Shown here: positions 1 through 64,000 of the stretch, in pieces
How positions within the stretch are numbered: position 1 is the stretch's first letter
How the letters are laid out: each line of letters opens with the position of its first letter
NCBI GenBank assembly: GCA_963846315.1
Contig: CAWJVM010000007.1
Span: 24,288-88,287, forward strand
Direction of reading: 5' to 3'
From: an uncultured Gammaproteobacteria bacterium
GTDB lineage: Bacteria > Pseudomonadota > Gammaproteobacteria > Steroidobacterales > Steroidobacteraceae
Length of the DNA stretch: 64,000 bases
Translations under genes and position numbers: made by a program
The notes under the pieces: model-generated
Databases searched by the model: none
The model's input: only the letters and a program-made list of their open reading frames with translations
What the model was told of the DNA's origin: nothing

Positions 1-961
1 GGTCGCGGCCACCATCCGCACGCTCGAAGTGGACTTCGACTTCCGCCAGCGGGTTGATGCTCCGGATCAGGTTCTCCTTGGCGCGCTCGCCCCAGAGCAG
101 CTTTACGTACTTAGTCGCCGTGGCCAGGGTCTTTTCCGTGACCGTGTCGCGCAGCAGGTCCTCCAGGGTCAGGTTGCTGAAGTCGTCGCGGCGGAACAGG
201 GTCGACAGCGCAGTGGAGTGCGCCTCGCCGATGCGAAAATCGGCGTCGATCAGGAACAGTCCGTCCTTGACCGTGCTCAGGATGTCGCGCGTCTGGTTCC
301 GTGCCTCGACGGCGATGCGCTCGTGACGGGCCTTCAACCACTGGAAATACGCGAGCAAAGCCACCAGCAGCCCGGCGAAGACGACGCCGGTGATCATCAG
401 GGTGCGCAGGGTGGCGGACGCAGTGACGACCTGCTGCTGCAGGCTCGAGCTGACCGACGACAGGGCTGAATTCAGCCGATCCGTCGCATCACGTCCGGTC
501 TTGATGGCTTGCCGCGCATCCCTCAGCAACTGCTGTCCGGCCGCGTTCAGCTGCACGCCGGCCGAGTCCGAGTCGCGATAGGGCAGGCCTTTGAACCCGG
601 CCACAGGCGCCAGGGTCTTGCGGTACGCGGACCACGTGCTTTGGATCGCATGCAGTTCGGCCGAATCGCCGGCAGCCGACTGCTGGAGCTGCGCCAGGCT
701 CCGATCGAACTCTTGCATCGTCGTCCCGAGGTCCCTGAGGGTCTGGGCGACGTAAACGCCTGACGCGAGCCGGTCGCGGATTGCCACCAGCGAACTGGCC
801 ATCGCTGCTGGCTGGCCACGCTGCTCGCTCGCCAGCTTGAGGGCGGCGGTGTCGGCGGCCAGCTGACTGGCGAGCCGGTAACCGGGTACCAGCACCAGTC
901 CGATGAAGGCAACGAGCAGCACCAGGAAGCCGACTGTCGCGGCTCGGTCGCGCAAGTGCAC
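1..961 (-). CDS. membrane-bound sensor protein, N-terminal part (C-terminus lies beyond window start)
   Basis: Own translation of the minus strand; the frame is absent from the ORF track because it runs off the window. GTG at 961-959 gives VHLRDRAATVGFLVLLVAFIGLVLVPGYRLASQLAADTAALKLASEQ... Layout: TM helix, about 170-aa helical periplasmic segment, second TM (LMITGVVFAGLLVALLAYF), then a PAS-like stretch (ILSTVKDGLFLIDADFRIGEAHS). G/C-rich third positions in this frame. An in-frame TTG at 1012 is an alternative start. Confidence 0.5.
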   Translation of the reverse strand, partial: MHLRDRAATVGFLVLLVAFIGLVLVPGYRLASQLAADTAALKLASEQRGQPAAMASSLVAIRDRLASGVYVAQTLRDLGTTMQEFDRSLAQLQQSAAGDSAELHAIQSTWSAYRKTLAPVAGFKGLPYRDSDSAGVQLNAAGQQLLRDARQAIKTGRDATDRLNSALSSVSSSLQQQVVTASATLRTLMITGVVFAGLLVALLAYFQWLKARHERIAVEARNQTRDILSTVKDGLFLIDADFRIGEAHSTALSTLFRRDDFSNLTLEDLLRDTVTEKTLATATKYVKLLWGERAKENLIRSINPLAEVEVHFERADGGRD

Positions 962-1017
962 CGCGAGCCGTTCAGTCAGCGTTTGCTGCCCGCGCGGGCT
1001 CCGGGGGTCCAAGCGGG

Positions 1018-3195
1018 TCATGGTTGTTTCACTTCCTCGGGTCGGAAGACGATCTCGGTCATAACGGTCGCCTCGATGTCTGGATCGGTGGCCGAGAGCG
1101 GCTTGAAGCGCCAGCGCCGAACCGCGTCGAGCGCTGCCTTGTCGAACACCGCAGCCGGGTTCGAAGTCACGACCGTCGCCGACTTGACCTTGCCGTCCGC
1201 GGCGACAGTGATGCGGACTCGAACGTCGCCGCGGACGCCTTTCTTCAACGCGCCCGGCGGGTACTCCGGCGAGACGTACCGTGTGCGCTGGATTTCGGGC
1301 GGCGGCCCCTGCTTCGTCACGGGCGTCGCGCGCGCCGCCGCGATTGCACGCTCGAGCATGTCCACGTCGGCGAGGCTGAGCCCGAGTCGCCGGGCGGCGG
1401 CCGTATTCGCCTGCGCCGCATCGAGGTTGCGGTCAAGCAGCGCTTTTCGCCCACTTTCCAGCAACGCGTCGGACAAGGCCCGGCTGCTCGCGACGACTGC
1501 GCTGCCGGACGGATCCTCGGCGCGCAGCGCGTTCAGGTAAGCGACTGCGCTGTCCTGGGATGGTTCGAGCAGGCGTCCGTCACGGATGCGATCCTGCACC
1601 AGTTGGGCAAGGCGCGCGGACGCCGTGTTGTCCGGCTGCGCCGCGGCGGCAGGTGGCGCGACGCGCGTCGCGGCGGCCAGTCGCGTGGGGCTGACTCCGA
1701 GTTCACGTGCTTCCGCGACCCAGCGCTCCAGATCATCTCGCCGCGCCTGGGCCGCGGCGTCGTGAATCTTGAGCAGGTAGGCCTGCTGCAGCTCCGCTGT
1801 CGCGGAATCCGCCAGCCGCCTCGGGTCCGAAGGTACCTTGCGCAATTGCGCGAGGTAGGTCTTCGCGCTGTCGTTGGGTGGATCAACCAGCGATCCCTCG
1901 CGAATTCGCCTCGTGACGAGTTGCGCCAGCACCTGCGCGCGGGCATCGCCTTGCCGGCGAGCGATCACGTCGCGCCAGTGCGCGGCGACCGGCGCAGGCA
2001 ACGTGCCGAGCTGCGAACCCTGCTGCAGCAACTGGTTGGCTCGATCGACATTTCCGGCCTCGAGGGCCGCCGCAATCTGCGCTTCCGTCACCTTGGCGTC
2101 GATCTGGATCAAGCCGGGATCGCCCGGGCGGATGAACTTGAGCTGGGCGAGCGTGCCTGCGGCGTCGTTGATCCTTCGCTGCGCCAATTCGGACTGCAAC
2201 CGCTCGTCGAGCAGGGCGCCAATTCGCTGCATGCCTTCCTTTGCTTCGTCGTTCGCGGGATCCTGTGTGAGCACGGCGCGGAAATAGGCGAGGGCATTGT
2301 CGCCCTCCGGTTCCGTGTAGTGACGGGCAGCCAAGGCAATGCGCGCCTTGTCGAGCAGTTCGTCGCTCGAACCGGCCGGCACGGGAGCCGCTGCTCTTGT
2401 CGAAGGCAGGGATTGGGAATCCACCTTCTGCGATGCCGAAGCAGCGGCAGGGGTCACGCGCGCGTCCGGACTCTGCGAGCGCAGCGCAAACCACGCCAGG
2501 GCAGCCGCAACAAGCGCGACACCCGCGATGATGCCGGCCCAGGCGCGTGGGCGGCCACCGCCCGTCGCGCGCATCGCGGATGCTGTGGCCGGGGCCGTTG
2601 TCGCCACGTCGCCGCTGCGCTCCAGATCCGCGAGGGTGGATGACGATGCCGCCAACTCGATTGTCGGTGCTGCAACGATCGGTGCTGGGACGCTGGCGAT
2701 GGAATGCGCGACCACGGTGTATCGAGCAAGGGCTTCACCGCTCGCGCCTTCGAGGACAGCCATCGTCTGGCCGGTCTCGATCGGAATGGGCAGGATCGCG
2801 AAGGTGGCCGATCCCCTGATGGAACTCGAGACGCTGGCGCTGTCTTCCGCCGGCGCCAGCACGATGACGATGCAGGTGCCGTCCGGCGACTGGAGCCGCG
2901 CCACGGTCTCGGCAAGGACCGTGTGCCCACGCGCATCGAGCAGCACCACGCACGGTTGCAGCGGCCGGATGAATTCGCTTGCTGCATCGACCGATTCGAC
3001 GTGCCGGATCATGGACTCGCCGTCCAGTGCCAGGCCGATCTGTTCAAGCAGCGAGTCGTCGTCCGTCAGGGCGATGAATTCCACGCGCGGCGGGTGCGCA
3101 GTTCTTGACTTGCCGGCCGGCACGGGAGCGGGTCGCACAGGAGCGGGCGCAGGTATTGCGGACAACGAAACGTTCCTCCAGCTGACGCGAGCCAC
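1018..3195 (-). CDS. TonB C-terminal-domain protein with N-terminal CheY-like segment, one TM helix and long helical-repeat periplasmic region
   Basis: 725-aa ORF. The C-terminus fits the TonB_C pattern (YPPGALKKGVRGDVRVRITVAADGKVKSATVVTSNPAAVFDKAALDAVRRWRFKP). TM helix WAGIIAGVALVAAALAWFAL. N-terminus VEFIALTDDD...VVLLDARG resembles a receiver fold. The middle is an Ala/Arg/Leu-rich TPR/Sel1-like repeat region. Confidence 0.75.
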   Translation of the reverse strand: MARVSWRNVSLSAIPAPAPVRPAPVPAGKSRTAHPPRVEFIALTDDDSLLEQIGLALDGESMIRHVESVDAASEFIRPLQPCVVLLDARGHTVLAETVARLQSPDGTCIVIVLAPAEDSASVSSSIRGSATFAILPIPIETGQTMAVLEGASGEALARYTVVAHSIASVPAPIVAAPTIELAASSSTLADLERSGDVATTAPATASAMRATGGGRPRAWAGIIAGVALVAAALAWFALRSQSPDARVTPAAASASQKVDSQSLPSTRAAAPVPAGSSDELLDKARIALAARHYTEPEGDNALAYFRAVLTQDPANDEAKEGMQRIGALLDERLQSELAQRRINDAAGTLAQLKFIRPGDPGLIQIDAKVTEAQIAAALEAGNVDRANQLLQQGSQLGTLPAPVAAHWRDVIARRQGDARAQVLAQLVTRRIREGSLVDPPNDSAKTYLAQLRKVPSDPRRLADSATAELQQAYLLKIHDAAAQARRDDLERWVAEARELGVSPTRLAAATRVAPPAAAAQPDNTASARLAQLVQDRIRDGRLLEPSQDSAVAYLNALRAEDPSGSAVVASSRALSDALLESGRKALLDRNLDAAQANTAAARRLGLSLADVDMLERAIAAARATPVTKQGPPPEIQRTRYVSPEYPPGALKKGVRGDVRVRITVAADGKVKSATVVTSNPAAVFDKAALDAVRRWRFKPLSATDPDIEATVMTEIVFRPEEVKQP

Positions 3196-3482
3196 GGCGC
3201 CTGATTCGATGGCAATTGCTCGGCGAAGTGTAAATAGGACTCACTCGCCAACCTTGTGCCACGTCACAGAATCGGAAAAGGATCTCGCGCTTCCGTCTTG
3301 CCAAGGCGCGTGCGGCCCGATCGAGACGGTGGGCGAGCCGCGTTATGTCGAGCCAACGAGTGGGGACATTTCTGCTTGGCAGGAATGTGGGCATCTGCAG
3401 TTTGGCTTCACGAGGGAAGTGCGCTTAATGTTCAGCCCAAGCGGGCAGGCGTCCGCCCTGGTGACTGCGGCCGGGCGATCGT

Positions 3483-4400
3483 TCAGCGCGGCCTGATCCG
3501 GTCCGCGATGATCGAGCCGTCCGTGGCCACTCGGCCGCGCACTTCGACGTAGTCACCTGGTGCCGGGGATTTGTCGATGCGCGTGCCGCCGGAGACCCCG
3601 AGCGTCAACCCGTCGAGTCGCCAGCGACCGGTCAGTTCGCCATGCAGCCGGACCTCGGCACCTGCGGGAACAGGCGCCGGCTGACCCTCGGCATCACGCG
3701 CACCCTGGCGGATCCATTCGACGATGAGCTTGATGTCATCGTCGGGCAGGTACGGCGGTCCGTCGAACGGCATGCGGGGCTGGGCCTGGCCACGCACACG
3801 TCGCACCAGTTCGCTGGCTTCGGGGTGTCCAGGCACCACCCGAACTCGATCGGCAATTGACAGCGTCGCCTCGTACGACGTCAGGCGGTAGCCTTCCGGG
3901 GCCGGTCCCATGAGACCGCGCTCGGCGTGGCACTTGGCGCAGCGCGTGGCGAGAATCGGCGCGACGTGCAGGTAGGTGACCGCTTCGCCCGGGCCCGGTC
4001 GTCGCGGCGCAGCGGGCTTCGTCGCGGCGGCACGCGACTCCGGGCCTGCCGCCAGGCCGGTTGCGATCCAGCGCTCGAACCGGGTGATCTCATCGTCGGC
4101 GAGAAACGGTGGGCCGGTCATCGGCATGCGCGGCTGGCTCGTACCGCGGAGACGCCGGATGAGTTCGCTATCCGCTGCATTGCCGGTCTTGACGATCGGA
4201 CCGTTACGACTGCCGGCGAGCAAACCCTCGAGGCTGTCGAGCCGAAGTCCGAGTGGAGCTCCGTCACCTTGATGGCACATCACGCATCTGGACGACAGGA
4301 TCGGTGCCAGATCCGCATAGGTCACGTCCTGCGCCCGAACGGACGTCGAGCAACAAATAGCGGCCCAAGCGGTGATGATCCAAACCGACTTAGTCGTCAT
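3483..4400 (-). CDS. secreted dihaem c-type cytochrome-domain protein
   Basis: 305-aa ORF with a signal peptide (MTTKSVWIITAWAAICCSTSVRA). Two CxxCH motifs (CVMCH, CAKCH) sit in two internally repeated modules (...LRGxxQPRMPxxGPPxLxDDxI...), reminiscent of planctomycete-type cytochrome c domains. C-terminal beta-rich tail. Confidence 0.7.
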   Translation of the reverse strand: MTTKSVWIITAWAAICCSTSVRAQDVTYADLAPILSSRCVMCHQGDGAPLGLRLDSLEGLLAGSRNGPIVKTGNAADSELIRRLRGTSQPRMPMTGPPFLADDEITRFERWIATGLAAGPESRAAATKPAAPRRPGPGEAVTYLHVAPILATRCAKCHAERGLMGPAPEGYRLTSYEATLSIADRVRVVPGHPEASELVRRVRGQAQPRMPFDGPPYLPDDDIKLIVEWIRQGARDAEGQPAPVPAGAEVRLHGELTGRWRLDGLTLGVSGGTRIDKSPAPGDYVEVRGRVATDGSIIADRIRPR

Positions 4401-4700
4401 GGTCGCCCTCGATCGAATGTTAGCTCATCGGCGCCGCTGCGCCTGCCGGTGCGTTGATCAGGAGCAATGCACGGGCGACACTATTGTCAGGCGTGTCACA
4501 AGCGGTGGCGTGAATCGCAGCCGCCCTCTTTGCGAAATCCGAAGTCTGTGTCGACGCGTTCAGCAAGACGCGGGTGCCCTGGCGTTGTCGCGGCAATGGT
4601 TGTTGCTCCCGCCGCAATGATTACAGTGTTCTGGACCCATTTCGTCTAGTGATCGCCGACGTTCTTACGCTTGCAATGCCCGCATCGAGTTATCGAAAGC

Positions 4701-4729
4701 GGTGCGCATAAATGTATAGCAAGTGTCGC
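4701..4729 (+). other. degenerate dif-like junction 1 (XerC-type arm + TGTATA core, no XerD arm)
   Basis: GGTGCGCATAA-A-TGTATA-GCAAGTGTCGC. The left arm is identical to the E. coli dif XerC arm as recalled, with one extra A before the core. The right arm is unrelated to a XerD arm. Confidence 0.6.
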
Positions 4730-4838
4730 GAAGGCCCACCGACAATGTATAAAAGACAAGCGGATAGGGCGCTCTCCCGAGCAGGCAATGTGTCATGAGT
4801 CACTTATTTAGCCTGTCGAATATTCCAGACTGGCTGTC

Positions 4839-5921
4839 ATGAGTCGCGACTTGCCATCGTTAACCGGCCTCCGTGGAATCGCAGCGCTGTGGGTGCTTGG
4901 CTATCACACGATGCTTGCTCTTCAGCGCTTAGGTTCTCCGATCGCAATTCCGGTTGGAGTATTCGGTCGCGCCGGCTACCTTGGAGTTGACGTCTTCTTT
5001 GTCCTATCGGGATTCGTCATTGCCTACAACTATGCAGACGGCCGGAAATGGACACCGGCCTCATACGGGTCGTTTCTTTGGAAGCGACTCGCGCGAATCT
5101 ATCCCGTACACCTGGCGGGCCTCGCACTCGTCGGCGTCTTCCTGCTGTGCATGGCCATAGGCACAAAAGTCGCGTCGCACACACTTCCCCAGTTGGTTGC
5201 TTCGATCGCGCTTGTCCAAGCTTGGAGCGTTCCGGTGCGAGCGACGTGGAACGTCGTATCCTGGTCGGTAAGCCTTGAGTGGGCTGCGTATCTCACCTTT
5301 CCGGCTATCGCTCTCGCAGCAGGAAGACTCCGATCGACGGGAGTAATCGTGGGTGTGGTGGCGGTACTGTTCCTTTCCCTGTTTCTCGTGGCAACGTCCG
5401 TTCCTTTCCAGGGGACGATGGCATATGGCGTATTTCGGGTCGCCGCCGAATTCACGTCGGGCGTCTTGCTGTTCCGTCTCTGGACCCTGCGGCACGACGC
5501 TGTCACATCATGCGTTGCAATTGCGGCACTAGCGACTCTTGTCTTTGGAGGGAGCGCACTCGACTATTTAAGCGGCGAGCACGCCGCGTTCATATACATC
5601 ACATTCTTCTCCGCCGTCGTGGTCTATAGCCTGGCTTGCGCACCGTCGGCCTTCAATGGCTTGGTGCTCCAGCACCTCGGCAGGATGTCGTACTCGCTCT
5701 ATATCGTGCACGACGTGGTCCTGAACTTCGCCAAAATGACTGTCGCGAAATACGCCTTCGCGCCTGCGTGGATACTAGCTGGCAGTCTGTTCGCCATTGC
5801 GTTTGGGCATCTTTTTTACACTTATCTGGAAAAACCGGCGAGAACGCGGATGCTGAGCATCACAGAACGGTTCGTCAAAGGACGAAGCGCGTTGAGCAGG
5901 GGTACAACCGCTACTGAATAG
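4839..5921 (+). CDS. acyltransferase family 3 (OafA/Oac-like O-acyltransferase), polytopic membrane protein
   Basis: 360-aa ORF. The N-terminus LTGLRGIAALWVLGYHT...GVDVFFVLSGFVIAY is the typical acyltransferase_3 signature. About 10 hydrophobic helices. Lower-GC codon usage than neighbouring genes. Confidence 0.85.
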   Translation: MSRDLPSLTGLRGIAALWVLGYHTMLALQRLGSPIAIPVGVFGRAGYLGVDVFFVLSGFVIAYNYADGRKWTPASYGSFLWKRLARIYPVHLAGLALVGVFLLCMAIGTKVASHTLPQLVASIALVQAWSVPVRATWNVVSWSVSLEWAAYLTFPAIALAAGRLRSTGVIVGVVAVLFLSLFLVATSVPFQGTMAYGVFRVAAEFTSGVLLFRLWTLRHDAVTSCVAIAALATLVFGGSALDYLSGEHAAFIYITFFSAVVVYSLACAPSAFNGLVLQHLGRMSYSLYIVHDVVLNFAKMTVAKYAFAPAWILAGSLFAIAFGHLFYTYLEKPARTRMLSITERFVKGRSALSRGTTATE

Positions 5922-6086
5922 GTCAAAGCAATTAAGACGTTGCGGCCGAAGCAGCGCGGCTCAAATTCGCCGCTGCAACCCTAATCGGTCAGGCGCTCTT
6001 CGAGATGGGTCACTTGGAGATGTCGGCTGCGGCCACCAGCCCAGTCTATAAAGTCTTTCGAGCACATGACTTGTTAGAGACGCGCC

Positions 6087-6171
6087 GTGGCGACGGTCGT
6101 GCCGGCGCTCTTCGATCCCGCTGTCGTACCGGCGGCGAGGGCGTTGTACGGCACAAAGGTGGCTCCGGTCC
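6087..6171 (+). repeat. conserved non-coding blocks, copy A (paralogous to 9449-9641)
   Basis: GTGGCGACGGTCGTGCCGG (6087-6105), GCTGTCGTACC (6120-6130) and CAAAGGTGGCTCCGGTCC (6154-6171) recur in the same order at 9449-9467, 9483-9493 and 9624-9641. Each copy ends about 25 nt before a dif-type site. Confidence 0.7.
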
Positions 6172-6198
6172 CTCAAGGAACTGGAGCACGTCACACCG

Positions 6199-6226
6199 GG
6201 CACGCATAATGTATAGCAAGCACAAT
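6199..6226 (+). other. degenerate dif-like junction 2
   Basis: GGCACGCATAA-TGTATA-GCAAGCACAAT. XerC-type arm and identical core. The right arm begins GCAAG, as at junctions 1 and 3. Confidence 0.6.
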
Positions 6227-6320
6227 TCTTGCCGCTGAAAGATCAGCAATCGAATCAGTAACTTGCGCCAGTCTCGCCGATGTGCAAACTGGAGGTACGC
6301 GCCAATCAGGAGACGCACGG

Positions 6321-6869
6321 ATGGCGGACTCGCCAGGCACCGACCCCGCTTTGGAACAACACATCGCTGAAGTTCACCGGCGAGTTGGCCGCAATGTCAT
6401 CCGAGTGCAGCGGCTAGAAGGCGCGCTCAAAGCACTCGTTCCGTACCTAGACATTCAAGGGGCAGCGCACTGTCTGGATGGCCTCGATGAACGTGCAGCA
6501 CGGACTGCGAATCAGACGCTGGGGCAGTTGATCAGGTCTTTTCGGAATTCGTTTACGTCCGAAAGTCTGGAGATGCGTCGCGAGTTGGAAACCATCCTTG
6601 CAGGCCGCAATGAGCTTATTCACCAATTTCACAAGACCTATGGTCCATTGTGGAGGGATCACAACGGTCGGGGCGCGATTGTCGCGAAATTGGATGCGCA
6701 GTTTGAACAGGTCACCAAATTTGAGCAGGTCCTGCTCGATTTAATAGTGCAATTGCTTCGGATACTCCGGGACTGCCAAGATTCGGATTCCGAGGCATTC
6801 CAAGCGTTCGAAGAAACTTACCGCCAAGTGGAATCCGCCCTTCGCCCCCATATGGCGAACGACGCCTAA
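6321..6869 (+). CDS. hypothetical helical protein (IMEX 2 cargo)
   Basis: ORF track 6282..6869. I prefer ATG 6321, preceded by AGGAGA 8 nt upstream. Predicted all-helical and charged (…LEGALKALVPYLD…ILAGRNELIHQFHK…), with no motif I recognise. The stop TAA (6867-6869) lies inside the XerC-like arm of junction 3. Confidence 0.55.
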   Translation: MADSPGTDPALEQHIAEVHRRVGRNVIRVQRLEGALKALVPYLDIQGAAHCLDGLDERAARTANQTLGQLIRSFRNSFTSESLEMRRELETILAGRNELIHQFHKTYGPLWRDHNGRGAIVAKLDAQFEQVTKFEQVLLDLIVQLLRILRDCQDSDSEAFQAFEETYRQVESALRPHMANDA

Positions 6870-6886
6870 TGTATAGCAAGCCTTCT
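6859..6886 (+). other. degenerate dif-like junction 3
   Basis: ACGACGCCTAA-TGTATA-GCAAGCCTTCT. Weaker XerC-type arm, identical core, GCAAG right arm. Confidence 0.5.
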
Positions 6887-7022
6887 TTTTGAGACTCCCA
6901 AACAATAAGCACAATCAAAGAGTTGCAAGATATTGCTCAGTGTGCAAACTGCACGATGCCGGGGGGCTGCAGCGATGTTCCCGTACCCTCGCCGTGACCG
7001 AGGCAAACAGCCGGAATGTTGA

Positions 7023-7496
7023 TTGGAACCGCAGGCTTCAGAAGAAGGGGCTACACAGGTCCTTGTAGTGGCTGAACAAAACAAAGTCATCGAAGGCAAA
7101 CAATTCGACTCGCCGCTTGTATTGCCTGGCGCCAGTAACGTCGAGCCACAGCGCTACATTGCTGAGATGCCGTATGAACTCACGAAGTATGAGTTCGTGG
7201 TCTTACGGCGACGGGGGACGTCGCATCTGCTTTTCACAAGCGCTGTGAGCGCCACAGTTGGCATCGCCTTAATGCTCACAGGCAAGTTTGTTTCCGGCGT
7301 GATTACACAACAGCAGCCCGATTGGCATAAATGGGAACTGGTGACGCTGGGGTGCGGAATCGTGCTGAGTATTGTCTTGACGTTTGTTCGGTCGCGCGAT
7401 GACAAGGAGCGAGAGCAATTAGAAGAGGTGATCAATAGCCATTTTCAGGCCAACAAGCCTCGCCGCGTGCACGTCACCGCAGGATCCGACCAATGA
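7023..7496 (+). CDS. hypothetical membrane protein (2 TM), IMEX 3 cargo
   Basis: 157-aa ORF starting at TTG; the internal start MPYELTKY is possible. Two hydrophobic helices (LLFTSAVSATVGIALMLTGKFV; LVTLGCGIVLSIVLTFV) followed by a charged tail. The stop overlaps the next start (ATGA at 7493-7496). Confidence 0.5.
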   Translation: MEPQASEEGATQVLVVAEQNKVIEGKQFDSPLVLPGASNVEPQRYIAEMPYELTKYEFVVLRRRGTSHLLFTSAVSATVGIALMLTGKFVSGVITQQQPDWHKWELVTLGCGIVLSIVLTFVRSRDDKEREQLEEVINSHFQANKPRRVHVTAGSDQ

Positions 7497-7960
7497 GACT
7501 CGACAGTCTTCCACCGCGGTTTGTCCCTTATAACCGCATGAAGATCAGGACCAACACGCTTGAGAACGCTACCGCGATCTTTTCGGTCAATGGGTCTATC
7601 CCGTTGCTGATTGGGCAGGGTTTTCCTCCCAGGGTCTGGCTATCACTACCAGCCAACCGCGAAGCGGATCAGTGGGTTCCATTGATCAAAGAGAACTTTT
7701 CATCGCATCCCGATGTAAAGGTACAGGCTCTTGGAAAAAGAGTCCTGGTTCAGGCCAAGGGACAATCGGTCATACATGTAATGCAGAACGACGGTGGCGA
7801 CCTGATGTTCTTGAAACTGGATTTGCGTCCTTTCGGACTAGACGTTTTCACGGACGACAACATGCTGCACGTGATGGGCAACACCTTGTCGGGAAACACG
7901 TTCAAAAATGTGAGCGTCGCAATTGGTATCGGTCGACCAGGCGTTGGGAATAAACCCTAA
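7493..7960 (+). CDS. hypothetical soluble protein, IMEX 3 cargo
   Basis: 155-aa ORF translationally coupled to 7023..7496. No recognisable motif. The 3' end overlaps the convergent rep stop. Confidence 0.5.
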   Translation: MRLDSLPPRFVPYNRMKIRTNTLENATAIFSVNGSIPLLIGQGFPPRVWLSLPANREADQWVPLIKENFSSHPDVKVQALGKRVLVQAKGQSVIHVMQNDGGDLMFLKLDLRPFGLDVFTDDNMLHVMGNTLSGNTFKNVSVAIGIGRPGVGNKP

Positions 7961-9075
7961 CTGAGAGTCCGTGCCGGCTGGGCGTACGCATCCCGCCGAG
8001 TCAATGTCACCCGACAATAGCCAGGTCCCCATTGAACGCGGCGTTCCCACTCTGACTCGATGTGCTCTCCGGTTGATCGAACAACCCAACTGCCACCGGC
8101 AGCCTTTCGTACAACATCCCCTTCGGATGTTCGATTGCGGATGTAAGCGGGTAGGGCACGCCACTGTGCGAGTCGCTTGGCGGAGTCGAAGCCACCGACG
8201 CCAAAGAGCCGCGCGCCTTTCGGCAGAGAACGTCCCTGGTCGCCTTTGCTAGCGTACTTGGTGATGTAAGCCGGGCCGCAGCGGGCCTTCTCGATGCGAG
8301 TGAGTCCATGCGGCCACAGGGCCTTGCGTTGGCGACCCATGGCAGTGTCGGGCTTCGGCAGTCGAAGGCCGGACGGAACCCACCAGAGCACGTGGTAATG
8401 CGGAGCGCCGCGCATCTGCATCTCAAGAACCCACTCGTATGCATAGACGATTTTGCGTGCCTCGAGCCAGCCCCGCATGCGCTTCACGTATTCGGTGATC
8501 TGGCGTGGCGAGTACTCGACGCCCGGCGCGTAGGTGAGCGTCACCATGATGCATTGGCAGTTGACGCCGGAATCCGCGAACAATGAGCGAACCGTATCCG
8601 CATGGTGACCAACGACGAGCTTCAACTTTCTAAGCCGGGCCGACTGCGCGAGTTCGCGGGTCGCGTCGTAATGACTTGTTGCAGTGAACGAGATGGATTG
8701 AATCGCGGACGTGTCACTTGTTTGTTTTCCGACAAGCCCAGAGGGGAGGGCATTGTGATCGGCGGAGCAGGGGCCGTCTCCAACGGCCTCCCTGCCCTCG
8801 CCGGCAGTGATGGTCTGCAGACTACTAGTCTCGGAACCATCACCGGCCACAGCAACGCTCTCCGTAGCCGACGGCGATTCAAGGCCTACCGGTCCCGGAT
8901 GGTTTAGCGTGGACGCGGCCGATATCGGCGTAACGTTGGGTTCAGGTTCCGCGCTCGTACAGTGGCCCCGGCTGCCGGATCGCCCCGGAGGGGACGCGCC
9001 TTCGGCGCTCGACGCCTGCGGCGTCCTAAGAGGTGCCTCCGGCCCCGCAGCACGGCTCTCCGTCGCCGGGGTCAT
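7957..9075 (-). CDS. rolling-circle replication initiator (HUH endonuclease, phiX174 gpA / phage CRI-like)
   Basis: 372-aa ORF. HUH motif in GAPHYHVLWWV. Catalytic Tyr motif AYITKYASKG (compare phiX174 A: YVAKYVNK). Motif-1-like IMVTLTYAP. Disordered Ser/Ala/Pro-rich N-terminus. The start overlaps the upstream gene stop (ATGA at 9072-9075). Confidence 0.8.
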   Translation of the reverse strand: MTPATESRAAGPEAPLRTPQASSAEGASPPGRSGSRGHCTSAEPEPNVTPISAASTLNHPGPVGLESPSATESVAVAGDGSETSSLQTITAGEGREAVGDGPCSADHNALPSGLVGKQTSDTSAIQSISFTATSHYDATRELAQSARLRKLKLVVGHHADTVRSLFADSGVNCQCIMVTLTYAPGVEYSPRQITEYVKRMRGWLEARKIVYAYEWVLEMQMRGAPHYHVLWWVPSGLRLPKPDTAMGRQRKALWPHGLTRIEKARCGPAYITKYASKGDQGRSLPKGARLFGVGGFDSAKRLAQWRALPAYIRNRTSEGDVVRKAAGGSWVVRSTGEHIESEWERRVQWGPGYCRVTLTRRDAYAQPARTLS

Positions 9076-9413
9076 GCGGACCTTAGGATGCGGCAGTATT
9101 CCTCAAGGTCCCGTGGGTCTTTGCTCGCCAGGTCTCGCGCCAGCTGAACGATCAGCCAGTGTGCGCGCAGCTGTCTGGGACCGAACTCGTGGCCATCTGG
9201 GTCCACCAGATGATCGCGGCGGATAGCGAATCCTTTCCATAGGTCGTCAAGGACGCGGCCGTCACGATAAAGAGCAAACAGACGCATCGCCTGACGGGAC
9301 GGCTTACGGGCCCCGGACTTGTAGAGACGAGCCGTCGCAACGGAAACGCCGCACCAACGCGCAATCAGCTGGTCGGGGTAAACGTAGAAGATTGATAACG
9401 GTCGAGCAGGCAC
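9072..9413 (-). CDS. DUF3653-like phage protein, candidate XafT-type Xer activation factor
   Basis: Track ORF 9072..9626. The conserved-looking part starts about LSIFYVYPDQLIARWCGVSVATARLYKSGARKPSRQAMRLFAL (HTH-like), followed by ...WKGFAIRRDHLVDPDGHEFGPRQLRAHWL. I place the start at GTG 9413, with GAGGAA 9 nt upstream. The upstream part of the track ORF overlaps non-coding repeat blocks. Family assignment is from memory of DUF3653. Confidence 0.55.
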   Translation of the reverse strand: MPARPLSIFYVYPDQLIARWCGVSVATARLYKSGARKPSRQAMRLFALYRDGRVLDDLWKGFAIRRDHLVDPDGHEFGPRQLRAHWLIVQLARDLASKDPRDLEEYCRILRSA

Positions 9414-9448
9414 AGCAAGACATTCCTCGACTGAGGAACCTTGCCCGC

Positions 9449-9653
9449 GTGGCGACGGTCGTGCCGGTGTTTCACGAAACCTGCTGTCGTACCAGGCTGG
9501 TGCGCTGTTGCCAGCGCCCATTTCCGACAGACCGGACCTTGAGCCACGCTGCTCGGTAGCGCCGTCCGAATCCTTCCGATGCGGCCTACGAGACGAAGCA
9601 TAAGACGGCGAAGGCGGTCGAGGCAAAGGTGGCTCCGGTCCACTTGGGACCGG
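9449..9653 (+). repeat. conserved non-coding blocks, copy B, ending in a perfect hairpin next to dif
   Basis: The same three blocks as 6087-6171, separated here by an extra insertion of roughly 100 nt. Hairpin CCGGTCC-ACTTG-GGACCGG at 9635-9653, 11 nt before dif. Confidence 0.7.
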
Positions 9654-9664
9654 GCCATCCTATT

Positions 9665-9692
9665 GGTACGCATAATGTATATTATGGTAAAT
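9665..9692 (+). other. dif: chromosomal dif site (XerC arm - core - XerD arm)
   Basis: GGTACGCATAA-TGTATA-TTATGGTAAAT matches the E. coli dif 28-mer as recalled (GGTGCGCATAA-TGTATA-TTATGTTAAAT) at 26 of 28 positions. Confidence 0.85.
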
Positions 9693-10038
9693 CACCTAAT
9701 GAAATTGATAGCTGGAGCCTGATGTCGCTGTGGCTGTCCTGCATTTTTGGGAACCGCCCTTCGTCATTTTGGGAACGTGCCGCTCCAGGCTGACCGACCG
9801 AGGGTTTCGTCGACTACATCTTCAGGAGTGCGCGTACGGGTCTCAGGAACTGCTAATTGGATGGGCTCACCCTATCGAGACCTGAGTCGCTGAATGCAAA
9901 CAAACTCACACCGCTTTACGTTGTCGCCGCTTTCGCTCGAGGCCGTCGATTGCCTTGAGCCGGCCGTGCGTTGGCGCCTGTGTCGCCCGATTCATCGGTC
10001 ACGGAGCTTTTCCTGGGAACCGTGCCGAACGGGCGTTG

Positions 10039-10054
10039 TGACATACTGACATAC
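10039..10054 (+). promoter_or_regulatory. tandem 8-bp direct repeat, candidate VapB operator
   Basis: TGACATAC-TGACATAC lies immediately upstream of the vapB start (10063/10075). Confidence 0.3.
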
Positions 10055-10062
10055 ACTCCGGT

Positions 10063-10320
10063 ATGCTTCGACATATGAGAACCACGGTCCGTCTCGACGA
10101 GGGTCTTCTGGAGCAGGCGCGCCGCGAGGCTGCCCGGCGCGGCGTCACGCTGACGGCACTGATCGAACAGGGCCTGCGGATGGCGCTCCGTCGACCACGA
10201 CCCTCGTCCCGCGCGGAACGGGTTCGGCTGCCCGTGAGCCGCGCCACGGGCGGCGTACTGCCGGGGATCGATCTGAACGATTCCGCCGATCTGCTCGACC
10301 GGATGGACGAGCGTAGTTGA
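10063..10320 (+). CDS. vapB: type II antitoxin, VapB-like
   Basis: 85 aa. (MLRH)MRTTVRLDEGLLEQARREAARRGVTLTALIEQGLRMAL is a typical RHH/VapB-type N-terminus. The stop overlaps the toxin start (TTGA). Confidence 0.8.
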   Translation: MLRHMRTTVRLDEGLLEQARREAARRGVTLTALIEQGLRMALRRPRPSSRAERVRLPVSRATGGVLPGIDLNDSADLLDRMDERS

Positions 10321-10742
10321 TCCTTCCGGACGTCAACGTCCTGATCTACGCGTACCGGGTCGACTCGCCGGACCATTCACGGTACAAGGCGTGGCTCGAA
10401 GACGTCGTGAACGGTCCCGCGACGTTCGGCCTGGCGCCGAACGTACTCTCCGCGGTTGTCCGCGTCTGCACGCACCCGCGGATCTTCGCCGTCCCGAGCG
10501 ATTCGGCCGAGGTGTTCGAGTACGCCAATGCGCTGATCGGCCAGCCCAATGCGACGCTTGTGCAGCCTGGCGAGCGACACTGGTCGCTGTTCCAGCAGAT
10601 CTGCCGCGATTCGCGCGCGACCGGCAATCTCGTTCCCGACGCCTGGAATGCAGCGCTCGCCATCGAGGCGGGCTGCGAATGGATCACGACCGACCGGGAC
10701 TACACGCGCTTTGCGGGACTGAAGTGGCGCACGCCGTTCTGA
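10317..10742 (+). CDS. vapC: type II toxin, PIN-domain ribonuclease VapC
   Basis: 141 aa with a TTG start. LPDVNVLIYA...NLVPDAWNAALAIEAGCEWITTDRDYTRF carries the conserved acidic PIN residues (D5, E, D, D). Confidence 0.85.
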   Translation: MILPDVNVLIYAYRVDSPDHSRYKAWLEDVVNGPATFGLAPNVLSAVVRVCTHPRIFAVPSDSAEVFEYANALIGQPNATLVQPGERHWSLFQQICRDSRATGNLVPDAWNAALAIEAGCEWITTDRDYTRFAGLKWRTPF

Positions 10743-10851
10743 CGACGTAAGTCTCGCCAGACTTCTTGGCTGACCGAGGATCAGCTAGCCGACTGGATTG
10801 CTGCCCACTCAACGGCGCAGGGCTGAGACGGACCGGCCCCGATCCCCGCCT

Positions 10852-11217
10852 TCACTCTTTAGGATTCGGCCCGAACCGGTTCGCACCCGGCTGGCTGTCC
10901 AGCACCATGAACACCAGCACCACGAGAGCCCCGACGAGGGGAACAAACTCAAGCAGCACCCACCAGCCGCTGCGGTCGGTGTCGTGCAGTCGGCGCACGG
11001 TGACCGCCAGGGTCGGGATGAACGTCGCCAGCACGAACAGCCCGCTGAGCAAGCCGATTCCCGCCTCCTCGTTGAGCGTGCCGGTGACCCCGTCCACGAT
11101 CGCGAGTGCGACGATCGCAAGGACGTAAAACAGCACGAAGTACCAGTACTCGCTTCGTCGCGCCCGCCCTTCGAACGTTGCGTACTTTTTCGTCAGCGCT
11201 TCCAGGAACCATTTCAT
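10852..11217 (-). CDS. DUF805 family inner-membrane protein (YhaH/YhaI-like)
   Basis: MKWFLEALTKKYATFEGRARRSEYWYFVLF...VTVRRLHDTDRSGWW is the DUF805 signature. Start moved to ATG 11217 (GGGAGA upstream); the track ORF extends to 11331. Confidence 0.85.
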   Translation of the reverse strand: MKWFLEALTKKYATFEGRARRSEYWYFVLFYVLAIVALAIVDGVTGTLNEEAGIGLLSGLFVLATFIPTLAVTVRRLHDTDRSGWWVLLEFVPLVGALVVLVFMVLDSQPGANRFGPNPKE

Positions 11218-11475
11218 CGCCACCGTCTCCCTGCTTTTGAGATCCCCGCAACCTACCCCCGACCCCTCACTGGGACATCCGGAGTTACCCTCAGGACCCA
11301 CCGGCCAGGGTGCTCCTGACATCGCGCGCATCGAAATTCACACGACCACGGACGCGGTGCCGACGCATGAGAAATGGCGATGACCACTGTCGCCAAACAG
11401 AAACACTTTCGTCACGCGCTCGACCTTGCTGTCGTTGGATACTCCATTCAGGAACCGCCGAGGAGCGCGCGTCCA

Positions 11476-11688
11476 ATGCGCTGGAACGAAACGATGAAAG
11501 CCGCCGCACTCGTCATCGCAGCCGAGCGCACGACCCCACCCGATCGGAGCGTCGACTACGCGGCGCACAGCTGGAACGCGTACGACGTCTGGCTGTCGCG
11601 GGTCCGGCCGCCACACGACCTCTCTGACCAGATCTCAATGAGTGACTTGGTGACAAAGCGGCGCCAGGACACCGTGCTGCGCGACTAA
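11476..11688 (+). CDS. small hypothetical protein
   Basis: In-frame ATG 11476 with AGGAG 10 nt upstream. G/C-rich third positions. No recognisable motif. Confidence 0.3.
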   Translation: MRWNETMKAAALVIAAERTTPPDRSVDYAAHSWNAYDVWLSRVRPPHDLSDQISMSDLVTKRRQDTVLRD

Positions 11689-11734
11689 TTTCCCCGTTCG
11701 TGAACCCGCCGCCGCCCCGATCGCCGCAAGGCGC

Positions 11735-12205
11735 CTAGAGACGCGAGAGCGCTTTCTTCGCGATCGCCTTGGCCATGTCCATGGACTTGGGTCCGGTCGG
11801 CAAGGTCACCCGCACGATCACGGCACCTTTCTTCGCGTACAGGTCCACCCAACCATTAGTGTCGGGATTGGCGAAAGCGTCGGCGCCAAGTTCCGGCAGT
11901 GACACCGGCGTCTTGCCGCCGTTGCGGGTCTTCCATGCCTTGAGGTCCCCGTCGTGCAGGGAGACGTCGACGAAGCTCGGGCCGTTGACGGGTTCGAAGG
12001 AACAGGTGACCTCTCCCGACGCCGGGTCGGTCGCCTTGGGCGTCCCCGCAAGCTTGCCGACAATCGCCTGCATCTCGGCGGCGGTGACGAGACTGCAGGG
12101 ATTGAGGACGGCCGCCTCGGCCTGCACGAAAAGCAACGCGCCGCCCGCGAAGACGGCCGTGGCGCGCAGCAACGAGTTCAGCGAACGCAAAGCGGATGAG
12201 TTCAT
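11735..12205 (-). CDS. secreted hypothetical protein
   Basis: Start at MNSSALRSLNSLLRATAVFAGGALLFVQAEA (signal peptide). Two Cys residues. No recognised family. Confidence 0.6.
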   Translation of the reverse strand: MNSSALRSLNSLLRATAVFAGGALLFVQAEAAVLNPCSLVTAAEMQAIVGKLAGTPKATDPASGEVTCSFEPVNGPSFVDVSLHDGDLKAWKTRNGGKTPVSLPELGADAFANPDTNGWVDLYAKKGAVIVRVTLPTGPKSMDMAKAIAKKALSRL

Positions 12206-12530
12206 CGCGACGTCTCCCCGTGAGAGTTGTTCGGTGGCATTCACACGATACACGGCTGGGTCCTGGCGGCAGCCTTCAATTGCGTCGGCCCGCCATCCTC
12301 ACTGCCGGCACGTCGACGGCAGGTACCTCGGTGCCACGCTGGTGTATTGCGTGTGCGCACGGATCGCAGGCGTGACGCCGTCCGGCACCGCCGCCAGGCC
12401 GCATTTCGCACAGAACATTCTTCACTCCCTGCGCTGTTCCAAAGACCCCGACGGTTGGGTAAGGGTAGACTTTCAAGGTGCACGATTTTCAAGCACTGTA
12501 GCCGCAGACGATACTGAGCCGAGGACCGCG

Positions 12531-12950
12531 ATGACCGACAAGTCCGACCACGATACGCGCTGGCGACTCGTGCGCGATGTCGTGGTGTTCCAGATCAAGC
12601 TGGGCATGGAGGCGGTGCTGGACATCACGCTGATCCCGGTGTCACTTGCAGCCGCCGGGCTGGATCTGCTGCTGGGGAACTGGCGACGGCCAAAATGGTT
12701 CCACGCGGTGCTGCGGTTCGGCGAGCGCTGCGAACACCGGATCAACCTGTGGGGCGTCCCCACGCCCGGCGACGCTGCGCCTCCATCAGAGGCCGATGCG
12801 CTCATGCGCAGCATCGAAGCCCTGATCCGCCGTCCGGGAACTGGACCGGACAAGGTGCGTGAACTCAGGCGCTGGGCCGCCACGAAGCTTGCGCCGAGTG
12901 GCGACAGCGACCTGCAACCTCCTGACCGTCGTAACGATCTGCCGGGCTGA
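12531..12950 (+). CDS. small membrane protein, hypothetical
   Basis: ATG 12531 (MTDKSDHDTRWRLVRDVVVFQIKLGMEAVLDITLIPVSLAAAGLDLLL...). It is the 3' part of the 393-aa track ORF, whose upstream part is antisense shadow of 11735..12205. Confidence 0.55.
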   Translation: MTDKSDHDTRWRLVRDVVVFQIKLGMEAVLDITLIPVSLAAAGLDLLLGNWRRPKWFHAVLRFGERCEHRINLWGVPTPGDAAPPSEADALMRSIEALIRRPGTGPDKVRELRRWAATKLAPSGDSDLQPPDRRNDLPG

Positions 12951-12982
12951 GGCGGGTCGGGGCGGCTGGATATCGGTGATCG

Positions 12983-13008
12983 AAAAAAAAGCCCGGCGGG
13001 TGCCGGGC
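12983..13008 (-). terminator. rho-independent terminator (for 13037..13603; the hairpin may also serve the convergent + gene)
   Basis: GCCCGGC-GGGT-GCCGGGC stem-loop (12991-13008), followed on the minus strand by T8 (A-tract 12983-12990). Sits between convergent genes. Confidence 0.75.
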
Positions 13009-13036
13009 TTGATGCCGCCTCGACCGTGGCCGGCGA

Positions 13037-13603
13037 CTATTTCATCAGCGTGACGTGTCCCGTGTAGTTCTTCCGGGTCTGACCATCCGCAACCGTACAG
13101 GACGTCTCGACCACGTCCGTGAACTCGTAGCGCTGTCCTCGCGCAACAACGACGGCGTGCGGGAAATGCGTGCCCGTGGCGCAGGCACCGGCCTTGCTCG
13201 CCGACGAACTCGGAGAGTCGCGGGTCACCACCGTGAACGTCGCGACGTCGCCCACCTTTGGCGGCGCCACGGCAGAGGCCGGCTGTCCGTCAGCAGTTGC
13301 CTCGGGGGCGGTACGCTTGCCGGAGGCCATGCCGGTGCTCACATCGCGGGGTGCACGGGCCTTCATCACCGACAGGTCCTGCACGTTGACCTTGCCAGCG
13401 CCGGCACCACTGCTCGTGGCCGCCGCGCCTGCGTTGCTGGCACCCCATGAAAATGACTCAATCTCGATACTCTGCGGGGCCGCCCCTTCCTTGCCCTGTC
13501 CCTTGACTGGATCAAGTTGCAGGAGGTAATCGGAGGCAGCCAAGACCGGCGCCGTCACCATCAGCAGTGACGAGACGGCGGCGATAATGCGAAGCGTGCT
13601 CAT
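13037..13603 (-). CDS. secreted Hcp-like (T6SS tube-fold-like) protein with signal peptide
   Basis: Start ATG 13603 (MSTLRIIAAVSSLLMVTAPVLAA). The mature N-terminus SDYLLQLDPVKGQGKEG...IEIESFSWGASN mimics the Hcp N-terminus (…FLKLDGIKGES…I.V.SFSWG). KVNVQDLSVMK and ...YEFTDVVETS also resemble Hcp strands. Confidence 0.55.
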   Translation of the reverse strand: MSTLRIIAAVSSLLMVTAPVLAASDYLLQLDPVKGQGKEGAAPQSIEIESFSWGASNAGAAATSSGAGAGKVNVQDLSVMKARAPRDVSTGMASGKRTAPEATADGQPASAVAPPKVGDVATFTVVTRDSPSSSASKAGACATGTHFPHAVVVARGQRYEFTDVVETSCTVADGQTRKNYTGHVTLMK

Positions 13604-13739
13604 GGACTGTCTCTCACCTGGAGTTTGGGAGCCTGAGTCTCCCACCGTCGGAGCGCGAAAAATCGTGACGTGGTCTGCCCTTTAGAAATCAAGGCGCGAA
13701 AATCCCACGGGAATCCTCGTCCGGCCTGCCCGCTCCAGC

Positions 13740-14177
13740 CTACGACTCGGCGACCTTCGATAAGCTGACCACGTTGCTCGGCATCGGCACGCTCGCGGTT
13801 GCACTCGGCTCGACCAGGCACCCCATGGAGCCATCCACGCGTGCGCCGCAGGTCATCTGCAGGGTCCGATAGCGGATCGCGCCCGTGATGCGCGCGTTCG
13901 CCTGCAACTCGATGAAATTGTGAACTTCGAGGTCCCCGCGGATCGTGCCGTTGACGACTGCGTCGTGCACCCGGACGTCGCCCTCGATGAGTCCGTGCTC
14001 GCTCAGCACCAGCAGCCCCTGCGCATCGGGTTTGGAGAGGATGTTACCGACGACATGACCGTCGATTCGCACGCCGTCCGTGACGATGACGTCACCTGCA
14101 ATCTCGACGCCGGCCGCGATCAGGCTCGACAACCGTGATACGTCGATGGAAGGCTGGTCGGTCTTTCTGCGAAACAT
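13740..14177 (-). CDS. bactofilin (polymer-forming cytoskeletal protein, CcmA-like)
   Basis: 145 aa. Repeated beta-helix pattern: IAAGVEIAGDVIVTDGVRIDGHVVGNI...IEGDVRVHDAVVNGTIRGDLEV...ARITGAIRY. Confidence 0.85.
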   Translation of the reverse strand: MFRRKTDQPSIDVSRLSSLIAAGVEIAGDVIVTDGVRIDGHVVGNILSKPDAQGLLVLSEHGLIEGDVRVHDAVVNGTIRGDLEVHNFIELQANARITGAIRYRTLQMTCGARVDGSMGCLVEPSATASVPMPSNVVSLSKVAES

Positions 14178-14221
14178 GAAGTGGTCCTCGATTGATCGGC
14201 ATCGATGTCGAACCCGAACGG

Positions 14222-14593
14222 TCAGTGCGTCCTGCCCGTCCGAGCACTTTGCGCATTGAAAAACTCAAGTCGGCTCGCGAGCTGAGTCTTCTCCTCATTC
14301 AGTTCCGCCACCTGACGAACGAGTGCGGCACGCGTCGAGTGTTCCAGGCTCAGCTCGGTCCGGGCACGCGCAAGATCCGCTCGTAGCGTTGCGTTCTCCA
14401 GCCGTAGCCCTGCCTGCTCATCCTCGGACTCGCGGCTGTCCACGTACAGCTGCCTGCCGATCAAGATCAGCAGGATGGCCAGCGCAGTCGCAGTGGCCAG
14501 CAGCAGCGCTTTGGTTAAGCGACGGTCGTTGTGAAACTCGAGGCGAGCGGTCGCGAGCCGCGTCGTTCGCGATCGCCTGCTGGGAAGCGTCAA
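14222..14593 (-). CDS. membrane-anchored coiled-coil protein
   Basis: 123 aa. TM helix (ALLLATATALAILLILIG) followed by a heptad-like segment. Its start overlaps the stop of the upstream M23 gene (4-nt overlap at 14590-14593). Confidence 0.6.
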   Translation of the reverse strand: MTLPSRRSRTTRLATARLEFHNDRRLTKALLLATATALAILLILIGRQLYVDSRESEDEQAGLRLENATLRADLARARTELSLEHSTRAALVRQVAELNEEKTQLASRLEFFNAQSARTGRTH

Positions 14594-15630
14594 TTCGAGT
14601 CCCTTGCCAGGACATTGGCCAGCACCTGGCCGGGCGCGACGCGCGCGCCGTTGCGTATGACTTCGAAGTGCAGGTGCGGCCCAGTCGAGCGGCCGGTGGA
14701 ACCGACCGCGGCAATCTTCTGCCGGGGCATCACGAATTCGCCTGCGCGTACGTAAAGAGTCGAGCAGTGACCGTACAAAGTCTGCAGGCCGTGACCGTGG
14801 TCAATGACGACGGCTTTGCCATACGGACCACGAAAGCCTGCCGAGAGCACGCGGCCTCCGCCACTCGCCAGGATCGCGGTGCCGTACGCCGCCGGTATGT
14901 CCAGGCCCATGTGCCGCGCGAGGCGCCCCGTGAATGGATCGTGGCGAACGCCGAAGCCCGAGGTGATCGTCGGCATGCGCCCCGGCACCGGAACTCGATT
15001 CGGGTACGCCAATGTGGTGAGGTCGCGGTCGGCCTGCACGGCGGCCAGGTGATCGAGCGAGGCCTGCAGCAGGTCGATTTCGGCTTCCAGATGTGAGAGA
15101 CCCCTGCCAAAGCCACCCGTCGCGGGATTCGCGGTCGCAGAAGACATCGTCGCGTTGCCGTCGAGCGGCAACAATGGCCCGCCTCGAGGCCGGTCTGCGC
15201 CACCGTCCTGCCGGTCTGCGGTGACGACGGGAAGTTTCGACCGTGCGATGCCGAGTCGCCCTGCAAGCGCAGCCGCCTCGATTTCCAGACGGATCAGCCG
15301 GCCAGACAGGTCGCCGATCCGGTCGGCAACCACCCGGCCTTCCGGGCGCGCCAGGTCAAGTGAACCGCTTGCGCTGGCCATCGTCGCCGAGGCGCGCTCG
15401 CTCACAGTGGCCTTTGCCAGGTTGTAGCCGAGGGTGATGCAGCCAGTCGCCAGCGCGACTGTGACCAGCAGAACGCAGGCAAGCACGCGACCGGCCCCTA
15501 TCGTCCGCATCCGGCAGGCTGACATCGGACCTGCAGCGACGATAATGAATGCCACACAATCACCAATGGTTGCGATGACCGTACTTAAACTCGGCGCGCC
15601 AACCGAGACAACCTTTGGCGGGTCGAGCAC
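14590..15630 (-). CDS. M23 family metallopeptidase (LytM-type)
   Basis: The C-terminus HMGLDIPAAYGTAILASGGGRV...AVVIDHGHGLQTLYGHCS...GSTGRSTGPHLHFEV carries the HxxxD and HxH motifs. A later start (MRTIGAG, about 15510) is possible. Confidence 0.85.
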   Translation of the reverse strand: MLDPPKVVSVGAPSLSTVIATIGDCVAFIIVAAGPMSACRMRTIGAGRVLACVLLVTVALATGCITLGYNLAKATVSERASATMASASGSLDLARPEGRVVADRIGDLSGRLIRLEIEAAALAGRLGIARSKLPVVTADRQDGGADRPRGGPLLPLDGNATMSSATANPATGGFGRGLSHLEAEIDLLQASLDHLAAVQADRDLTTLAYPNRVPVPGRMPTITSGFGVRHDPFTGRLARHMGLDIPAAYGTAILASGGGRVLSAGFRGPYGKAVVIDHGHGLQTLYGHCSTLYVRAGEFVMPRQKIAAVGSTGRSTGPHLHFEVIRNGARVAPGQVLANVLARDSN

Positions 15631-15718
15631 GCTAATATGTGATGCGGTCCGCAGCTTTTGACGCTGGCACTTCCTGCCGTTACCCTGCCCTTCCGCTACC
15701 GATGAGGACTACGACTTC

Positions 15719-15859
15719 ATGGCCAGACCCCCGAATTACTCACAGCAGAAACAGCAGCGCGAACAGGCCGCCAGGAAAAAGCGTGACGAAAAGCAGCAGC
15801 GTCGTCAGGAAAAGAAAGAAGAAGCCCCGCCTGCTCCCGGCCCCACCGACGGCAGGTGA
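15719..15859 (+). CDS. small Lys/Arg/Gln/Glu-rich protein (46 aa)
   Basis: Own reading: ATG 15719 preceded by GAGGA. Product MARPPNYSQQKQQREQAARKKRDEKQQRRQEKKEEAPPAPGPTDGR. Below the ORF-track size cut-off. Confidence 0.35.
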   Translation: MARPPNYSQQKQQREQAARKKRDEKQQRRQEKKEEAPPAPGPTDGR

Positions 15860-15902
15860 CACTGGCCGCCCTCGCTGGATCCGATGATCGCACCGTGACC
15901 GC

Positions 15903-18010
15903 ATGGACCGGCGGACCCGCCGCCTATACAGTCGGACCGTGCACACGCTCACTCCGGAACTTCAGGCACTTCACGCCGAAGGCCTGATCGACGACGCCAC
16001 GGCCACCCGCGCGCTGGCTCGTGAGCGCAGGGAGCCGTTCTCCCTGCATGCCGAGTTACGTGCAACCCTGTACGCGGGCGTGCTGCTGGTGATGGCAGGT
16101 GTCGGCATCATCCTGGCGCGCAATCTCGACCGAATCGGACCATTGGCCATCGTGCTGGCCATTGCGCTCGCCGCGACCGCGTGTGCCGTGCCTGCGGTGC
16201 GAGCCAGGATCGCGGGCCGCGAGGTCAACGTCGCAGGCGACTACCTGTTGCTGCTCGCCGCCCTGCTGGTGAGCGCAGACCTCGCCTACGCTGAGCGTCA
16301 GTTCGCCCTGCTCGGGCCGTTGTGGTCGTGGCACCTGTTGCTGCTGGCAGTCGTGCACGCGGTCATCGCGTATACCTTCGCCTCCCCGCTCGTACTCACG
16401 GCGTCGCTTGCGGCACTGGCCGGCTGGTTCGGTGTCGGCGGTTCCCTCGGCGACGCGCTGCATTTCTCGCACTCGAGTCCGGCGCTCGGCGCGCGTGCCC
16501 TCGCCTGCGCCACGGTACTTGCGGGTTGGCGCTATGCAGATCGCCGCACCCGGCCGGACACGACGTTCAGCGACGTGTTCGACCACTTCACGGCGAACCT
16601 GGCGTTCTGGGGCGCGATCGCGTGGTGCATCGAATGGCCGTGGCTCGCAGCCGGGTTGCCATTGCTGTTGGTGCTTGTCGTATGTATCGGTCCGCCGCGG
16701 ACTCGACACGGGCCGCGAGTCGTACCTCGTCTATGGGATCGTGTACGCGGCGATCGGTCTCTGCGTCGCGGTCGTGCCGCACCTCCATGGCATGACGACG
16801 TCGATGAGCTTTCGTGTTGCTCGTCGTGAGCGCCGCGGCGACGACGTTGTGGCACACACGCCGTCGCTTGCGGGAACCGAGTCGCATGAAGAGTCGCTGG
16901 CGTCCGTCGCCCGACGAGGAGCGTTGGCTCGAGGTGGCGTCCGAGCTGGGCGCGGCGGCTCCGTCTGCCGCCCTGGCCGAGCGTGCCGGCGGCTGGCGCA
17001 GCCACCGGCCTGCTCGCGCGCATCGCGCTTTTCGTTCTCGGTCTCGTTGCAGCGGCCCTGCTGCTCGGCATTTCCGGCTTCGACAGCGAGATCTCGCTGC
17101 TCGTCGCGGGACTCGTCATCGCGCTCGTCGCCGAGTGGCTCACTGTTACCAAGCGACTGCACGCGTCCGGCATCGAGGAAGGCCTCTGCTGTCGCCGGGT
17201 ACTTCATGATCGGTCTCTGGATCACGACGCTGTTCAAGTCGCAGCCCAATTTCGCCGGCGGCTCGGCGGACACGTTGTTGCTGATCGCGGCGGTCGGTCG
17301 CGTGGGGCTGCGGCTGCTGAATCCCTTCGTGACGACCTGCGCCGTGCTCGCGTTCGTCTACTGGACGGATTCGACTGCGGCCGCACATGCACTCGACCAG
17401 GTCATTGGCGATGGCCTGACGACGTTCGTCTTTGGCTGCGCGCTTGCGGCGCTTGCGCTGACCCTGGGCGCGCGGGAGTACCGCCGGCCGTCGCACGACC
17501 GCATGCTCGACTGGCTGGTCGCGACGCTGCCGGTCGCCACCTACGTGCAGCGTGCGCCGTGGAACGCCTACGAGATGCCTGTACGCGCCGAACGGGCCTG
17601 GTTCGGGCAGGCTGGCGACGGCAGTGCTGCTGTGCGCGCTCGCCGTCGCGATGTTGCTTGCGGGCCTGCGCCGTCGTCGACACGCGCCATTGATTGGCTT
17701 CATGGGTTGCGTTGCCTGCCTCGCGGTGGAGCTGCGCCTCGCTGCCACACTGGCTACCGAGACCTGGCTCATCCTGTACGGACTGTTCGCGTTGGTCGCG
17801 GGCGTGACATTGGACCGTTACCTGCGCCAACCGCGCAACGGCCTGACGTCGGTGGCACTGACTCACCGCGAGGGACCGTTCGACCTGTTGCAGACCGCGG
17901 GCGCGGCAGTGCTCGCGCAACATTCGAGCTCGCAGCCCACGCGTGCCGAGTCTGCCGTCGCTGCAGGCGAGGGACGCTTCGGCGGCGGCGGCGCCAGCGG
18001 CAGCTTTTGA
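15903..18010 (+). pseudogene. one or two polytopic membrane-protein genes (DUF2157-like N-terminus) interrupted by about 5 frameshifts
   Basis: Membrane-like, GC3-rich coding signal hops between frames:
- frame 0 from 15903 to about 16690
- frame 1 to about 16805 (LVYGIVYAAIGLCVAVV)
- frame 2 to about 16985 (AFVLLVVSAAATTLWHTRRR...MKSRWRPSPDEERWLEVA)
- frame 0 to about 17190 (LLARIALFVLGLVAAALLLG...)
- frame 1 to about 17560 (GYFMIGLWITTLF...)
- frame 2 to 18010 (LATAVLLCALAVAMLLAG...)
Out-of-frame tails are Arg/Pro-rich nonsense. Confidence 0.55.
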
Positions 18011-18053
18011 ACCTCGCTGCGAGAGTCCGGGGTGAAGGTCTCGGCGCCGTCCG

Positions 18054-19578
18054 CTACTTCGCGCTCTTCGCCGCTGCCAGGCCTGCCACCGACAGCCTGC
18101 GGTTCGGGTGCGTGACTAGCGTCTTCTCGTACGCGCTTGCGGCTTCAGCCGGCTTCCCGGCTGCCAACAACAGGTCGCCGAGCAGTTCGTCGAGGGGTTT
18201 CGCCGAATACGGCGGCCCGTACTCGAACGCCATCGCATCGGACCGTGCGGCCGCGTCTCGCACGAGCTGGAGTCCGACCTCTTGCTTGCCCTGTGCGAAC
18301 CGAATCGCTCCTTCGAGCGCAGTGGCGAGATTTCCGCCCTGCGCGAGTTCCTCCGGCGTGACGCTGTCATAGCGGCTCGCGACTGACCCCCACCGCGTGT
18401 TTCCCTGCCGCTTCGGTACGCGTCCTGAGCCGTTGCAGCAACGCCTCGGCGGCTGCGATGTCGCCAGTCCGAGCTGCCGCCACACCGCGAGCAAAATCGT
18501 ACGCGGCGAAGGGATACGTCGCCTTGATGCCCGATTCGTCGACATCGGCCCATGCAGCCGGCTCGGTGCTGCCGGTCTCGACGATCCACAGTCGCGCGAT
18601 CGTAGGCCAGGCTCGCGCGGTTGGCCTGCGTCGGTTGTCGTGCGAGGTCGTCTTCGACGATCTGCAGGAGTTTCGCGGCCTCCTCGCGCTTGCCCTGCTG
18701 CAGGTACGCGTATTCGAGCCATTCCAGCGCGTGATAGCCACCCTGACCCTGTGCTGCGTGCCGTCGCGAGTGAAGCGACATTGGCCTCGATCGCGTCGTC
18801 CCACATCCCCAGGGCGAAGAAGATGTGCGACGGCATGTGCTGCGCGTGCGACGCGGCCGGTGCAATCTTGCCGTAGCGACGGGCGGCTCGCAGGCCCAGC
18901 GGCGCGTGCACGGGATCGTCGTAGGCGTGAATGAGGTAATGCAGTGCGCCCGGATGACGCGGGTTGATCTCGTAGACGGCTTCGGCCTCTGCCGCCGCAC
19001 GCATGTAGTTGGCCGTGTTGCGAGTGCTGCCGGTCAGGCCGAGCCAGGACAGGGCATAGAACGAGCGAGCGTCCTGGTCGTCGGGAAACCTGGCTGCCAG
19101 TTCTCCCAGCGCCCGATTGAAACTGGCATCCCGCTCGGGCTTCGTGCCATCGCCATACAGCGCCTCGACAGCGGCCAGGTAGCCCCGCTCGCGCTCGGTC
19201 GGCGCCTTGGCCAGTCGATCCGCGCTGGTCGCGCCGAAGCGCTGCAAGGCCGCGCGCGCGGCGGCGAGGTCCTGCTCGTCCCAGATCGGCATGTTGTAGC
19301 TGAGTGCCTCGCCCCAGTACGCCATCGCGAAGCCTGGATCCTTTGACTGCGCGGCACGGAAGGCCTTGCGTGCCGCGTCGAACTCGAAGCTGTGCAGCAG
19401 CAACAGTCCGCGCATGAAGTCGGGCTGGGCCGCGGCGGCACCGGAGTTCGGAAAGTTCGTCTCGCCAAGATCACCGACGACCGCGTCGGGCGGCGGCGCC
19501 TTTCTCATGGGCGAACACAGGGTGGCTGCAGCTCAATGCCAGCAGCAGCGCGGCGGCACGGGCGAGTAAGCCGGTCAT
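18054..19578 (-). pseudogene. secreted TPR-like repeat protein interrupted by about 4 frameshifts
   Basis: The signal peptide MTGLLARAAALLLALSCSHPVFA (ATG 19578) is out of frame with the 484-aa track ORF. Sensible sequence then continues in the frames of 18116..19000 (GGYHALEWLEYAYLQQGKREEAAKLLQIVEDDL) and 18367..18804 (IARLWIVETGSTEPAAWADVDESGIKATYPFAAYDFARG), before returning to the first frame (YDSVTPEELAQGGN...). Junctions at about 19495, 18740, 18605 and 18385. Confidence 0.6.
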
Positions 19579-19756
19579 CGGATCGTTCCCCCTGGTCGGT
19601 CACGGCGAACCGACCTCTTTAACCGTCCGCTCTGTCCCTTACCGCACGGACAACGCCTGGAAGTTCTCAGATAGTCGCTCGGTCGCGCATCAGCATGCAA
19701 GGTTGTCCGCCCTCATGCGACTGCGTTGGGATGCCCACCTCACCGGAGAGATGAAA

Positions 19757-20086
19757 ATGGAATATGACACACTGGCACGAATCGATACCAATGCCGAGGA
19801 GGCGTATTGGCGCCAGAATTTCTCGACTCGGCCCTATGTGCCCAGTGGCACGCCGTTCATCGAATATCGGTCAGCCTATCGCTATGGTGCCGACGCCCAC
19901 ACCAAGTACCCCGGCCGCACGTTCGAAAACGCAGAGTCCGAACTGATGCAGGATTGGAACAGCTTCAAGGGTACATCCAGCCTGACCTGGGACAAGGCCA
20001 AGCTCGCTGCGCACGATGCGTGGCAGCGTGTCAGCGACTACATCGAACGTGTTGCGCCCTGGGATTCCGATCGCGACGGACAGTAG
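19757..20086 (+). CDS. hypothetical protein
   Basis: MEYDTLARIDTNAEEAYWRQNFSTRPYV... GGAGAG lies upstream of ATG 19751/19757. No recognised motif. Confidence 0.55.
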   Translation: MEYDTLARIDTNAEEAYWRQNFSTRPYVPSGTPFIEYRSAYRYGADAHTKYPGRTFENAESELMQDWNSFKGTSSLTWDKAKLAAHDAWQRVSDYIERVAPWDSDRDGQ

Positions 20087-20138
20087 CCGTTCGATTCAGT
20101 TGGTTTCTTCAGCGCTCCAGCGCTCGCGCAGGCCTGGC

Positions 20139-20579
20139 CTACGCCACCCGCAACGTGGCCTGCAGCGTGATCTCGGGAACGCTCGCCAGCGCCTTCGAGA
20201 GAGGACACTCCCGCTTGGCCGCATGCGCGATTTCCTGGAATGTCGCTTCACTGATGCCAGGCACCGTGGCGTCCATCGTCAGCGCGATCCGGTCGATGAC
20301 GAAGCCGTCGCCCTGCTTGACCAGGCGTACGTTGGCCCGGGTATCGACAGCCTGAGTGGCCAGCCCTGCCCGGTCGCAGGCGAATGAAAAGGCCATCGTG
20401 AAGCACGCCGCGTGCGCCGCACCCAGGATCTCCTCGGGGTTGGTGCCGCGGCGGTCGTCCTCGAAGCGGCTGGCAAACCCGTAGGGGTAGCTCTTGAGCG
20501 CGCCGGTTTCGGTGCTGATGGTTCCCTTGCCCTGTTTGCCCTGGCCTTCCCAGTGCACGCTGGCGGTCTTTTCGTTCAT
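20139..20579 (-). CDS. OsmC family peroxiredoxin
   Basis: 146 aa. WEGQGKQGKGTIST...GTNPEEILGAAHAACFTMAF...ITL is the OsmC pattern with two conserved Cys residues. Confidence 0.85.
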   Translation of the reverse strand: MNEKTASVHWEGQGKQGKGTISTETGALKSYPYGFASRFEDDRRGTNPEEILGAAHAACFTMAFSFACDRAGLATQAVDTRANVRLVKQGDGFVIDRIALTMDATVPGISEATFQEIAHAAKRECPLSKALASVPEITLQATLRVA

Positions 20580-20730
20580 CGAGTGTGCCTGCTGATTGGA
20601 TAGTGGATCTGGCGAATGTTGGAAAACGCCGCTGTGCCCGTCTGTACGTCACCGCACCCAGATCGCGTGCGTCCTGGTCGACAATGCCTGCACAGACCGG
20701 CCTTGTTCGTTGCCCTTGGGAGAAATGCAG

Positions 20731-22099
20731 ATGGCACGACGACTGATCATCATCGGCGGTGATGCCGCGGGCATGTCCGCAGCGTCGCAGGCGCGACGCA
20801 TGTCCTCCCCCCAGGCGCTCCAGGTCGTGGCTTTCGAGCGCACGTCTCGAACGTCCTATGCCGCCTGCGGCCTCCCCTACCTGGTTGGCGGGTTGGTGCA
20901 GGCACCGGACCGGCTCGTCGTCCGTACACCCGAAGCGCACAGGGCCAATGGCATCGACGTTCGGATTCGTCACGAGGCCATTGCGGTGGACTGTGCGCAA
21001 CAGACTGTCAGCGTGCGCAATCTCGATACCGGTCAGGTCGCGGTCGAACCGTACGACGAACTCGTCCTCGCGACGGGCGCGTCGGGCATCACGCCCCCTT
21101 GGCCAGGCGTCGACGCATCCGGTGTGCTGCAGTTGCGCACGCTCGACGACGCAGGGGACCTCGATCGACGGATCGCCGCGGGCGCCCGGCGCGCCGTCGT
21201 TGTCGGCGCCGGCTACATCGGACTCGAAGTCGCGGAGAACCTGCTTGCACGCGGCATGGAGGTCACGGTGATCGAACGGCTCGACGCGCCCATGGGAACC
21301 GCGCTCGACGCCGACATGGCTGCCAGTGTCGCGGATGCGATGCGTGCCGCGGGGATCGACCTGCGGCTGGCTACCGCAGTGACGGGCTTCACGACGGCAG
21401 ATGGACATGTCGCCGCCGTGACGACCGCGACGGAGAGTTTCCCGGCCGACCTGGTCGTGATCGGCCTGGGTGTGCGACCCAATTCGGAACTGGCACGAGC
21501 GGCGGGAATCGGCGTGGGCAAGGCCGGTGGCATCACCGTCGACGACCAGTTGCGCACGGACACGCCACACGTATGGGCCGCCGGCGATTGCGTCGAGTCC
21601 CGGCATCGCGTCACGGGTCGCTCCGTCGTCATCGCCCTGGGCACGCATGCCAACAAGCAGGGCCGCGTTGCCGGCACCAACATCGCTGGCGGCCAGGCCG
21701 TATTCGGTGGCGTGCTGGGCACGGCAATCACCCGGTTCCAGGGCGTCGAGATCGCCTGTACGGGCCTCACCGAGCGGGAAGCCGCAGCCGCCGGTTACGA
21801 CGCCATCGGGGTGATCACGGAGTCTTCGAGCCGTGCGGGCTACTATCCGGGTGCAGAGCCCATGAAGATCAAGATCCTGGCCGAGCGCGGGACGGGCCGG
21901 CTACTGGGCGCCCAGATCGTCGGTGGCGAAGGTTCGGGCAAACGCATCGATGTCCTCGCCACCGCGCTGTGGAACAACATGACCGTCGCGGAAATGGGCG
22001 GCATGGACCTTTCCTACGCACCGCCCTTTCTCGCCCGTGTGGGATCCCGTGCTGCTGGCAGCGGGCAAGGCGGCAGCGCAAATCAGCAACAGCAAGTAA
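20731..22099 (+). CDS. pyridine nucleotide-disulfide oxidoreductase (CoA-disulfide reductase / NADH oxidase family), frameshifted near the 3' end
   Basis: MARRLIIIGGDAAGMSAA (FAD GxGxxG), VVVGAGYIGLE (NAD site), WAAGDC. After ...DLSYAPPF the expected tail SPVWDPVLLAAGKAAAQISNSK-stop (TAA 22097-22099) is in the +1 frame. One extra base lies in CCCTTTCTC (22024-22032). The track therefore shows an artefactual 824-aa fusion. Confidence 0.75.
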
Positions 22100-22209
22100 T
22101 TGCAGCATGCTTGCCCGCCAGACCCCGCGTTCTGGGGATGACCGGCAGCAGGCGCGCTCCGACCGTTACCGTGATCGGGGGTGTCCAACATCGGTATGAT
22201 CCCGCGCCA

Positions 22210-23070
22210 ATGAAAACCCCCATCGAGCTGCAGCCTCTGGTCGACGACGGCGTGATCGACGAGGTCCTCCGTTCGCTGAAGAGCGGCAAGGAAGCAACCG
22301 TCTACCTGGTGCATTCGCGCACCGGGACGCTGTGCGCCAAGGTCTACCGCAACATGGCGCAGCGCAGCTTCCAGAAGCGCGCCCAGTACCAGGAAGGACG
22401 CAAGGTGCGCGGCAGCCGCCAGGCTCGCGCCATGAGCAAGAGCACGTCGTTCGGTCGTGCGGAGCAGGAAGCGGCGTGGAAGAACGCCGAGGTGGATGCG
22501 CTGTACCAGCTGATCGCCGCTGACGTGCGTGTGCCACGCCCCTACGGCTATTTCGATGGTGTCCTGCTGATGGAACTCGTCGCGGACGCGGACGGGAATC
22601 CGGCGCCTCGCCTTGGCGAGGTCGACCTTTCAGCCGAGACCGCCCGCGAGTACCACCGCTTCCTGATCCGGCAGGTCGTGCGGATGCTGTGCGTGGGACT
22701 CATTCATGGCGACCTGTCTGAATTCAACGTGCTGGTCGCGCCCGACGGTCCCGTGATCATCGACCTGCCGCAGGTCGTCAATGCAGCGGGCAACAACGCG
22801 GCGCTGGCGATGCTCGAGCGTGACGTCAACAACCTGCGCGCCACGCTCGGACGCTTTGCGCCTGAGCTGCTGGTCACTGAGTACGCGAGGGAAATGTGGT
22901 CGCTGTTCGAGCAAGGCGAACTGCGGCCGGAAACCGAACTGACAGGTGTATTCGCACGCGATGACACCATCGTCGATCCGGACGACGTCATGCTCGTCAT
23001 CGACGACGCGCGCGAGGAAGAGATCCAGCGTCGCCTGAGCCTGGTGAGCGAGCCGCTCGACGGGTTCTAG
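22210..23070 (+). CDS. RIO1-like atypical protein kinase
   Basis: ATG 22210: MKTPIELQPLVDDGVIDEVLRSLKSGKEATVYLV...LIHGDLSEFNVLV...VIIDLPQ is the RIO kinase pattern (catalytic HGDLSEFN, DxPQ). Confidence 0.8.
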   Translation: MKTPIELQPLVDDGVIDEVLRSLKSGKEATVYLVHSRTGTLCAKVYRNMAQRSFQKRAQYQEGRKVRGSRQARAMSKSTSFGRAEQEAAWKNAEVDALYQLIAADVRVPRPYGYFDGVLLMELVADADGNPAPRLGEVDLSAETAREYHRFLIRQVVRMLCVGLIHGDLSEFNVLVAPDGPVIIDLPQVVNAAGNNAALAMLERDVNNLRATLGRFAPELLVTEYAREMWSLFEQGELRPETELTGVFARDDTIVDPDDVMLVIDDAREEEIQRRLSLVSEPLDGF

Positions 23071-23477
23071 CGGCTCGCCGTCCGCTTCTTCTTCCGCCAC
23101 GAAGGCTGCACGGCCAGCCGGACCTTGCCCACCTTGCGGTCGGCAATCGAGCTCAGCACCAGACGGCCACGATCGTCGACTTCGCAAGGTACGACGTACA
23201 CGCCCGGACGCAGCAGGGCCTGGATCGCCCGCGCAGCGGGGCGTCGCTTGAACAGCGTGGCCGTCGTCGGGTCGTCGAACGACCACGAGTCGTCCTGGAC
23301 CATGTAGTAAAGCGAGATTCCGGGCAGCGTGGCGCTGACCAGCAGATAGCGGGTCCGGTCCTCCACGTCCTTGACGTGGCGCTCCAGCGCGCGTCGTTGC
23401 GCCGGGGTCAGCGGCGGATCCTCGTCATCGCCGAGAACCTGGGCTGGGGAGGCTTGCTTGCGCTTGCGGACGGCCAT
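23067..23477 (-). CDS. hypothetical protein
   Basis: 136-aa ORF with good GC3 and basic termini. No recognised motif. Confidence 0.5.
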   Translation of the reverse strand: MAVRKRKQASPAQVLGDDEDPPLTPAQRRALERHVKDVEDRTRYLLVSATLPGISLYYMVQDDSWSFDDPTTATLFKRRPAARAIQALLRPGVYVVPCEVDDRGRLVLSSIADRKVGKVRLAVQPSWRKKKRTASR

Positions 23478-23692
23478 GGATCACTCCTGTCGTGCCTCCG
23501 CAATCTTAGCAGGCTGCACGATCCTCGCTGGAACGGTCTTGTCTGTAGGACAAACGGAGGAACTTGGCGCCCTGAACATGCCGCGGTGCGGCAACGTGAT
23601 GCAGCGCAGGGTTCCCGCCAGTCGAGTTGTCGGGGGCTTCGCACTACCGCAGCCTGCAGTGGTCCGACTGGATCGGCACACGGAGTACACCC

Positions 23693-24634
23693 ATGGACAG
23701 GATGGATCCGTCGACTTTGCGCGTCGCCGCGGAGCAATTGCGGGAAGCCGCCGAGGACCACTCGCACTGGCACGAGAACCTGTTGCGCTCGATTTTCTGC
23801 GAGCACCCCATCGACACTGCCGACCTTGCGCCGTCCGCGCATCGCACGTGTGCTTTCGGGCGCTGGTTCTACGACCAGGCGCCGAACGGACTGCGGAGCC
23901 AGGTGAATTTCTCGGTCATGGGCAAGGAACACCAGCGCCTGCACCAGGTTGCAGCCAGGCTGTTGCGCACTACTCGCTCAGAGTCCCCCATCGATCGCGC
24001 CGACTTCGAGGACCTCGTGGCGACCAGTGCGCGGCTGCGCCTGCAGGTCGATTCGCTGCGCACGTCGCTCGAAGGTGCCGTGGGCAATCGCGATGCGCTC
24101 ACCAGCGCCTACGGGCGTGTCGAAATGCTGCCGGCGCTGCAGGAACTGCAGTTGCTGACCCGTCACGGCGGCACGCCCTGCTGCATCGTCTTCATGGACG
24201 TCGATCACCTCAAGCGGATCAACGACCAGCACGGGCACAATGTGGGGGACGCCGTGCTTGCGGGCGTCGTCCGTCACCTCGATCTGCACCTGCGGCCACA
24301 GGACAAGGTGTTCCGTTATGGCGGTGACGAATTCCTGATTGCCTTGCCGGGCGCCAACCTGACGACGGCACATTCGGTGATCACGCGAGTGCGCGAAGGG
24401 CTGGCTGGAAAGTTGCTGATTGCCGGCCCGGACGGAACCACGATGCAGGTGACTGCATCGTTCGGCCTGGCGCTGCTCGATGCCGACGAGGAAGTCAGCC
24501 AGTCGATCGGCCGAGCGGACCAGGCCCTGCTGCTGGCCAAGACGGCCGGGCGGAACCGTGCCATTGCCTGGGACGCAGCGGTGACCACCGGCACCCGTTG
24601 GCGCCTGATCGATGTCGAGGAGCCCTCTTCATAG
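23693..24634 (+). CDS. diguanylate cyclase with N-terminal CZB (zinc-binding chemoreceptor-type) domain, DgcZ-like
   Basis: ATG 23693. HSHWHENLLRSIF...HRTCAFGRWFY is the CZB HxxWHxxL...CxFGxW pattern. The C-terminus has GGDEF (FRYGGDEFLIAL) plus DVDHLKRINDQHGH. Confidence 0.8.
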   Translation: MDRMDPSTLRVAAEQLREAAEDHSHWHENLLRSIFCEHPIDTADLAPSAHRTCAFGRWFYDQAPNGLRSQVNFSVMGKEHQRLHQVAARLLRTTRSESPIDRADFEDLVATSARLRLQVDSLRTSLEGAVGNRDALTSAYGRVEMLPALQELQLLTRHGGTPCCIVFMDVDHLKRINDQHGHNVGDAVLAGVVRHLDLHLRPQDKVFRYGGDEFLIALPGANLTTAHSVITRVREGLAGKLLIAGPDGTTMQVTASFGLALLDADEEVSQSIGRADQALLLAKTAGRNRAIAWDAAVTTGTRWRLIDVEEPSS

Positions 24635-24644
24635 TGTTGAACAG

Positions 24645-24673
24645 CTTGCAAACGCAAGTATCTCGGCTATACT
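24645..24673 (+). promoter_or_regulatory. candidate sigma70 promoter with embedded palindrome upstream of marR-type gene
   Basis: TTGCAA (24646-24651), 16-nt spacer, TATACT (24668-24673). Inverted repeat CTTGC-AAAC-GCAAG (24645-24658). The ATG is at 24680, only 6 nt after the -10, so the transcript would be leaderless or nearly so. Confidence 0.35.
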
Positions 24674-24679
24674 TTCGGC

Positions 24680-25129
24680 ATGAAAAAGCCAGCCGCCAGT
24701 TCGGTTCTCCGCCTGCTACGTGCCCAGTCCCACGTGCAGAATCGCTTCGGCTCCGAACTCGGTTCGGTGCATGGCTTGTCCCTGAACGAACTGATGCTGC
24801 TGATGCAGCTCGAGCAGTCCCGTGGCGGCCGCCTGAAGCGAGTCGAACTCGCCGAGCGACTCGACCTGAGTCAGTCGAGCGTCACGCGCATGGTGGCGCC
24901 GATGGAAAAGGTCGGCTGGGTGTCGCGCGCGGACGATCCGCGGGATGGCCGCGTGGGTTATGTCGTGCTGACCGACGCGGGCCGGCAACTGGCCCGGGAA
25001 GCCGCCAAGACTTTGCAGCATCAGGCGACCGCCCTGTTCGGTGATCATTGGACCGACGACGAAGTCGTCACCCTCAATCGCCTGCTCGGCCGATTGATCG
25101 TGAACCTGCCAGGTCAACTGGGCGCGTGA
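24680..25129 (+). CDS. MarR family transcriptional regulator
   Basis: 149 aa. LSLNELMLLMQLEQSRGGRLKRVELAERLDLSQSSVTRMVAPMEKVGWVSRADDPRDGR is a winged-helix MarR pattern. Confidence 0.85.
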   Translation: MKKPAASSVLRLLRAQSHVQNRFGSELGSVHGLSLNELMLLMQLEQSRGGRLKRVELAERLDLSQSSVTRMVAPMEKVGWVSRADDPRDGRVGYVVLTDAGRQLAREAAKTLQHQATALFGDHWTDDEVVTLNRLLGRLIVNLPGQLGA

Positions 25130-25151
25130 AGCGGTTTGCTGTCCGGAACGA

Positions 25152-25661
25152 CTAGAAGGCGTCGTTTCCGGACAATTCCTTCTCGACACGGTCGGCGCTG
25201 TACATCACGACTTCGATGACCTCCCGCAGCGCCGCCGCATCGGCGTCTGCGCTGACCTGCGCCGAGAAGACGACCAGGTATTCGTCCTTGCCCTGGTTGA
25301 CCTGCCAGGCGCCCAGGACCATGCGCACGTTTTCCTGCAGCAGGTGCACCGCGAGCTCGGCCGGCACGGTGCCCTTGCCGCGCGCCGCCACCGACCAGAC
25401 GTCACGGATCTCGAGCGGCGGCAACGCAGTCGTTGCCGAGGCCACCCACACACGCTGGCTGCGTGTGGCGTCGACCTTGTAATCGAGCCGGTAGTCGCCG
25501 TCATCGATCAGGAAGCCGAGTTTCGCGCCGTTGAGTGCGGCTTCGACGCGCGGATCGGGCGCCGCCGGCGCCGTAGCCGGCGTTTGTGCTCGTGACGCGC
25601 CTGAGGCCGCGAGGAGCAGCGGCAGGAGCACGATGACCCGCGGCGTGACTCGCCGGCTCAC
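25152..25661 (-). CDS. secreted YbjN-like domain protein
   Basis: GTG 25661 (overlaps the RDD gene stop, GTGA). Signal peptide VSRRVTPRVIVLLPLLLAASGASRAQ. Followed by ...LGFLIDDGDYRLDYKV...DEYLVVFSAQV... The rest of the 365-aa track ORF is shadow. Confidence 0.55.
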   Translation of the reverse strand: MSRRVTPRVIVLLPLLLAASGASRAQTPATAPAAPDPRVEAALNGAKLGFLIDDGDYRLDYKVDATRSQRVWVASATTALPPLEIRDVWSVAARGKGTVPAELAVHLLQENVRMVLGAWQVNQGKDEYLVVFSAQVSADADAAALREVIEVVMYSADRVEKELSGNDAF

Positions 25662-26155
25662 GGCGTGCCCTGCTTCTGGAAATCGACCCGCGCAGGACCG
25701 CGGTGGCGTGGCCGCACGACGACGGTGCCGGCCAGCTTGTCGTGCCAGCCCTGCTTGCGCGGATCGAACGCGACCCAGACGATGCCTGCCATCAGCGGCA
25801 GCATCGCCACGTAGTAGCCGAGGTAGCGGATGACGAGCTGCCGGGTGCGGGGCTTGCCGCCGGTCTCGGCATCGACGATCCGCGCCGAGATTGCGATCTT
25901 GCCGGGCGTGGCCTGACGGTAGATCCAGAAGACGATGACCGCGATGGCGGGCAACAGCCAGTTGATCAGGAAATCGGCCGGGCCCTGCAGGAATGCTTCC
26001 GACGTCCAATACGAGCCGCCGTAGACCAGGGTCAACAGGGGTGCGCACACGATCAGCAGCAGCACGGTGTCGATCAAGGCTGCGCCGACGCGAGCCCAGA
26101 AGCCCACGTATTCGAGTTCTTGAGCATCCGGTGCGGCCGGCGGGATTGCGGACAT
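25658..26155 (-). CDS. RDD family membrane protein
   Basis: ATG 26155. YVGFWARVGAALIDTVLLL...ATPGKIAISARIVD...RYLGYYV...GWHDKLAGTVVV is the RDD pattern. Confidence 0.8.
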   Translation of the reverse strand: MSAIPPAAPDAQELEYVGFWARVGAALIDTVLLLIVCAPLLTLVYGGSYWTSEAFLQGPADFLINWLLPAIAVIVFWIYRQATPGKIAISARIVDAETGGKPRTRQLVIRYLGYYVAMLPLMAGIVWVAFDPRKQGWHDKLAGTVVVRPRHRGPARVDFQKQGTP

Positions 26156-26563
26156 CACGGCCTCGCTTCGCAGTTGACTTCGACGACCACCGCGAACCAC
26201 TTGCGCCGCGCGCGGAAGACGCTCTGCTCCGTCCTGCCGGGATTGACATTGAGGCTGGACCGGAAAGTCGTCTGCGGCGGTGCGTCGTAACGCAGCCGGC
26301 AACGAATTCGCTGGTCCGTGTTGTTGGTCAGCCGGACCACGAGCATGCTTGACTTGCGCGACCGGTTCGATCTTGACGTCGAGATCGTTCAACGTCGGTC
26401 GAATGTCGACCGTATAGGTTTGTGCAAATGCGGCTGGCGCGACCAGGACGATCAACGCCAGCGCGAGGGCAGCGCCGTTCAGGCGACCAGGTCGCCTATC
26501 TGCTGCACCATGTACAACACGAGCGCGCTCAACATCACGTAACCGATGACTTCCATGATCCAT
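26155..26563 (-). pseudogene. small secreted protein with one apparent frameshift
   Basis: N-terminal part in the frame of 25658..26848: MDHGSHRLRDVERARVVHGAADRRPGRLNGAALALALIVLVAPAAFAQTYTVDIRPTLNDLDVKIEPVAQ. C-terminal part in the frame of 26155..26346: MLVVRLTNNTDQRIRCRLRYDAPPQTTFRSSLNVNPGRTEQSVF... Junction at about 26345. The start is uncertain. Confidence 0.4.
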
Positions 26564-26702
26564 TTCCTCCTTGCAGCGCCACACTGGCGCGAATCCGACG
26601 CTGATCATGCTAGGTCTCCAGTGTTCGTGAATCCAGCGAATAGCGACGAGTCGTTCGAGCGTCGCGACGAAGCGATCGGCGGCGGGCCGGGTGCTGCACG
26701 AC

Positions 26703-26975
26703 TCATTCCTGCACCCGCTTGCGACCGGGCTGAACTGCAACGAGCGTGACGCTCGAGTCGAGCGGGTCGAACAGGATCCGCGCCTCGCCGCGTTCGAGTT
26801 GTCGCAGCACCTGCGCCACTTTCTGCTCGTGCGAAAACGCGCGGTCACCGTAGTCGGTGCCCTCGCGCAGGATGAAATTGTCGATCACACCGTGCAGCGC
26901 GTCGGTGGACAGGTCCATGAATGGAACGACGACAGGCTCGGGTCGCTCCTGCGGATCTTCCCAAGGCGCTGTCAC
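26703..26975 (-). CDS. YheU family (UPF0270) protein
   Basis: 90 aa. VVVPFMDLSTDALHGVIDNFILREGTDYGD...KVAQVLRQLERGEARILFD matches the YheU pattern. Confidence 0.75.
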   Translation of the reverse strand: MTAPWEDPQERPEPVVVPFMDLSTDALHGVIDNFILREGTDYGDRAFSHEQKVAQVLRQLERGEARILFDPLDSSVTLVAVQPGRKRVQE

Positions 26976-28609
26976 TTGAGCTGGGCTCCCGGACGGGAAA
27001 TCGAATCGACCGGCTCATAGGCACCTTGACTCCAGCGCTCGCGCAGCACGAATTTCTGGATCTTGCCCGAGCCCGTCAGTGGAAACTCGGTCAGGAAAAC
27101 CCAGTAGCGTGGAGTCTTCGGTGCGGCCAGGCGTTGCCTGACGTGACGACGCAAGTCGTCGATATCCGGGTTGAGCTCACCCGACAGGCGAATGAAGGCG
27201 ACCAGCTCCTCGCCCATGCGTGGGTCGGGCACGCCGATCACGGCCACTTCGGTGATGCTCGCGTGCTCGATCAGCGCCGATTCAATCTCGGCCGGAAACA
27301 GGTTCTCGCCGCCACGAATCACCATGTCCTTGAGCCGGCCGGTCACGCGGCAGTAGCCCCGGGCGTCCATCGTGCCGAGGTCGCCCGTGTGCAGCCAGCC
27401 GTCCCGGTCGACGGTGGCGGCCGTCGCGTCCGGCCGTTCGAAGTATTCCTGCATGACCATGTAGCCGCGGGCACAGATTTCCCCGATCGTGCCGTGCGGC
27501 ACGGGCTCGCCCGTCATCGGATCCGCCACCTTCACTTCGCATTGCGGCATGGGCTGGCCGACGGTGTGGGCCTTCTCTTCGGCCGCGTCGTCGAGGCGTG
27601 TCATGGTGATCAGGGGACAGGCTTCGGTCTGGCCGTACACGATCGAGAACGTCACGCCGAGTTTCGTCTCGATGGCACGGACGATCTCGGGCGGCACGCT
27701 GGCGCCCCCGGCAACGGCGACGCGCAGGCTGGACAAGTCGCGCCGCGAAAAATCGGGGTGCTCGAGCATGGCGATCATCATGGTCGGCACGCCAAGCATG
27801 GCAGTGCCTCGTTCGCGTTCGATCAGCTCAAGCAGCCGGCCCGGGTCGAACGTGGGCAGGAAGGCATGCGTGGCGCGCGCCTGGATCGTGCCGAGCGTCG
27901 CCATGACGCAGCCCGCGGTGTGGAAAAACGGCATGGCGTGGCCATACACCTCGCCTTCCTGCAAACAGATCACCTGCGTGTAATAGCGCGAGTTGTTGGT
28001 CAGGCCGCGGTGATCCAGCAGCGCCCCCTTCGGGTTGCCGGTCGTGCCGGACGTGTACTGGATCTGCGCGGCATGATCCGGCGTGACGTCAGGAAGCTCG
28101 ATGCCCTTCACAGCCGACCCGAGGAACTCGTCCCACTCGTCGAGCACGATGGCATGACGCAGCTGGGGCAGGCCCGTACGCGTTTCCGCGACCCACTGCT
28201 CCAACGGATTGCCCCGGCACTGCCGCGAGTGAAAAACACCGGACGCGCGTGACTGACGCAAAACGAAATCGAGTTCCTTGGCGCGGTAGGCGGGATTGAC
28301 GGTGACCAGCACCAGGCCCGCGAGGCCGGCGCCGAGTTCGAGCAGCAGCCATTCCGCGAGATTGGGAGCGTAGACCGCAATGTGTTCGCCGGGTTCGAAG
28401 CGAGTCAGCAAGGCCCGGGCGGTACGCTCCGCATCATGCAGCAACTCCGCGTAAGTCCAGGTGCGGCGTTCGCCCGGAAGCACGCCCCAGGCCGAAACAG
28501 CCAGCGTTGCACCGGCGTCGGCGGCCGCCGCTCGCAGTACGGAACCGACCGTCGATTCCTGCACTGGATCGTCGGTTGGGCCCTGGGCATGCGATCCGCC
28601 GTCCGTCAT
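26972..28609 (-). CDS. AMP-dependent acyl-CoA synthetase/ligase
   Basis: Start at ATG 28609 (MTDGGSHAQ...). AMP-binding motifs IQYTSGTTGNPKGA, YGQTE, TGDLG, GGENLFPAEIE, GKIQK. Confidence 0.85.
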   Translation of the reverse strand: MTDGGSHAQGPTDDPVQESTVGSVLRAAAADAGATLAVSAWGVLPGERRTWTYAELLHDAERTARALLTRFEPGEHIAVYAPNLAEWLLLELGAGLAGLVLVTVNPAYRAKELDFVLRQSRASGVFHSRQCRGNPLEQWVAETRTGLPQLRHAIVLDEWDEFLGSAVKGIELPDVTPDHAAQIQYTSGTTGNPKGALLDHRGLTNNSRYYTQVICLQEGEVYGHAMPFFHTAGCVMATLGTIQARATHAFLPTFDPGRLLELIERERGTAMLGVPTMMIAMLEHPDFSRRDLSSLRVAVAGGASVPPEIVRAIETKLGVTFSIVYGQTEACPLITMTRLDDAAEEKAHTVGQPMPQCEVKVADPMTGEPVPHGTIGEICARGYMVMQEYFERPDATAATVDRDGWLHTGDLGTMDARGYCRVTGRLKDMVIRGGENLFPAEIESALIEHASITEVAVIGVPDPRMGEELVAFIRLSGELNPDIDDLRRHVRQRLAAPKTPRYWVFLTEFPLTGSGKIQKFVLRERWSQGAYEPVDSISRPGAQLK

Positions 28610-28611
28610 CG

Positions 28612-29301
28612 TCAGGGCGCCATCAACGTCGGTCCACCCTTGGCCTCCGCACGCTGGTACGCCGGCCGCGCGCGCATTCGCTTGCGATACGCGTCGATGT
28701 GCGGGTACTTGCCGCCCGCCGCCGAGCGTGACAGCAACGCTTCGATCGCGAAGCTCATCTGGAAGTCGGCCATGCTGATGTCGCTGCCCGCGAACCAGGT
28801 GTTCCGCGCCAGGTGACCCTCGATGAAGTCGAGCGAGTTCTGCAGGTTGGGGTCGATCAGGGTCGACTGCACCTTGCCGCACAGGCCGCGCGCGATGGGC
28901 TTGGCGAAGAACGGCATCGGTCGCGTGGGAAGGGTGCTGAACACGAGCTTCATCACCAGCCAGTTCATCAGCGAGCCCTCGGCGTAATGCATCCAGTACC
29001 TGGACTGCCAGTACGCCGGGGTTCCGGCCTCCGGTACCAGGTGCGCCAGCTCGCCGGTGCCGAGATGCCCGAACTTCTCGACCAGGTACTCGATGATCAC
29101 GGCGGACTCCGCGATCACGGTGCCGTCGTCGGTCACCACCGGTGACTTGCCGAGTGGATGGATCGCCTTGAGTTCCGGCGGCGCCAGCCGCGTGACCTTG
29201 TCACGCTGGTACACCTTCAGCTCGTACGGCACGCCGAGTTCCTCGAGCAGCCAAAGGATGCGCTGCGAGCGCGAAGTTTCGAGATGGTGAACAGTCAACA
29301 T
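28612..29301 (-). CDS. glutathione S-transferase
   Basis: ATG 29301. MLTVHHLETSRSQRILWLLEELGVPYELKVYQRD...HPLGKSPVV...ESAVIIEYL is a thioredoxin-like GST N-domain, followed by a helical C-domain. Confidence 0.85.
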   Translation of the reverse strand: MLTVHHLETSRSQRILWLLEELGVPYELKVYQRDKVTRLAPPELKAIHPLGKSPVVTDDGTVIAESAVIIEYLVEKFGHLGTGELAHLVPEAGTPAYWQSRYWMHYAEGSLMNWLVMKLVFSTLPTRPMPFFAKPIARGLCGKVQSTLIDPNLQNSLDFIEGHLARNTWFAGSDISMADFQMSFAIEALLSRSAAGGKYPHIDAYRKRMRARPAYQRAEAKGGPTLMAP

Positions 29302-29315
29302 TGCCCCTGCCCTGC

Positions 29316-29894
29316 TCACTGGCCCCGCCTGATCACGCCACACGCTTCGCGCGTGCCGCCCGCGCAGCCCTTCTTGAGTTCCGACTCCTCGTCGCAATAC
29401 GTGTCCGGCTGGGTGTGCACGACGATGGCGCTGCCGTCCGCGTCGAAAACGCTCAGGCGACCGGGCGAGAGCGTGATGCGATTGGTCGTGTGCTTGAGCA
29501 TACCGACGCCGTTCTTGACGTCGAGGTTGATCAGGTCACCCATGTGGAACGGGTGATTGATGTCCGTTGCCGGCGTGGCGTCCATCGCCGTATCGGGCCG
29601 TGACTGGCCGGCGGGACCCGGATCGTGGTGTCCTCCCGCTGCGGAGCACGGCTCGCAGGCGCCGACTTCGTGGATGTGCACGGCGTGCTTGCCATCGGGC
29701 AGGCCCTTGACCTTGAGTTCGACCGTCACTTCCTTCACGCCTTCGGGCGTTACCTGTTCCTTGAGCTTGGCGTCGCCCGAGATCGCGGCGTGGGTGCAGC
29801 CCTTCAGGTCCGCAACCGCAGCCAACCCGTCCGCGGAGGCGATGGCTGGCAAGGCGATCAGGCTGGCGAGGATCAATTTGAGGGTTGAATGCAC
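29316..29894 (-). CDS. sodC: periplasmic Cu/Zn superoxide dismutase family protein
   Basis: GTG 29894 (AGGAG upstream). Signal peptide. HAVHIHEVGAC, GGHHDPG, HMGDLINL, AIVVHTQPD, GGTREACGVI. Confidence 0.75.
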   Translation of the reverse strand: MHSTLKLILASLIALPAIASADGLAAVADLKGCTHAAISGDAKLKEQVTPEGVKEVTVELKVKGLPDGKHAVHIHEVGACEPCSAAGGHHDPGPAGQSRPDTAMDATPATDINHPFHMGDLINLDVKNGVGMLKHTTNRITLSPGRLSVFDADGSAIVVHTQPDTYCDEESELKKGCAGGTREACGVIRRGQ

Positions 29895-29925
29895 TGCAGG
29901 CTCCTGGGGTCCGTTGCGGGTTCGA

Positions 29926-30591
29926 TCACCGATAGACCACCGCAATGTGCGGCACGGTCGTCACGTCCGGCTGCTTGAGCAGGAAATTGCGCAGGAACGT
30001 CGTAAGTTGCTTCTCGCATAACGCCACGATGGCGGGGTCGGTCGCCAGTTGCTCCCCCCGGGCCTGCGCGCGCTTGGATGCCTCCGCGTACAACTTCAGG
30101 GCCCCGGCTTTTTCATCGGTGAGCAGGCCGCCAGAGAGCACCTTGTAGGTCAGGTTGGTCACTGCGGGAGCAGCCACCAGCCGTGGTTTGCCGACCGTGA
30201 CTTCGATGCCGCCCGGGCCGGACTTCACGTCGTACCGGTCGGGCGACAAATCGTAGCCGAATGAAAACTCGACGTCGTACCAGATCGCGGTCGTGCCCGT
30301 CGAATGAAACCCGAGCACCGACTGGTCGAGGACCAGCGTCACCGCATTGGCCTGGCTGACCGTTGCCGCCAGGAACTTCTGCTGCGCCGCGAGTTGCCGC
30401 TTGCCTTCCTGCAGGTAGCGCACGTACGTGGTGCGGCCGAGCAGCGTGCGCTCGCTTGCAGTGACGGAATCCTGCAGCAGGCTGGCGCGTTCGTTCGCCG
30501 ACCGGACCTGGCCCTGCATGATGAAGAACGTCACGGCAGCTGCGATCGCCGCGGCTCCGACCAGCCAGGGGGTGCTCACGGGACGTTTCAT
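29926..30591 (-). CDS. DUF4230 domain membrane-anchored protein
   Basis: 221 aa. N-terminal TM helix, then ...AIWYDVEFSFGYDLSPDRYDVK...IEVTVGKPRLVA..., typical of DUF4230 as recalled. Confidence 0.6.
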   Translation of the reverse strand: MKRPVSTPWLVGAAAIAAAVTFFIMQGQVRSANERASLLQDSVTASERTLLGRTTYVRYLQEGKRQLAAQQKFLAATVSQANAVTLVLDQSVLGFHSTGTTAIWYDVEFSFGYDLSPDRYDVKSGPGGIEVTVGKPRLVAAPAVTNLTYKVLSGGLLTDEKAGALKLYAEASKRAQARGEQLATDPAIVALCEKQLTTFLRNFLLKQPDVTTVPHIAVVYR

Positions 30592-30652
30592 TCGACGTTG
30601 CCTCTCCCGACGTTGCTGTGCAACCGGTCCGGTCGTTGGCCACTATAGCGGT

Positions 30653-31828
30653 TCAAGGCCGGTTGCGACCCAGCTTGTCATGGCTGCTGACCCAGTCGCC
30701 GGCCAGCACAGCCGATCCCAGGGAAACGTCGCCAGCGAGCACGACGGCGGCTACGATTTCCGCCAGTCGATCGGCCTTGCCCGGACCGTAACAGCCCAGC
30801 ATCTCCAGGCATTCGCGCTGGGTGCCCAGGCCGGTGCCGCCGCCGTAACTCGCGACGATCAGCGACGGCAACGTGACCGACCAGTAATAGTCACCGTTCT
30901 CGAGCAGCTGCGCGTAAGTGATGCCGGCATGCGATTCCGCGACGTTGGCGACGTCCTGACCGGTCGCGATGAACATCGCCGCAATGCCGTTGGCCGCGTG
31001 AGGACCGTTGTAGGCCGAGCCAGCCATGAAGGAGCCGGCCTGGCTGATCTGGCGCGAACGGAACAGCGTCTTCGCGTCCACTCGCATCAGGCGTTGCAGG
31101 GTTTCGTTGCGGATCGTCACCTCTGCGATCACACGGCGGCCCCGCGTGCGCAAGGTGTTGATGGCCGAATGCTTCTTGTCGGTGTCGATCGAGCCCGAGA
31201 GGATGTAGGCCGGGTGCAGCGGGTGCTGCGACCGGATCCACTCGCACGCCGCCAGCGTTGCCTTGCCCGTCATGTTCTGGCCGGCCGCATCGCCCGTCGT
31301 GTAGTTGAAGCGCGTGTACAACAGGTTGCCCACGGCGTACTGCTCGATCTCCGTCAACTTGCCGATCCGGGTCGTGGACTCCGCCGCCGCGCGAATGCCT
31401 TCGAACTGCGCGACGAGCCACTGCCCGAAATCGCGCGCCTCACGGGCGCTCGGGAATTCGAATACGGGCGCGCGCTGCATCGAGCGCTTGACCACCGTGA
31501 CGGTCACCCCGCCGCTTTCGCTGAGCAACCGCATGCCTCGGTTGTAACTGGCAACCAGCGTGCCCTCGGTGGTGGCGAGTGGGACAATGAAGTCGCCCGA
31601 TGCGTGTTCGCCGTTGATCAGCAATGGCCCGGCCAGGCCGATGGGCACCTGCGCGACGCCGAGAAAGTTTTCGATGTTACCGGCGACCTGCGCGGGATCG
31701 ATGGTGAACGAACCGACGTGCGTCAGCGCCGTGCCGGTGCGGCCAGTCACGAACTCACGTCGCTGCCGCGTCATTTCGGCGGTGTAATCGTTGGCGGGGT
31801 CACGGGGGATCGGGATGCGGTCGCTCAC
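30653..31828 (-). CDS. hydroxymethylglutaryl-CoA reductase, soluble class-I-like
   Basis: GTG 31828 (GAGGAGG upstream). ENFLGVAQVPIGLAGPL, PLATTEGTLVASYNRG, TGDAAGQNM, GGGTG...ECLEM. The signatures resemble class I HMGR catalytic domains. Confidence 0.85.
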   Translation of the reverse strand: MSDRIPIPRDPANDYTAEMTRQRREFVTGRTGTALTHVGSFTIDPAQVAGNIENFLGVAQVPIGLAGPLLINGEHASGDFIVPLATTEGTLVASYNRGMRLLSESGGVTVTVVKRSMQRAPVFEFPSAREARDFGQWLVAQFEGIRAAAESTTRIGKLTEIEQYAVGNLLYTRFNYTTGDAAGQNMTGKATLAACEWIRSQHPLHPAYILSGSIDTDKKHSAINTLRTRGRRVIAEVTIRNETLQRLMRVDAKTLFRSRQISQAGSFMAGSAYNGPHAANGIAAMFIATGQDVANVAESHAGITYAQLLENGDYYWSVTLPSLIVASYGGGTGLGTQRECLEMLGCYGPGKADRLAEIVAAVVLAGDVSLGSAVLAGDWVSSHDKLGRNRP

Positions 31829-31874
31829 GGTTCCTCCTCGGCATCTCGGCGTGAACACGCTCGTCCGTCGATGC

Positions 31875-32492
31875 TCAGAACCAGTTGAAGTTGAAACTGA
31901 TGCTCACGCGCTCGGAGTTGACGGGATTGGGCGGCACTTCGTGCCGCAGCCAGCTCTCGAACAGCAGCACGGTGCCCGCAGCGACGGGCAGGGTCACCCA
32001 CGGCTGGTTGTCGACCTTCGCCGTTGCCGTGCGCGGCGGAGCCGCCATGTAGCGATCGAGGCGAGGGTCTTCGAGTTTCAGTCCTGGCACGCCTTTCGGC
32101 GTCCGCACGTAGTACGTCCCGCTGATCGTCGACAACGGGTGCAGGTGCAGGCCGTGGGTGACGCCGCGGGGCATCATGTTGATCCAGCAATCAGTCAACG
32201 TCAGTTCGCGGCCCTCGAGGTCGTACTCGAGCGCCAGGGCGTACGCCCGCACGTGCCGTTGCAGCTTTTTGCCGAGCGCTGCGAACGTCGGCGACAGCGT
32301 GTGCATGCGATTGAGCGAGCCGTACGACGTGTAGCCGCCCGGATACCGTTGCTTCGACCAGGCCCGTCCTGCGACGTCGTCTGCACGGTATTGCGCGCAC
32401 TCCCGCAGCAGGCGGGCATTGAACGCCTCCCAGCCGGATGCCTGCAGCTTCGCCGCGTAGACGCGAGTGGGGAACAACGCAAGGACTGTCAT
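31875..32492 (-). CDS. 2OG-Fe(II) oxygenase-like protein (TIGR02466-type)
   Basis: 205 aa. ...CWINMMPRGVTHGLHLHPLSTISGTYYV...GTVLLFESWLRHEVPPN...RVSISFNF (HxH...H jelly-roll pattern). Confidence 0.7.
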   Translation of the reverse strand: MTVLALFPTRVYAAKLQASGWEAFNARLLRECAQYRADDVAGRAWSKQRYPGGYTSYGSLNRMHTLSPTFAALGKKLQRHVRAYALALEYDLEGRELTLTDCWINMMPRGVTHGLHLHPLSTISGTYYVRTPKGVPGLKLEDPRLDRYMAAPPRTATAKVDNQPWVTLPVAAGTVLLFESWLRHEVPPNPVNSERVSISFNFNWF

Positions 32493-32521
32493 CGCCAGTC
32501 CGATACCTGCGGCCTCATCGG

Positions 32522-32740
32522 TCAGTCCTCGACGGCTTGCCGGCGGCGCCCGGGCAAGGGATCGTCTTCGTCGGGTAGCGTCCGCTGCAGGACTTCCAGC
32601 ACCGAGTGTGCCGCGCGGTAGCGGTATTCGTAGCGACGATCGAGCGGCGCCGGCCGTGCGCGCAGGTACAGCTCGAGCGCTTCACCGACCACTTCGGCTT
32701 CGAGTTCGGGCAGCAGCAGCTTGATGGGTCCGTTGGCCAT
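32522..32740 (-). CDS. small hypothetical protein
   Basis: 72-aa ORF with good GC3 in a compact same-strand gene train. No recognised motif. Confidence 0.4.
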   Translation of the reverse strand: MANGPIKLLLPELEAEVVGEALELYLRARPAPLDRRYEYRYRAAHSVLEVLQRTLPDEDDPLPGRRRQAVED

Positions 32741-32760
32741 GCGCGTCCTGCCAGCGCCGC

Positions 32761-33270
32761 TCAGGGCGAGCGCATCGCCGCCGACTCAGAGTTGGCGCTG
32801 CTCTTCGGCAGTTCGAACTCACCCTGCGACTTGAAGCGCTGCGTGCCGAACAGCGACGCGCCATTGAGCTTGCCAGTCATTGAAAACGTCACCTTGTCGA
32901 CGGGCTTGCCATCGAGCATGCCGAGTACCTGGCGCGCCATGCGCAGGATGGACACCGTGACCGGCACCGCAATGACTGCCTCGCCAAAGCGCGGAACGGT
33001 GCCCGCCTGGTCGCTCACGCCGCTCGCGAAGTCCCGCCCCATGACCTCGAGATTGAGCGACACGCCGTTGAAGTCGAGCGGCGCGTCGTTCGGGTTCTGC
33101 ACGCGCAGCTTGACCAGCAGGCGCACTTCCAGGCCCTCGCCGGGCAACGATTCGATGCCGGCCACGGTGACCTGCAGGGGATCGCGGCTGGGCATCGACG
33201 CACAGGCGGTCAGCATCAGCGTGGCCAGCAACAGCAGCACCCGGGCGAGCCGGTGCGATTGGAAATCCAT
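32761..33270 (-). CDS. LEA type 2 / WHy-domain lipoprotein
   Basis: ATG 33270. Lipobox LMLTAC. LEVRLLVKLRVQNPNDAPLDFNGVSLNLEVMGRDFASG is the LEA_2 pattern. The upstream part of the track ORF is shadow. Confidence 0.75.
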   Translation of the reverse strand: MDFQSHRLARVLLLLATLMLTACASMPSRDPLQVTVAGIESLPGEGLEVRLLVKLRVQNPNDAPLDFNGVSLNLEVMGRDFASGVSDQAGTVPRFGEAVIAVPVTVSILRMARQVLGMLDGKPVDKVTFSMTGKLNGASLFGTQRFKSQGEFELPKSSANSESAAMRSP

Positions 33271-33305
33271 CGGGTACTGCCTTCCTGTTCTCGTGGTCGT
33301 CCCGC

Positions 33306-33665
33306 TCAAACGCGAACCAGCGACTTGAAACCGCCCCAGAACATGCGCTTGCCGTCGAAGGGCATCTTTTTCGGGTCCATCATCGATTGGAGCCGGGGAT
33401 CGGCCATGACCGCCTTGTTGATACGGTCGCGGTCGCGTCGGGTCTTGTAGACGATGTAGGAAAACACCACGACTTCGCCCGCCTTCAGCTTGACGCTGCG
33501 CGGGAACGAGGTGCGCTTGCCCACCGTCACGTCGTCCGCGATGCATTCGTGGTAATCGATTGCACCGTGCTCGCGCCAGACCTTGCCCGCCTTGCGTGCC
33601 ATCGCACGGTAGGCCGCGAGCTTCGCTTTGGGGACGGGAACGACGAATCCATCGACATAGGCCAT
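33306..33665 (-). CDS. DUF1428 family protein
   Basis: 119 aa. MAYVDGFVVPVPKAKLAAYRAMARKAGKVWREHGAIDYHECIADDV...VVFSYIVYKTRRDRDRINKAVMADP. Confidence 0.8.
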   Translation of the reverse strand: MAYVDGFVVPVPKAKLAAYRAMARKAGKVWREHGAIDYHECIADDVTVGKRTSFPRSVKLKAGEVVVFSYIVYKTRRDRDRINKAVMADPRLQSMMDPKKMPFDGKRMFWGGFKSLVRV

Positions 33666-33692
33666 GGTGGGTCCTCCTCGTTGCTGCGTGGG

Positions 33693-35141
33693 TCAGTGCC
33701 GAGTGTAACTCTTCACCAGTTCGTGCAGGAACTGACGAGCATCGAGCAGCGACTGCACGCGGATGCGCTCGTTCAAGCCGTGCGCCCCGCTACCCGCCGC
33801 GTCCGCGAACACACCGGAAATGCCATACGTGGGCGTGCCAGTCGCGTTCAGGAACCGGCCGTCGGTGGCGCCAGTGGACATCGTCGGTACGACATGGGCT
33901 GCGGGCCAGAGCGTCTTGGCAATGGCGCGGATGGGCTCCATCATTTCTGCGGTCAGGGGCGGCGCTGGCGCGGGCAGCCCCATTTCATCGCCGAATTTGA
34001 CGCTGATCGTGTCGTCCGCCACGACCCGGCTCAGGTCTGCACGCACCTGTTCCATCGGCACCCCCGGCAGGATCCGGCAATTGACGTTGACCGTCGCGCG
34101 CTGCGGCAAGGCGTTCGGTGCGTGACCGCCCGCGAACTCAGTGGCGACGCACGTGGTGCGGAGCATGCCGTTCCAGCTCGGGTTGGCCGTCCACAACCGT
34201 TGCGCAGCCGCGTCGTTGGTGGGGTCCGCGACGATGGCGCGCATGTCAGCCGCAATCTCGGGAGGTTGCATCTCGGCCTGTGCCAGGAAGTACGCGCGCG
34301 TCGTGTCGTTCAGGCTGACGGGAAACTGGTAGGCGGCGAGTCGTGTCAATGCCACCGCCATGCGATTGATCGGGTTCTCGCGCGTCGGCCGGGAACTGTG
34401 CCCACCGGGGTGAGTGACCTCGAGCTTGAAGTCCTGGTAGACCTTTTCGCCGGCCTGCACGTCGAGCGACAGGTGCTTGCCGTTGGCATCGAGCAACCCG
34501 CCCGCGCCTTCATTGAGCACGAACTTGGCGCGCATGAGTTCTGGATGAGTCTCGAGCAGCCAGCGCACGCCGTTGAAGTGTTCCGACGTCTCTTCGCCGC
34601 ACGTCAACGCCAGCGTCACTCCGCGCTGCGGCCGGTAATTCTGTTCGCTCCAACGCACCAGCAGATCGGTGAAGATCGAGGCCATCGCCTTGTCGTCGCT
34701 CGAGCCGCGCGCGTAAAAGAAGCCGTTTTCCTCGACCAGCGTGAATGGGTCGCGCACCCAGTCCTCGCGGCGGGCCTCGACGACGTCGATGTGGGCCAGC
34801 AGCATGATCGGTTCGAGCCTGGCATCCTTGCCCGGGAAGGAGGCAATCAGTGAGCCGCTCCTTGGAAACTCCGCGGGCGCGAGGATCTGCATGGACGCAG
34901 CCGGCATGCCCGCCCGCTGCAGTCGTGCGGCCATCTTCTGCGCCGCGTCGGTGCAACTGCCTGCGGAAAGTGTCGTGTTGGTCTCGACGAGTTCCTTGTA
35001 CAGGTCGCGAAACGAGGCCTCGCTGGGGTCTGGCACCGAGGTGGCAGCCCCCAGAGCAGCCGTGAGTGGCGCAACGGCCGACAGGGACAGGAACATCAAC
35101 GACCGCACCAGGCGGCTCGTGCGCTGCAGGCTCAGGCTCAT
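33693..35141 (-). CDS. secreted M20/M25/M40 family metallopeptidase
   Basis: 482 aa with a signal peptide. LLAHIDVV...ARGSSDDKAMA...LTCGEETS...NEGAGG...HSSRP are M20 metal-ligand motifs. Confidence 0.85.
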   Translation of the reverse strand: MSLSLQRTSRLVRSLMFLSLSAVAPLTAALGAATSVPDPSEASFRDLYKELVETNTTLSAGSCTDAAQKMAARLQRAGMPAASMQILAPAEFPRSGSLIASFPGKDARLEPIMLLAHIDVVEARREDWVRDPFTLVEENGFFYARGSSDDKAMASIFTDLLVRWSEQNYRPQRGVTLALTCGEETSEHFNGVRWLLETHPELMRAKFVLNEGAGGLLDANGKHLSLDVQAGEKVYQDFKLEVTHPGGHSSRPTRENPINRMAVALTRLAAYQFPVSLNDTTRAYFLAQAEMQPPEIAADMRAIVADPTNDAAAQRLWTANPSWNGMLRTTCVATEFAGGHAPNALPQRATVNVNCRILPGVPMEQVRADLSRVVADDTISVKFGDEMGLPAPAPPLTAEMMEPIRAIAKTLWPAAHVVPTMSTGATDGRFLNATGTPTYGISGVFADAAGSGAHGLNERIRVQSLLDARQFLHELVKSYTRH

Positions 35142-37084
35142 TTTTTCACCGCTGGTACTGGAATCCGGGGTTGGAGGATGGACGAAAGCAGGTCGGGTGT
35201 CTGCTCGATCCGTTCGAGGTGCGGGTAGCGCAACCCGTCGTGGTAATCGAGGCTGACGGTCCGGAACGTATCGGCGCTGCGAACCAGCAGCTCGGTCGGC
35301 AGTTGCGGGTCGGCCTGGGCAGCTTTCAGTGCCTCCTGCAAGCGACTGTGCGTGTACGCCTTGCCATTGACGGCGACCACGAACATGCCGGGGGCCACTC
35401 CCGCTTTGAAGGCGACGCTGTCCCAGAACACCTCGCCCACCTTGCCGTCCTTGCCGAGGTTCACGCCCAGCGAGTAGAGGAAATTCTGCGTGCTGTCCGC
35501 GGCATCGCTTTCCTTGACCGACGGCGACGGATCATCCTTGAACACCAGTCGCCAGCCGCTGCGCTCGAGGCCATCGAGCGGCGCCCGGGGGCCGTGTCCC
35601 TCCAGCACCGAGCGCAACATCGTGGCCCAGTCGTAGGGCGCCACGGAATTCAGCGCCGCGACGACGTCCTCGAACGTGTACGTGAGCGGCTCGATGCGCC
35701 CATCTGCGACGCCGTAGAAAGCCTGCGCGAAATCGTCGAGGGATCGCCGGCCCCGCGTCAGCTCGCGGATCCTGGTGTCGACGCCCAACCAGACGAAGAT
35801 GCCCTCGGTGTAGTAATCCTTGCCGCGCTGCCAGCTGTCGAAGCTCTGCCGGCCCCGGTAGTTGAGGATCGGTTGCTGCGTGGTGTCCTGGAGATTGCGC
35901 CATTGCCGGCCAGCGCGGCCCTGGTCGTAGTGCGCGGCATATCGCGCAAGGATGTCGCGGGTGAGCCCGGGCGACCAGAGTCCTGAACGACCTGTGAGGA
36001 CGACGCCGAAATACTCGGTCAGGCCCTCGTAGACCCAGAGCAGGCCCGGGCCCATCGGTACCTCGTAGGACGGAGTCCACAAGTCCATCGGGCGCCGGAA
36101 CTTGCCGTTCCAGGAGTGGGTCATTTCGTGCGGCAGCAGGTCGCGCCCGTTGCCATTGCTGTCCCAGTCCGTGAAATAGCCGAGCCCCACGCCATTCTCG
36201 CTCGATTCGTGGTGCTCGAGGCCGATGCCGGTGAAATGTTCGCTGATCGCGAGCAGGAAGTCGTACTGGTGGAAGTGGCGCGAGCCAAACAGCGCGACGG
36301 CCTCGCTCACCACACGCCGGTGTTGCGCGAGCTGTTCGTCCGTGGCCCGCAGTTCTGCCGCCGTGTCCGCGAAAATATTGAGCCGCACCGGATGCGTCGC
36401 GCTCGAGTCCAGCTCGACGCGACGAAAGTACGGCCCAGCGAACAACGGTGAATCGACCAGCGTCTCGAGTGGTACCGTTGCAAACCGCACCCTGTCGCCG
36501 GTGCGACTGGCGCCACGCAGTGCCGACGCGAACTGCCATCCGGCCGGCAACTGGATCGTCGCCTCCATCGGAATCTGGCGCGCGTAATAACCCGCCGGGT
36601 ACAACAAGGCTTTTTCCCATTGCAGGCCGAGCAGGTCGGGTGTCATCACGACCCGCCACTGGCTGGTGTCCGTGGGCGTCACGTACTCGAATTGCAACTC
36701 CAGTTGCGTGACGCCTGGGGGCACGTCGACATGGAACGCGTACATCTCCACGGGGTCGCGCTGCCATTCAAGCCGTGCGCCGTCGTTGCCGTGCACCACC
36801 AGCCCGGCGAGCTTGTCGATCGGGCCCGTGGGCGAGTGATTGCCGGGCAGCCACTTCGGATAGAGCAGCGTCGTGCGTCCCGGCCCGGCGACTGGAATTG
36901 ATTCGCGCACCCGGAACACGCGATGGTCCAGGTCGGTGGCATCGACCTGGAGCCGGATCACCCCCGGATAAGGGACGTCCTGCGGTGCAGGAATCGGCAC
37001 TCCGGTGGCCGTCGTGTGAGCCTGGCCTGCGCACAGCAGCAGCGCCATGAATCCATGCGCAAGTCGAAATTTCGTGTGGTGCAT
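35138..37084 (-). CDS. secreted M61 family glycyl aminopeptidase with C-terminal PDZ-like domain
   Basis: 648 aa with a signal peptide. HESSENG...LLPHEMTHSWNGK (HExxH) ...WVYEGLTEY. The C-terminus GVAPGMFVVAVNGKAY is PDZ-like. Confidence 0.8.
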   Translation of the reverse strand: MHHTKFRLAHGFMALLLCAGQAHTTATGVPIPAPQDVPYPGVIRLQVDATDLDHRVFRVRESIPVAGPGRTTLLYPKWLPGNHSPTGPIDKLAGLVVHGNDGARLEWQRDPVEMYAFHVDVPPGVTQLELQFEYVTPTDTSQWRVVMTPDLLGLQWEKALLYPAGYYARQIPMEATIQLPAGWQFASALRGASRTGDRVRFATVPLETLVDSPLFAGPYFRRVELDSSATHPVRLNIFADTAAELRATDEQLAQHRRVVSEAVALFGSRHFHQYDFLLAISEHFTGIGLEHHESSENGVGLGYFTDWDSNGNGRDLLPHEMTHSWNGKFRRPMDLWTPSYEVPMGPGLLWVYEGLTEYFGVVLTGRSGLWSPGLTRDILARYAAHYDQGRAGRQWRNLQDTTQQPILNYRGRQSFDSWQRGKDYYTEGIFVWLGVDTRIRELTRGRRSLDDFAQAFYGVADGRIEPLTYTFEDVVAALNSVAPYDWATMLRSVLEGHGPRAPLDGLERSGWRLVFKDDPSPSVKESDAADSTQNFLYSLGVNLGKDGKVGEVFWDSVAFKAGVAPGMFVVAVNGKAYTHSRLQEALKAAQADPQLPTELLVRSADTFRTVSLDYHDGLRYPHLERIEQTPDLLSSILQPRIPVPAVKK

Positions 37085-37234
37085 TCTTGATTGAGCCTGG
37101 TTCAGTCGAGCATGCGGGTGGGATTCATCGGCCGATGATCACATGCAGGATGCGGCGTTGTCACCGCATCAGTCGACTACAATGATCCGCCGCGCGCAGG
37201 GACGTCGTCGTTATCCGAAGGAGCATTTGCCCGC

Positions 37235-37777
37235 ATGAAGTACCCTCTTCCCCCCGCCTTCCTGGCCTTCATGGCCTTTCTCTCTTTGCTGACCGCACCT
37301 GTCCTGGCGCAGCCAACGTCGTCGGACACCGTCGACGATTCGGTGATTGCAGCAACGATCAAGGCGGGTCTGCTCGACAACAAGAACACCAGCGGTACAC
37401 GGATCAACGTCGACAGCTCCCAGGGCGTCGTGCAGCTGAGCGGCTTCGCGCGCTCGGAGGGAGAAAAGGCCGAGGCGACCAGGGTGGCCGAAAGCGTCAC
37501 GGGAGTGACCAAGGTGCTCAACAGCGTCGCGGTGGCGTCGGCCACCTCGATGGGCACCAAGCTCGACGACAGCCTGGTCACGGGCAAGGTCAAGGCTGCG
37601 CTGATGGATGCCGCCGACGTCAAGAGCCTGCACATCAACGTCGAAACCCATGACGGGGTCACGCAGCTCGCGGGCTTCGTCGCGTCGGCGACGATGAAAG
37701 ACAAGGCTGGTCGGATCACCGCGGGCATCGACGGCGTGAAGCGCGTCGACAACGTGCTCGTGGTCAGGCCGCGCTGA
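37235..37777 (+). CDS. BON-domain periplasmic protein (OsmY-like)
   Basis: 180 aa with a signal peptide. Two BON repeats: DDSVIAATIKAGLL...INVDSSQGVVQLSGFARS...A..VAESVTGVTKVLN and DDSLVTGKVKAAL...INVETHDGVTQLAGFV...GVKRVDN. Confidence 0.85.
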   Translation: MKYPLPPAFLAFMAFLSLLTAPVLAQPTSSDTVDDSVIAATIKAGLLDNKNTSGTRINVDSSQGVVQLSGFARSEGEKAEATRVAESVTGVTKVLNSVAVASATSMGTKLDDSLVTGKVKAALMDAADVKSLHINVETHDGVTQLAGFVASATMKDKAGRITAGIDGVKRVDNVLVVRPR

Positions 37778-38690
37778 CGCCTGCGCTCGCCACGGCGGGC
37801 GCGGTTGTCCAGTACGTGTACATATGCACGCGACCGGTACGGACGTCGCACATCGCGCGCCTCGATTCGCCCGCCTCGACCCACTGCTTGATGTTGACGC
37901 GTGCCGGCAGTTGCACGGGCGTCAGGAACTGGGTTTCAAGTCGCGCATCGGGCGGCGGGACATCGACAGGACGTTCGGCGAGGCTGCGGGCAAGGGTCCA
38001 CATGCCGTGCGAGATCGCGCCGCGCAAACCGAAAAAACGAGCAGCCCGGTCGCTCAGGTGAATTGGATTGTAGTCACCCGCAACGCGCGCGTATTTGCGG
38101 ACGCGACTCTGGTCCACCGCCAGCTCCGTGAGCACCTGGGCGTCTTTCGGGGCTTTCGGCGGCCGCGGGGGCCGACCGCCCGTCCGCTGTGCGGATTCGG
38201 GCCAGCGCGAAAGGAATACACATGTTTCCCGCCACACGGTCTGTCCGGCCCGCATGATGTCCGTCACCATGTCGAAGGTGAGACCGGCATCGGTCCTGCA
38301 ATAATTGCGGGCCGCGACCACGAGGTTCAGGGTCATGCCAGCTTCCAGCGCCCGGGGCTGAGCGATCGTGTTGGAAACGTGAATCAGGCCCATCGGGCGC
38401 AGCGGGAAAGACGAGTGCCCCATGATCCGCAGGTGCAGCGGCATGGCGAGGACGTGCGGGAAGGTGATCGGCACGTATCCGTTGCGCACATCCGACGCGT
38501 CGAAGGCGCAGACCGAGGCGTACTTCGCCACGACCTGCGGGTCGATCAGCACGTTGTCGAGCCGCACCTCGAACTCGGACGGCTCCTGCAGCGTAAGGAT
38601 GTCGGGACGGCGTGTCAGCAGGACACGGGGATAACTCGCCAGTACGGAAGGCAGTTGCGACAGCTTGAGGTGAACAGTCCGATTTGCCAC
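37764..38690 (-). CDS. MaoC-like double hot-dog dehydratase family protein
   Basis: GTG 38690, directly after the ccmI stop. ...YARVAGDYNPIHLSDRAARFFGLRGAISHGMW is the MaoC motif in the C-terminal half. The N-terminal half is a degenerate hot-dog fold. Confidence 0.75.
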   Translation of the reverse strand: MANRTVHLKLSQLPSVLASYPRVLLTRRPDILTLQEPSEFEVRLDNVLIDPQVVAKYASVCAFDASDVRNGYVPITFPHVLAMPLHLRIMGHSSFPLRPMGLIHVSNTIAQPRALEAGMTLNLVVAARNYCRTDAGLTFDMVTDIMRAGQTVWRETCVFLSRWPESAQRTGGRPPRPPKAPKDAQVLTELAVDQSRVRKYARVAGDYNPIHLSDRAARFFGLRGAISHGMWTLARSLAERPVDVPPPDARLETQFLTPVQLPARVNIKQWVEAGESRRAMCDVRTGRVHMYTYWTTAPAVASAGVSAA

Positions 38691-38691
38691 C

Positions 38692-39843
38692 TCAGGGTTG
38701 GACCTGGTTGATGACCACGTCCAGGGCTTCGCCGCCGCCCTTCTTTTGCACCGCGCGCCCGATGAGGTCGCCGCTGGCCGTGACGGCCGTGCCGCCATAA
38801 GCGACCCGTGCAACGATCTCGACGTCGTTGACGGACGAGAGGTCGCGCCCTGCAATCATGGTGTTCGCGTCGCTCAAGACCACCACAGCCGGCAAGTCGT
38901 CCGTCGAGATGCGCGTCGCGGCAATCGGCGGGCCGGGAATGCCCGGTTCGCGGGCAGCGACGAACAGCGTGGTTCCCGGTTTCACCTTGCCGGCAATCGC
39001 CGGGTCGACTTTCACGCTGATGCGAATCGTACGTCCCGAGGGTGCGACGTCGCCGCCCATGCCGCCACTCATCGGTCCGGCGCCCATGCCGCCGCCCGCG
39101 GCCGCCATGGCCGGGGCGGCTGCGTCTGCACTGGCCACTGCACCAGCGGGCACGTCGACGCCGAGCTCTCTCAGCTGAGTCGCGATCACTTCACGAATCT
39201 CCGGGGGCGGGTTGCCCGCGAGGAGCTTCGTCCAGCTGTTCTTCGCAGTCACTTTGTCATCGGCGCGAACGGCGATGACGCCCTGGTACCAGAGGGCTTT
39301 CTGGTTGCCCGCATCCGACGCGAGCGCGTCGTCGACGATGGCCTTGGCACGCGGCTGCACCGCCGGGTCGTCGGTCAGCACCAGCGCTTCTGCGAGGTCC
39401 AGCTGCAGGTCGATGTCCTTCTGCGGCGAGAGCGCGTTGGCCCGCTCGTACGACTCCGCAGCCTTGGCCGCGTTGCCGCCGACCAGGTAGGTGCGGCCGA
39501 GCATGCGCCAGCCTTCCAGGTCATTGGGGTTCTGCGCGAGGCGGGCTTCGAGCGACGCCGTCACTTCGTTCATGGCGCCGGCGGCGCCCATTTCTCCGTG
39601 ACTCGCGGGCACCGCTGCGGTCGCGACCGGGTTGTCCCAGGGAAAGTTGTTCAGCTTGGCGTAGAGGCCGACCGCACAGAGGCCCACGGCCACCGCCAGC
39701 GCGAACGCGAGCGGCGCAGCGCGAGGTACCGGGGGCTCACCCTGGACAGCGGCCGCCTGCAGCCGCAGCAGCGGGTAGATTACGAGCGCGATGGCCGCCA
39801 GGACCATCAGCGCCACGACGACGAGGAATACAGACGGCATCAC
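38692..39843 (-). CDS. ccmI: c-type cytochrome biogenesis protein CcmI (TPR)
   Basis: 383 aa. N-terminal TM pair, then TPR region (WRMLGRTYLVGGNAAKAAESYERA). Last gene of the ccm operon. Confidence 0.8.
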   Translation of the reverse strand: MMPSVFLVVVALMVLAAIALVIYPLLRLQAAAVQGEPPVPRAAPLAFALAVAVGLCAVGLYAKLNNFPWDNPVATAAVPASHGEMGAAGAMNEVTASLEARLAQNPNDLEGWRMLGRTYLVGGNAAKAAESYERANALSPQKDIDLQLDLAEALVLTDDPAVQPRAKAIVDDALASDAGNQKALWYQGVIAVRADDKVTAKNSWTKLLAGNPPPEIREVIATQLRELGVDVPAGAVASADAAAPAMAAAGGGMGAGPMSGGMGGDVAPSGRTIRISVKVDPAIAGKVKPGTTLFVAAREPGIPGPPIAATRISTDDLPAVVVLSDANTMIAGRDLSSVNDVEIVARVAYGGTAVTASGDLIGRAVQKKGGGEALDVVINQVQP

Positions 39844-40298
39844 GATTGTCCAGCCTCCGGGCCTTCGTCATCCGCCTGCGCTGCCTGCTTGCGGATGTAA
39901 CGGAGCCCTAAGAACGTTCCAAGGAGCAGCAGCAGCACGGGGGTTGCCCAGAGCAGGTAATTGACCGGCGTCATGCGCGGCTTGTAGAGCACGAAGTCGC
40001 CGTAACGATCGACCATGAAGGTGCGGATCTCGTCATCGGTCTTGCCGGCGGTGATCATCTCGCGCACCTGGCGGCGCAGGTCCTGTGCCAGAGTGGCGTT
40101 CGAGTCGGCGATGGTCTGGTTCTGGCAGACGAGGCAGCGCAACTCGCGGCCGATCATTTCGTAGCGCGCCTGCAGCGCCGGGTCGTCGAACGCGCGCTCG
40201 GTGTCGATGGCGAGCGCCGGAACCGCGAACGCGACCAGCAACGCCACGAACACCGTGCGGGCCAAACGCGAAAAAAACAGCAGCGTCATGTCGTTCAT
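39840..40298 (-). CDS. ccmH: cytochrome c-type biogenesis protein CcmH
   Basis: LRCLVCQNQTIADSNA signature. Signal peptide and C-terminal TM helix. Confidence 0.9.
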   Translation of the reverse strand: MNDMTLLFFSRLARTVFVALLVAFAVPALAIDTERAFDDPALQARYEMIGRELRCLVCQNQTIADSNATLAQDLRRQVREMITAGKTDDEIRTFMVDRYGDFVLYKPRMTPVNYLLWATPVLLLLLGTFLGLRYIRKQAAQADDEGPEAGQS

Positions 40299-40840
40299 CC
40301 CCCGGCCGGCGCGACGCCGGCGTTGGCCGCCTGGATACGCGGCAGGAATTCCCTGGTCCAGACTTCCATCGTCATCGGTGCGATGTGCTTGAACAGCACC
40401 TTGCCGTCCGGGCCGATCAGGAAAGTCTCGGGAGCGCCGTACACGCCCCAGTCGATGGCCACGCGCCCCTCAGGATCGGAGGCGACGACGGCGTAAGGAT
40501 TGCCCAATTGACGCAGCCAGTTCTGTGCCGCGGCTCGGTCGTCTTTCCAGTCCAGGCCGACGAGCGGCACCGCTGCGGTCTTCGCGATCGCCATCAGCGT
40601 CTCGTGCTCCTCGCGACAGCCGCTGCACCACGTGCCCCACACGTTCAGCACCCAGGTCTTGCCGGCCAGTTCCTTGGAGGCGACCGGATAGTTGGGGTCC
40701 TGCAGGCTGGGCAGCGTGAACTCCGGTGCCTGCTTGCCGATGAGTGGCGACGGGACATAGGACGGGTCGCGCTGCAGTCCCACGAACAGGAACACGCCGA
40801 GCAACGCGGCCAGTGCGAGTGGTAGGCCGAACTTGAGCAT
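40295..40840 (-). CDS. ccmG: thiol:disulfide interchange protein DsbE/CcmG
   Basis: WGTWCSGCREEH thioredoxin motif. GVYGAPETFLI. Confidence 0.9.
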   Translation of the reverse strand: MLKFGLPLALAALLGVFLFVGLQRDPSYVPSPLIGKQAPEFTLPSLQDPNYPVASKELAGKTWVLNVWGTWCSGCREEHETLMAIAKTAAVPLVGLDWKDDRAAAQNWLRQLGNPYAVVASDPEGRVAIDWGVYGAPETFLIGPDGKVLFKHIAPMTMEVWTREFLPRIQAANAGVAPAGG

Positions 40841-40858
40841 GTCGAATTTCCCGAAAAA

Positions 40859-42817
40859 TTAGGTGGCTTTCGCCGTCTTGGCCAGGCCAGCTGTTTCGTC
40901 GGCCTCGGACTTGCGCGTGCGATAGCGGCGATCCGTGATAGCGATGAAGCCGCCAATGGCCATCACCAGTGCGCCGAACCAGATGAAGCGGACCATCGGC
41001 TTGTACTGCACCCGGATGCTCCACGCGTTGTCGCCGAGGTCGTCGCCCATGGCGACGAACAGGTCACGGTTCCAGTTCACCTGGATGCCCGCCTCGGTCA
41101 TCGGCATGGTGCGGACGCGGTAGACGCGCTTCTGCGGATGGAGATTGGCGATGACCTTGTCGCCTTCGGTGATCGTGAAGTGCGCCTGTGTCGCGTCGTA
41201 ATTGGGGCCCGCCACCTGCTCGATGCTGAGGAAGTTGAACTTGTAGCCCTGCAGCTCGACCGACTGGCCCGGCTTGAGCGCCATGTCCTTCTCGATGCGA
41301 TAGGTCTGCACCACGGTGACGCCGATGCAGAACATCGCGACGCCGATGTGCGCGACGGTCATGCCGAGCACGCCCCGCGACAGCGACTGCCGCTTGCGCA
41401 GGCGCTGGAACGGCTCGTACAGCGACGAGAGGATCACCCAGAACGCCGCGGTCAGTCCGACCGACGCCATGAAGTGGAAACCGCCATAGGCAATGATCGG
41501 AATAGCCACGCCCGCGACGGCCGAGATCGCCAGCATGGTGACCAGCGCCTTCTGCTTCTCCTCGAGCTTGGCGTGCTTCCAGGCTGCGTGCATGCCGACC
41601 GCAAGCAGTGCCATCAATGGCAGCGTCGGGATCAGGAACACCGTGTTGAAGTACGGCGGTCCGACCGAGATCTTGCCCATGTTGAGTGCGTCGAGGAACA
41701 GCGGGTACAACGTGCCGATCAGGATCAGGCCCGTGGTCACCAGCAACAGCACATTGTTGAACAGCAGGAACGACTCGCGCGACACGACGTCAAACTTGCC
41801 CTTGGTGCGCAGGTCCGGGCCGCGCCATGCATACAGCGCGAGCGAGCCGCCAACGCACAGTGAGAGGAAGGCAAGGATGCACAGGCCACGGCTCGGATCG
41901 CTGGCGAACGCGTGCACCGACACCAGCACGCCCGAGCGCACCAGGAACGTGCCGAGCAGGCTCAGCGAGAACGCGATGATGGCCAGCAGCAGCGTCCAGC
42001 TCTTGAAGAGGCCGCGCTTCTCGGTCACCGCCAGCGAATGGATCAGCGCGGTGCCGACGAGCCAGGGCATGAACGAGGCGTTCTCGACCGGGTCCCAGAA
42101 CCACCAGCCGCCCCAGCCCAGTTCGTAGTACGCCCACCAGCTGCCGAGCGCGATGCCGCACGTGAGCAACATCCAGGCGACGGTGGTCCACGGCCGCGTC
42201 CAGCGCGCCCACTTCTCGTCGAGCTTGCCTTCGAGCAGCGCGGCGACGGCGAACGCGAACGCCACGGAGAAGCCGACGTAGCCGAGGTAGAGCATCGGCG
42301 GGTGAATGGCGAGCGCGACGTCCTGCAGCAGCGGGTTCAGGTCATGGCCGTCCTGCGCGGCCGGCACCAGGCGCTCGAACGGGTTCGAGGTGAACAGGAC
42401 GAAGCCCTGGAAGCCGACGCTGACGATGCCGAGCACGCCTAGCACCCGTGCCACGAACGTCTCAGGGAGGTTCTTGCTGAAGATCGCGACGGCGATCGAC
42501 CACGACGACAGTGCCAGGGCCCACAGCAACAGCGAGCCTTCGTGCGCGGCCCACACCGCGGAGAACCGGTAGAACGTCGGCAGCTGCGAGTTCGAGTTGT
42601 TCGCGACGTATAGCACCGAGAAGTCGTTCTGGTAGAACGCCCAGGCCAGCACGGCGAACGACAGCGCGACGAAGACCCACTGCCCCGCGACGACCGGCCG
42701 GGTGGCAGCCATCCAGCGCCGGTTGCCGACAGCGGGTCCGGCAAGACCGAAGAAGGCCTGCGCGCAGGACAACAGCAGCGCCAGGATCAGCGCAAACAAA
42801 CCAAGTTCGACGACCAT
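40859..42817 (-). CDS. ccmF: haem lyase CcmF
   Basis: 652 aa, polytopic. WGGWWFWDPVENASFMPWL is the WWD motif. Confidence 0.95.
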   Translation of the reverse strand: MVVELGLFALILALLLSCAQAFFGLAGPAVGNRRWMAATRPVVAGQWVFVALSFAVLAWAFYQNDFSVLYVANNSNSQLPTFYRFSAVWAAHEGSLLLWALALSSWSIAVAIFSKNLPETFVARVLGVLGIVSVGFQGFVLFTSNPFERLVPAAQDGHDLNPLLQDVALAIHPPMLYLGYVGFSVAFAFAVAALLEGKLDEKWARWTRPWTTVAWMLLTCGIALGSWWAYYELGWGGWWFWDPVENASFMPWLVGTALIHSLAVTEKRGLFKSWTLLLAIIAFSLSLLGTFLVRSGVLVSVHAFASDPSRGLCILAFLSLCVGGSLALYAWRGPDLRTKGKFDVVSRESFLLFNNVLLLVTTGLILIGTLYPLFLDALNMGKISVGPPYFNTVFLIPTLPLMALLAVGMHAAWKHAKLEEKQKALVTMLAISAVAGVAIPIIAYGGFHFMASVGLTAAFWVILSSLYEPFQRLRKRQSLSRGVLGMTVAHIGVAMFCIGVTVVQTYRIEKDMALKPGQSVELQGYKFNFLSIEQVAGPNYDATQAHFTITEGDKVIANLHPQKRVYRVRTMPMTEAGIQVNWNRDLFVAMGDDLGDNAWSIRVQYKPMVRFIWFGALVMAIGGFIAITDRRYRTRKSEADETAGLAKTAKAT

Positions 42818-42864
42818 GCGGTAAATGCTCCGGTGCGGGGCTGGCTGGGCTCAGTCCGTGACGA

Positions 42865-43353
42865 TCAGGTGCTGCCGGGCGCCGGTGCCGGCGCCGGCGG
42901 GACCGCGCTGTTGGCCGAGGCGTTGTTGGCTGCGTCCATGTGCGGCTTCAGGCTCTCCTTGACCTCGGGCGGCATGTAGTTCTCGTCATGCTTGGCGAGG
43001 ACCTCTTCAGCCACGAAGCGGCTGCCGTCGAGCTTGCCGCGCACGATGACGCCCTGGCCTTCGCGGAACAGGTCCGGCAGCACGCCCGTGTAGCTCACCG
43101 GGATCTCCTTCTGGAAATCCGTGAGCACGAAACCGATTTCCATGCTGCCCGGCTGGCGCTTCATGCTGTTGTTCTGCACCAGGCCGCCGACTCGGAACGT
43201 CCGGCCAGTGGGTGCTTCGCCAGCGCTGATCTGCGTCGGGCTGTAGTAATAGAGCAGGTTCTGGTTGAACGCCTTCAGGGCGAACGTGGTGGCGATGCCG
43301 ACGCCAGCCAGAATGGCAACGACGGTAACCATGCGCTTCTGTCGCGGTGTCAT
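42865..43353 (-). CDS. ccmE: haem chaperone CcmE
   Basis: FRVGGLV...VLAKHDENYMPPEV (haem-binding His motif). Confidence 0.95.
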   Translation of the reverse strand: MTPRQKRMVTVVAILAGVGIATTFALKAFNQNLLYYYSPTQISAGEAPTGRTFRVGGLVQNNSMKRQPGSMEIGFVLTDFQKEIPVSYTGVLPDLFREGQGVIVRGKLDGSRFVAEEVLAKHDENYMPPEVKESLKPHMDAANNASANSAVPPAPAPAPGST

Positions 43354-43523
43354 GACAATCTCTCCCGGGCAAGTTCGTTGCGCCGCTGGGCGGCGGTCTG
43401 GGCTTCAGTCTCGGAGCGGCGCGCCGCCCACCAGTTCCAGAGCAGGATCAGGGCGGTGAGCCCATAGGCAGGCCACACGTATTCCGCGTAACCTCCCATC
43501 TCAAGAAACTTCTGTATATCCAT
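43350..43523 (-). CDS. ccmD: haem exporter protein CcmD
   Basis: Own translation: MDIQKFLEMGGYAEYVWPAYGLTALILLWNWWAARRSETEAQTAAQRRNELARERLS (57 aa). The stop overlaps the ccmE start. Below the ORF-track cut-off. Confidence 0.85.
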   Translation of the reverse strand: MDIQKFLEMGGYAEYVWPAYGLTALILLWNWWAARRSETEAQTAAQRRNELARERLS

Positions 43524-43525
43524 GA

Positions 43526-44258
43526 TTATGCTGCTTCTTTAAGCCAGTTTGCATTGCGTTCGCGGCGCAGGATCTCGCCTCGCAGCCGACGGGACACCGC
43601 CCAGCCGAAGTACAGCTGGAAGCCGATGATCATGAGGAACAACGGAATCAGCATGGCCAGCTCGATCGACGGTTTGTCCATCTTGGTCACACTGGCGGGT
43701 TGGTGCAGCGTTGTCCACCAGTTCGACCGAGTAGTGGATGACAGGCACGTTGATGACGCCGACCAGCGCCAGCACGGCGCTCGCCCGGTCGGCCCGCTGG
43801 GGGTCGTCGAACGAGGCACGCAGCGCCATGTAGCCGAGGTACAGGAACAGCAGCAGCAGTTCCGAGGTGAGCCGGGCGTCCCAGACCCACCACGTGCCCC
43901 ACATCGGCTTGCCCCAGATCGAACCGGTTGCCAGGGCCAGGAACGTGAAGGAGGCGCCGATCGGGGCGCAGGCTGCCGCGGCCGCGTGGGCCAGCTTGAT
44001 GCGCCAGATCAGTCCGACGCCGGCTGCGACTGCCATGACGACGTACGTGAACATCGACATCCAGGCGCTGGGCGCGTGGACGTAGAGGATGCGGAAGCCG
44101 TCGCCCTGCTGGTAGTCAGCAGGCGCCTTGACCAATCCCCACCAGGTGGCAAGGAGAATCAAGGCCAGCGAAGCCCAACCGAACCAAGGGGCAATCATGC
44201 CCAGGATTCGGTAGGCGTGAGGCGGTGATGCGAGCTTATGGAACCAGGTCCACGACAT
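43526..44258 (-). CDS. ccmC: haem exporter protein CcmC (one apparent frameshift at about 43720)
   Basis: ATG 44258 (AAGAGGA upstream). WGKPMWGTWWVWDARLTSEL is the WWD motif. After ...VPVIHYSVE the sensible continuation WWTTLHQPASVTKMDKPSIELAMLIPLFLMIIGF... is in the frame of 43526..43819. Confidence 0.85.
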
Positions 44259-44316
44259 GTTGATCCTCTTGACCGGTCTGCGTGCGTTGCGTTCAGTGCT
44301 TTGCGTCAAATACGTG

Positions 44317-45009
44317 TCAATTCTCGACGCTGATACGGATCGCCGCAGACATTGCGATCGGTCCGAGACTCAGCGCCATGAAAAAGATCGCTGCCAGCAG
44401 CTGCAGCGGACCGGCCGGGGAGTCGCCGTCCATCTGCATGGCCACGGCGCGCGAACCGAAGATCAGCAGCGGCATGGCGAGCGGCAGCACCAGCAGCGAC
44501 AACAGCACGCTGCCCCGGCGCACACCCACGGTGAGGGCCGCGCCGATGCCCCCCAGGATACTGAGCGTACCGGTGCCGAGCAGCAGCGACAGCATCAGGA
44601 CGCCCCAGACGCTGGTCGGCAGGCCAAGGCCCGTCCCGACGATCGGCGACATGATAACGAGCGGGAGGCCGGTCAGCACCCAATGGGCCACGACCTTGGC
44701 CAGCAGCAGGTAGCCGAGGGGCTGGCCGGAGAGTACCCATTGTTCGGTGGTGCCGTCTTCGACATCTGCCCGGAACAGGGCCTCCAGCGCGAGCAGCGAG
44801 GCGAGCAAAGCCGCCACCCAGACCACGCCACCGCCGATTTCACGCAACGCTGACAGGTCGGGCGTGGTCGCGAGCGGGAACATCGTCGTGACGACGACAT
44901 AGAAGATGAGCGGCTGTGCGACCTCGTCCCAGCGACGCCAGGCCAGGGTCAGGTCGCGCTGGAAGACCAGCTTGGCCGCCGCGATCGTCGGAGTGCGCAC
45001 GGCGGTCAT
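44317..45009 (-). CDS. ccmB: haem exporter protein CcmB
   Basis: ATG 45009, overlapping the ccmA stop. MTAVRTPTIAAAKLVFQRDLTLAWRR... Six hydrophobic helices. The upstream part of the 375-aa track ORF is shadow. Confidence 0.9.
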   Translation of the reverse strand: MTAVRTPTIAAAKLVFQRDLTLAWRRWDEVAQPLIFYVVVTTMFPLATTPDLSALREIGGGVVWVAALLASLLALEALFRADVEDGTTEQWVLSGQPLGYLLLAKVVAHWVLTGLPLVIMSPIVGTGLGLPTSVWGVLMLSLLLGTGTLSILGGIGAALTVGVRRGSVLLSLLVLPLAMPLLIFGSRAVAMQMDGDSPAGPLQLLAAIFFMALSLGPIAMSAAIRISVEN

Positions 45010-45641
45010 GGCTCGAGCTCCAGTTGGCGCAGGCAGGGCGCGTCGTCGAGCAGGCGCTGGTGAGCCGCGGCGATGGCCAGGCCACCCCGCTCCACGTGGT
45101 CGACGATCAGGTCTTCGACCAGCTTGATGCCGGCGGTGTCGAGGTTGGTGACCGGCTCGTCGAGGATCCACAGCGCCGCGTCCGCGAGCAGCAGCCGCGC
45201 CAACGCCAGGCGGCGCTTCTGGCCGGCCGACAGGGATCGAGCCGGCAGGTCGCCGCGCGAGAGGATGCCGACGCGATCGAGGGTTTCGTCGATGGTCGTG
45301 GCCGTGAGCGTGGTGCGCAGGCCGGCCAGAAACTTGAGGTTCTCGCGGGCGGTCAGGTCGCCCTTCAGGGAATTGAGGTGACCGAGGTGACCCAGTTCGA
45401 AATTGAACTCGTCGCGGCGGCCCCGGATCGACTTGCCGCGCCACAAAAGCTCGCCGGTTTCAGCGGGCAGCAGCCCGCAGATCACCCGCAGCAGCGTCGT
45501 CTTGCCGACGCCGTTGGGACCCGTGACCTTGAGGAACTCGCCGGGGTGGACTGAGAAAGACACGTCACGCAGGATGTGCCGGTCCCCTCGCCACGCGTTG
45601 ATTTCGCGGGCCTCGAATATGGCCCCGTCGAATGTCATCAA
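45006..45641 (-). CDS. ccmA: haem ABC exporter ATPase CcmA
   Basis: Walker A GPNGVGKTT, signature LSAGQKRR, Walker B ALWILDEP. Confidence 0.95.
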   Translation of the reverse strand: MMTFDGAIFEAREINAWRGDRHILRDVSFSVHPGEFLKVTGPNGVGKTTLLRVICGLLPAETGELLWRGKSIRGRRDEFNFELGHLGHLNSLKGDLTARENLKFLAGLRTTLTATTIDETLDRVGILSRGDLPARSLSAGQKRRLALARLLLADAALWILDEPVTNLDTAGIKLVEDLIVDHVERGGLAIAAAHQRLLDDAPCLRQLELEP

Positions 45642-45749
45642 GCCTCCGCGCGATTTACTGTTTTCTCGCCCTGAACGAAGGTTGCAGGGCCGCGATTCGG
45701 CGCGAAGTCTAGCAAAACAGACTCATTCCAAGGTCGGGGATTGCCGCAG

Positions 45750-47771
45750 TCAGTTTGCGGGTTCTAGCCGGACGAGATCCGTCCCTTCCTCGACTCTTTG
45801 ACCCGTCTGCACCTTGACTTCGACGACGTTTGCAGGCCACGGCGCCGTGAGCGAGTGCTCCATCTTCATCGCCTCGAGCACCAGCAGCACGGCGCCCTGG
45901 TCGACCGTCTGGCCCACCTGCACGCGAACATCGAGCACGTGTCCGGGCATCGGCGCGCGGAAATGTCCTTCGTGCTCCGCCGAAACGCGATGCTCCGCGC
46001 CGGTGTCCTCGACGAAATCGAAGCGCAGGCACTGCCGTCGCACGCTCAGTCGACCGTGGTCCAGTTCGACACGCGCGCGCACCGGGTGACCATCGATGTA
46101 GCCCTCGAGCACATCGCTCCCGGGGCGTCGCAACGTCACCCGATGCGACTGGCCATCGATTACGACGGCCACGCCCTCGGGCTCGCGCCGGAACGAGAGC
46201 CAGTGCTGCAGCGGCTGCGACTCTGCAATCGACGCGGGGGCACCGTGCGTGTCGAGCCGCAACGCGACGCGGACGCTGGTCGGGCCGTTCAGCCGGAAGC
46301 CCGTGGCCGCGTCCCACGGACTGGCTGCGTAATGGGCAATCCCGAGATCGTCTCCCGGCATGGACTGCAGTCGAGCCGCCGCGGCAATCAGCCAGGCGGC
46401 GTGGATCTCGTGCGCTGCGACGGCGGGGATGAACGCGGGATCCGTCTCCAGCAGGCGCGTGCTGACGTCGCCCGTCCGCACGGCGGGGGCGCCAAGGACC
46501 TGCCAGAGGAAGCGTGCATTGGTGCGCACACCCTCGACTTCGGTGGCTTCGAGTGCGCGCTGCAGCTTGTCGAGCGCCGTCGCGCGATCGGGTGCCCAGA
46601 CGATCAGCTTCGCCAGCATCGGGTCGTAGTGGACAGTGACCTCATCACCCTCTTCCACGCCGGCATCGATGCGCACGTGCTGGGATGCTGCGGGGAAGCG
46701 CAGGCGCGAGAGTCGGCCCGTGGACGGCAGGAAGCCGCGCTCCGGGTCTTCGGCGTACAGCCGCGCTTCGACGGCGTGACCGTGCTGCGGGATCGCCGCC
46801 TGCTCGAGCGGCAACCGCTCGCCCGAGGCGACCCGCAGTTGCCATTCGACCAGGTCGAGCCCGGTGATCATTTCGGTGACCGGATGCTCGACCTGCAGGC
46901 GCGTGTTCATCTCGAGGAAATAGAACTCGGCACCGTCGTACAGGAATTCGACCGTGCCGGCGCCGCGATAACCGACCGCCTTTGCCGCCGCCACCGCCGC
47001 TGCGCCCATCGCTGCGCGCGTCGTGTCGTTGAGGCCAGGCGCGGGGGCCTCTTCGATGACTTTCTGGTGGCGGCGCTGCAGCGAGCAGTCGCGCTCATAC
47101 AGGTGCACGGCATTGCCGTGCGCGTCGGCGAAGACCTGGATTTCGACATGCCGGCCCTTCTCGACGAAGCGTTCGAGCAGCACTCGGTCATCGCCAAAGG
47201 ACTTGGCAGCTTCACGGCGCGCACCGGCGAGCGCTTCGGCGAACTCGGCTGCGGCGCGCACGATGCGCATGCCTTTGCCGCCCCCGCCCGCCGTTGGCTT
47301 GATCAACAGCGGATACTTCAGCGTCTTCGTCGCGGCGAGCAGCTTCGCGTCCGACTGATCGTCATCATCGTAGCCCGGCAGCACGGGCACACCGGCGGCG
47401 GCCATCAAGCGACGTGCCTCGCTCTTCGAACCCATGCGGTCGATCGATGACGCGGGCGGGCCGATGAACACGATGCCGGCCGCTTCGCAGGCGCGGGCGA
47501 AGTCGGCGTTTTCGGACAGGAAGCCGTACCCGGGGTGAATCGATTCGCAGTCCTGCTGCTTCGCCACGGCCAGCAGCTTGTCGCCGTCGAGGTAACTTTC
47601 GCGGGCGGCGGCAGGGCCGATGCAGACGGCCTGGTCCGCCATCCGCACGTGCAGCGCTCCACGATCGGCTTCCGAATACACGGCGACGGTGCGCAGACCC
47701 AGCCGTCGCGCGGTGCGAATGACGCGGCAGGCGATCTCGCCGCGGTTGGCAATCAGGACGCTCTTGAGCAT
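45750..47771 (-). CDS. liuD: 3-methylcrotonyl-CoA carboxylase alpha subunit (biotin carboxylase + BCCP)
   Basis: ATG 47771. MLKSVLIANRGEIACRVIRTA... ATP-grasp fold. C-terminal biotinyl motif EAMKMEH. The upstream part of the 956-aa track ORF is shadow over mccB. Confidence 0.85.
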   Translation of the reverse strand: MLKSVLIANRGEIACRVIRTARRLGLRTVAVYSEADRGALHVRMADQAVCIGPAAARESYLDGDKLLAVAKQQDCESIHPGYGFLSENADFARACEAAGIVFIGPPASSIDRMGSKSEARRLMAAAGVPVLPGYDDDDQSDAKLLAATKTLKYPLLIKPTAGGGGKGMRIVRAAAEFAEALAGARREAAKSFGDDRVLLERFVEKGRHVEIQVFADAHGNAVHLYERDCSLQRRHQKVIEEAPAPGLNDTTRAAMGAAAVAAAKAVGYRGAGTVEFLYDGAEFYFLEMNTRLQVEHPVTEMITGLDLVEWQLRVASGERLPLEQAAIPQHGHAVEARLYAEDPERGFLPSTGRLSRLRFPAASQHVRIDAGVEEGDEVTVHYDPMLAKLIVWAPDRATALDKLQRALEATEVEGVRTNARFLWQVLGAPAVRTGDVSTRLLETDPAFIPAVAAHEIHAAWLIAAAARLQSMPGDDLGIAHYAASPWDAATGFRLNGPTSVRVALRLDTHGAPASIAESQPLQHWLSFRREPEGVAVVIDGQSHRVTLRRPGSDVLEGYIDGHPVRARVELDHGRLSVRRQCLRFDFVEDTGAEHRVSAEHEGHFRAPMPGHVLDVRVQVGQTVDQGAVLLVLEAMKMEHSLTAPWPANVVEVKVQTGQRVEEGTDLVRLEPAN

Positions 47772-47779
47772 GGCTGGCC

Positions 47780-49387
47780 TCACATCCTGAAGATGCCGAA
47801 GGGGGTCTCGCCTGCGTCGGGTCGGCACGTGGCCGCCGCGAGCGCGAGGGCCAGCACGTTGCGCGTGTCGGCCGGGTCGATCACGCCGTCGTCCCAGAGC
47901 CGCGCACTGGCGTACGTGGGGTGACCCTGGGTTTCGTACTGGCCACGGATGTCGTCGCGGAACTTCTGTTCGTCGGCCTGCGGCCACTCTTCGCCTCGAC
48001 GCTGCAGGCCTTCGCGCTTGACGATCGCCAGCACGGTCGCGGCCTGTTCGCCGCCCATCACCGAGATGCGCGAGTTGGGCCAGGTCCAGAGGAAGCGGCC
48101 GCCGTACGCGCGACCGCACATGGCATAGTTGCCGGCGCCGAACGAGCCGCCGATGATCACGGTGAACTTGGGCACGGACGCACAGGCCACCGCCGTCACC
48201 ATCTTGGCGCCGTCGCGGGCGATGCCGCCGGCTTCGTACTTGCGCCCGACCATGAAGCCGGTGATGTTCTGCAGGAACACCAGCGGCACGCGCCGGCGAT
48301 TGCACAGTTCGATGAAATGCGCGCCCTTGAGCGCCGCCTCCGAGAACAGCACGCCGTTGTTGGCGATGATGCCGACCGGGTAGCCGGCGATCCGGGCGAA
48401 GCCGCAGACGAGCGTCGTGCCATAGAGCTCCTTGAACTCGTCGAACTCGGACGCGTCGACCAGGCGCGCGATCACTTCGCGCACGTCGTAGGGGTGACGC
48501 GTGTCCCGCGGCACGACTCCGTACAACTCTTCGGCGGCATGGATCGGCGCGCGAGCCGGCTCGGGCGGTGGCTTCGAGCCCGTACGGTTCAGGTTGCTGA
48601 CCAGTCGCCGCGCCATCCACAGCGCATGTGCATCGTTGTCAGCCAGGTAATCGACGACTCCGGACTGCCGGGCATGCACGTCGCCACCCCCCAGCGTTTC
48701 GGCATCGACGACTTCACCCGTCGCGGCTTGCACCAGCGGCGGACCGCCGAGAAAGATCGTGCCCTGTTCGCGCACGATGATCGCCTCGTCGCACATCGCC
48801 GGGACGTAGGCGCCCCCTGCCGTGCACGATCCCATCACCACGGCCAGTTGCGGAATGCCGCGCGCCGACATCTGCGCCTGGTTGTAAAAGATGCGGCCGA
48901 AGTGTTCGCGGTCAGGGAAGACGTCGTCCTGTCGTGGCAGGAACGCGCCGCCGGAATCGACGAGATAAATGCAGGGCAGCCGGTTCTCCAGCGCCACTTC
49001 CTGTGCGCGCAGGTGCTTGCGCACGGTGATGGGGTAATACGTGCCGCCCTTCACGGTCGCGTCGTTGCCGACGATGACGCATTCGAGGCCCGCGACGCGG
49101 CCGATACCGGCCACGACACCGCCGCTCGGAATCCAGTCGTCGTACAGGTCGTGGCCCGCAAGCTGGCCGATTTCGAGGAACGGTGAGCCGGGGTCGAGCA
49201 GGCGATCGATGCGATCGCGCACCAGCAGCTTGTCGCGGCCCTCATGCTGGGCACGAGCCGCGGCGGAACCGCCTGCGCGGACCCTGGTCGCCAGTTCACG
49301 GAGTTCGGCGGCCAGCGTCCGGTTGACGGCCTCGTTGGCCGTGAACTCGGCGCCATGCCGGTCGATACGGGTCTGCAGCACGCTCAT
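47780..49387 (-). CDS. liuB: 3-methylcrotonyl-CoA carboxylase beta subunit (carboxyltransferase)
   Basis: 535 aa. [58 protein letters not shown]...[16 protein letters not shown] is near-identical in pattern to MCCC2-type enzymes. Confidence 0.9.
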
Positions 49388-49418
49388 GCTTCGAGTCTCC
49401 CCTGGCGCGGTGCGTGGA

Positions 49419-50282
49419 TCAGCGGCGTTCGAGCGCAGCCAGGATGCGCTCCGCTTGCTTGACGTGCGGTCGGTCGATCATGCGGCCGTCGAGCGCCACG
49501 GCGCCTTGGCCACCAGCGGCAGACATCAGTTCGACGACGCGACGGGCCCACGCGACTTCGTCGCGGGTGGGCGCAAAGGCGGCATGGATCGGTGCCAGTT
49601 GTGCCGGATGGATCGCGAGCTTGCCGACGAAACCGTCCCGGCGGGAAGCCTGCGCCCGGCGTTCGACGGCAGCGACATCCTTGAATTCGATGTCGGTTGT
49701 GTCGTAGGCGGCAATTCCCGCCGCGGCGGCCATCAGCAGGCACGACGAGCGCGCCAGCCGGAACGTGAATTCGAATTCGCCGTCGACGGTGCGATTGGCT
49801 GAGGCACCGACGTCCGCAGCCAGGTCTTCGGCGCCCCAGGTGTAGCCGATGACCCGCGCAGGTGGTGCCGCGAAGGTGGCACCACTGAGTACCGCATGCG
49901 CGGTTTCGGTGATCAGCGCGATCACCTTGATGGAGCCGCGCGGGTGGCCGTGCTGCGCTTCGAGCGCTTCGAGCCAGTGATCGAGTCGTTGCAGGTCGGC
50001 GCCGTTGCGCGCCTTCGGCAGCACGATGCCATCGGGTCGTGCCGCGACCACGGCTGCGAGGTCGGCGAGCGCATCGTCGGTCTGGACCGGGTTGATGCGC
50101 ACCCACAGTGGAATCGATCGCTCGGTCGCGCGCAGCAGGTCTGCCACGTTGAGACGGGCTCGCGGACGCGCGGCCGGCGTCACTGCGTCCTCGAGATCGC
50201 AGATCACGGCATCGGCGCCGCTCGCCAGCGCCTTAACGAATCGCTCCGGCCGGTCGCCCGGTACGAACAGCAACGAGCGCAT
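49419..50282 (-). CDS. HpcH/HpaI-CitE family CoA-ester lyase
   Basis: ATG 50282. [34 protein letters not shown]...WVRIN...LPKA...[10 protein letters not shown]...KLAIHPAQ is the citryl/malyl-CoA-lyase-like pattern. Confidence 0.8.
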
Positions 50283-50746
50283 CAGGTCACTCCCGGCAGC
50301 TTCTTCATCAACGCCATGCGCTTGCACACAGCCACTTCTTCGTTGCGCTGGTTGAAGCAACGATGGACGAACGTGACGATGCCCGCGTTCGGACGCGACT
50401 TGCTCTCGCGCATCTCGTGCACGATCGATTCGGTGCGCAGCGTGTCGCCGATGAACACCGGCTTCGGAAAACGCACTTCGTCCCAGCCCAGGTTCGCAAC
50501 TGTCGTGCCGAGCGTCGTGTCCGCGACGGAGACGCCGACCATCAGGCTCAGCGTGAAGCAGCTGTTGACGATGCGCGTGCCGAACTCGGAGGACTTCATG
50601 GCCTCCTCGTCGAGGTGCAGTGCTGCCGGGTTGTGCGTGAGCGCGCTGAAGATGAGGTTGTCGGTCTCGGTGACCGTGCGTCGCAGCACGTGCTCGAACC
50701 GCTGACCCACGCTGAACTGCTCGTAATAGAGTCCGCCCATCGGCAT
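50282..50746 (-). CDS. MaoC-family (R)-specific enoyl-CoA hydratase
   Basis: 154 aa, single hot-dog fold. FSALTHNPAALHLDEEAMKSSEFGTRIVNSCFTLSL. Confidence 0.8.
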   Translation of the reverse strand: MPMGGLYYEQFSVGQRFEHVLRRTVTETDNLIFSALTHNPAALHLDEEAMKSSEFGTRIVNSCFTLSLMVGVSVADTTLGTTVANLGWDEVRFPKPVFIGDTLRTESIVHEMRESKSRPNAGIVTFVHRCFNQRNEEVAVCKRMALMKKLPGVT

Positions 50747-50764
50747 CGTCGTTCCCCCTGTGCG

Positions 50765-51922
50765 TCAGGCCGTCGCCGCGAACAGCTCGCGACCGATCAG
50801 CATGCGGCGGATTTCGCTGGTGCCGGCACCGATCTCGTAGAGCTTCGCGTCGCGCAGGATACGCCCGGTCGGGTAGTCGTTGATGTAGCCATTGCCGCCG
50901 AGCGCCTGGATTCCGTCCAGCGCCACCTGCGTCGCCTTCTCTGCCGCAAGCAGAATGCAGCCCGCCGCGTCCATGCGCGTGGTCCGGCCCGCGTCGCAGG
51001 CCCTGGCCACGGCGTAGACGTAGGCGCAGCACGAGCTCAACGTGGTGTACATGTCGGCCAGCTTGCCCTGCATCAGCTGGAACGAGCCGATCGGCGCACC
51101 GAACTGCCTGCGCTCGTGCACGTAGGGCGCGACACAATCGAACACGGCACGCATCAGGCCCAGCGGTCCGCCCGCGAGCACGACGCGTTCATAGTCGAGT
51201 CCGCTCATCAATACGCGGGCGCCCTGTCCCACCTGGGCCAGCACGTTCTCGGCCGGGATTTCGCAATCCTCGAACACGAGTTCGCAGGTGTCCGATCCGC
51301 GCATGCCGAGCTTGTCGAGCTTCGGCGCGGTCGAGAACCCCTTACTGCCCTTCTCGACCAGGAACGCGGTGACGCCCTTGTGCCCGGCACTTGGATCGAC
51401 CGTGGCGTACACGACCAGGGTGTCGGCGCTCGGCCCGTTGGTGATCCACATCTTGCTGCCGTTCAATACGTAGCGGTCGCCCTGCGGCCGCGCGTGCAGG
51501 CGCATGCTCATGACGTCGGAGCCGGAGCCGGGTTCGCTCATCGCCAGCGCACCGACGTGCTCGCCAGAGAGCAGTTTCGGCAGGTACCGTTCCTTCTGCG
51601 CCTGCGTGCCCCAGCGATGGATCTGGTTGACGCACAGGTTGGAATGCGCACCGTACGACAGCGCCACGCTGCCGGACGCCCGGCTGATTTCTTCCATGCA
51701 GATGACGTGCGCGAGGTACCCCATGCCCGTGCCGCCGAATTCGGGTGCGACAGTAATGCCGAGCAAGCCGAGATCGCCGAACTTGCGCCAGAGGTCCACT
51801 GGAAAGGCGTTGCTGCGATCGATATCGGTCGCGCGGGGTGCGATCTCGGTGGCGGCGAAGCTGCGCACCGTTTCCCGCAGGAGGTCGATGTCCTCACCCA
51901 GGCCGAAGTCGAAGTCGAACAT
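50765..51922 (-). CDS. liuA: isovaleryl-CoA dehydrogenase
   Basis: Start ATG 51922 ([19 protein letters not shown]...); the alternative is 51976. Acyl-CoA dehydrogenase motifs ([36 protein letters not shown]). Assigned as IVD from context with MCCase. Confidence 0.85.
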
Positions 51923-51964
51923 GCTGGTCACCCCGGAGTTGCATGGACGGTCGCGGGACTCTAT

Positions 51965-51977
51965 ATTGTCCGACAAT
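51965..51977. promoter_or_regulatory. perfect 13-bp palindrome, candidate GntR-family operator in the divergent promoter region
   Basis: ATTGTC-C-GACAAT lies between the ivd start (51922) and the regulator start (52005). It fits the generic GntR/FadR t.GT-N-AC.a half-site logic. Confidence 0.4.
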
Positions 51978-52004
51978 CGGACTATCCGTCAATCGAGACG
52001 CGCC

Positions 52005-52772
52005 ATGACCGAGTCGACCCCCGCCTACAAGGCCGCGCTGTTCGAACCGCTGGCCCGCCAGCCGGCTTCGCATCGGATCTCAGCCGTCATCGAGCAGAAG
52101 ATACTCCGGCGCAGCCTGCGCCCGGGCGATGACCTGCCGACCGAAACCGAACTCGCCGAGCAGTTTGCGGTCAATCGCTCGACCGTGCGCGAGGCATTGC
52201 GTCGCCTGGAGTCGGTCGGACTGGTGGGTCGCGAGGGTGGCAGCAAGCGCCTCAAGGTCACGCGACCGGGACACGCAGAAACCGCATCACGCGTGGGACG
52301 CACGCTCGCGCTCGACGATGTCACCTTCATCGAATTGTGGGAGGCCATGCGCGCGGTGGCACCACGCGTCGCCGCTATCACCGCCGACAAAGGCACGACC
52401 GCAGACGTCGCGCAGCTCGAGGCAATCGTTGCAGCAGTCGAGACCGCCCGCAGCGCCGACGGCGCCGTGAATCATGTCGTCGAGTTCTTCGGCAAGCTGG
52501 CCGAGCTCAGCGGCAACCGCGTGCTGCAGCTCGCCATGCAGCCCGTCACACGATTACTCGCCCCTTCCCTGCGACGCATGATCGACCGTGTGCCGCAGGG
52601 TCGCACCCGCATCCTCGTGGCACAGCGCTGCATCGTCGAAGCCATCCGCGAGCACAAGCCCGACGAGGCCGAGTCATGGATGACACGGCACGTGCAGGAC
52701 TTCCGCCGGGGTTACGAACTCGCCGGCATCGCGCTCGACACGAAGGTCGGCGTCGGTTCGATGGCCGATTAG
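52005..52772 (+). CDS. GntR family (FadR/FCD subfamily) transcriptional regulator
   Basis: ATG 52005. ...LRPGDDLPTETELAEQFAVNRSTVREALRRLESVGLV is the winged-helix motif, followed by a helical FCD-like C-terminus. The upstream part of the 422-aa track ORF is shadow of ivd. Confidence 0.85.
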   Translation: MTESTPAYKAALFEPLARQPASHRISAVIEQKILRRSLRPGDDLPTETELAEQFAVNRSTVREALRRLESVGLVGREGGSKRLKVTRPGHAETASRVGRTLALDDVTFIELWEAMRAVAPRVAAITADKGTTADVAQLEAIVAAVETARSADGAVNHVVEFFGKLAELSGNRVLQLAMQPVTRLLAPSLRRMIDRVPQGRTRILVAQRCIVEAIREHKPDEAESWMTRHVQDFRRGYELAGIALDTKVGVGSMAD

Positions 52773-52891
52773 CGCAGGCGGATGACTGTCGTCGTCGACT
52801 GGCGCGCAGCAAGCTCTCGAACGGCACGCGCCCTCTGCATGTCGCACCCGGTCACCGCAGCGTCCGTGTGCTCGGCTAAACTGCGGTTCGG

Positions 52892-52978
52892 GCCCCGGTG
52901 GCGAAATCGGTAGACGCTACGGACTTAAAATCCGTTTCCCGCAAGGGAGTGCCAGTTCGAGTCTGGCCCGGGGCACCA
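52892..52978 (+). tRNA. tRNA-Leu (anticodon UAA), type II with long variable arm
   Basis: Manual fold:
- acceptor stem GCCCCGG/CCGGGGC
- anticodon stem ACGGA/TCCGT with loop CTTAAAA
- variable arm TCCC-GCAA-GGGA
- T arm GCCAG-TTCGAGT-CTGGC
- discriminator A followed by CCA. Confidence 0.9.
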
Positions 52979-52995
52979 CCGCGACCTCCGTCGCT

Positions 52996-54822
52996 TTAGG
53001 CCCACAGCCTCAACGGCAGCAGGCCCCAGTATGCGAGGACAGCGGTGAACTGCAGTACGGCCAGCATGGCGGCGACATCCAGCGCGGCCGTCGCGTGCCA
53101 CGGCCTGCGTCTCCAACTGAGTGCGAGGCCGACGAGCATCGCCAACGGCAGAATTGCGGTCACGGCCGCGAGCGCACCACTCGCCAGCGTCAAATCACCC
53201 AGCTCCAGGAATGGCTGGCGGTAAAACAGCGGTACCGGCAGCAGCAACCCCAGGCAGCCTGCGAACGGCAGCAAATTTGCATCGCTCGATCGAGTGCGAC
53301 GGGTGACCGCGCGAAACAGCCCGTTCAGGATCAGATACACCCAGCCGAACGTGCCTGCAGCCAGGCTCGCCCACAGCAGCACGAGGTAGTCGAGCGACGT
53401 CTCCTGATAGGTTTGCGCGGCCGTGCTCATCAGGCGTTGACCGTCCACTGTCATGGAGAACGCATGCGAGGCGGTCATGCGGTCGACCTGCCTGTAGAGC
53501 GATCCCGCCGTTGGCGTCAACGTGAGTTCCGGTGATTGCAGGGCCCAGAGCTGCAAATTCGAGCCTTCCGGGCGGACCCGCAGGAAATTGAAAACGGTAT
53601 CGATCCAGGCGAGGGTCGCCATGCGATTGGGCGACGGAACGTACCAGCCTTTCCAGGCGCTCGACGAACTCGTTGAATTGGCTTGCAAAGTCGCCGGGGC
53701 GTCGTCGACCTGCAGTTCTCGAATAAGCAGACCGTGAAACCGATCGTAGTGCGCGGTCTCGCTGTCGGTGTTGATCGCCAGAAAAAATGCCCGCTGGTGC
53801 TCGGGGAACAGGCAGAACAGCGCGTGAAAGCCGACCGTGCTGCCGCCCTGGCATTTGCCAAGGGATCCATGCCGGTCGCGGGCATACAGCCCCAACGCAT
53901 ATCCGACACGCAGTCCTGCGGCAGCGGCTTCAGTGCCAACCGGCACACCCATGGCAGCCAGCAAGCGCTTATCGATGAAAGATTGACCGTCGACTCGGCC
54001 GTCACTCATCAGGAACCGGGCGAACCGCGCCATGTCCCCAGCGGTCGTCGTGAATTGGCCTGCCGGCCGCAGCTGCGTCGGCACCGCAGCGTGAGCCTGG
54101 CCGCGTTCGAAATGTCCCATCGCAATCCGCGGATCGCGGGCTGCTCCAGACTGCGTCGTATACGCGAACGTGCTGTCGAGCATGCCCAGTGGCTGCAGCA
54201 GATGCGTGTCGAGGTAGGTCTCGTAACGCGTCCCGGTCACGGTCTCGATCACCATGCCGGCAAGCGTGTAGCCAATGTTCGAGTACGAGTGCCTGGTGCC
54301 CGGCCGGCTGCGGACGTGCAATAGCGGTTGGCCCGCTGTCACTGCCTGTGCCAGCGGCATGTCGGCACCTGCCCTGACGCTGAACACGTGCGCAATGCGC
54401 GCATCGTCGAGTCCCGCTGTCTGGTCGAGCAGGTGTCGAACCCGTATCGGATCACCCGCCGCCCATGGATTGTCGAATGCGACTCCGGGCACGAGGTCCG
54501 CCACGGGGGCGTCGAGCGACAGCCGGCCCTCGGTCACCAGTCGCAGAATGCCGGTCGCAACCAGCGTTTTGGCGACCGATCCGACCTGAACCCGATCTTC
54601 GATGCCGATGGGTTGCCCTACGCTCGCGTCCTTGATTCCTGCCGCGCCCAGGGCGACCGTGCCGTTGGAAAGCACGGTCGACCAGACCGCGCCCTGCAGT
54701 CCCTGCCGTTGCAGCTCCGCAGCAATATCCGTCGAAACGTCAGCCGTTGATCCAGTACTGACGCGCGACGCCGCGAGCGCAAGCAGCACGGCGAGTGACC
54801 TTGAGCGCCAGGCCCGATTCAT
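52996..54822 (-). CDS. serine hydrolase (beta-lactamase / PBP4*-like) with C-terminal multi-TM domain
   Basis: 608 aa with a signal peptide. SxxK motif (VGSVAKTL). YSNIGY (YxN). The C-terminal about 150 aa are hydrophobic helices. Confidence 0.8.
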   Translation of the reverse strand: MNRAWRSRSLAVLLALAASRVSTGSTADVSTDIAAELQRQGLQGAVWSTVLSNGTVALGAAGIKDASVGQPIGIEDRVQVGSVAKTLVATGILRLVTEGRLSLDAPVADLVPGVAFDNPWAAGDPIRVRHLLDQTAGLDDARIAHVFSVRAGADMPLAQAVTAGQPLLHVRSRPGTRHSYSNIGYTLAGMVIETVTGTRYETYLDTHLLQPLGMLDSTFAYTTQSGAARDPRIAMGHFERGQAHAAVPTQLRPAGQFTTTAGDMARFARFLMSDGRVDGQSFIDKRLLAAMGVPVGTEAAAAGLRVGYALGLYARDRHGSLGKCQGGSTVGFHALFCLFPEHQRAFFLAINTDSETAHYDRFHGLLIRELQVDDAPATLQANSTSSSSAWKGWYVPSPNRMATLAWIDTVFNFLRVRPEGSNLQLWALQSPELTLTPTAGSLYRQVDRMTASHAFSMTVDGQRLMSTAAQTYQETSLDYLVLLWASLAAGTFGWVYLILNGLFRAVTRRTRSSDANLLPFAGCLGLLLPVPLFYRQPFLELGDLTLASGALAAVTAILPLAMLVGLALSWRRRPWHATAALDVAAMLAVLQFTAVLAYWGLLPLRLWA

Positions 54823-54832
54823 CTTGCCGTCG

Positions 54833-55036
54833 TCAAGCCTGGCCTGAGCCTCCGCCCAGCACGCGGGCCGGCAGCATCATCAACGATCGCAGGAAGGCGA
54901 ACACGCCCTCGACCACGATGCCGAGCAACCTGAACGGCAACAGGATCAGCCACACGAGCGGCCACAGCAGCAGCGCCAGGAGGGCGAGCGGCCAGCAGAC
55001 GACGAGCAGCAGCAGCCAGAGCAGAAACTTGAGCAT
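54833..55036 (-). CDS. small hydrophobic membrane protein
   Basis: 67 aa, Leu/Trp-rich (MLKFLLWLLLLVVCWPLALLALLLWPLVWLILLPF...). Lies 10 nt downstream of the serine hydrolase gene on the same strand. Confidence 0.45.
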   Translation of the reverse strand: MLKFLLWLLLLVVCWPLALLALLLWPLVWLILLPFRLLGIVVEGVFAFLRSLMMLPARVLGGGSGQA

Positions 55037-55177
55037 CTACGTGTCCTCCACGCCGGCAAATGTACAGGTTGCAGCCGACTTGTCGCATGCACCGATCGCA
55101 TCACCTGCACGGTTCGGCCCGTCGTCGTCGATGGCTAAGTCAAGCGGCTGGCCAGACTTGGGTTCCCCTCGGCGGAT

Positions 55178-55227
55178 GGACTAAGCTCCGGCAGGCCGTC
55201 GCGCCGACGGCCGCGGGAGCTTAGTCC
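55178..55227 (+). promoter_or_regulatory. 50-nt near-perfect hairpin abutting the GST start codon and burying its SD
   Basis: GGACTAAGCTCC (55178-55189) pairs with GGAGCTTAGTCC (55216-55227). Inner stem GGCCGTCG-CGC-CGACGGCC (55194-55212). GGGAG (55215-55219) is the only SD candidate. ATG at 55228. Confidence 0.5.
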
Positions 55228-55938
55228 ATGATCGAACTGTTCACGGCCGCGACCCCCAACGGCCACAAGATCTCCATCGCGCTCGAAGAACTCGCGTTGC
55301 CCTACGAGATGCGGGTCATCGATTTCGCGAAGAGCGAGCAGAAGGAACCGTGGTTCCTGCAACTCAATCCGAATGGCCGCATTCCCGCCATCGTCGATCA
55401 TGACGCCGGCGATTTTGCCGTGTTCGAGTCCGGCGCGATCCTGATCTACCTGGCGGAAAAGACCGGCAGGCTCATGCCCACCGACGCCAGGGGTCGCTCA
55501 CTCGTCCTGCAGTGGTTGATGTTCCAGATGGGAGGCATCGGCCCGATGATGGGGCAGGCCAATGTCTTCTTCCGTTACTTCCCGGAGAAGATCCAGCCAG
55601 CGATCGATCGCTACCACGCCGAGGTGAAGCGCCTGTTTACGGTGCTCGACGGACACCTTGCGCACCACGAGTTCCTGGCCGGCGACTATTCCATTGCAGA
55701 CATCGCCAACTGGGCCTGGGTACGTACTTCGAAGTGGTCCGGCGTGCCGTTCGACGACTTGCCGCACCTGACCCGCTGGGTCAGCCAGATCCGTGAACGT
55801 CCTGCCGTGCAGGCCGGCATCCTGATGCCGCCCTCGCAACTGAGCGTCGCCGCCGACGATGCCGAGCAGACGCGCAAATTCGTCGAGGAAGCCCGCAAGA
55901 TCGTCGTGACGGGCGGACCCGCACCCGAAGCTGAATAG
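55228..55938 (+). CDS. glutathione S-transferase (Nu-class, YfcG/YghU-like)
   Basis: [27 protein letters not shown]...[13 protein letters not shown]...[14 protein letters not shown]. Confidence 0.85.
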
Positions 55939-55987
55939 CGGCGACGTGTCCACAACGGCAACCAGAGTTGGCCGAGGAGAATCGAGC

Positions 55988-56605
55988 ATGAAACTTCACA
56001 CCTCGCTGCGCGCGCCGAATCCGCGCCGTGTCGACATGTTCCTGATCGAGAAAGGCATCACCGGCATCGAGCGCGAGGTGTACGACCTCAATGCGGGTGA
56101 GCATCGCAGCGCCAGGTTCACGGCCATGAATCCGATCGCCCGTGTGCCGGTGCTCGAGCTCGACGACGGCCGTTTTCTTGCGGAGTCGCGCGCCATCTGC
56201 AGCTACCTCGAGTACCTGCATCCCGAACCGAACCTGATGGGTATCGACGCCGAGGAACGCGCCTTCATCGAGATGGCCGATCGTCAGGTCGAGTTGACGT
56301 TGCTCGCGGCCGTCGCCAACCACGTCCGTCACACGCATCCCGGCTTGCTGCCCCTCGAGAATCCGCAGTTCGCCGATTACGCGGCCGAACAAGGCAAGCG
56401 CATGATTGCGGCAGCTGCCTTGTTCGATGAGTTGCTGGCAAAGCGTCCCTGGATGGCAGGCAACCGGTTCACGATCGCGGACATCACGGCGTTCTGTGGT
56501 CTCGAATTCGCGCGGCTCGTGAAATTTCGTCCGGCCGATGCGGGCCTGAAGCACCTGGCTGACTGGCGGGAGCGCGTCGCGGAACGTCCCAGCGCCAAGC
56601 TCTGA
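55988..56605 (+). CDS. glutathione S-transferase
   Basis: ATG 55988 (GAGGAG upstream). ...MNPIARVPVLELDDGRFLAESRAICSYLE..., followed by a helical C-domain. Confidence 0.85.
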   Translation: MKLHTSLRAPNPRRVDMFLIEKGITGIEREVYDLNAGEHRSARFTAMNPIARVPVLELDDGRFLAESRAICSYLEYLHPEPNLMGIDAEERAFIEMADRQVELTLLAAVANHVRHTHPGLLPLENPQFADYAAEQGKRMIAAAALFDELLAKRPWMAGNRFTIADITAFCGLEFARLVKFRPADAGLKHLADWRERVAERPSAKL

Positions 56606-56773
56606 CTCAGGCTCCAGGCCCAAGTCCGGGCCAGCCGACCCCATGCCGAAATGCGCTGCCCCGCCGCATTCGCAGGCCGGATCAAATAGCGCGTCCGTCC
56701 GGTAGCTCTCTGATTCTGCAGGCCTTACCATCGGCCGATGGGCGCCTTCTGGCGGCACGGGGGACTTTGGTGC

Positions 56774-57253
56774 ATGACCGCGGCTGAGCTCAACCACGAC
56801 TCGACCCTCGCGCGCATTCTGGCAGAGCACGCCGGGATGGACGGCTCCTTGCTGCCGATCCTGCACGCCGTGCAGGACTCGGTCGGGCACATCAGCCAGT
56901 CGCATGTGGCTCACATCGCCAAAGCCCTCAACCTGTCACGCGCAGAAGTCCATGGCGTGGTCAGCTTCTACCACTACTTCCGGCAGCGCGAACCCGGCCG
57001 TCACGTCGTGCGCGTGTGCCGCGCCGAGGCGTGCCAGGCCATGCACTGCGAGACGACCGAGCAGCATGCCAAACGCGAACTCGGCGTCGACTACGGCGGC
57101 ACGAGCGCGGACGGCCTGTTTACGCTCGAAGCGGCCTATTGCCTCGGCAACTGCGCGGCGGCTCCGTCAGTGATGGTCGACGAGAAGCTGTATGGTCGCG
57201 TGACCCCCGAACGACTGGCGTCGATCCTTGCGGATTGGCGCAACCGTAGATGA
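56774..57253 (+). CDS. fdsG: NAD-dependent formate dehydrogenase gamma subunit (NuoE-like 2Fe-2S)
   Basis: ...LLPILHAVQDSVGHIS...VSFYHYF...VCRAEACQAMHC...LGNCAAAPSVMV shows the four-Cys NuoE pattern. ATG 56738 is an alternative start. Confidence 0.85.
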   Translation: MTAAELNHDSTLARILAEHAGMDGSLLPILHAVQDSVGHISQSHVAHIAKALNLSRAEVHGVVSFYHYFRQREPGRHVVRVCRAEACQAMHCETTEQHAKRELGVDYGGTSADGLFTLEAAYCLGNCAAAPSVMVDEKLYGRVTPERLASILADWRNRR

Positions 57254-58791
57254 CGGTGCGTATCTACATTTCGCGTGACGCGTCGGCCCAGGCGCTCGGC
57301 GCCGACGAGACTGCGGCTGCGTTGCAGGTGGCGGCCGCCGCGAAAGGCGCGTCGATCTCGCTGACTCGCGTCGGATCGCGCGGCATGGTCTGGCTCGAGC
57401 CGCTGGTCGAAGTCGAAGACGCCACCGGGCAGCGCATCGCGTATGGCCCAGTGACTGCGGACGAGGTGCCCGGCCTCGTGCAGGCTGGCTTGTTCGACAC
57501 CGCGCCGCACCCGTTGCGCCGCGGTCGGGTCGAAGAACTGCCGTGGTTCGCCAGGCAGGAACGACTGACGTTCGCACGCGTCGGAGTCATCGATCCGGTC
57601 AGCGTCGATGACTACGTCGTTCACGGCGGTTACGCCGGGCTGAAGCGCGCGCTCGACCTGTCCGGCGCCGAGATCGTCCACGAAGTGCTGGAGTCCGGCC
57701 TGCGGGGGCGCGGCGGCGCCGCCTTCCCGACCGGCATCAAGTGGCGCACGGTGCTGGAGCAGCATGCGCCGCAGAAGTACGTCGTCTGCAATGCGGACGA
57801 AGGCGACTCCGGCACGTTCTCGGATCGGATGTTGATGGAAGGCGACCCGCTGTGCCTGATCGAAGGGATGACCATCGCTGGCATTGCGGTTGGCGCCACC
57901 AAGGGCTACATCTACCTGCGCTGCGAGTATCCACTGGCGGGCCACGCCCTGCGTGAAGCGATCGAGGCAGCGCGCGCGCGCGGCTATCTCGGTCCCGACG
58001 TTTGCGGCAGCGGCAAGGTCTTCGAGCTCGAAGTGCGCGTGGGTGCCGGTGCCTATATCTGCGGTGAAGAAACGGCATTGCTCGAAAGTCTCGAGGGCAA
58101 GCGGGCCGAGGTGCGTTACCGCCCGCCCCTGCCGGCGATAAAGGGTCTGTTCGGCCAGCCCACGATCATCAACAACGTCATCTCGCTGGGCTCGGTGCCG
58201 ATCATCCTCGAGCGCGGCGCGGCGTACTACCGCGACTTCGGGATGGGTCGCTCGCGCGGTACGCTGCCCATTCAGCTCGCGGGCAACCTGAAGCGCGGCG
58301 GACTGGTCGAGAAGGCCTTCGGCGTCACCCTGCATGAACTGCTGTACGACTTCGGCGGCGGCTCGGCGTCCGGGCGTCCGCTGCGTGCCGTGCAGGTCGG
58401 CGGTCCGCTCGGCGCCTACCTGCCGGAATCGCAGTTCGACACCCCGCTTGATTACGAGGCGTTCACGGCGATCGGCGCGCTGGTGGGACACGGCGGCATC
58501 GTCGCCTTCGACGACACCGTCGACATGGCCCGCATGGCGCGCTATGCGATGGAGTTCTGCGCGATCGAGTCCTGCGGCAAGTGCACGCCCTGCCGCATCG
58601 GTTCGACCCGCGGCGTCGAGGTCATCGACCGCATCCTGCAGGGTGTCGAGCCGCAGGCGAACCTTGCCCGACTGGAGAACCTTTGTGAAACCATGCAGCA
58701 CGGCTCACTGTGCGGCCTGGGGGGCATGACGCCCTTCCCGGTCATGAGCGCAGTGAAGCATTTTCCAGGCGATTTCACTCGCGACCGCTGA
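57250..58791 (+). CDS. fdsB: NAD-dependent formate dehydrogenase beta subunit (NuoF-like)
   Basis: GLRGRGGAAFPTGIKW, CNADEGDSGTF (FMN/NAD site), ESCGKCTPCRIG (4Fe-4S). Confidence 0.9.
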   Translation: MTVRIYISRDASAQALGADETAAALQVAAAAKGASISLTRVGSRGMVWLEPLVEVEDATGQRIAYGPVTADEVPGLVQAGLFDTAPHPLRRGRVEELPWFARQERLTFARVGVIDPVSVDDYVVHGGYAGLKRALDLSGAEIVHEVLESGLRGRGGAAFPTGIKWRTVLEQHAPQKYVVCNADEGDSGTFSDRMLMEGDPLCLIEGMTIAGIAVGATKGYIYLRCEYPLAGHALREAIEAARARGYLGPDVCGSGKVFELEVRVGAGAYICGEETALLESLEGKRAEVRYRPPLPAIKGLFGQPTIINNVISLGSVPIILERGAAYYRDFGMGRSRGTLPIQLAGNLKRGGLVEKAFGVTLHELLYDFGGGSASGRPLRAVQVGGPLGAYLPESQFDTPLDYEAFTAIGALVGHGGIVAFDDTVDMARMARYAMEFCAIESCGKCTPCRIGSTRGVEVIDRILQGVEPQANLARLENLCETMQHGSLCGLGGMTPFPVMSAVKHFPGDFTRDR

Positions 58792-58809
58792 GGCACGAGG
58801 AACCACCGC

Positions 58810-61665
58810 ATGTTGGCGATCAATCGAAAGGACGCGGGCACGCCGGCCGCCCAGGGCGAGCCGGTCACGCTGTCGATCGACGGCGCCGAGGTCACCGTTC
58901 CCGCTGGCACGTCGATCATGCGAGCCGCAGTGGCAGTGGGCGGCGCCATTCCTAAGCTCTGTGCCACCGATACGCTGAAGGCATTCGGGTCCTGCCGTGT
59001 GTGCCTCGTCGAAGTCGAGGGTCAGCGCGGCTATCCAGCGTCCTGCACGACGCTGGTGGCGCCCGGCATGAAGGTAAAGACCGAGAGCGACAAACTGCGT
59101 CAGCTGCGCAAGGGCATTGTCGAGCTCTACGTCTCCGACCACCCGCTCAATTGCCAGGGCTGCCCCGCCGACACGCATTGCGAACTGCAGGGCGTCGCCG
59201 CCGACCTGGGCGTAACGACGAGCCCGTACGCTTTCGACGGTGTGAATCACCGGGACTCGCCCTGCGATGCCAGCAACCCCTACTTCGAGTTCAATCCATC
59301 GCTGTGCATCGCCTGCTCGCGTTGCGTGCGCGCGTGTGACGAAGTCCAGGGCACGTTCGCGCTGACGATCGAAGGACGCGGATTCGCATCGCGCGTGGTG
59401 GCAAGCCAGGATGAGCCGTTTCTTGATTCGGAGTGCGTTTCGTGCGGCGCTTGCGTGGAGTCGTGCCCGACCGCGGCGCTCAGCGAGAAGCCGCTCGCGA
59501 TCATGGGGCGGCCCGACAGGGCCGTGACGACGACCTGCGCCTATTGCGGCGTAGGCTGCTCGCTCGAGGCCGAGGTGAAGGGCGAGGAAGTCGTGCGCAT
59601 GGTGCCGAGCCGCGACGGCAAGGCCAACCGCGGGCACGCGTGCGTCAAGGGCCGGTTTGCGTACGGCTACGCCACGCATGTCGACCGCATCACCACACCG
59701 ATGATCCGCAAGCAGATCACCGACCCGTGGCAGGCCGTCGGCTGGGACGAAGCGTTCACCTACGCCGCGTCCGAATTCCGCCGCATTCAGGCGCAGTACG
59801 GTCGCGAGTCCGTCGGCGGCATCACCTCCTCCCGCTGCAGCAACGAAGAATCGTTCCTGGTGCAGAAGCTCGTGCGCGCGGCGCTCGGCACCAACAACGT
59901 CGACACCTGTGCGCGCGTCTGCCACTCCCCCACCGGGTATGGCCTGAAACACACGCTGGGCGAATCGGCCGGCACCCAGGCGTTCGATTCGGTGATGAAG
60001 AGCGACGTCATTTTCGTCATCGGCGCCAACCCGACCGATGGCCACCCGGTGTTCGCGTCGCGCATGAAGCGACGGCTACGGGAAGGTGCGAAGCTCATCG
60101 TTGCCGACCCACGCGCCATCGACCTGGTGCATTCGCCGCACATCCACGCCGACTTCCACCTGCCGCTGCGACCCGGCACCAACGTCGCGCTGATCAACTC
60201 GATCGCGCACGTCGTCGTCACGGAAGGCCTCGTCGACGAGGCGTATGTCGCCGAGCGCTGTGAACCCGCTCCGTTCCAGAAATGGCGCGACTTCGTGTCG
60301 CTGCCGAAGAACTCGCCGGAAGCACTGGCCGAAGTCACGGGCGTACCGGCCGCATTGGTGCGAGGCGCCGCCCGCCTGTACGCGACCGGCGGCAACGGGG
60401 CGATTTATTACGGGCTTGGCGTCACCGAGCACAGCCAGGGCAGCACGATGGTGCTCGGCATCGCCAATCTCGCCATGGCCACGGGCAATATCGGTCGCGA
60501 GGGCGTCGGCGTAAACCCTTTGCGCGGACAGAACAACGTCCAGGGCTCCTGCGACATGGGTTCGTTCCCGCACGAACTCGCCGGTTACCGGCACGTGTCG
60601 GACGCAGCCACGCGCGCCCAGTTCGGCGCCGAATGGGGCGTGCAACTCGAACCCGAGCCGGGCCTGCGTATTCCGAACATGTTCGAGGCCGCGCTCGATG
60701 GCAGCTTCAAGGCCATGTACGTGCAGGGCGAGGACTTGGCCCAGTCCGACCCGAACACGCAGCACGTCACGGCCGCGCTCTCCGCGCTCGAATGCCTGGT
60801 CGTGCAGGACCTGTTCCTCAACGAGACCGCGAAGTACGCGCACGTGTTCTTCCCGGGCTCGTCGTTCCTGGAGAAGGACGGCACCTTTACCAACGCGGAG
60901 CGGCGCATCTCCCGCGTCCGCAAGGTGATGCAACCGCTCGCCGGGCTGGCGGACTGGGAGGCCACGGTCGGCTTCGCGCGTGCGCTGGGTTACGAAATGA
61001 ACTACGGGCACCCGTCCGAGATCATGGACGAGATCGCGCGACTCACGCCGACGTTTACCGGCGTGTCTTACGACAAGCTGGACCGCCTCGGCAGCATCCA
61101 GTGGCCCTGCAACGACGCGGCGCCCGAAGGCACGCCGACCATGCACATCGGCGAGTTCGTGCGCGGCAAGGGCCGCTTCTACGTCACCGAGTACGTGCCG
61201 ACCAGCGAACGAGTCAACGTGCGCTTCCCGCTGATCCTGACGACGGGCCGGGTGCTCACGCAGTACAACGTGGGGGCACAGACGCGTCGCACGGCCAACA
61301 GCCAGTGGTACGAAGAGGACGTGCTCGAGATTCACCCGCACGACGCGGAAGACCGCGGCATCGGCACCGGCGACTGGGTCGGCATCACGAGCCGCGCTGG
61401 CGAGACCGTGTTGCGGGCCACGGTCACCGAGCGCGTGCAACCGGGCGTGGTCTACACCACGTTCCACTTCCCGGATTCTGGCGCTAACGTCATCACGACC
61501 GAGAACTCGGACTGGGCGACCAACTGTCCCGAATACAAGGTGACGGCCGTGCAGGCGGCGAAGGTGCAGCGGCCCTCCGACTGGCAGCGCCGCTTCCACG
61601 AGCAGAACGAGCAACAGCTCGGCTTGCTGCGCGGCGCGACAGACGCCACGCGCTCGCGGCAATGA
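58810..61665 (+). CDS. fdsA: NAD-dependent formate dehydrogenase alpha subunit (Mo-bisPGD, NuoG-like N-terminus)
   Basis: 951 aa. N-terminal 2Fe-2S and 4Fe-4S Cys clusters. CAYCGVGC. Active-site CARVCHSPT (Cys type, no in-frame TGA). Confidence 0.9.
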   Translation: MLAINRKDAGTPAAQGEPVTLSIDGAEVTVPAGTSIMRAAVAVGGAIPKLCATDTLKAFGSCRVCLVEVEGQRGYPASCTTLVAPGMKVKTESDKLRQLRKGIVELYVSDHPLNCQGCPADTHCELQGVAADLGVTTSPYAFDGVNHRDSPCDASNPYFEFNPSLCIACSRCVRACDEVQGTFALTIEGRGFASRVVASQDEPFLDSECVSCGACVESCPTAALSEKPLAIMGRPDRAVTTTCAYCGVGCSLEAEVKGEEVVRMVPSRDGKANRGHACVKGRFAYGYATHVDRITTPMIRKQITDPWQAVGWDEAFTYAASEFRRIQAQYGRESVGGITSSRCSNEESFLVQKLVRAALGTNNVDTCARVCHSPTGYGLKHTLGESAGTQAFDSVMKSDVIFVIGANPTDGHPVFASRMKRRLREGAKLIVADPRAIDLVHSPHIHADFHLPLRPGTNVALINSIAHVVVTEGLVDEAYVAERCEPAPFQKWRDFVSLPKNSPEALAEVTGVPAALVRGAARLYATGGNGAIYYGLGVTEHSQGSTMVLGIANLAMATGNIGREGVGVNPLRGQNNVQGSCDMGSFPHELAGYRHVSDAATRAQFGAEWGVQLEPEPGLRIPNMFEAALDGSFKAMYVQGEDLAQSDPNTQHVTAALSALECLVVQDLFLNETAKYAHVFFPGSSFLEKDGTFTNAERRISRVRKVMQPLAGLADWEATVGFARALGYEMNYGHPSEIMDEIARLTPTFTGVSYDKLDRLGSIQWPCNDAAPEGTPTMHIGEFVRGKGRFYVTEYVPTSERVNVRFPLILTTGRVLTQYNVGAQTRRTANSQWYEEDVLEIHPHDAEDRGIGTGDWVGITSRAGETVLRATVTERVQPGVVYTTFHFPDSGANVITTENSDWATNCPEYKVTAVQAAKVQRPSDWQRRFHEQNEQQLGLLRGATDATRSRQ

Positions 61666-61681
61666 CGCCGGAACTCCTGCA

Positions 61682-61924
61682 ATGAACGTCGAGAGCCTGG
61701 TCACGATGGCGAACCAGATCGCGGATTTCTTCGTCTCGGAAGCGGGCGTCGACGCGGCCCCGCAGGAGATTGCCGGGCACATCACCAGATTCTGGGCGCC
61801 GCCGATGCGCGCCCGGATCATCGCGCATGCGGCGTCAGGTGGTGCCGGCCTCAGTCCCGCGGCACTGGCAGCCGCCAGGATGCTGCAGCCTCCCGGCGTG
61901 AAGGCTGCCTCAGCGGCGGTGTGA
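61682..61924 (+). CDS. fdsD: formate dehydrogenase delta subunit
   Basis: 80 aa. LVTMANQIADFF...IAGHITRFWAPPMR is the FdsD pattern. Confidence 0.8.
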   Translation: MNVESLVTMANQIADFFVSEAGVDAAPQEIAGHITRFWAPPMRARIIAHAASGGAGLSPAALAAARMLQPPGVKAASAAV

Positions 61925-62779
61925 TCCCGAGAGACCGATCGCTGCCTGCAGCGTATTGGCAAGCAGCATCGCGATCGTCATGGGTCCGACGCCACCTGGC
62001 ACGGGAGTGATCGCCGCAGCGACCTGTGCGGCCGGCAGGTAATCGACGTCCCCCACCAGCTTGTCGCCGACGCGGTTGATGCCGACGTCGATGACGACGG
62101 CACCGGGTTTGATCCAGTCGCCTTGCACGAACCGCGGGATGCCGAGCGCCGCAACCAGGATATCCGCCTCGCGGCAGAAGGCTCGGATGTCGCGCGTGCG
62201 GCTGTGGCAGAGCGTCACCGTCGCGTCGGCGCCCTTCTGCGCCAGCAGCGCCGCCATCGGCTTGCCGACGATATCGCTGCGGCCGATCACGACGGCGTGC
62301 TTGCCGGTGGTTTCGATGCCCGACACCTTGAGCATCCGCATGACGCCGGCCGGCGTGCACGGCAGGAAGCGCGGCCGTCCCTGCTGCAGCAAGCCGACGT
62401 TCTCGGGATGAAAGCCATCGACGTCTTTCGCGGGGCGGATCGCATCGAGGATCACGGCGGTGTCGATGCCCTTTGGCAGCGGCAACTGCACCAGGATGCC
62501 GTGCACGTCGGCGTCCGCATTCAAGGTCTGCACCAGCGTCAGTAGCTCGGCCTGGCCCGTGCTCGCCGGCAGCCGATGCAGCGTGCTCCTGAAGCCGGCC
62601 TTGTCACAGGCGACCTGCTTGTTGCGCACGTAGACGGCGCTGGCGGGGTCTTCGCCGACCAGGACGGCCGCAAGGTGCGCAATCACGCCCGTGCGCGTCT
62701 TGAGCGTCAGCGCCCCTGCGGCGGCTTCCGCCCGGGTCTGCTCCGCGATCTGCCTGCCGTCGATCACACTCGCCGTCAT
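61910..62779 (-). CDS. folD: bifunctional methylene-THF dehydrogenase / methenyl-THF cyclohydrolase
   Basis: 289 aa. VLVGEDPASAVYVRNK, GILVQLPLP, CTPAGVMRML, VVIGRSDIVGKPMA, PVPGGVGPMT. Confidence 0.95.
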   Translation of the reverse strand: MTASVIDGRQIAEQTRAEAAAGALTLKTRTGVIAHLAAVLVGEDPASAVYVRNKQVACDKAGFRSTLHRLPASTGQAELLTLVQTLNADADVHGILVQLPLPKGIDTAVILDAIRPAKDVDGFHPENVGLLQQGRPRFLPCTPAGVMRMLKVSGIETTGKHAVVIGRSDIVGKPMAALLAQKGADATVTLCHSRTRDIRAFCREADILVAALGIPRFVQGDWIKPGAVVIDVGINRVGDKLVGDVDYLPAAQVAAAITPVPGGVGPMTIAMLLANTLQAAIGLSGSHRR

Positions 62780-62825
62780 GAACTCGCTCCTCTCGAATTG
62801 CGTGGACCCCCGCCGCGGATCCTTG

Positions 62826-63695
62826 CTACCGGAAAATTACCGTCCGGTTGCCATTCAGGAACACGCGGTGCTCGGTAGCGAGCCGAACTGCGCGGGACAA
62901 CGCCCGACGTTCGGAATCGCGCCCCGCCGCCACCAGCATGTCGGGCGTGTAGGAATGATCCACGTGCTCGACGATCTGCTCGATGATCGGGCCTTCGTCG
63001 AGGTCCGCCGTGACGAAGTGTGCCGTCGCGCCAATTACCTTCACGCCCCGGTCGTAGGCCTGGTGATAAGGCTTGGCGCCCTTGAAACCCGGCAGGAACG
63101 AGTGGTGGATATTGATGGCGCGGCCGCGCAGCCTGGCGCAGAGGTCGTCCGAGAGAATCTGCATGTAGCGCGCCAGCACCACCAGGTCCGTCCCGGTCGA
63201 ATCAATCAGCTCGATCAGCCTGCGTTCCTGCTCCGGCTTCGTCTGTGCCGTGACCGGCAGATGAAAGAACGGGATGCGGTTGTGGGCGGCAACGGGCTGC
63301 AGCACTACGTGGTTCGACACGATGGCCGTGATGTCCATCGCGATTTCGTCGATCCGGTGGCGGTAGAGCAGGTCTTCAAGGCAGTGATCGTAGTTCGAGA
63401 CCATGATCAGGACGCGCGTACGGTCGCGCGAATCGTGGATGCGCCATTCCATCTGCTCGACGTCGGAGACTTCCTGGAACTGCTTGCACAGTTCCGCCAG
63501 GTCGACCTTTTCACCCCGCACTGCGCAGAACGTGACGCGCACGAAGAACCGCTGCGAAATCGTGTCGTCGAACTGCTGCATTTCGACGATGTAGAAGCGC
63601 CGCGAGGCGAGGAACGTGGTCACCCGCGCCGTCGTGCCCATGCGGCTCGCGCAGGTGGCCGTCAGGACGAAGGGGTGGTCGGTGTCGAAACTCAT
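62826..63695 (-). CDS. purU: formyltetrahydrofolate deformylase
   Basis: ATG 63695 (GGAGAA upstream). N-terminal ACT domain (FVLTATCASRMGTTARVTTFL). VLARYMQILS..., INIHHSFLPGFKGAKPY, GATAHFVT. Confidence 0.9.
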   Translation of the reverse strand: MSFDTDHPFVLTATCASRMGTTARVTTFLASRRFYIVEMQQFDDTISQRFFVRVTFCAVRGEKVDLAELCKQFQEVSDVEQMEWRIHDSRDRTRVLIMVSNYDHCLEDLLYRHRIDEIAMDITAIVSNHVVLQPVAAHNRIPFFHLPVTAQTKPEQERRLIELIDSTGTDLVVLARYMQILSDDLCARLRGRAINIHHSFLPGFKGAKPYHQAYDRGVKVIGATAHFVTADLDEGPIIEQIVEHVDHSYTPDMLVAAGRDSERRALSRAVRLATEHRVFLNGNRTVIFR

Positions 63696-63923
63696 GCGGT
63701 TCTCCGCGGCGCGTTCGGGTTCTGTGTCCAGCCGCGGGTCGGAGATTGTCAGAATGCGTCGACGCCGCGCAAGCACGAGCCATTGCGGGCACGGCTCGCA
63801 CCCGCCGGGTGACGCTCTTTACACTGCACGGCAAATGTCGCATCGTGACAAGCCCATGTCGCCGCAGCATGACCGGGACTTGCCCGTGATAAGTAGAATC
63901 GGCGCAGTGCCGGGGAGACAGCG

Positions 63924-64000
63924 ATGTCCGATGACCAGACCGACGCATTCGATCTCAGCAGCCTGACCGACGAGGAACTCGTCGAGCAGGTCCACGACGA
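63924..64000 (+). CDS. start of an unidentified gene (runs off window)
   Basis: ATG 63924 with GGGGAGA upstream. MSDDQTDAFDLSSLTDEELVEQVHDD... Only 25 codons are visible. Confidence 0.35.
   Translation, partial: MSDDQTDAFDLSSLTDEELVEQVHD

Follow-up and report, generated by a model that had tools for sequence, protein, structure and literature searches.

A dif site is expected once per replicon, at the replication terminus where GC skew and KOPS polarity change over, in a host that encodes XerC, XerD and FtsK. In VGJ-type IMEXs (integrative mobile elements exploiting Xer), attP has canonical arms for both XerC and XerD, and each of the two prophage junctions is consequently a complete dif-like site; in CTX-type IMEXs, attP arises from a pair of inverted dif-like sites when single-stranded DNA folds. 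In TLC-type IMEXs, XafT promotes FtsK-independent integration in which XerD is the first to exchange strands. The gonococcal genetic island (GGI) of Neisseria is ~57 kb long and includes a type IV secretion system. Among the known systems closest to the locus described here is the satellite phage TLCϕ of Vibrio cholerae, whose XafT is VC1465. TLCϕ integrates at dif through an attP in which a XerC arm and a centre are combined with a XerD arm that is non-canonical. A functional dif is thereby restored on one side, where further IMEXs stack, and the element encodes an HUH rolling-circle initiator and, beside the XerC side of attP, a DUF3653 protein, with no virion genes. DUF3653 is the XerD-activating domain of TLCϕ XafT (PMC6744903). 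The GGI, an unusually long IMEX (PMC9226527), has no XafT of its own, and its integration has therefore been proposed to occur in trans (PMC6744903). XerD-less junctions are expected to resist FtsK-driven excision (PMC9226527).

In the 64,000-nucleotide stretch of DNA analysed here (the window), the 5 kb to the left of dif very likely constitute a tandem array of three TLC-type IMEXs, designated A, B and C. This array is of a known kind and comes from a GCAAGC-attP family not previously described. The assignment follows from the sites, the DUF3653 protein and HUH Rep of element C, the recurrence of related elements at dif and the wider family found in metagenomes. The features, in order along the window, are:

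4701-4729, + strand: junction 1, leftmost and attL-type, with XerC arm GGTGCGCATAA, an extra A, TGTATA and non-XerD arm GCAAGTGTCGC (direct reading and motif search)
4730-6198, + strand: element A, a 1.47-kb cassette with one gene (57.2% GC)
4839-5921, + strand: family-3 acyltransferase (OafA-like O-acetylase) gene of A (Pfam Acyl_transf_3, 1e-29; phrog_3333 O-acetyltransferase, 1e-44)
6086-6198, + strand: right-end non-coding region of A, collinear with the C right end at 9448-9664, with an internal deletion
6199-6226, + strand: junction 2, with XerC arm GGCACGCATAA (from A), TGTATA and GCAAGCACAAT (B left end)
6210-6300, + strand: conserved left-end module of B, reading TGTATA-GCAAGC, ~33 nt, aaTCA, ~5 nt, CTTGC, ~17 nt, GTGCAAACTG
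6227-6858, + strand: element B, a 0.63-kb cassette with one ORF (ORF195), its limits set by the flanking junctions
6859-6886, + strand: junction 3, with degenerate XerC-like arm ACGACGCCTAA, TGTATA and GCAAGCCTTCT (C left end)
6887-9664, - strand: element C, a 2.78-kb TLC-like IMEX whose xafT-like gene and rep form a - strand operon and whose two cargo ORFs are on the + strand
7023-7496, + strand: cargo ORF of C, possible membrane protein
7493-7960, + strand: cargo ORF of C (phrog_12462)
7957-9075, - strand: HUH rolling-circle replication initiator (Rep) of C (Pfam REP_ORF2-G2P, 9e-26; phrog_2969, 6e-31)
9072-9413, - strand: XafT-like protein (DUF3653) of C, ~113 aa, its stop overlapping the rep start (ATGA)
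9414-9664, + strand: non-coding right end of C, kept in L078, L081 and L122 up to the XerC arm
9665-9692, + strand: functional-looking dif, with XerC arm GGTACGCATAA, TGTATA and XerD arm TTATGGTAAAT

The sequence at 9665-9692, GGTACGCATAATGTATATTATGGTAAAT, had been claimed as a canonical dif in a first-pass annotation of this DNA, and the analysis agrees. It has the 28-bp layout of an 11-bp XerC arm, a 6-bp centre and an 11-bp XerD arm, lies near the gamma/beta-proteobacterial consensus and differs at two positions from the E. coli dif 28-mer. It is the sole match to that 28-mer with at most three mismatches in the 64 kb, and a match appeared in 0 of 100 shuffled sequences. The identical 28-mer is present in the related contigs L077, L081 and L122, and its XerD arm is also found in L010, L076 and L088. 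We infer that the XerC arm was contributed by element C and that the XerD arm is chromosomal. As part of the array reading, and with the same high confidence, 9665-9692 is predicted to be the XerC/XerD dimer-resolution site of the chromosome.

All four sites read as the first-pass annotation had given them. At 4701, 6199 and 6859, TGTATA is followed by GCAAG where the XerD arm would stand, a shared pattern that is likewise confirmed and lies far beyond chance: the 14-mer TAATGTATAGCAAG is exact at 6207 and 6867 and has one change at 4710, compared with an expected 0.02 copies (shuffle mean) and three copies in no shuffle. TGTATA itself occurs eight times in the window on both strands together, five of these on the + strand within 4713-9676; the fifth + strand copy, at 4746, is probably not a junction because the aligned sequence of a relative is not TGTATA. 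The claim of a XerC-type arm at all three junctions needs qualification, since the arm at 6859 is poor (6/11 positions matched, with overlap of an ORF stop codon) and the 4701 site carries an extra A at 4712, which results in a 7-nt spacer. Similarly, the leftmost XerC arm is the best of the set, as had been claimed, relative to the E. coli sequence and only relative to it. The 4701 site presumably retains the XerC arm of the ancestral chromosome, and its homologues in L143 and L142 are the decayed sites at the left end of the same acyltransferase cassette. The same C-type left end as at 6859 is found in L120 and L114, but there the good arm GGTACGCATAA precedes it. The interval was also correctly described as AT-richer than its surroundings: the block between the sites has 57.3% GC versus 66.5% to the left and 65.6% to the right, below the minimum of 62.5% for any 1.5-kb segment outside the array.

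Element C, which adjoins dif, is the most intact of the three, as the first-pass annotation proposed, with both a Rep and an XafT-like gene, encoded in a single operon adjacent to the XerC arm. The Rep displays the motifs HYH and YITKY (YxxK), is 37-38% identical to the gene II proteins of the Xanthomonas inoviruses Cf1c, Lf and XacF1, and has 84 homologues in the protein database. The XafT-like protein matches Pfam DUF3653 (PF12375) at 35.3 bits against a cutoff of 22.4 (E 1.3e-8). It also matches NCBIfam NF040522 (VC1465_fam), a profile named "VC1465 family Xer recombination activation factor", with an E value of 9.3e-11 and a score of 41.8 bits that is below the curated cutoff of 70; the match covers profile positions 13-97 of 111, near full length. 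Its start was placed where relatives, themselves called as 113-aa genes, begin to align, at residue 75 of the long ORF. By analogy with TLCϕ, this protein would activate XerD without FtsK. No coat, Zot or assembly genes were recognised in C using Pfam, PHROGs and NCBIfam. From its gene content, C is predicted to be autonomous. In its non-coding right end, a hairpin (CCGGTCC-ACTTG-GGACCGG, 9635-9653) lies 11 nt ahead of the XerC arm.

The borders of C are defined by its relatives, which are found at dif with 84-90% nucleotide identity (L078-L081, L122, L120 and L077) and occupy dif in at least four other host contexts. On the right, homology stops inside dif (L078-L081, L122 and L077), beyond which the XerD arms and flanks are host-specific. 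On the left, homology with L114, L120 and L077 begins at 6862-6870, at TGTATA-GCAAGC, and the different left partners in these three contigs are joined exactly at TGTATA. C is thus a discrete mobile unit found in different hosts with Xer-site borders, and it lies in direct orientation at dif with a XerD-less junction on one side and a complete dif on the other. The earlier proposal of TLC-type stacking at dif is supported by the DUF3653 protein and the HUH Rep, encoded without virion morphogenesis genes, and by these relatives; the proposed borders are supported by the end of C homology in dif, by the left partners that vary at TGTATA and by the recurrence of A and B at such sites.

Elements A and B differ from C in that neither encodes a DUF3653 XafT-type factor: no Rep or XafT/DUF3653 gene was found among the ORFs of either one (ORF calls, Pfam, PHROGs). 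That they encode nothing that would move them counts against the array reading. The acyltransferase of A probably O-acetylates a surface polysaccharide, as judged from its family. The A cassette recurs in L142 and L143 with 76-80% nucleotide identity, beside dif or a junction, with unrelated host flanks. The ORF195 reading frame spans 6282-6869, its stop codon falling inside the next junction (6859); the start is probably the ATG at 6321, which has AGGAG ahead of it. ORF195 has no match in Pfam, PHROG, NCBIfam or PADLOC. Its homologues, with 27-47% identity, lie directly behind junctions at five other loci (L077, L119, L136, L139 and L141). The left-end module of B has the same fixed spacing in 39 distinct left ends, and a simple scan of 6210-6300 detected no sigma-70 consensus promoter.

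Junction 2 is an exact match to the 19-mer CGCATAATGTATAGCAAGC, which is present in 59 contigs of the metagenome scan. Every dif found on these contigs is downstream of the junctions and in the same orientation, and arrays of two to three junctions are frequent. The architecture of a junction and a regenerated dif is also seen in L077, L120, L122, L088, L094, L111, L132 and L135, and an identical two-ORF cassette is found in three contigs and contexts with homology that begins exactly at the junction. Single-gene units within such sites recur across many environmental metagenome contigs.

In the proposed mechanism, the attP of each element would comprise a XerC arm, TGTATA and a non-XerD sequence starting GCAAG; as reconstructed for C, it would read GGTACGCATAA-TGTATA-GCAAGCCTTCT. 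Recombination with dif, presumably catalysed by XerCD and activated by XafT, would leave a left junction composed of the previous XerC arm, TGTATA and GCAAG, and would regenerate on the right a working dif from the XerC arm of the element and the XerD arm of the host. The next element would enter on the dif side, which suggests that A arrived first, then B, then C. A and B would be either non-autonomous cassettes that use XafT in trans or deletion derivatives of fuller elements. Buried junctions would be free to decay, and such decay would account for both the additional A at 4712 and the poorly matching arm at 6859.

A doubtful but possible alternative is that A and B were never self-moving cassettes and are instead what deletion and decay in place have left of full xafT-rep elements. 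A retains ~110 nt of the C-type right-end non-coding region, internally deleted (exact direct repeats: 6086-6105 equals 9448-9467 and 6154-6171 equals 9624-9641), and a decayed left site is seen in all three genomes that carry the acyltransferase unit. Furthermore, sites merely 40-52 bp apart in L097 and L104 indicate that element interiors can be lost. In contrast, complete units that lack Rep and XafT are common between a junction and dif, as in L111 (661 bp, RibD_C), L094 (760 bp), L088 (1.9 kb, beta-lactamase family) and L135. The L094 cassette is also found in two other contexts with 94-97% identity and an exact left border, and the acyltransferase unit has the same content in three hosts, with no trace of rep.

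It is improbable that B and C, or all three elements, form one composite that integrated as a unit and in which the internal TGTATA-GCAAG sites are passive relics. B and C may have travelled together, since in L077, too, an ORF195-like unit comes before a C-like element; in L125 a small unit precedes a C-type left end. In V. cholerae, XafT can cause neighbouring IMEXs to excise together (PMC6744903). Because the L077 site equivalent to the B/C junction has no recognisable XerC arm at all (tggactcggag-TGTATA-GCAAGC), Xer activity at this junction may have been lost in these genomes or may never have existed there. However, between the window and L077 the B-like ORFs are 27% identical, whereas DNA identity between the C parts is 86-90%, which argues for different histories. 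In addition, L120 and L122 have a C-type element as the sole occupant between a good junction and dif, and ORF195-type units without a C-type element are found in L136, L119 and L139.

That 9665-9692 is a secondary Xer site, plasmid-like or element-borne, with the real dif elsewhere, is highly improbable. Half of the site is supplied by C itself, and signals of a terminus are weak inside the window, which the first-pass annotation took to be the chromosome terminus. Cumulative GC skew, calculated for the 64 kb only, has a local peak at ~10 kb and rises again from 21 to 50 kb. In the test of KOPS polarity, counts of GGGNAGGG to the right of dif (5 vs 2) have the expected direction in numbers too low to decide, and the gene-strand bias on the right, where 64% of coding bases are on the - strand, is the only terminus signal that fits. 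Nevertheless, the genes around the array (Ccm, a formate-dehydrogenase-like protein and a carboxyltransferase) belong to ordinary chromosomal metabolism, the XerD arm recurs in the dif sites of several related contigs, one of them (L010) with no xafT-rep element nearby, and in genomes with an annotated dif the DUF3653 genes are clustered at that true site (PMC6744903). Against the array reading itself, an empty site was sought among contigs that share the identical cytochrome gene and none was found; both of the only two others have the acyltransferase gene adjoining. Finally, chance similarity or ordinary repeats without a Xer link, favoured by the degeneracy of the 6859 arm and nothing else, are effectively refuted by the shuffles, by the consistent orientation relative to dif in the 59 contigs and by homology breakpoints among relatives exactly at the sites.

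The array of TLC-type IMEXs can be distinguished from several known systems. A VGJ-type IMEX was rejected based on the three left junctions, which read GCAAG... instead of TTATG.TAAAT, and a CTX-type IMEX based on the lack of a dif-like site on the - strand in the region. Integron cassette arrays are similar in that most cassettes hold a single gene and are promoter-proximal-oriented, every cassette has a recombination site of its own, and one chromosomal insertion site receives newcomers at one end; here there is no IntI, attI or attC, the sites resemble dif, and host XerCD is the presumed recombinase. Acinetobacter pdif (xrs) modules are likewise small, Xer-bounded and often limited to one gene each, including beta-lactamase genes, and have IS1202-family insertion sequences adjoining their sites. 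They differ in being plasmid-borne and away from the chromosomal dif, with two-armed sites that alternate (XerC/D, then D/C) and no XafT; the sites here are all direct on the + strand, three have no XerD arm and the surrounding genes are chromosomal, so this class was rejected. The GGI parallels A and B in lacking its own XafT gene, but its XerD arm is only partly degenerate and it forms one island, not a series of units with one gene each.

Among deposited phages, the filamentous, dif-integrating Xanthomonas phages Cf1c, ϕLf and XacF1 have the Rep closest to that of C; they also have a DUF3653 ORF and an attP of TTCGCATAA-TGTATA followed by G-rich non-XerD sequence. In these inoviruses, however, the arm is GAGGG or GAAGG instead of GCAAG, attP is located within an ORF, rep and the DUF3653 gene do not share an operon, and the phages are complete, at 6-7 kb, and encode coat and Zot-like assembly proteins. 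Relative to TLCϕ, whose Cri is Pfam Phage_CRI, the Rep of C belongs to another Pfam family (REP_ORF2-G2P, the Xanthomonas-inovirus type). The XafT-like protein of C has no detected XRE HTH domain and scores under the NCBIfam cutoff. In C, rep and the xafT-like gene overlap at ATGA within a single operon, the non-XerD arm is GCAAGC, and the hosts are uncultured high-GC proteobacteria.

All four sites proposed in the first-pass annotation, a dif site and three junctions in which a TGTATA core is followed by GCAAG, are present at the assigned positions and read as given. The dif sequence, GGTACGCATAA-TGTATA-TTATGGTAAAT, differs at two positions from the E. coli dif 28-mer. It is the sole match to that 28-mer at ≤3 mismatches within the 64-kb window, and none of 100 dinucleotide-preserving shuffles gave such a match. 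Two exact copies of the 14-mer TAATGTATAGCAAG lie at 6207 and 6867 and a third, with one change, at 4710, for an expected count of 0.02, and five of the eight TGTATA hexamers found on both strands of the 64 kb lie on the forward strand between 4713 and 9676. The interval from 4701 to 9692 had also been described as AT-rich; its G+C content is 57.3%, compared with 66.5% to the left and 65.6% to the right, and is lower than that of every 1.5-kb window elsewhere (minimum 62.5%). The sites delimit three tandem segments, elements A, B and C:

3483-4400, reverse strand: di-haem cytochrome c gene, left flank
4701-4729: first junction
4730-6198: element A, with one gene, a family-3 acyltransferase at 4839-5921, forward strand (Pfam 1e-29; PHROG O-acetyltransferase 1e-44)
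6199-6226: second junction
6227-6858: element B, with one ORF (ORF195), probable ATG at 6321
6859-6886: third junction
6887-9664: element C, with two forward-strand ORFs without assigned function and one reverse-strand operon
7957-9075, reverse strand: HUH rolling-circle Rep (REP_ORF2-G2P 9e-26; motifs HYH and YITKY)
9072-9413, reverse strand: XafT-like protein, 113 aa (DUF3653, 35.3 bits, cutoff 22.4)
9665-9692: dif
10063-10742, forward strand: VapBC-like pair, VapB (RHH) and VapC (PIN), right flank

The sites differ in quality. The first has an extra A that gives a 7-nt spacer, and the XerC arm of the third, ACGACGCCTAA, matches at only 6 of 11 positions and contains an ORF stop codon. This left-to-right pattern fits selection at dif only: the rightmost site must work, and the buried ones look free to decay, given the extra spacer base in the leftmost and the poor XerC arm in the third. 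A fifth TGTATA at 4746-4751, 33 nt past the first junction, was considered as a vestigial junction and rejected; it aligns to CAATCCAATGCA, which is not TGTATA, in the homologous left end of locus L143, and is therefore probably no junction. A perfect 7-bp hairpin (CCGGTCC-ACTTG-GGACCGG, 9635-9653) lies 11 nt ahead of the dif XerC arm. Loci L078, L081 and L122 retain the stem; in element A (6165-6184) it is degenerate.

The proposal of a TLC-type array implied an activator gene that had not been visible from the sequence alone, and a DUF3653 gene was found in element C. Its 113-aa product also matches the NCBIfam 'VC1465 family Xer recombination activation factor' over near full length (E = 9.3e-11, below the curated cutoff). 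The xafT-like gene is first in the operon and rep second, and the rep start overlaps the xafT-like stop (ATGA). In the Vibrio satellite phage TLCphi, XafT (VC1465) was shown to activate XerD without FtsK, an activity ascribed to the DUF3653 domain; an attP with a poorly bound XerD arm requires XafT for its integration, and XafT suffices for it, and a mini-TLC was integrated experimentally with ectopic XafT, that is, with the activator in trans (Midonet et al., PMC6744903). Gamma- and betaproteobacterial DUF3653 proteins mostly adjoin dif (PMC6744903). XafT permits integration at many differing XerD-arm sequences, and XerD arms that deviate from dif escape FtsK-driven excision (Miele et al., PMC9226527). 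The site arrangement and gene content support the proposal of a TLC-type, XafT-associated IMEX array at dif.

The ORF of element B has no match in four libraries (Pfam, PHROG, NCBIfam and PADLOC). ORF195, ORF157 and ORF155 gave nothing informative in Pfam, NCBIfam or PADLOC, and the only PHROG match among the three is that of ORF155, to a PHROG of unknown function. Searches with the XafT-like protein by tblastn against deposited phages and against PDB sequences gave no match. The remainder of the window holds ordinary chromosomal metabolic genes, and its sole Rfam or ARAGORN match is a tRNA-Leu(TAA) at 52892-52978 on the forward strand. On the left flank, the cytochrome c gene contains an 85-nt direct repeat of 72% identity (3731-3815 and 4085-4169), which probably reflects two homologous haem-binding halves. 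On the right flank, the first gene pair past dif, towards the host, is the VapB/VapC toxin-antitoxin; PIN toxins are cargo of related arrays as well (L104, L131).

Relatives of element C define its ends. A protein search returned 84 Rep homologues of at most 84% identity, and the xafT-like and rep operon adjoins dif in five loci (L078, L079, L080, L081 and L122). Relative to L078-L081 and L122, DNA identity is 84-85% from 7994 to 9691-9695 and is then lost. On the element side of this right border, ccatcctatt-GGTACGCATAA-TGTATA is conserved; beyond it, the flank and the XerD arm (TTATGTTAAAC or TTATGGTAAAT) vary with the host. Between a junction, GGTACGCATAA-TGTATA-GCAAGCATTA..., and dif, L120 and L122 carry one element apiece, of 3.75 kb and 4.74 kb. 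At the left end, the first ~90 nt of element C (6862-6954) match L114 and L120 at 82%, and in both loci a good XerC arm comes before the match. Against L077, identity is 86% over the overlapping stretch 6870-6953, which there follows the 3′ end of a different ORF. Between the left end and rep, the members carry unrelated genes. Given these borders and the differing partners across hosts, element C is, as judged from the alignments, a discrete mobile unit with the Xer site as its ends.

In L077, a 482-aa HTH/DDE transposase gene (L077:7640-9088, forward strand) is inserted between the xafT-like gene and dif (L077:7551-7578), with the IS end ~10 nt from the dif XerC arm. The same IS end sequence abuts dif of the unrelated contig L135. 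L127 has a homologous transposase, and L142 an HTH fragment (11573-11806). This placement agrees with a report that IS1202 elements of the ISAba32 subgroup target Xer sites (bioRxiv 10.1101/2022.12.17.520857).

Elements A and B recur in other hosts too. The acyltransferase unit is found in two further contexts with mutually unrelated host flanks: in L142 it runs from a decayed junction, AGTACGCATAA-TGTAGA-GCAGG, to dif, AGTACGCATAA-TGTATA-TTATGGTAAAA, and in L143 from a decayed left site to a good junction, GGTGCACATAA-TGTATA-GCAAGCC. The right end of element A retains three collinear blocks of the non-coding right end of element C, which suggests that A descended from a C-like element. Homologues of ORF195 (43-47% identity) stand directly after junctions in L119, L139 and L141. 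In L119 and L139 an SRA-HNH nuclease gene follows with overlapping stop and start, and the L141 contig ends within the homologue. This context hints that ORF195 may partner or regulate a nuclease-type defence gene. In L136 and L077 the homologue follows a junction and is alone between two sites. Since L077 repeats the window order, a B-like unit and then a C-like element, and lacks a XerC arm at its inner site, B and C may have been transferred together; as evidence to the contrary, the B ORFs of the window and L077 are 27% identical, whereas the C parts are ~86-90% identical at the DNA level.

A fixed-spacing module is common to 39 distinct left ends (L076-L141), those of elements B and C included:

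6210-6300 (B) and 6870-6960 (C): TGTATA-GCAAGC, ~33 nt, aaTCA, ~5 nt, CTTGC, ~17 nt, GTGCAAACTG

The left end of element A is of another type, GCAAGTGT, also seen in L132. The GCAAGC arm is complementary to a conserved (A/G)CTTGC that lies ~45 nt downstream, and the module contains an inverted TTGCA/TGCAA pair. GCAAGC/CTTGC pairing as a conserved structure was rejected for want of covariation, since a subgroup with ACTTAC still has GCAAGC; folding of the aligned left ends gave no consensus structure, and no sigma-70 consensus promoter emerged from a simple scan of 4600-9800. Possible roles of the module are those of a weak promoter, an operator or a replication origin.

The junction family extends well beyond the window. 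One metagenome scan with CGCATAATGTATAGCAAGC as query returned 59 contigs, and every dif found on junction contigs or Rep-derived loci (10 loci) lies downstream of a junction and, after orienting, on the same strand. Arrays are common, with three junctions in each of L084, L104, L105 and L112, and L132 has three junctions and dif within 3.3 kb. Among the two-site intervals (28 plus the three of the window), five contain xafT-like and rep genes and span 2.8-5.2 kb; the remainder span 40 bp to 2.2 kb, in a count skewed to short intervals by short contigs. L094, L127 and L129 share a two-ORF cassette at 94-97% identity, with homology that begins exactly at ttcgcataa-TGTATA-GCAAGC and upstream flanks that are unrelated. 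Further cargo of related arrays is as follows:

L088 6215-8117 (reverse-complemented): 1.9-kb junction-to-dif unit with a class A beta-lactamase-family gene (Pfam Beta-lactamase2, 2.8e-54)
L111, 661 bp from junction to dif: RibD_C, the sole ORF called
L135: Asp/Glu racemase
Related arrays: PIN toxins, DJ-1/PfpI and FAA hydrolase

DUF3653 had no match in the dif-proximal units tested (L088, L132 and L135). Two closely paired sites, 52 bp apart in L097 (771 and 823, reverse-complemented) and 40 bp apart in L104 (2370 and 2410, as stored), may be scars of a lost cassette interior. The junction 18-mer is absent from IMG/VR, and a Rep-based locus search there was empty.

The first-pass annotation also placed the chromosome terminus at dif. 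Cumulative GC skew in the window has a local peak near 10 kb and rises again later; GGGNAGGG polarity right of dif is 5 versus 2 in the expected direction, with too few counts, as for octamer skew; and 64% of coding bases right of dif are on the reverse strand. These data are compatible with a terminus at dif and not decisive. For the empty site, predicted as GGTGCGCATAA-TGTATA-TTATGGTAAAT, a contig scan with the flanking cytochrome c gene as query gave relatives of at most 74% identity, and dif lay nearby only in L010, which is not syntenic. An exact cytochrome look-up returned two short Logan contigs, both with the acyltransferase gene adjoining, exact look-ups of VapC and Rep gave no match, and the collections searched contained no closely related genome.

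This analysis provides the sites, borders, gene content, mobility across hosts and array polarity relative to dif, and the TLCphi model suggests how such an array would be built. XerC would bind the XerC arm of the element, the DUF3653 protein would activate XerD without FtsK, and exchange within TGTATA would regenerate dif and leave, on the left, a junction that has no XerD arm. Since the next arrival would use this regenerated dif, the array would grow on the dif side and its leftmost arm would be ancestral. Buried junctions would resist FtsK-driven excision and then decay, and the last-arrived XerC arm would be held by selection because dif must work. Circular C would replicate through Rep, and A and B would receive the activator in trans or be deletion derivatives. 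The predicted circular junctions are GGCACGCATAA-TGTATA-GCAAGTGTCGC for A, ACGACGCCTAA-TGTATA-GCAAGCACAAT for B and GGTACGCATAA-TGTATA-GCAAGCCTTCT for C. The array offers a clean natural case of how 'stacking' works at dif.

The more interesting lead lies in the units without Rep or XafT, which have exact Xer-site borders and recur in different contexts. They suggest that gene cassettes can be trafficked at dif with a trans-acting activator, and the single-gene units may act as such trans-mobilised cassettes; dif would then be a hotspot for gaining accessory genes. Among the cargo seen so far are an O-acetyltransferase, a beta-lactamase-family protein, a PIN toxin, an SRA-HNH nuclease, a dihydrofolate-reductase-like protein and a racemase. 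Some of the cargo, such as surface-modifying enzymes and beta-lactamase-family proteins, may be of practical relevance. A broader reading, which we consider plausible if somewhat short of probable, is that the window is one case of a widespread dif-linked cassette system. Its units would be mostly single-gene, without Rep or XafT, with an attP composed of a XerC arm, TGTATA and GCAAGC and in many cases the 85-nt left-end module. Host XerCD would capture them serially at the chromosomal dif, and xafT-rep helpers that share the attP and module would provide the activator in trans. If true, the system would in function be a Xer-based counterpart of integron cassette arrays. No description of the GCAAGC-attP family was found in the literature searched.

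The closest deposited phages to element C are the Xanthomonas inoviruses, Cf1c, phiLf, XacF1 and others, whose gene II proteins are 37-38% identical to its Rep. The attP sites of XacF1, TTCGCATAA-TGTATA-GAGGG, and of phiLf, TTCGCATAA-TGTATA-GAAGG, have the same design as those of the window elements, and the phiLf site is annotated as a XerC/D recombination site. XacF1 and phiLf each have a DUF3653 ORF, as does element C, but unlike it are full-length phages. The array belongs to a known class, the TLC-type, XafT-associated IMEXs, and extends these elements, studied so far in Vibrio, Xanthomonas and Neisseria, to uncultured high-GC environmental proteobacteria.

Follow-up and report, generated by a model that had tools for sequence, protein, structure and literature searches.

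The element occupies positions 6859-9692 of the window, i.e. of the whole 64-kb stretch of DNA analysed here, as one 2806-bp unit. A dif-like junction whose XerD arm, GCAAGCCTTCT, is degenerate marks its left end, and a canonical 28-bp dif its right end. The left junction (attL, 6859-6886, + strand) reads ACGACGCCTAA-TGTATA-GCAAGCCTTCT and is composed of a XerC-arm-like part (6859-6869), the central TGTATA (6870-6875) and the element-derived degenerate XerD-side arm (6876-6886). Compared to the host XerD arm TTATGGTAAAT, the latter matches at 3 of 11 positions and deviates at 8, the G at position 5 being kept. The functional-looking dif on the right (attR, 9665-9692, + strand; GGTACGCATAA-TGTATA-TTATGGTAAAT) joins a XerC arm from the element to a chromosomal XerD arm. 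It is unique in the window, where 0 matches are expected by chance, and a dif directly upstream of the DUF3653 gene recurs in nearly all related loci covering that DNA. Xer attachment sites are hence present at both ends, as an earlier note on this DNA had proposed. The data support the assignment of the 2.8-kb element as an IMEX (integrative element exploiting Xer) adjoining a functional dif, and likewise that of its attachment site as TLC-like, with the XerC arm and central region canonical and the XerD arm deviating from dif at 8/11 positions. XafT drives the recombination of almost every XerD arm with dif position 1 or position 5 preserved (PMC9226527), and each junction found here retains the position 5 G. 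Between the left junction and the element itself the XerC arms agree at 7/11 positions, so that excision from this junction may be poor; the term intact, used in the earlier note, thus holds for the Rep gene and is uncertain for excision.

The dif-proximal gene (9072-9413, - strand) starts with GTG and encodes a 113-aa protein containing WKGFAIRRDHLVDPDGHEFGPRQL. It matches Pfam DUF3653 (E 1.3e-08, 35.3 bits; cut-off 22.4) and, over residues 15-98, the VC1465/XafT family NF040522 (E 9.3e-11), where its 41.8 bits fall below the cut-off of 70 bits. These matches support an HTH+DUF3653 protein with distant homology to XafT across both domains, in line with the DUF3653 assignment and XafT kinship suggested earlier. 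The AF2 model (pLDDT 91) shows three helices, a beta hairpin and two long helices; its best structural neighbours are XRE-type HTH proteins, individually weak (E >= 0.08 vs PDB). Most homologues measure 112-117 aa and codon periodicity of substitutions appears only downstream of 9413; the length of 113 aa is right. The gene is evidently under purifying selection.

On the same strand follows the gene for a 372-aa HUH rolling-circle replication initiator of the inovirus pII family (7957-9075), coupled through an ATGA overlap: the + strand tcat at 9072-9075 reads ATGA on the - strand, where the stop of the DUF3653 gene overlaps the Rep ATG. This coupling, already claimed before, is conserved in loci L007, L009, L011 and L178. 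The Rep translation contains CIMVTLTYAPG, GAPHYHVLWWVP and AYITKYASKGD, corresponding to the motif set TLTY, HYHV and YxxKYxxK, and matches PF23343 REP_ORF2-G2P (E 9e-26) and the replication initiation family phrog_2969 (E 6e-31). An alignment of 30 Rep homologues shows no variation in TLTY, HYHV and Y270/K273/Y274/K277, and the view of Rep as an intact HUH enzyme stands. In the Rep core, codon position 3 accounts for 575 of 914 substitutions; the core is under purifying selection. Codon periodicity is absent from the first 330 nt, and the 5' part of the ORF contains a conserved imperfect palindrome (8807-8843, inverted repeat I11) whose hairpin is kept in L007, L011, L175 and L010. The phiLf packaging signal likewise lies within the 5' part of gII.

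The DUF3653 gene had been described as abutting dif. It is indeed the dif-proximal gene, but a structured, conserved non-coding stretch of 251 nt (9414-9664, - strand) lies in between, as recognised from conservation, fold and covariation. Hereby, substitutions are distributed over the codon positions as 51/65/54, without codon periodicity, and the region is more conserved than the genes: compared to L007 and L011 it shows 0-3 substitutions, adjacent coding DNA 18-62. Its single-stranded DNA fold reaches z = -4.1, and compensatory changes occur in 12 of 79 predicted pairs (shuffles 5.0, slid controls 1-4). A search for Rfam families found none in this region. We infer that it is a putative origin, packaging and promoter region, and the hairpin at 8807-8843 is a candidate cis site, either origin or packaging signal.

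The remaining two genes lie on the + strand. The first (7023-7496; longest ORF 157 aa) has two hydrophobic, membrane-helix-like segments, read by eye in the translation, and no match in Pfam, PHROG, NCBIfam or PADLOC; its 16 homologues include proteins of 142-148 aa, which suggests a GTG start, probably at 7068. The second (7493-7960, 155 aa) overlaps it by ATGA, is convergent with Rep and matches phrog_12462 of unknown function (E 1.3e-24). It is 29% identical to the JBD68 gp30 frame, the neighbouring gp31 being annotated as integrase in other records. The gene pair is also found in Tn3-family transposon contexts, and the second gene shares 53% identity with its transposon-borne partner in L185.

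Two older units precede the element in the same array, both on the + strand. U1 (4701-6226) was recognised by a phrog_3333 match and by exact repeats of 18 and 20 nt (D2, D7), which its remnant shares with 9448-9641. It comprises a left junction with a 7-nt spacer (4701-4729, GGTGCGCATAA-aTGTATA-GCAAGTGTCGC), an acyltransferase gene (4839-5921, phrog_3333 O-acetyltransferase), a decayed remnant of the DUF3653/non-coding region (about 5930-6199) and a right junction (6199-6226, GGCACGCATAA-TGTATA-GCAAGCACAAT). The 660-bp U2 (6199-6886) holds a single 195-aa ORF (6282-6869) whose stop codon, TAA, is supplied by the XerC arm of the following junction; this ORF matches no family in Pfam, PHROG, PADLOC or NCBIfam, and the unit is weakly similar to the equivalent one in L184. 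By array logic (PMC9226527) the 2.8-kb element is the youngest, as proposed, since it adjoins the live dif. All sequence features described in the earlier note are thus present.

L184 itself carries a partial copy of 6868-8075, 97.3% identical, in a different chromosome and on a contig that ends inside Rep. Left of the copy the DNA is unrelated, and this part of the chromosome shares synteny with L178, not with the window. The copy shows Xer-mediated mobility of the element, since its homology sets in precisely at the Xer crossover point AA|TGTATA. Over the dif-to-DUF3653 segment L012 and L173 are 95-96% identical, with unrelated flanks, and in L005 a neighbouring gene is 92% identical and the DUF3653 gene only 70%. 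Altogether the DUF3653 subfamily comprises 25 loci in about 16 contexts, with a common backbone, unit sizes of 2.3-4.7 kb and differing cargo (acyltransferase, ParE/Phd, an ars operon, a K+-channel-like protein, a cassette also found on transposons). All left junctions found in this subfamily start GCAAG, and dif lies close upstream of the DUF3653 gene wherever upstream DNA is intact, with the exceptions L010, L011, L181 and the truncated L182 and L183. The element belongs to an undescribed family of mini-elements in uncultured sediment Gammaproteobacteria.

We consider it fairly probable that the element is a Xer-integrated mini-replicon at dif, with its own XafT-like Xer activation, a HUH Rep, exchangeable cargo and spread by a helper phage. 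The circular form would carry the attachment site GGTACGCATAA-TGTATA-GCAAGCCTTCT, in which XerC arm and centre are identical to dif and the XerD arm is degenerate. Recombination between this site and dif by host XerC/XerD inserts the circle and rebuilds a working dif on the right, as the site sequence and the second copy show. As XerD is not expected to bind the degenerate arm unaided, we propose that the 113-aa protein most likely recruits and activates XerD without FtsK, as in TLCPhi, to which homology and site type point. The coupled Rep, with intact motifs and under purifying selection, would replicate the excised circle by rolling circle, the 251-nt region and the 5' Rep hairpin providing candidate origin and packaging sites. 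The remainder would be exchangeable cargo, here the two-gene cassette. In the least supported step, cell-to-cell spread would most likely proceed via a helper filamentous phage, because morphogenesis genes are missing.

This last step is where the strongest alternative departs, namely an integrative rolling-circle mini-plasmid, or cargo shuttle, whose excised form is replicated by its own Rep and returned to dif by means of the XafT-like factor, dif serving as a cassette-collecting site, and which is transferred by transformation, vesicles or mobilisation instead of a filamentous helper. In line with the earlier claim that coat, Zot and assembly genes are lacking, searches of the 64-kb window were negative: neither Zot (a profile that matches 107 of the 184 loci searched), nor counterparts of phiLf pV, pVII, pIX, pVIII, pIII and pVI, nor an ssDNA-binding gene, nor a helper phage was found there. 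The mini-plasmid reading also gains from the about 16 DUF3653-subfamily contexts, 0 of which contain or adjoin a Zot-encoding phage and in which no other morphogenesis genes were found, from the lack of a phiLf-type packaging consensus in the element, from the highly varied cargo of related units and from units without Rep (L179, L181-L183). Virus collections fit as well, since among IMG/VR viral contigs neither the DUF3653 subfamily nor the conserved non-coding motif has a relative. The search for a free circular form found none, public runs containing only related fragments. Against the mini-plasmid stand the place of Rep in the inovirus pII family, where about 30 of the 79 genome loci are complete, Zot-bearing inoviruses; the resemblance of the conserved hairpin-rich region to a filamentous-phage intergenic region; and the known precedents of this size (RS1, TLC, pDolos), which are all inovirus-packaged. 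We thus regard the mini-plasmid as rather unlikely.

Distinctly less probable is that the DUF3653 protein does not activate XerD but acts as a PSB15-like packaging-signal-binding or assembly factor, or as a XafV-like XerC-first helper, with VGJ/Cf-type integration. PSB15 of phiLf-UK, a DUF3653 protein, binds the packaging signal, and integration proceeds without it (bioRxiv 10.1101/2024.03.19.585677); XafV, which shares the XafT fold, stimulates only XerC-first reactions and fails to support integration of the TLC type (bioRxiv 10.64898/2026.06.12.731946). The 113-aa protein aligns to the PSB15 beta-hairpin motifs (WKGFAI/WAGFSF, DPDG/TPEG; 29% identity over 45 aa), and Rep is closest to that of the Xanthomonas phages, which encode PSB15. 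Yet HTH and DUF3653 are fused as in XafT, with a family model spanning both domains, whereas PSB15 consists of an N-terminal DUF3653 and a basic tail; a degenerate XerD arm next to a centre fully identical to dif is of the TLC, not the VGJ type; and the element has neither the phiLf packaging-signal consensus nor assembly genes to regulate. A dead remnant of a full-length filamentous prophage, its structural genes deleted and without present function, would suit the decay of older array units (U1 retains backbone fragments only) and of L012 (IS element inside Rep, DUF3653 gene frameshifted) and L011 (IS element at the dif end), but is very improbable given two full-length backbone genes under purifying selection, a compact architecture recurring across many genomes, the 97% identical partial copy in another chromosome with a precise Xer-site boundary, and a non-coding region more conserved than the genes.

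The earlier suggestion that such elements are undescribed outside pathogens was overstated: DUF3653 genes near dif were already reported in 51 species by Midonet in 2019, in a section titled 'TLC-like IMEXs are widespread' (PMC6744903), and pDolos is known from Shewanella. The closest characterised Rep proteins are the pII proteins of the Xanthomonas/Stenotrophomonas phages phiLf, Cf1c, XacF1 and Xf109 (Lophivirus; 37-38% identity), which also integrate at dif and encode a DUF3653 protein. These phages are complete (6-8 kb, with pV, coat proteins and Zot), whereas the element has no structural genes; moreover, their PSB15, a binder of the packaging signal, has no HTH and is encoded on the opposite strand, and the phiLf consensus of that signal does not occur in the element.

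RS1, the CTXPhi satellite, carries rstR/A/B/C and not a DUF3653 gene. Like the element, RS1 and the XafT-positive CTX-I inoviruses of Vibrio (PMC12715192) are small, or located at dif with a terminal xafT, and have hypervariable cargo; CTX-type integration differs in using a folded single-stranded attP and XerC only, and CTX-I phages retain zot. Similar in size is pDolos, a rolling-circle plasmid satellite of the Shewanella inovirus Dolos (about 2.9 kb, Rep of ~360 aa and few small genes; bioRxiv 10.1101/2023.11.28.569023), which lacks phage structural genes and can carry cargo. Unlike the element it is not integrated and lacks both a Xer site and a DUF3653 gene; its helper dependence has been shown experimentally, that of the element being putative.

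TLCPhi of Vibrio cholerae (XafT/VC1465) shares with the element integrase-free integration at dif through XerCD, an attP with canonical XerC arm and centre and a XerD arm deviating from dif at 8/11 positions, an HTH+DUF3653 gene beside attP, an own rolling-circle initiator without morphogenesis genes, and the regeneration of a usable dif, so that arrays can accumulate. The designation TLC-type is justified by the att site and the XafT homologue, but not as to lineage. Membership in the TLC lineage was rejected: Rep belongs to the Xanthomonas-inovirus pII family (PF23343 type), a Pfam search giving no Cri-family match, and the XafT-family score stays below 70 bits. No nucleotide similarity to TLCPhi was found, the XerD-side arm begins GCAAG instead of TAGA, the host is an uncultured freshwater-sediment gammaproteobacterium, and the 2.8-kb unit is smaller than that of TLC, which measures about 4.7 kb. 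In conclusion, the element would function like TLCPhi, an IMEX bringing along its own factor for Xer activation, but is not related to it.

Four Xer-type sites make up the array in the window, namely dif and three junctions that share a common degenerate arm. The canonical 28-bp dif, GGTACGCATAA-TGTATA-TTATGGTAAAT, occurs once in the window, at 9665-9692, and the 2806-bp element lies between this site and a dif-like site at 6859-6886 (ACGACGCCTAA-TGTATA-GCAAGCCTTCT), which forms its left junction. Two further junctions are located at 6199-6226 (GGCACGCATAA-TGTATA-GCAAGCACAAT) and at 4701-4729 (GGTGCGCATAA-aTGTATA-GCAAGTGTCGC), the latter with one additional base in the spacer. The 13-nt core was found three times exactly and five times with at most two mismatches, as compared to 0.68 expected occurrences. 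The element is thereby flanked by dif on one side and by a dif-like hybrid site on the other, which is the arrangement that characterizes an IMEX, and none of its four ORFs belongs to an integrase or resolvase family (Pfam, PHROG and NCBIfam return only Rep and DUF3653), in agreement with the Xer-site ends proposed before. The GC content of the region from 4.7 to 9.7 kb is 52-60%, that of the surroundings about 65%; the GC skew over the 64 kb is too weak for confirming a chromosome terminus.

To reconstruct attP, the ends of the element were joined, which yields GGTACGCATAA-TGTATA-GCAAGCCTTCT; its XerC arm is canonical, its central region is the same as in dif and its XerD arm is degenerate. 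Of the 11 positions of this XerD-side arm, three (A3, G5 and T11) agree with the host arm TTATGGTAAAT; the attP of the satellite phage TLCPhi likewise deviates from dif at eight positions. For recombination driven by XafT (VC1465), the Xer activation factor of TLCPhi, nearly any arm that retains dif position 1 or 5 suffices (PMC9226527). Applying this requirement here, i.e. retention of T at position 1 or G at position 5 of dif, we found G5 in every GCAAG junction detected: three in the window, two in L184, a partial second copy of the element, three in L179 and one each in the loci L005, L010, L012, L175 and L178 from other genomes or contigs. All junctions have TGTATA in the centre; in its central region the element is therefore identical to dif, as expected of the TLC type and not of the VGJ type.

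In IMEX arrays each newcomer obtains a new dif beside it, so that the distance to the live dif gives the order of arrival (PMC9226527, Figure 1 legend). According to this rule the element, being nearest to the live dif, is the youngest unit of the array, as had been supposed. Excision at its left junction may be inefficient, since the XerC arm there equals the element's arm at just 7 of 11 positions. Next to it lies a 660-bp unit with one ORF (6199-6886), followed by a unit with an acyltransferase gene (4701-6199), whose right end retains pieces of the element's backbone, among them stretches of 18 and 20 nt that match 9624-9641 and 9448-9467 exactly; backbone denotes the structured non-coding region beside dif, the XafT-like DUF3653 gene and Rep, all else being cargo. 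The oldest junction, at 4701, has an E. coli-like XerC arm and a spacer of 7 nt (ATGTATA), which should abolish Xer-site function there and thus fix the array on that side.

The left neighbour of the element is of similar layout in both genomes (window 6199-6886; L184 9073-9824), with 0.66-0.72 kb between GCAAG junctions that have poor XerC arms (6-7 of 11 positions matching) and a single ORF of about 200 aa that extends into the next junction or across it; in the window it is terminated by the TAA of the XerC arm. Similarity between the two ORFs is weak and local (48% over 31 aa, E 2e-5), and such units may be backbone-less cassettes or products of pseudo-site recombination. On the chromosomal (XerD) side, about 370 bp from dif, the window carries an RHH/PIN (VapBC-like) toxin-antitoxin pair (10063-10742), and PIN pairs are found beside or near dif in relatives as well (MazE/PIN in L001-L004, Phd/PIN in L007). 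A chromosomal gene that is 92% identical between L005 (10514-11095) and the window (11708-12284) lies on opposite sides of dif, an arrangement that an inversion about the terminus between close relatives could explain.

The most direct information on mobility comes from L184, which was found via a cargo protein and whose contig ends inside Rep. It contains a 97.3% identical copy of window 6868-8075, the homology starts exactly at the junction AA/TGTATA, and the left flanks are unrelated. Moreover, the chromosome of L184 is syntenic with L178 and not with the window; L178 and the window share about 70% identity over 140 nt beside dif. The position of the homology edge at the Xer crossover point, together with the unrelated left flanks, is direct comparative evidence that the element inserts by Xer-site recombination, and L184 also shows a recent movement between different chromosomes. 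Turnover is further indicated by L012 and L173, in which the segment between dif and the DUF3653 gene is 95-96% identical to that of the window and the flanks are unrelated, and by L005, which has a neighbouring gene that is 92% identical and a DUF3653 gene that is just 70% identical.

The DUF3653 subfamily comprises 25 loci in about 16 contexts. In loci with intact upstream DNA, dif is situated close upstream of the DUF3653 gene (exceptions are L010, L011, L181, truncated L182 and L183), and downstream of it the 25 loci usually show a coupled Rep and never Zot. Bounded units measure 2.6 kb (L005), 3.0 kb (L178), 4.7 kb (L175, with K+-channel-like and FAH-like cargo genes) and 4.3 kb (L012, with an IS element within Rep); conservation among them is limited to the backbone, which extends from dif to the end of Rep, and the cargo is different in each. 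The L013 unit measures 2.3 kb and shares the GCAAG arm; it contains a truncated Rep and a ParE/Phd pair and has no DUF3653 gene. The wider Rep family includes complete inoviruses, with Zot 3-4 kb downstream in about 30 of 79 genome loci, as well as other Rep units bounded by dif that lack Zot and measure 2.3-3.7 kb, in Alteromonas, Catenovulum, Neiella, Allochromatium and Rhodanobacter, the Rhodanobacter unit having a Pfam DUF3653 gene that adjoins dif.

Several of these loci are rearranged. L011 (2849 bp) was considered as a free circle and rejected, as it shows no terminal overlap and has an IS transposase inserted at the dif end, where an rve-type transposase gene (1-990) ends exactly at the expected dif position. 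In L012 a 2-kb insertion with an IstB-like ATPase gene (2774-4803) splits Rep, and the DUF3653 gene is frameshifted. On a 1.37-Mb metagenome contig (L179, 9615-18130) a DUF3653 gene lacking a Rep partner comes after dif, and then GCAAG-type junctions at 14267, 15466 and 18130, with a less clear site at 13492; the first unit holds an ArsR-glyoxalase-ArsC-MIP operon, which is duplicated just beyond dif on the chromosome side. The dif arrays of Alteromonadales (L020 4449-10922 of Alteromonas flava; L021, L022, L049) contain Rep units of 2.3-3.2 kb with no detectable DUF3653 gene; there, a small ribbon-helix-helix-like ORF precedes Rep instead. In L020 and L049 a conserved ORF of 72-80 aa adjoins the degenerate junction, and its product could be a different Xer accessory factor.

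Arrays of this kind allow for another reading, in which the GCAAG-arm units would constitute a cassette system at dif and not phage satellites, a minimal, autonomous backbone supplying Xer activation in trans while backbone-less units of 0.7-4 kb are inserted and shuffled at dif. The cargo would then include single ORFs, the ars operon, toxin-antitoxin pairs and the acyltransferase. We consider this unlikely; if true, the chromosome terminus would be an integron-like gene-capture site in environmental Gammaproteobacteria, and such a family could be the kind of source from which the XafT of TLCPhi was drawn.

In the TLCPhi-like element, which remains our reading of the unit, the gene of most interest is located at 9072..9413 on the - strand. 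Its product contains WKGFAIRRDHLVDPDGHEFGPRQL and reaches 35.3 bits with Pfam DUF3653 (cut-off 22.4), so that the similarity proposed in the earlier note holds in an HMM search. The longest ORF comprises 184 aa (TTG at 9626), a reading which we dropped because the 251 nt upstream lack codon periodicity and most homologues have 112-117 aa. In an alignment of six related loci, substitutions at codon positions 1/2/3 amount to 61/55/191 for the 113-aa gene (GTG start at 9413) and to 54/51/65 for the 251-nt spacer (9414-9664), where periodicity is absent in every frame; the length of about 113 aa given at first is thus correct. The + strand tcat at 9072-9075 corresponds to the ATGA overlap of its stop codon with the Rep start, confirming the proposed coupling. 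The gene had also been said to abut dif, which is not the case, as the spacer separates the two.

NCBIfam NF040522 ('VC1465 family Xer recombination activation factor') matches the protein with E 9.3e-11 and 41.8 bits at a curated cut-off of 70, the alignment extending over residues 15-98 and model positions 13-97 of 111 and including both domains. Judged by this alignment, the protein is a homologue of the XafT family and not a curated member. In an AlphaFold model built with 56 homologues (mean pLDDT 91), three short helices (14-50) precede a beta hairpin (63-70), and two long helices follow. Fold searches of the PDB and of viral structures gave no significant match; the top-ranked matches, all weak, are nearly all XRE/Cro-type HTH proteins with local alignment at 1-3 Å. 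A sequence search of solved structures and a protein search of phage records found no relative. Taken together, the NF040522 match, the model and the fold ranking point to an HTH followed by DUF3653, which is the architecture published for XafT (PMC6744903) and is in line with the HTH-like N-terminus noticed earlier.

DUF3653 also occurs in PSB15 of phiLf-UK, which binds the packaging signal and is dispensable for integration (bioRxiv 10.1101/2024.03.19.585677), and the element protein could in principle be of this type. A 45-residue hairpin region alone can be aligned between the two (29% identity). In PSB15, however, DUF3653 is N-terminal, the C-terminal tail is basic and the HTH resides in a separate gene, whereas the element protein has its HTH before DUF3653 and two helices after it; in architecture it is thus not of the PSB15 type, and the element also lacks the phiLf packaging-signal consensus.

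The spacer is more conserved than the coding DNA, with 0 substitutions relative to L007 and 3 relative to L011, as compared to 18 and 62 in the gene. Folded as single-stranded DNA it surpasses 200 of 200 shuffles (z = -4.1). Compensatory changes occur at 12 of 79 predicted pairs (column shuffles average 5.0, with 0 of 500 reaching 12; slid controls give 1-4), and three neighbouring hairpins at about 9459-9519 are 100% paired. These data provide moderate evidence that the spacer is a structured cis-acting region, moderate since the alignment comprises just seven sequences. An Rfam search of 4600-9800 returned no family, and a scan for sigma-70 promoters, which is uninformative in such GC-rich DNA, returned nothing.

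Rep (7957..9075, - strand) comprises 372 aa with the segments CIMVTLTYAPG, GAPHYHVLWWVP and AYITKYASKGD, and matches Pfam PF23343 (REP_ORF2-G2P) with 90.5 bits (cut-off 27.8) as well as phrog_2969. TLTY, HYHV and Y270/K273/Y274/K277 are invariant among 30 aligned sequences (Rep and 29 homologues). The HUH motif set recognized by eye is therefore complete, Rep is not catalytically dead by motif, and it is an HUH rolling-circle initiator of the inovirus pII / REP_ORF2-G2P family. Its closest characterised relatives are the pII proteins of the Xanthomonas phages Cf1c, XacF1, phiLf, Xf109, Xf409 and phiXv2 (37-38% identity over residues 104-344). A Pfam scan at E<=1 yielded PF23343 and weak RepSA, Helitron and Rep_1 matches and no Cri family; hence, the element is not a relative of TLCPhi itself. 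A nucleotide search of phage records with the element DNA likewise gave no match.

The Rep core is under purifying selection, with codon position 3 taking 575 of 914 substitutions, while periodicity is absent from the first 330 nt (35/58/51). Divergence of this 5' part is far lower than that of the core in some comparisons (6.7% versus 30% for L007), which indicates mosaic recombination. Within the 5' stretch lies a conserved imperfect palindrome (8807-8843); the packaging signal of phiLf is likewise located within the 5' part of gII. Codons 1-110 (window 8746-9075) encode a P/S/A-rich N-terminus that is open in all close homologues and 3-7% diverged where the core is about 30% diverged; they represent either an unconstrained peptide or DNA with cis-acting sites.

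Two overlapping cargo ORFs on the + strand (7023..7496 and 7493..7960) fill the 1.08 kb that separate Rep from the left junction, and neither PADLOC nor NCBIfam gave a match for them. As a pair (7023-7960) they form a conserved cassette that is also present in L185-L188 (148 + 147 aa, 47-53% identity). In L185 Tn3-family transposase genes flank a segment in which the cassette adjoins a resolvase gene, with genes for a beta-lactamase and a LinB-like nucleotidyltransferase next to it; BrxL is found near the cassette in one contig. Without its partner, the second gene is present in Acinetobacter phages and, next to the integrase, in JBD68-like prophages of Pseudomonas.

The element is not a complete inovirus prophage, as no Zot/pI assembly ATPase, coat protein or ssDNA-binding protein was found in the window. 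Hereby, phiLf-UK pV, pVII, pIX, pVIII, pIII, pVI and pI have no match in the 64-kb window, and an iterated Zot profile, though positive in 107 of 184 comparison loci, detects nothing there, which upholds the expected absence of morphogenesis genes. An inovirus helper is likewise absent from the 64-kb window. The phiLf packaging consensus GGN(A)CCGYG does not occur in the element; candidate hairpins for a packaging or cis function are present. Neither the conserved non-coding motif nor the DUF3653 subfamily is matched in IMG/VR viral contigs; Rep relatives there are 30-44% identical, on ordinary inovirus-sized contigs of 4-8 kb. Public sequencing runs, in which 8-14% of the sampled words are present, revealed neither a circular junction nor an empty site; contigs from such runs over the element region contain related Rep and DUF3653 pieces.

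In conclusion, sequence comparison establishes the site anatomy, the intact, constrained genes and the insertion at the Xer crossover point. Based on homology and on the published XafT work, the 113-aa protein would activate or recruit XerD on the degenerate arm, and, as its motifs suggest, Rep would replicate the element by rolling circle from a site in the structured region or from the hairpin in its own 5' part. A helper inovirus may package the element, which is the weakest of these steps. To our knowledge, TLCPhi of pandemic Vibrio cholerae is the only mobile element for which activation of XerD has been demonstrated by experiment. A 2.8-kb element of an uncultured sediment bacterium that combines a fused HTH and DUF3653 protein with a TLC-like attachment site and evidence of recent Xer-site mobility represents a second, very small, non-pathogen system for testing FtsK-independent Xer activation, and its family indicates that dif arrays with exchangeable cargo exist well beyond Vibrio, Xanthomonas and Neisseria.

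The earlier note knew of no such elements outside well-studied pathogens, which is overstated: Midonet et al. (2019) reported 179 DUF3653 proteins, most of them adjoining dif, in 51 beta- and gamma-proteobacterial species and concluded that TLC-like IMEXs are widespread (PMC6744903). In the literature searched we found no description of a family with the GCAAG arm, a backbone of structured region, HTH-DUF3653 gene and pII-type Rep, and variable cargo. Later studies make the picture drawn in 2019 less simple, among them the one on PSB15. A 2026 preprint argues that XafT was acquired recently, is confined to V. cholerae and, apart from XafV, lacks structural homologues elsewhere; XafV stimulates XerC-first reactions only (bioRxiv 10.64898/2026.06.12.731946). 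That a small rolling-circle replicon can be an inovirus satellite is known from the 2.9-kb plasmid pDolos (bioRxiv 10.1101/2023.11.28.569023). The assignment to the TLC type stands for the attachment site and the DUF3653 homology and falls for descent, as neither a Cri family nor phage DNA is matched; the element is real, probably active and TLCPhi-like in its working, and lies outside the TLCPhi lineage.
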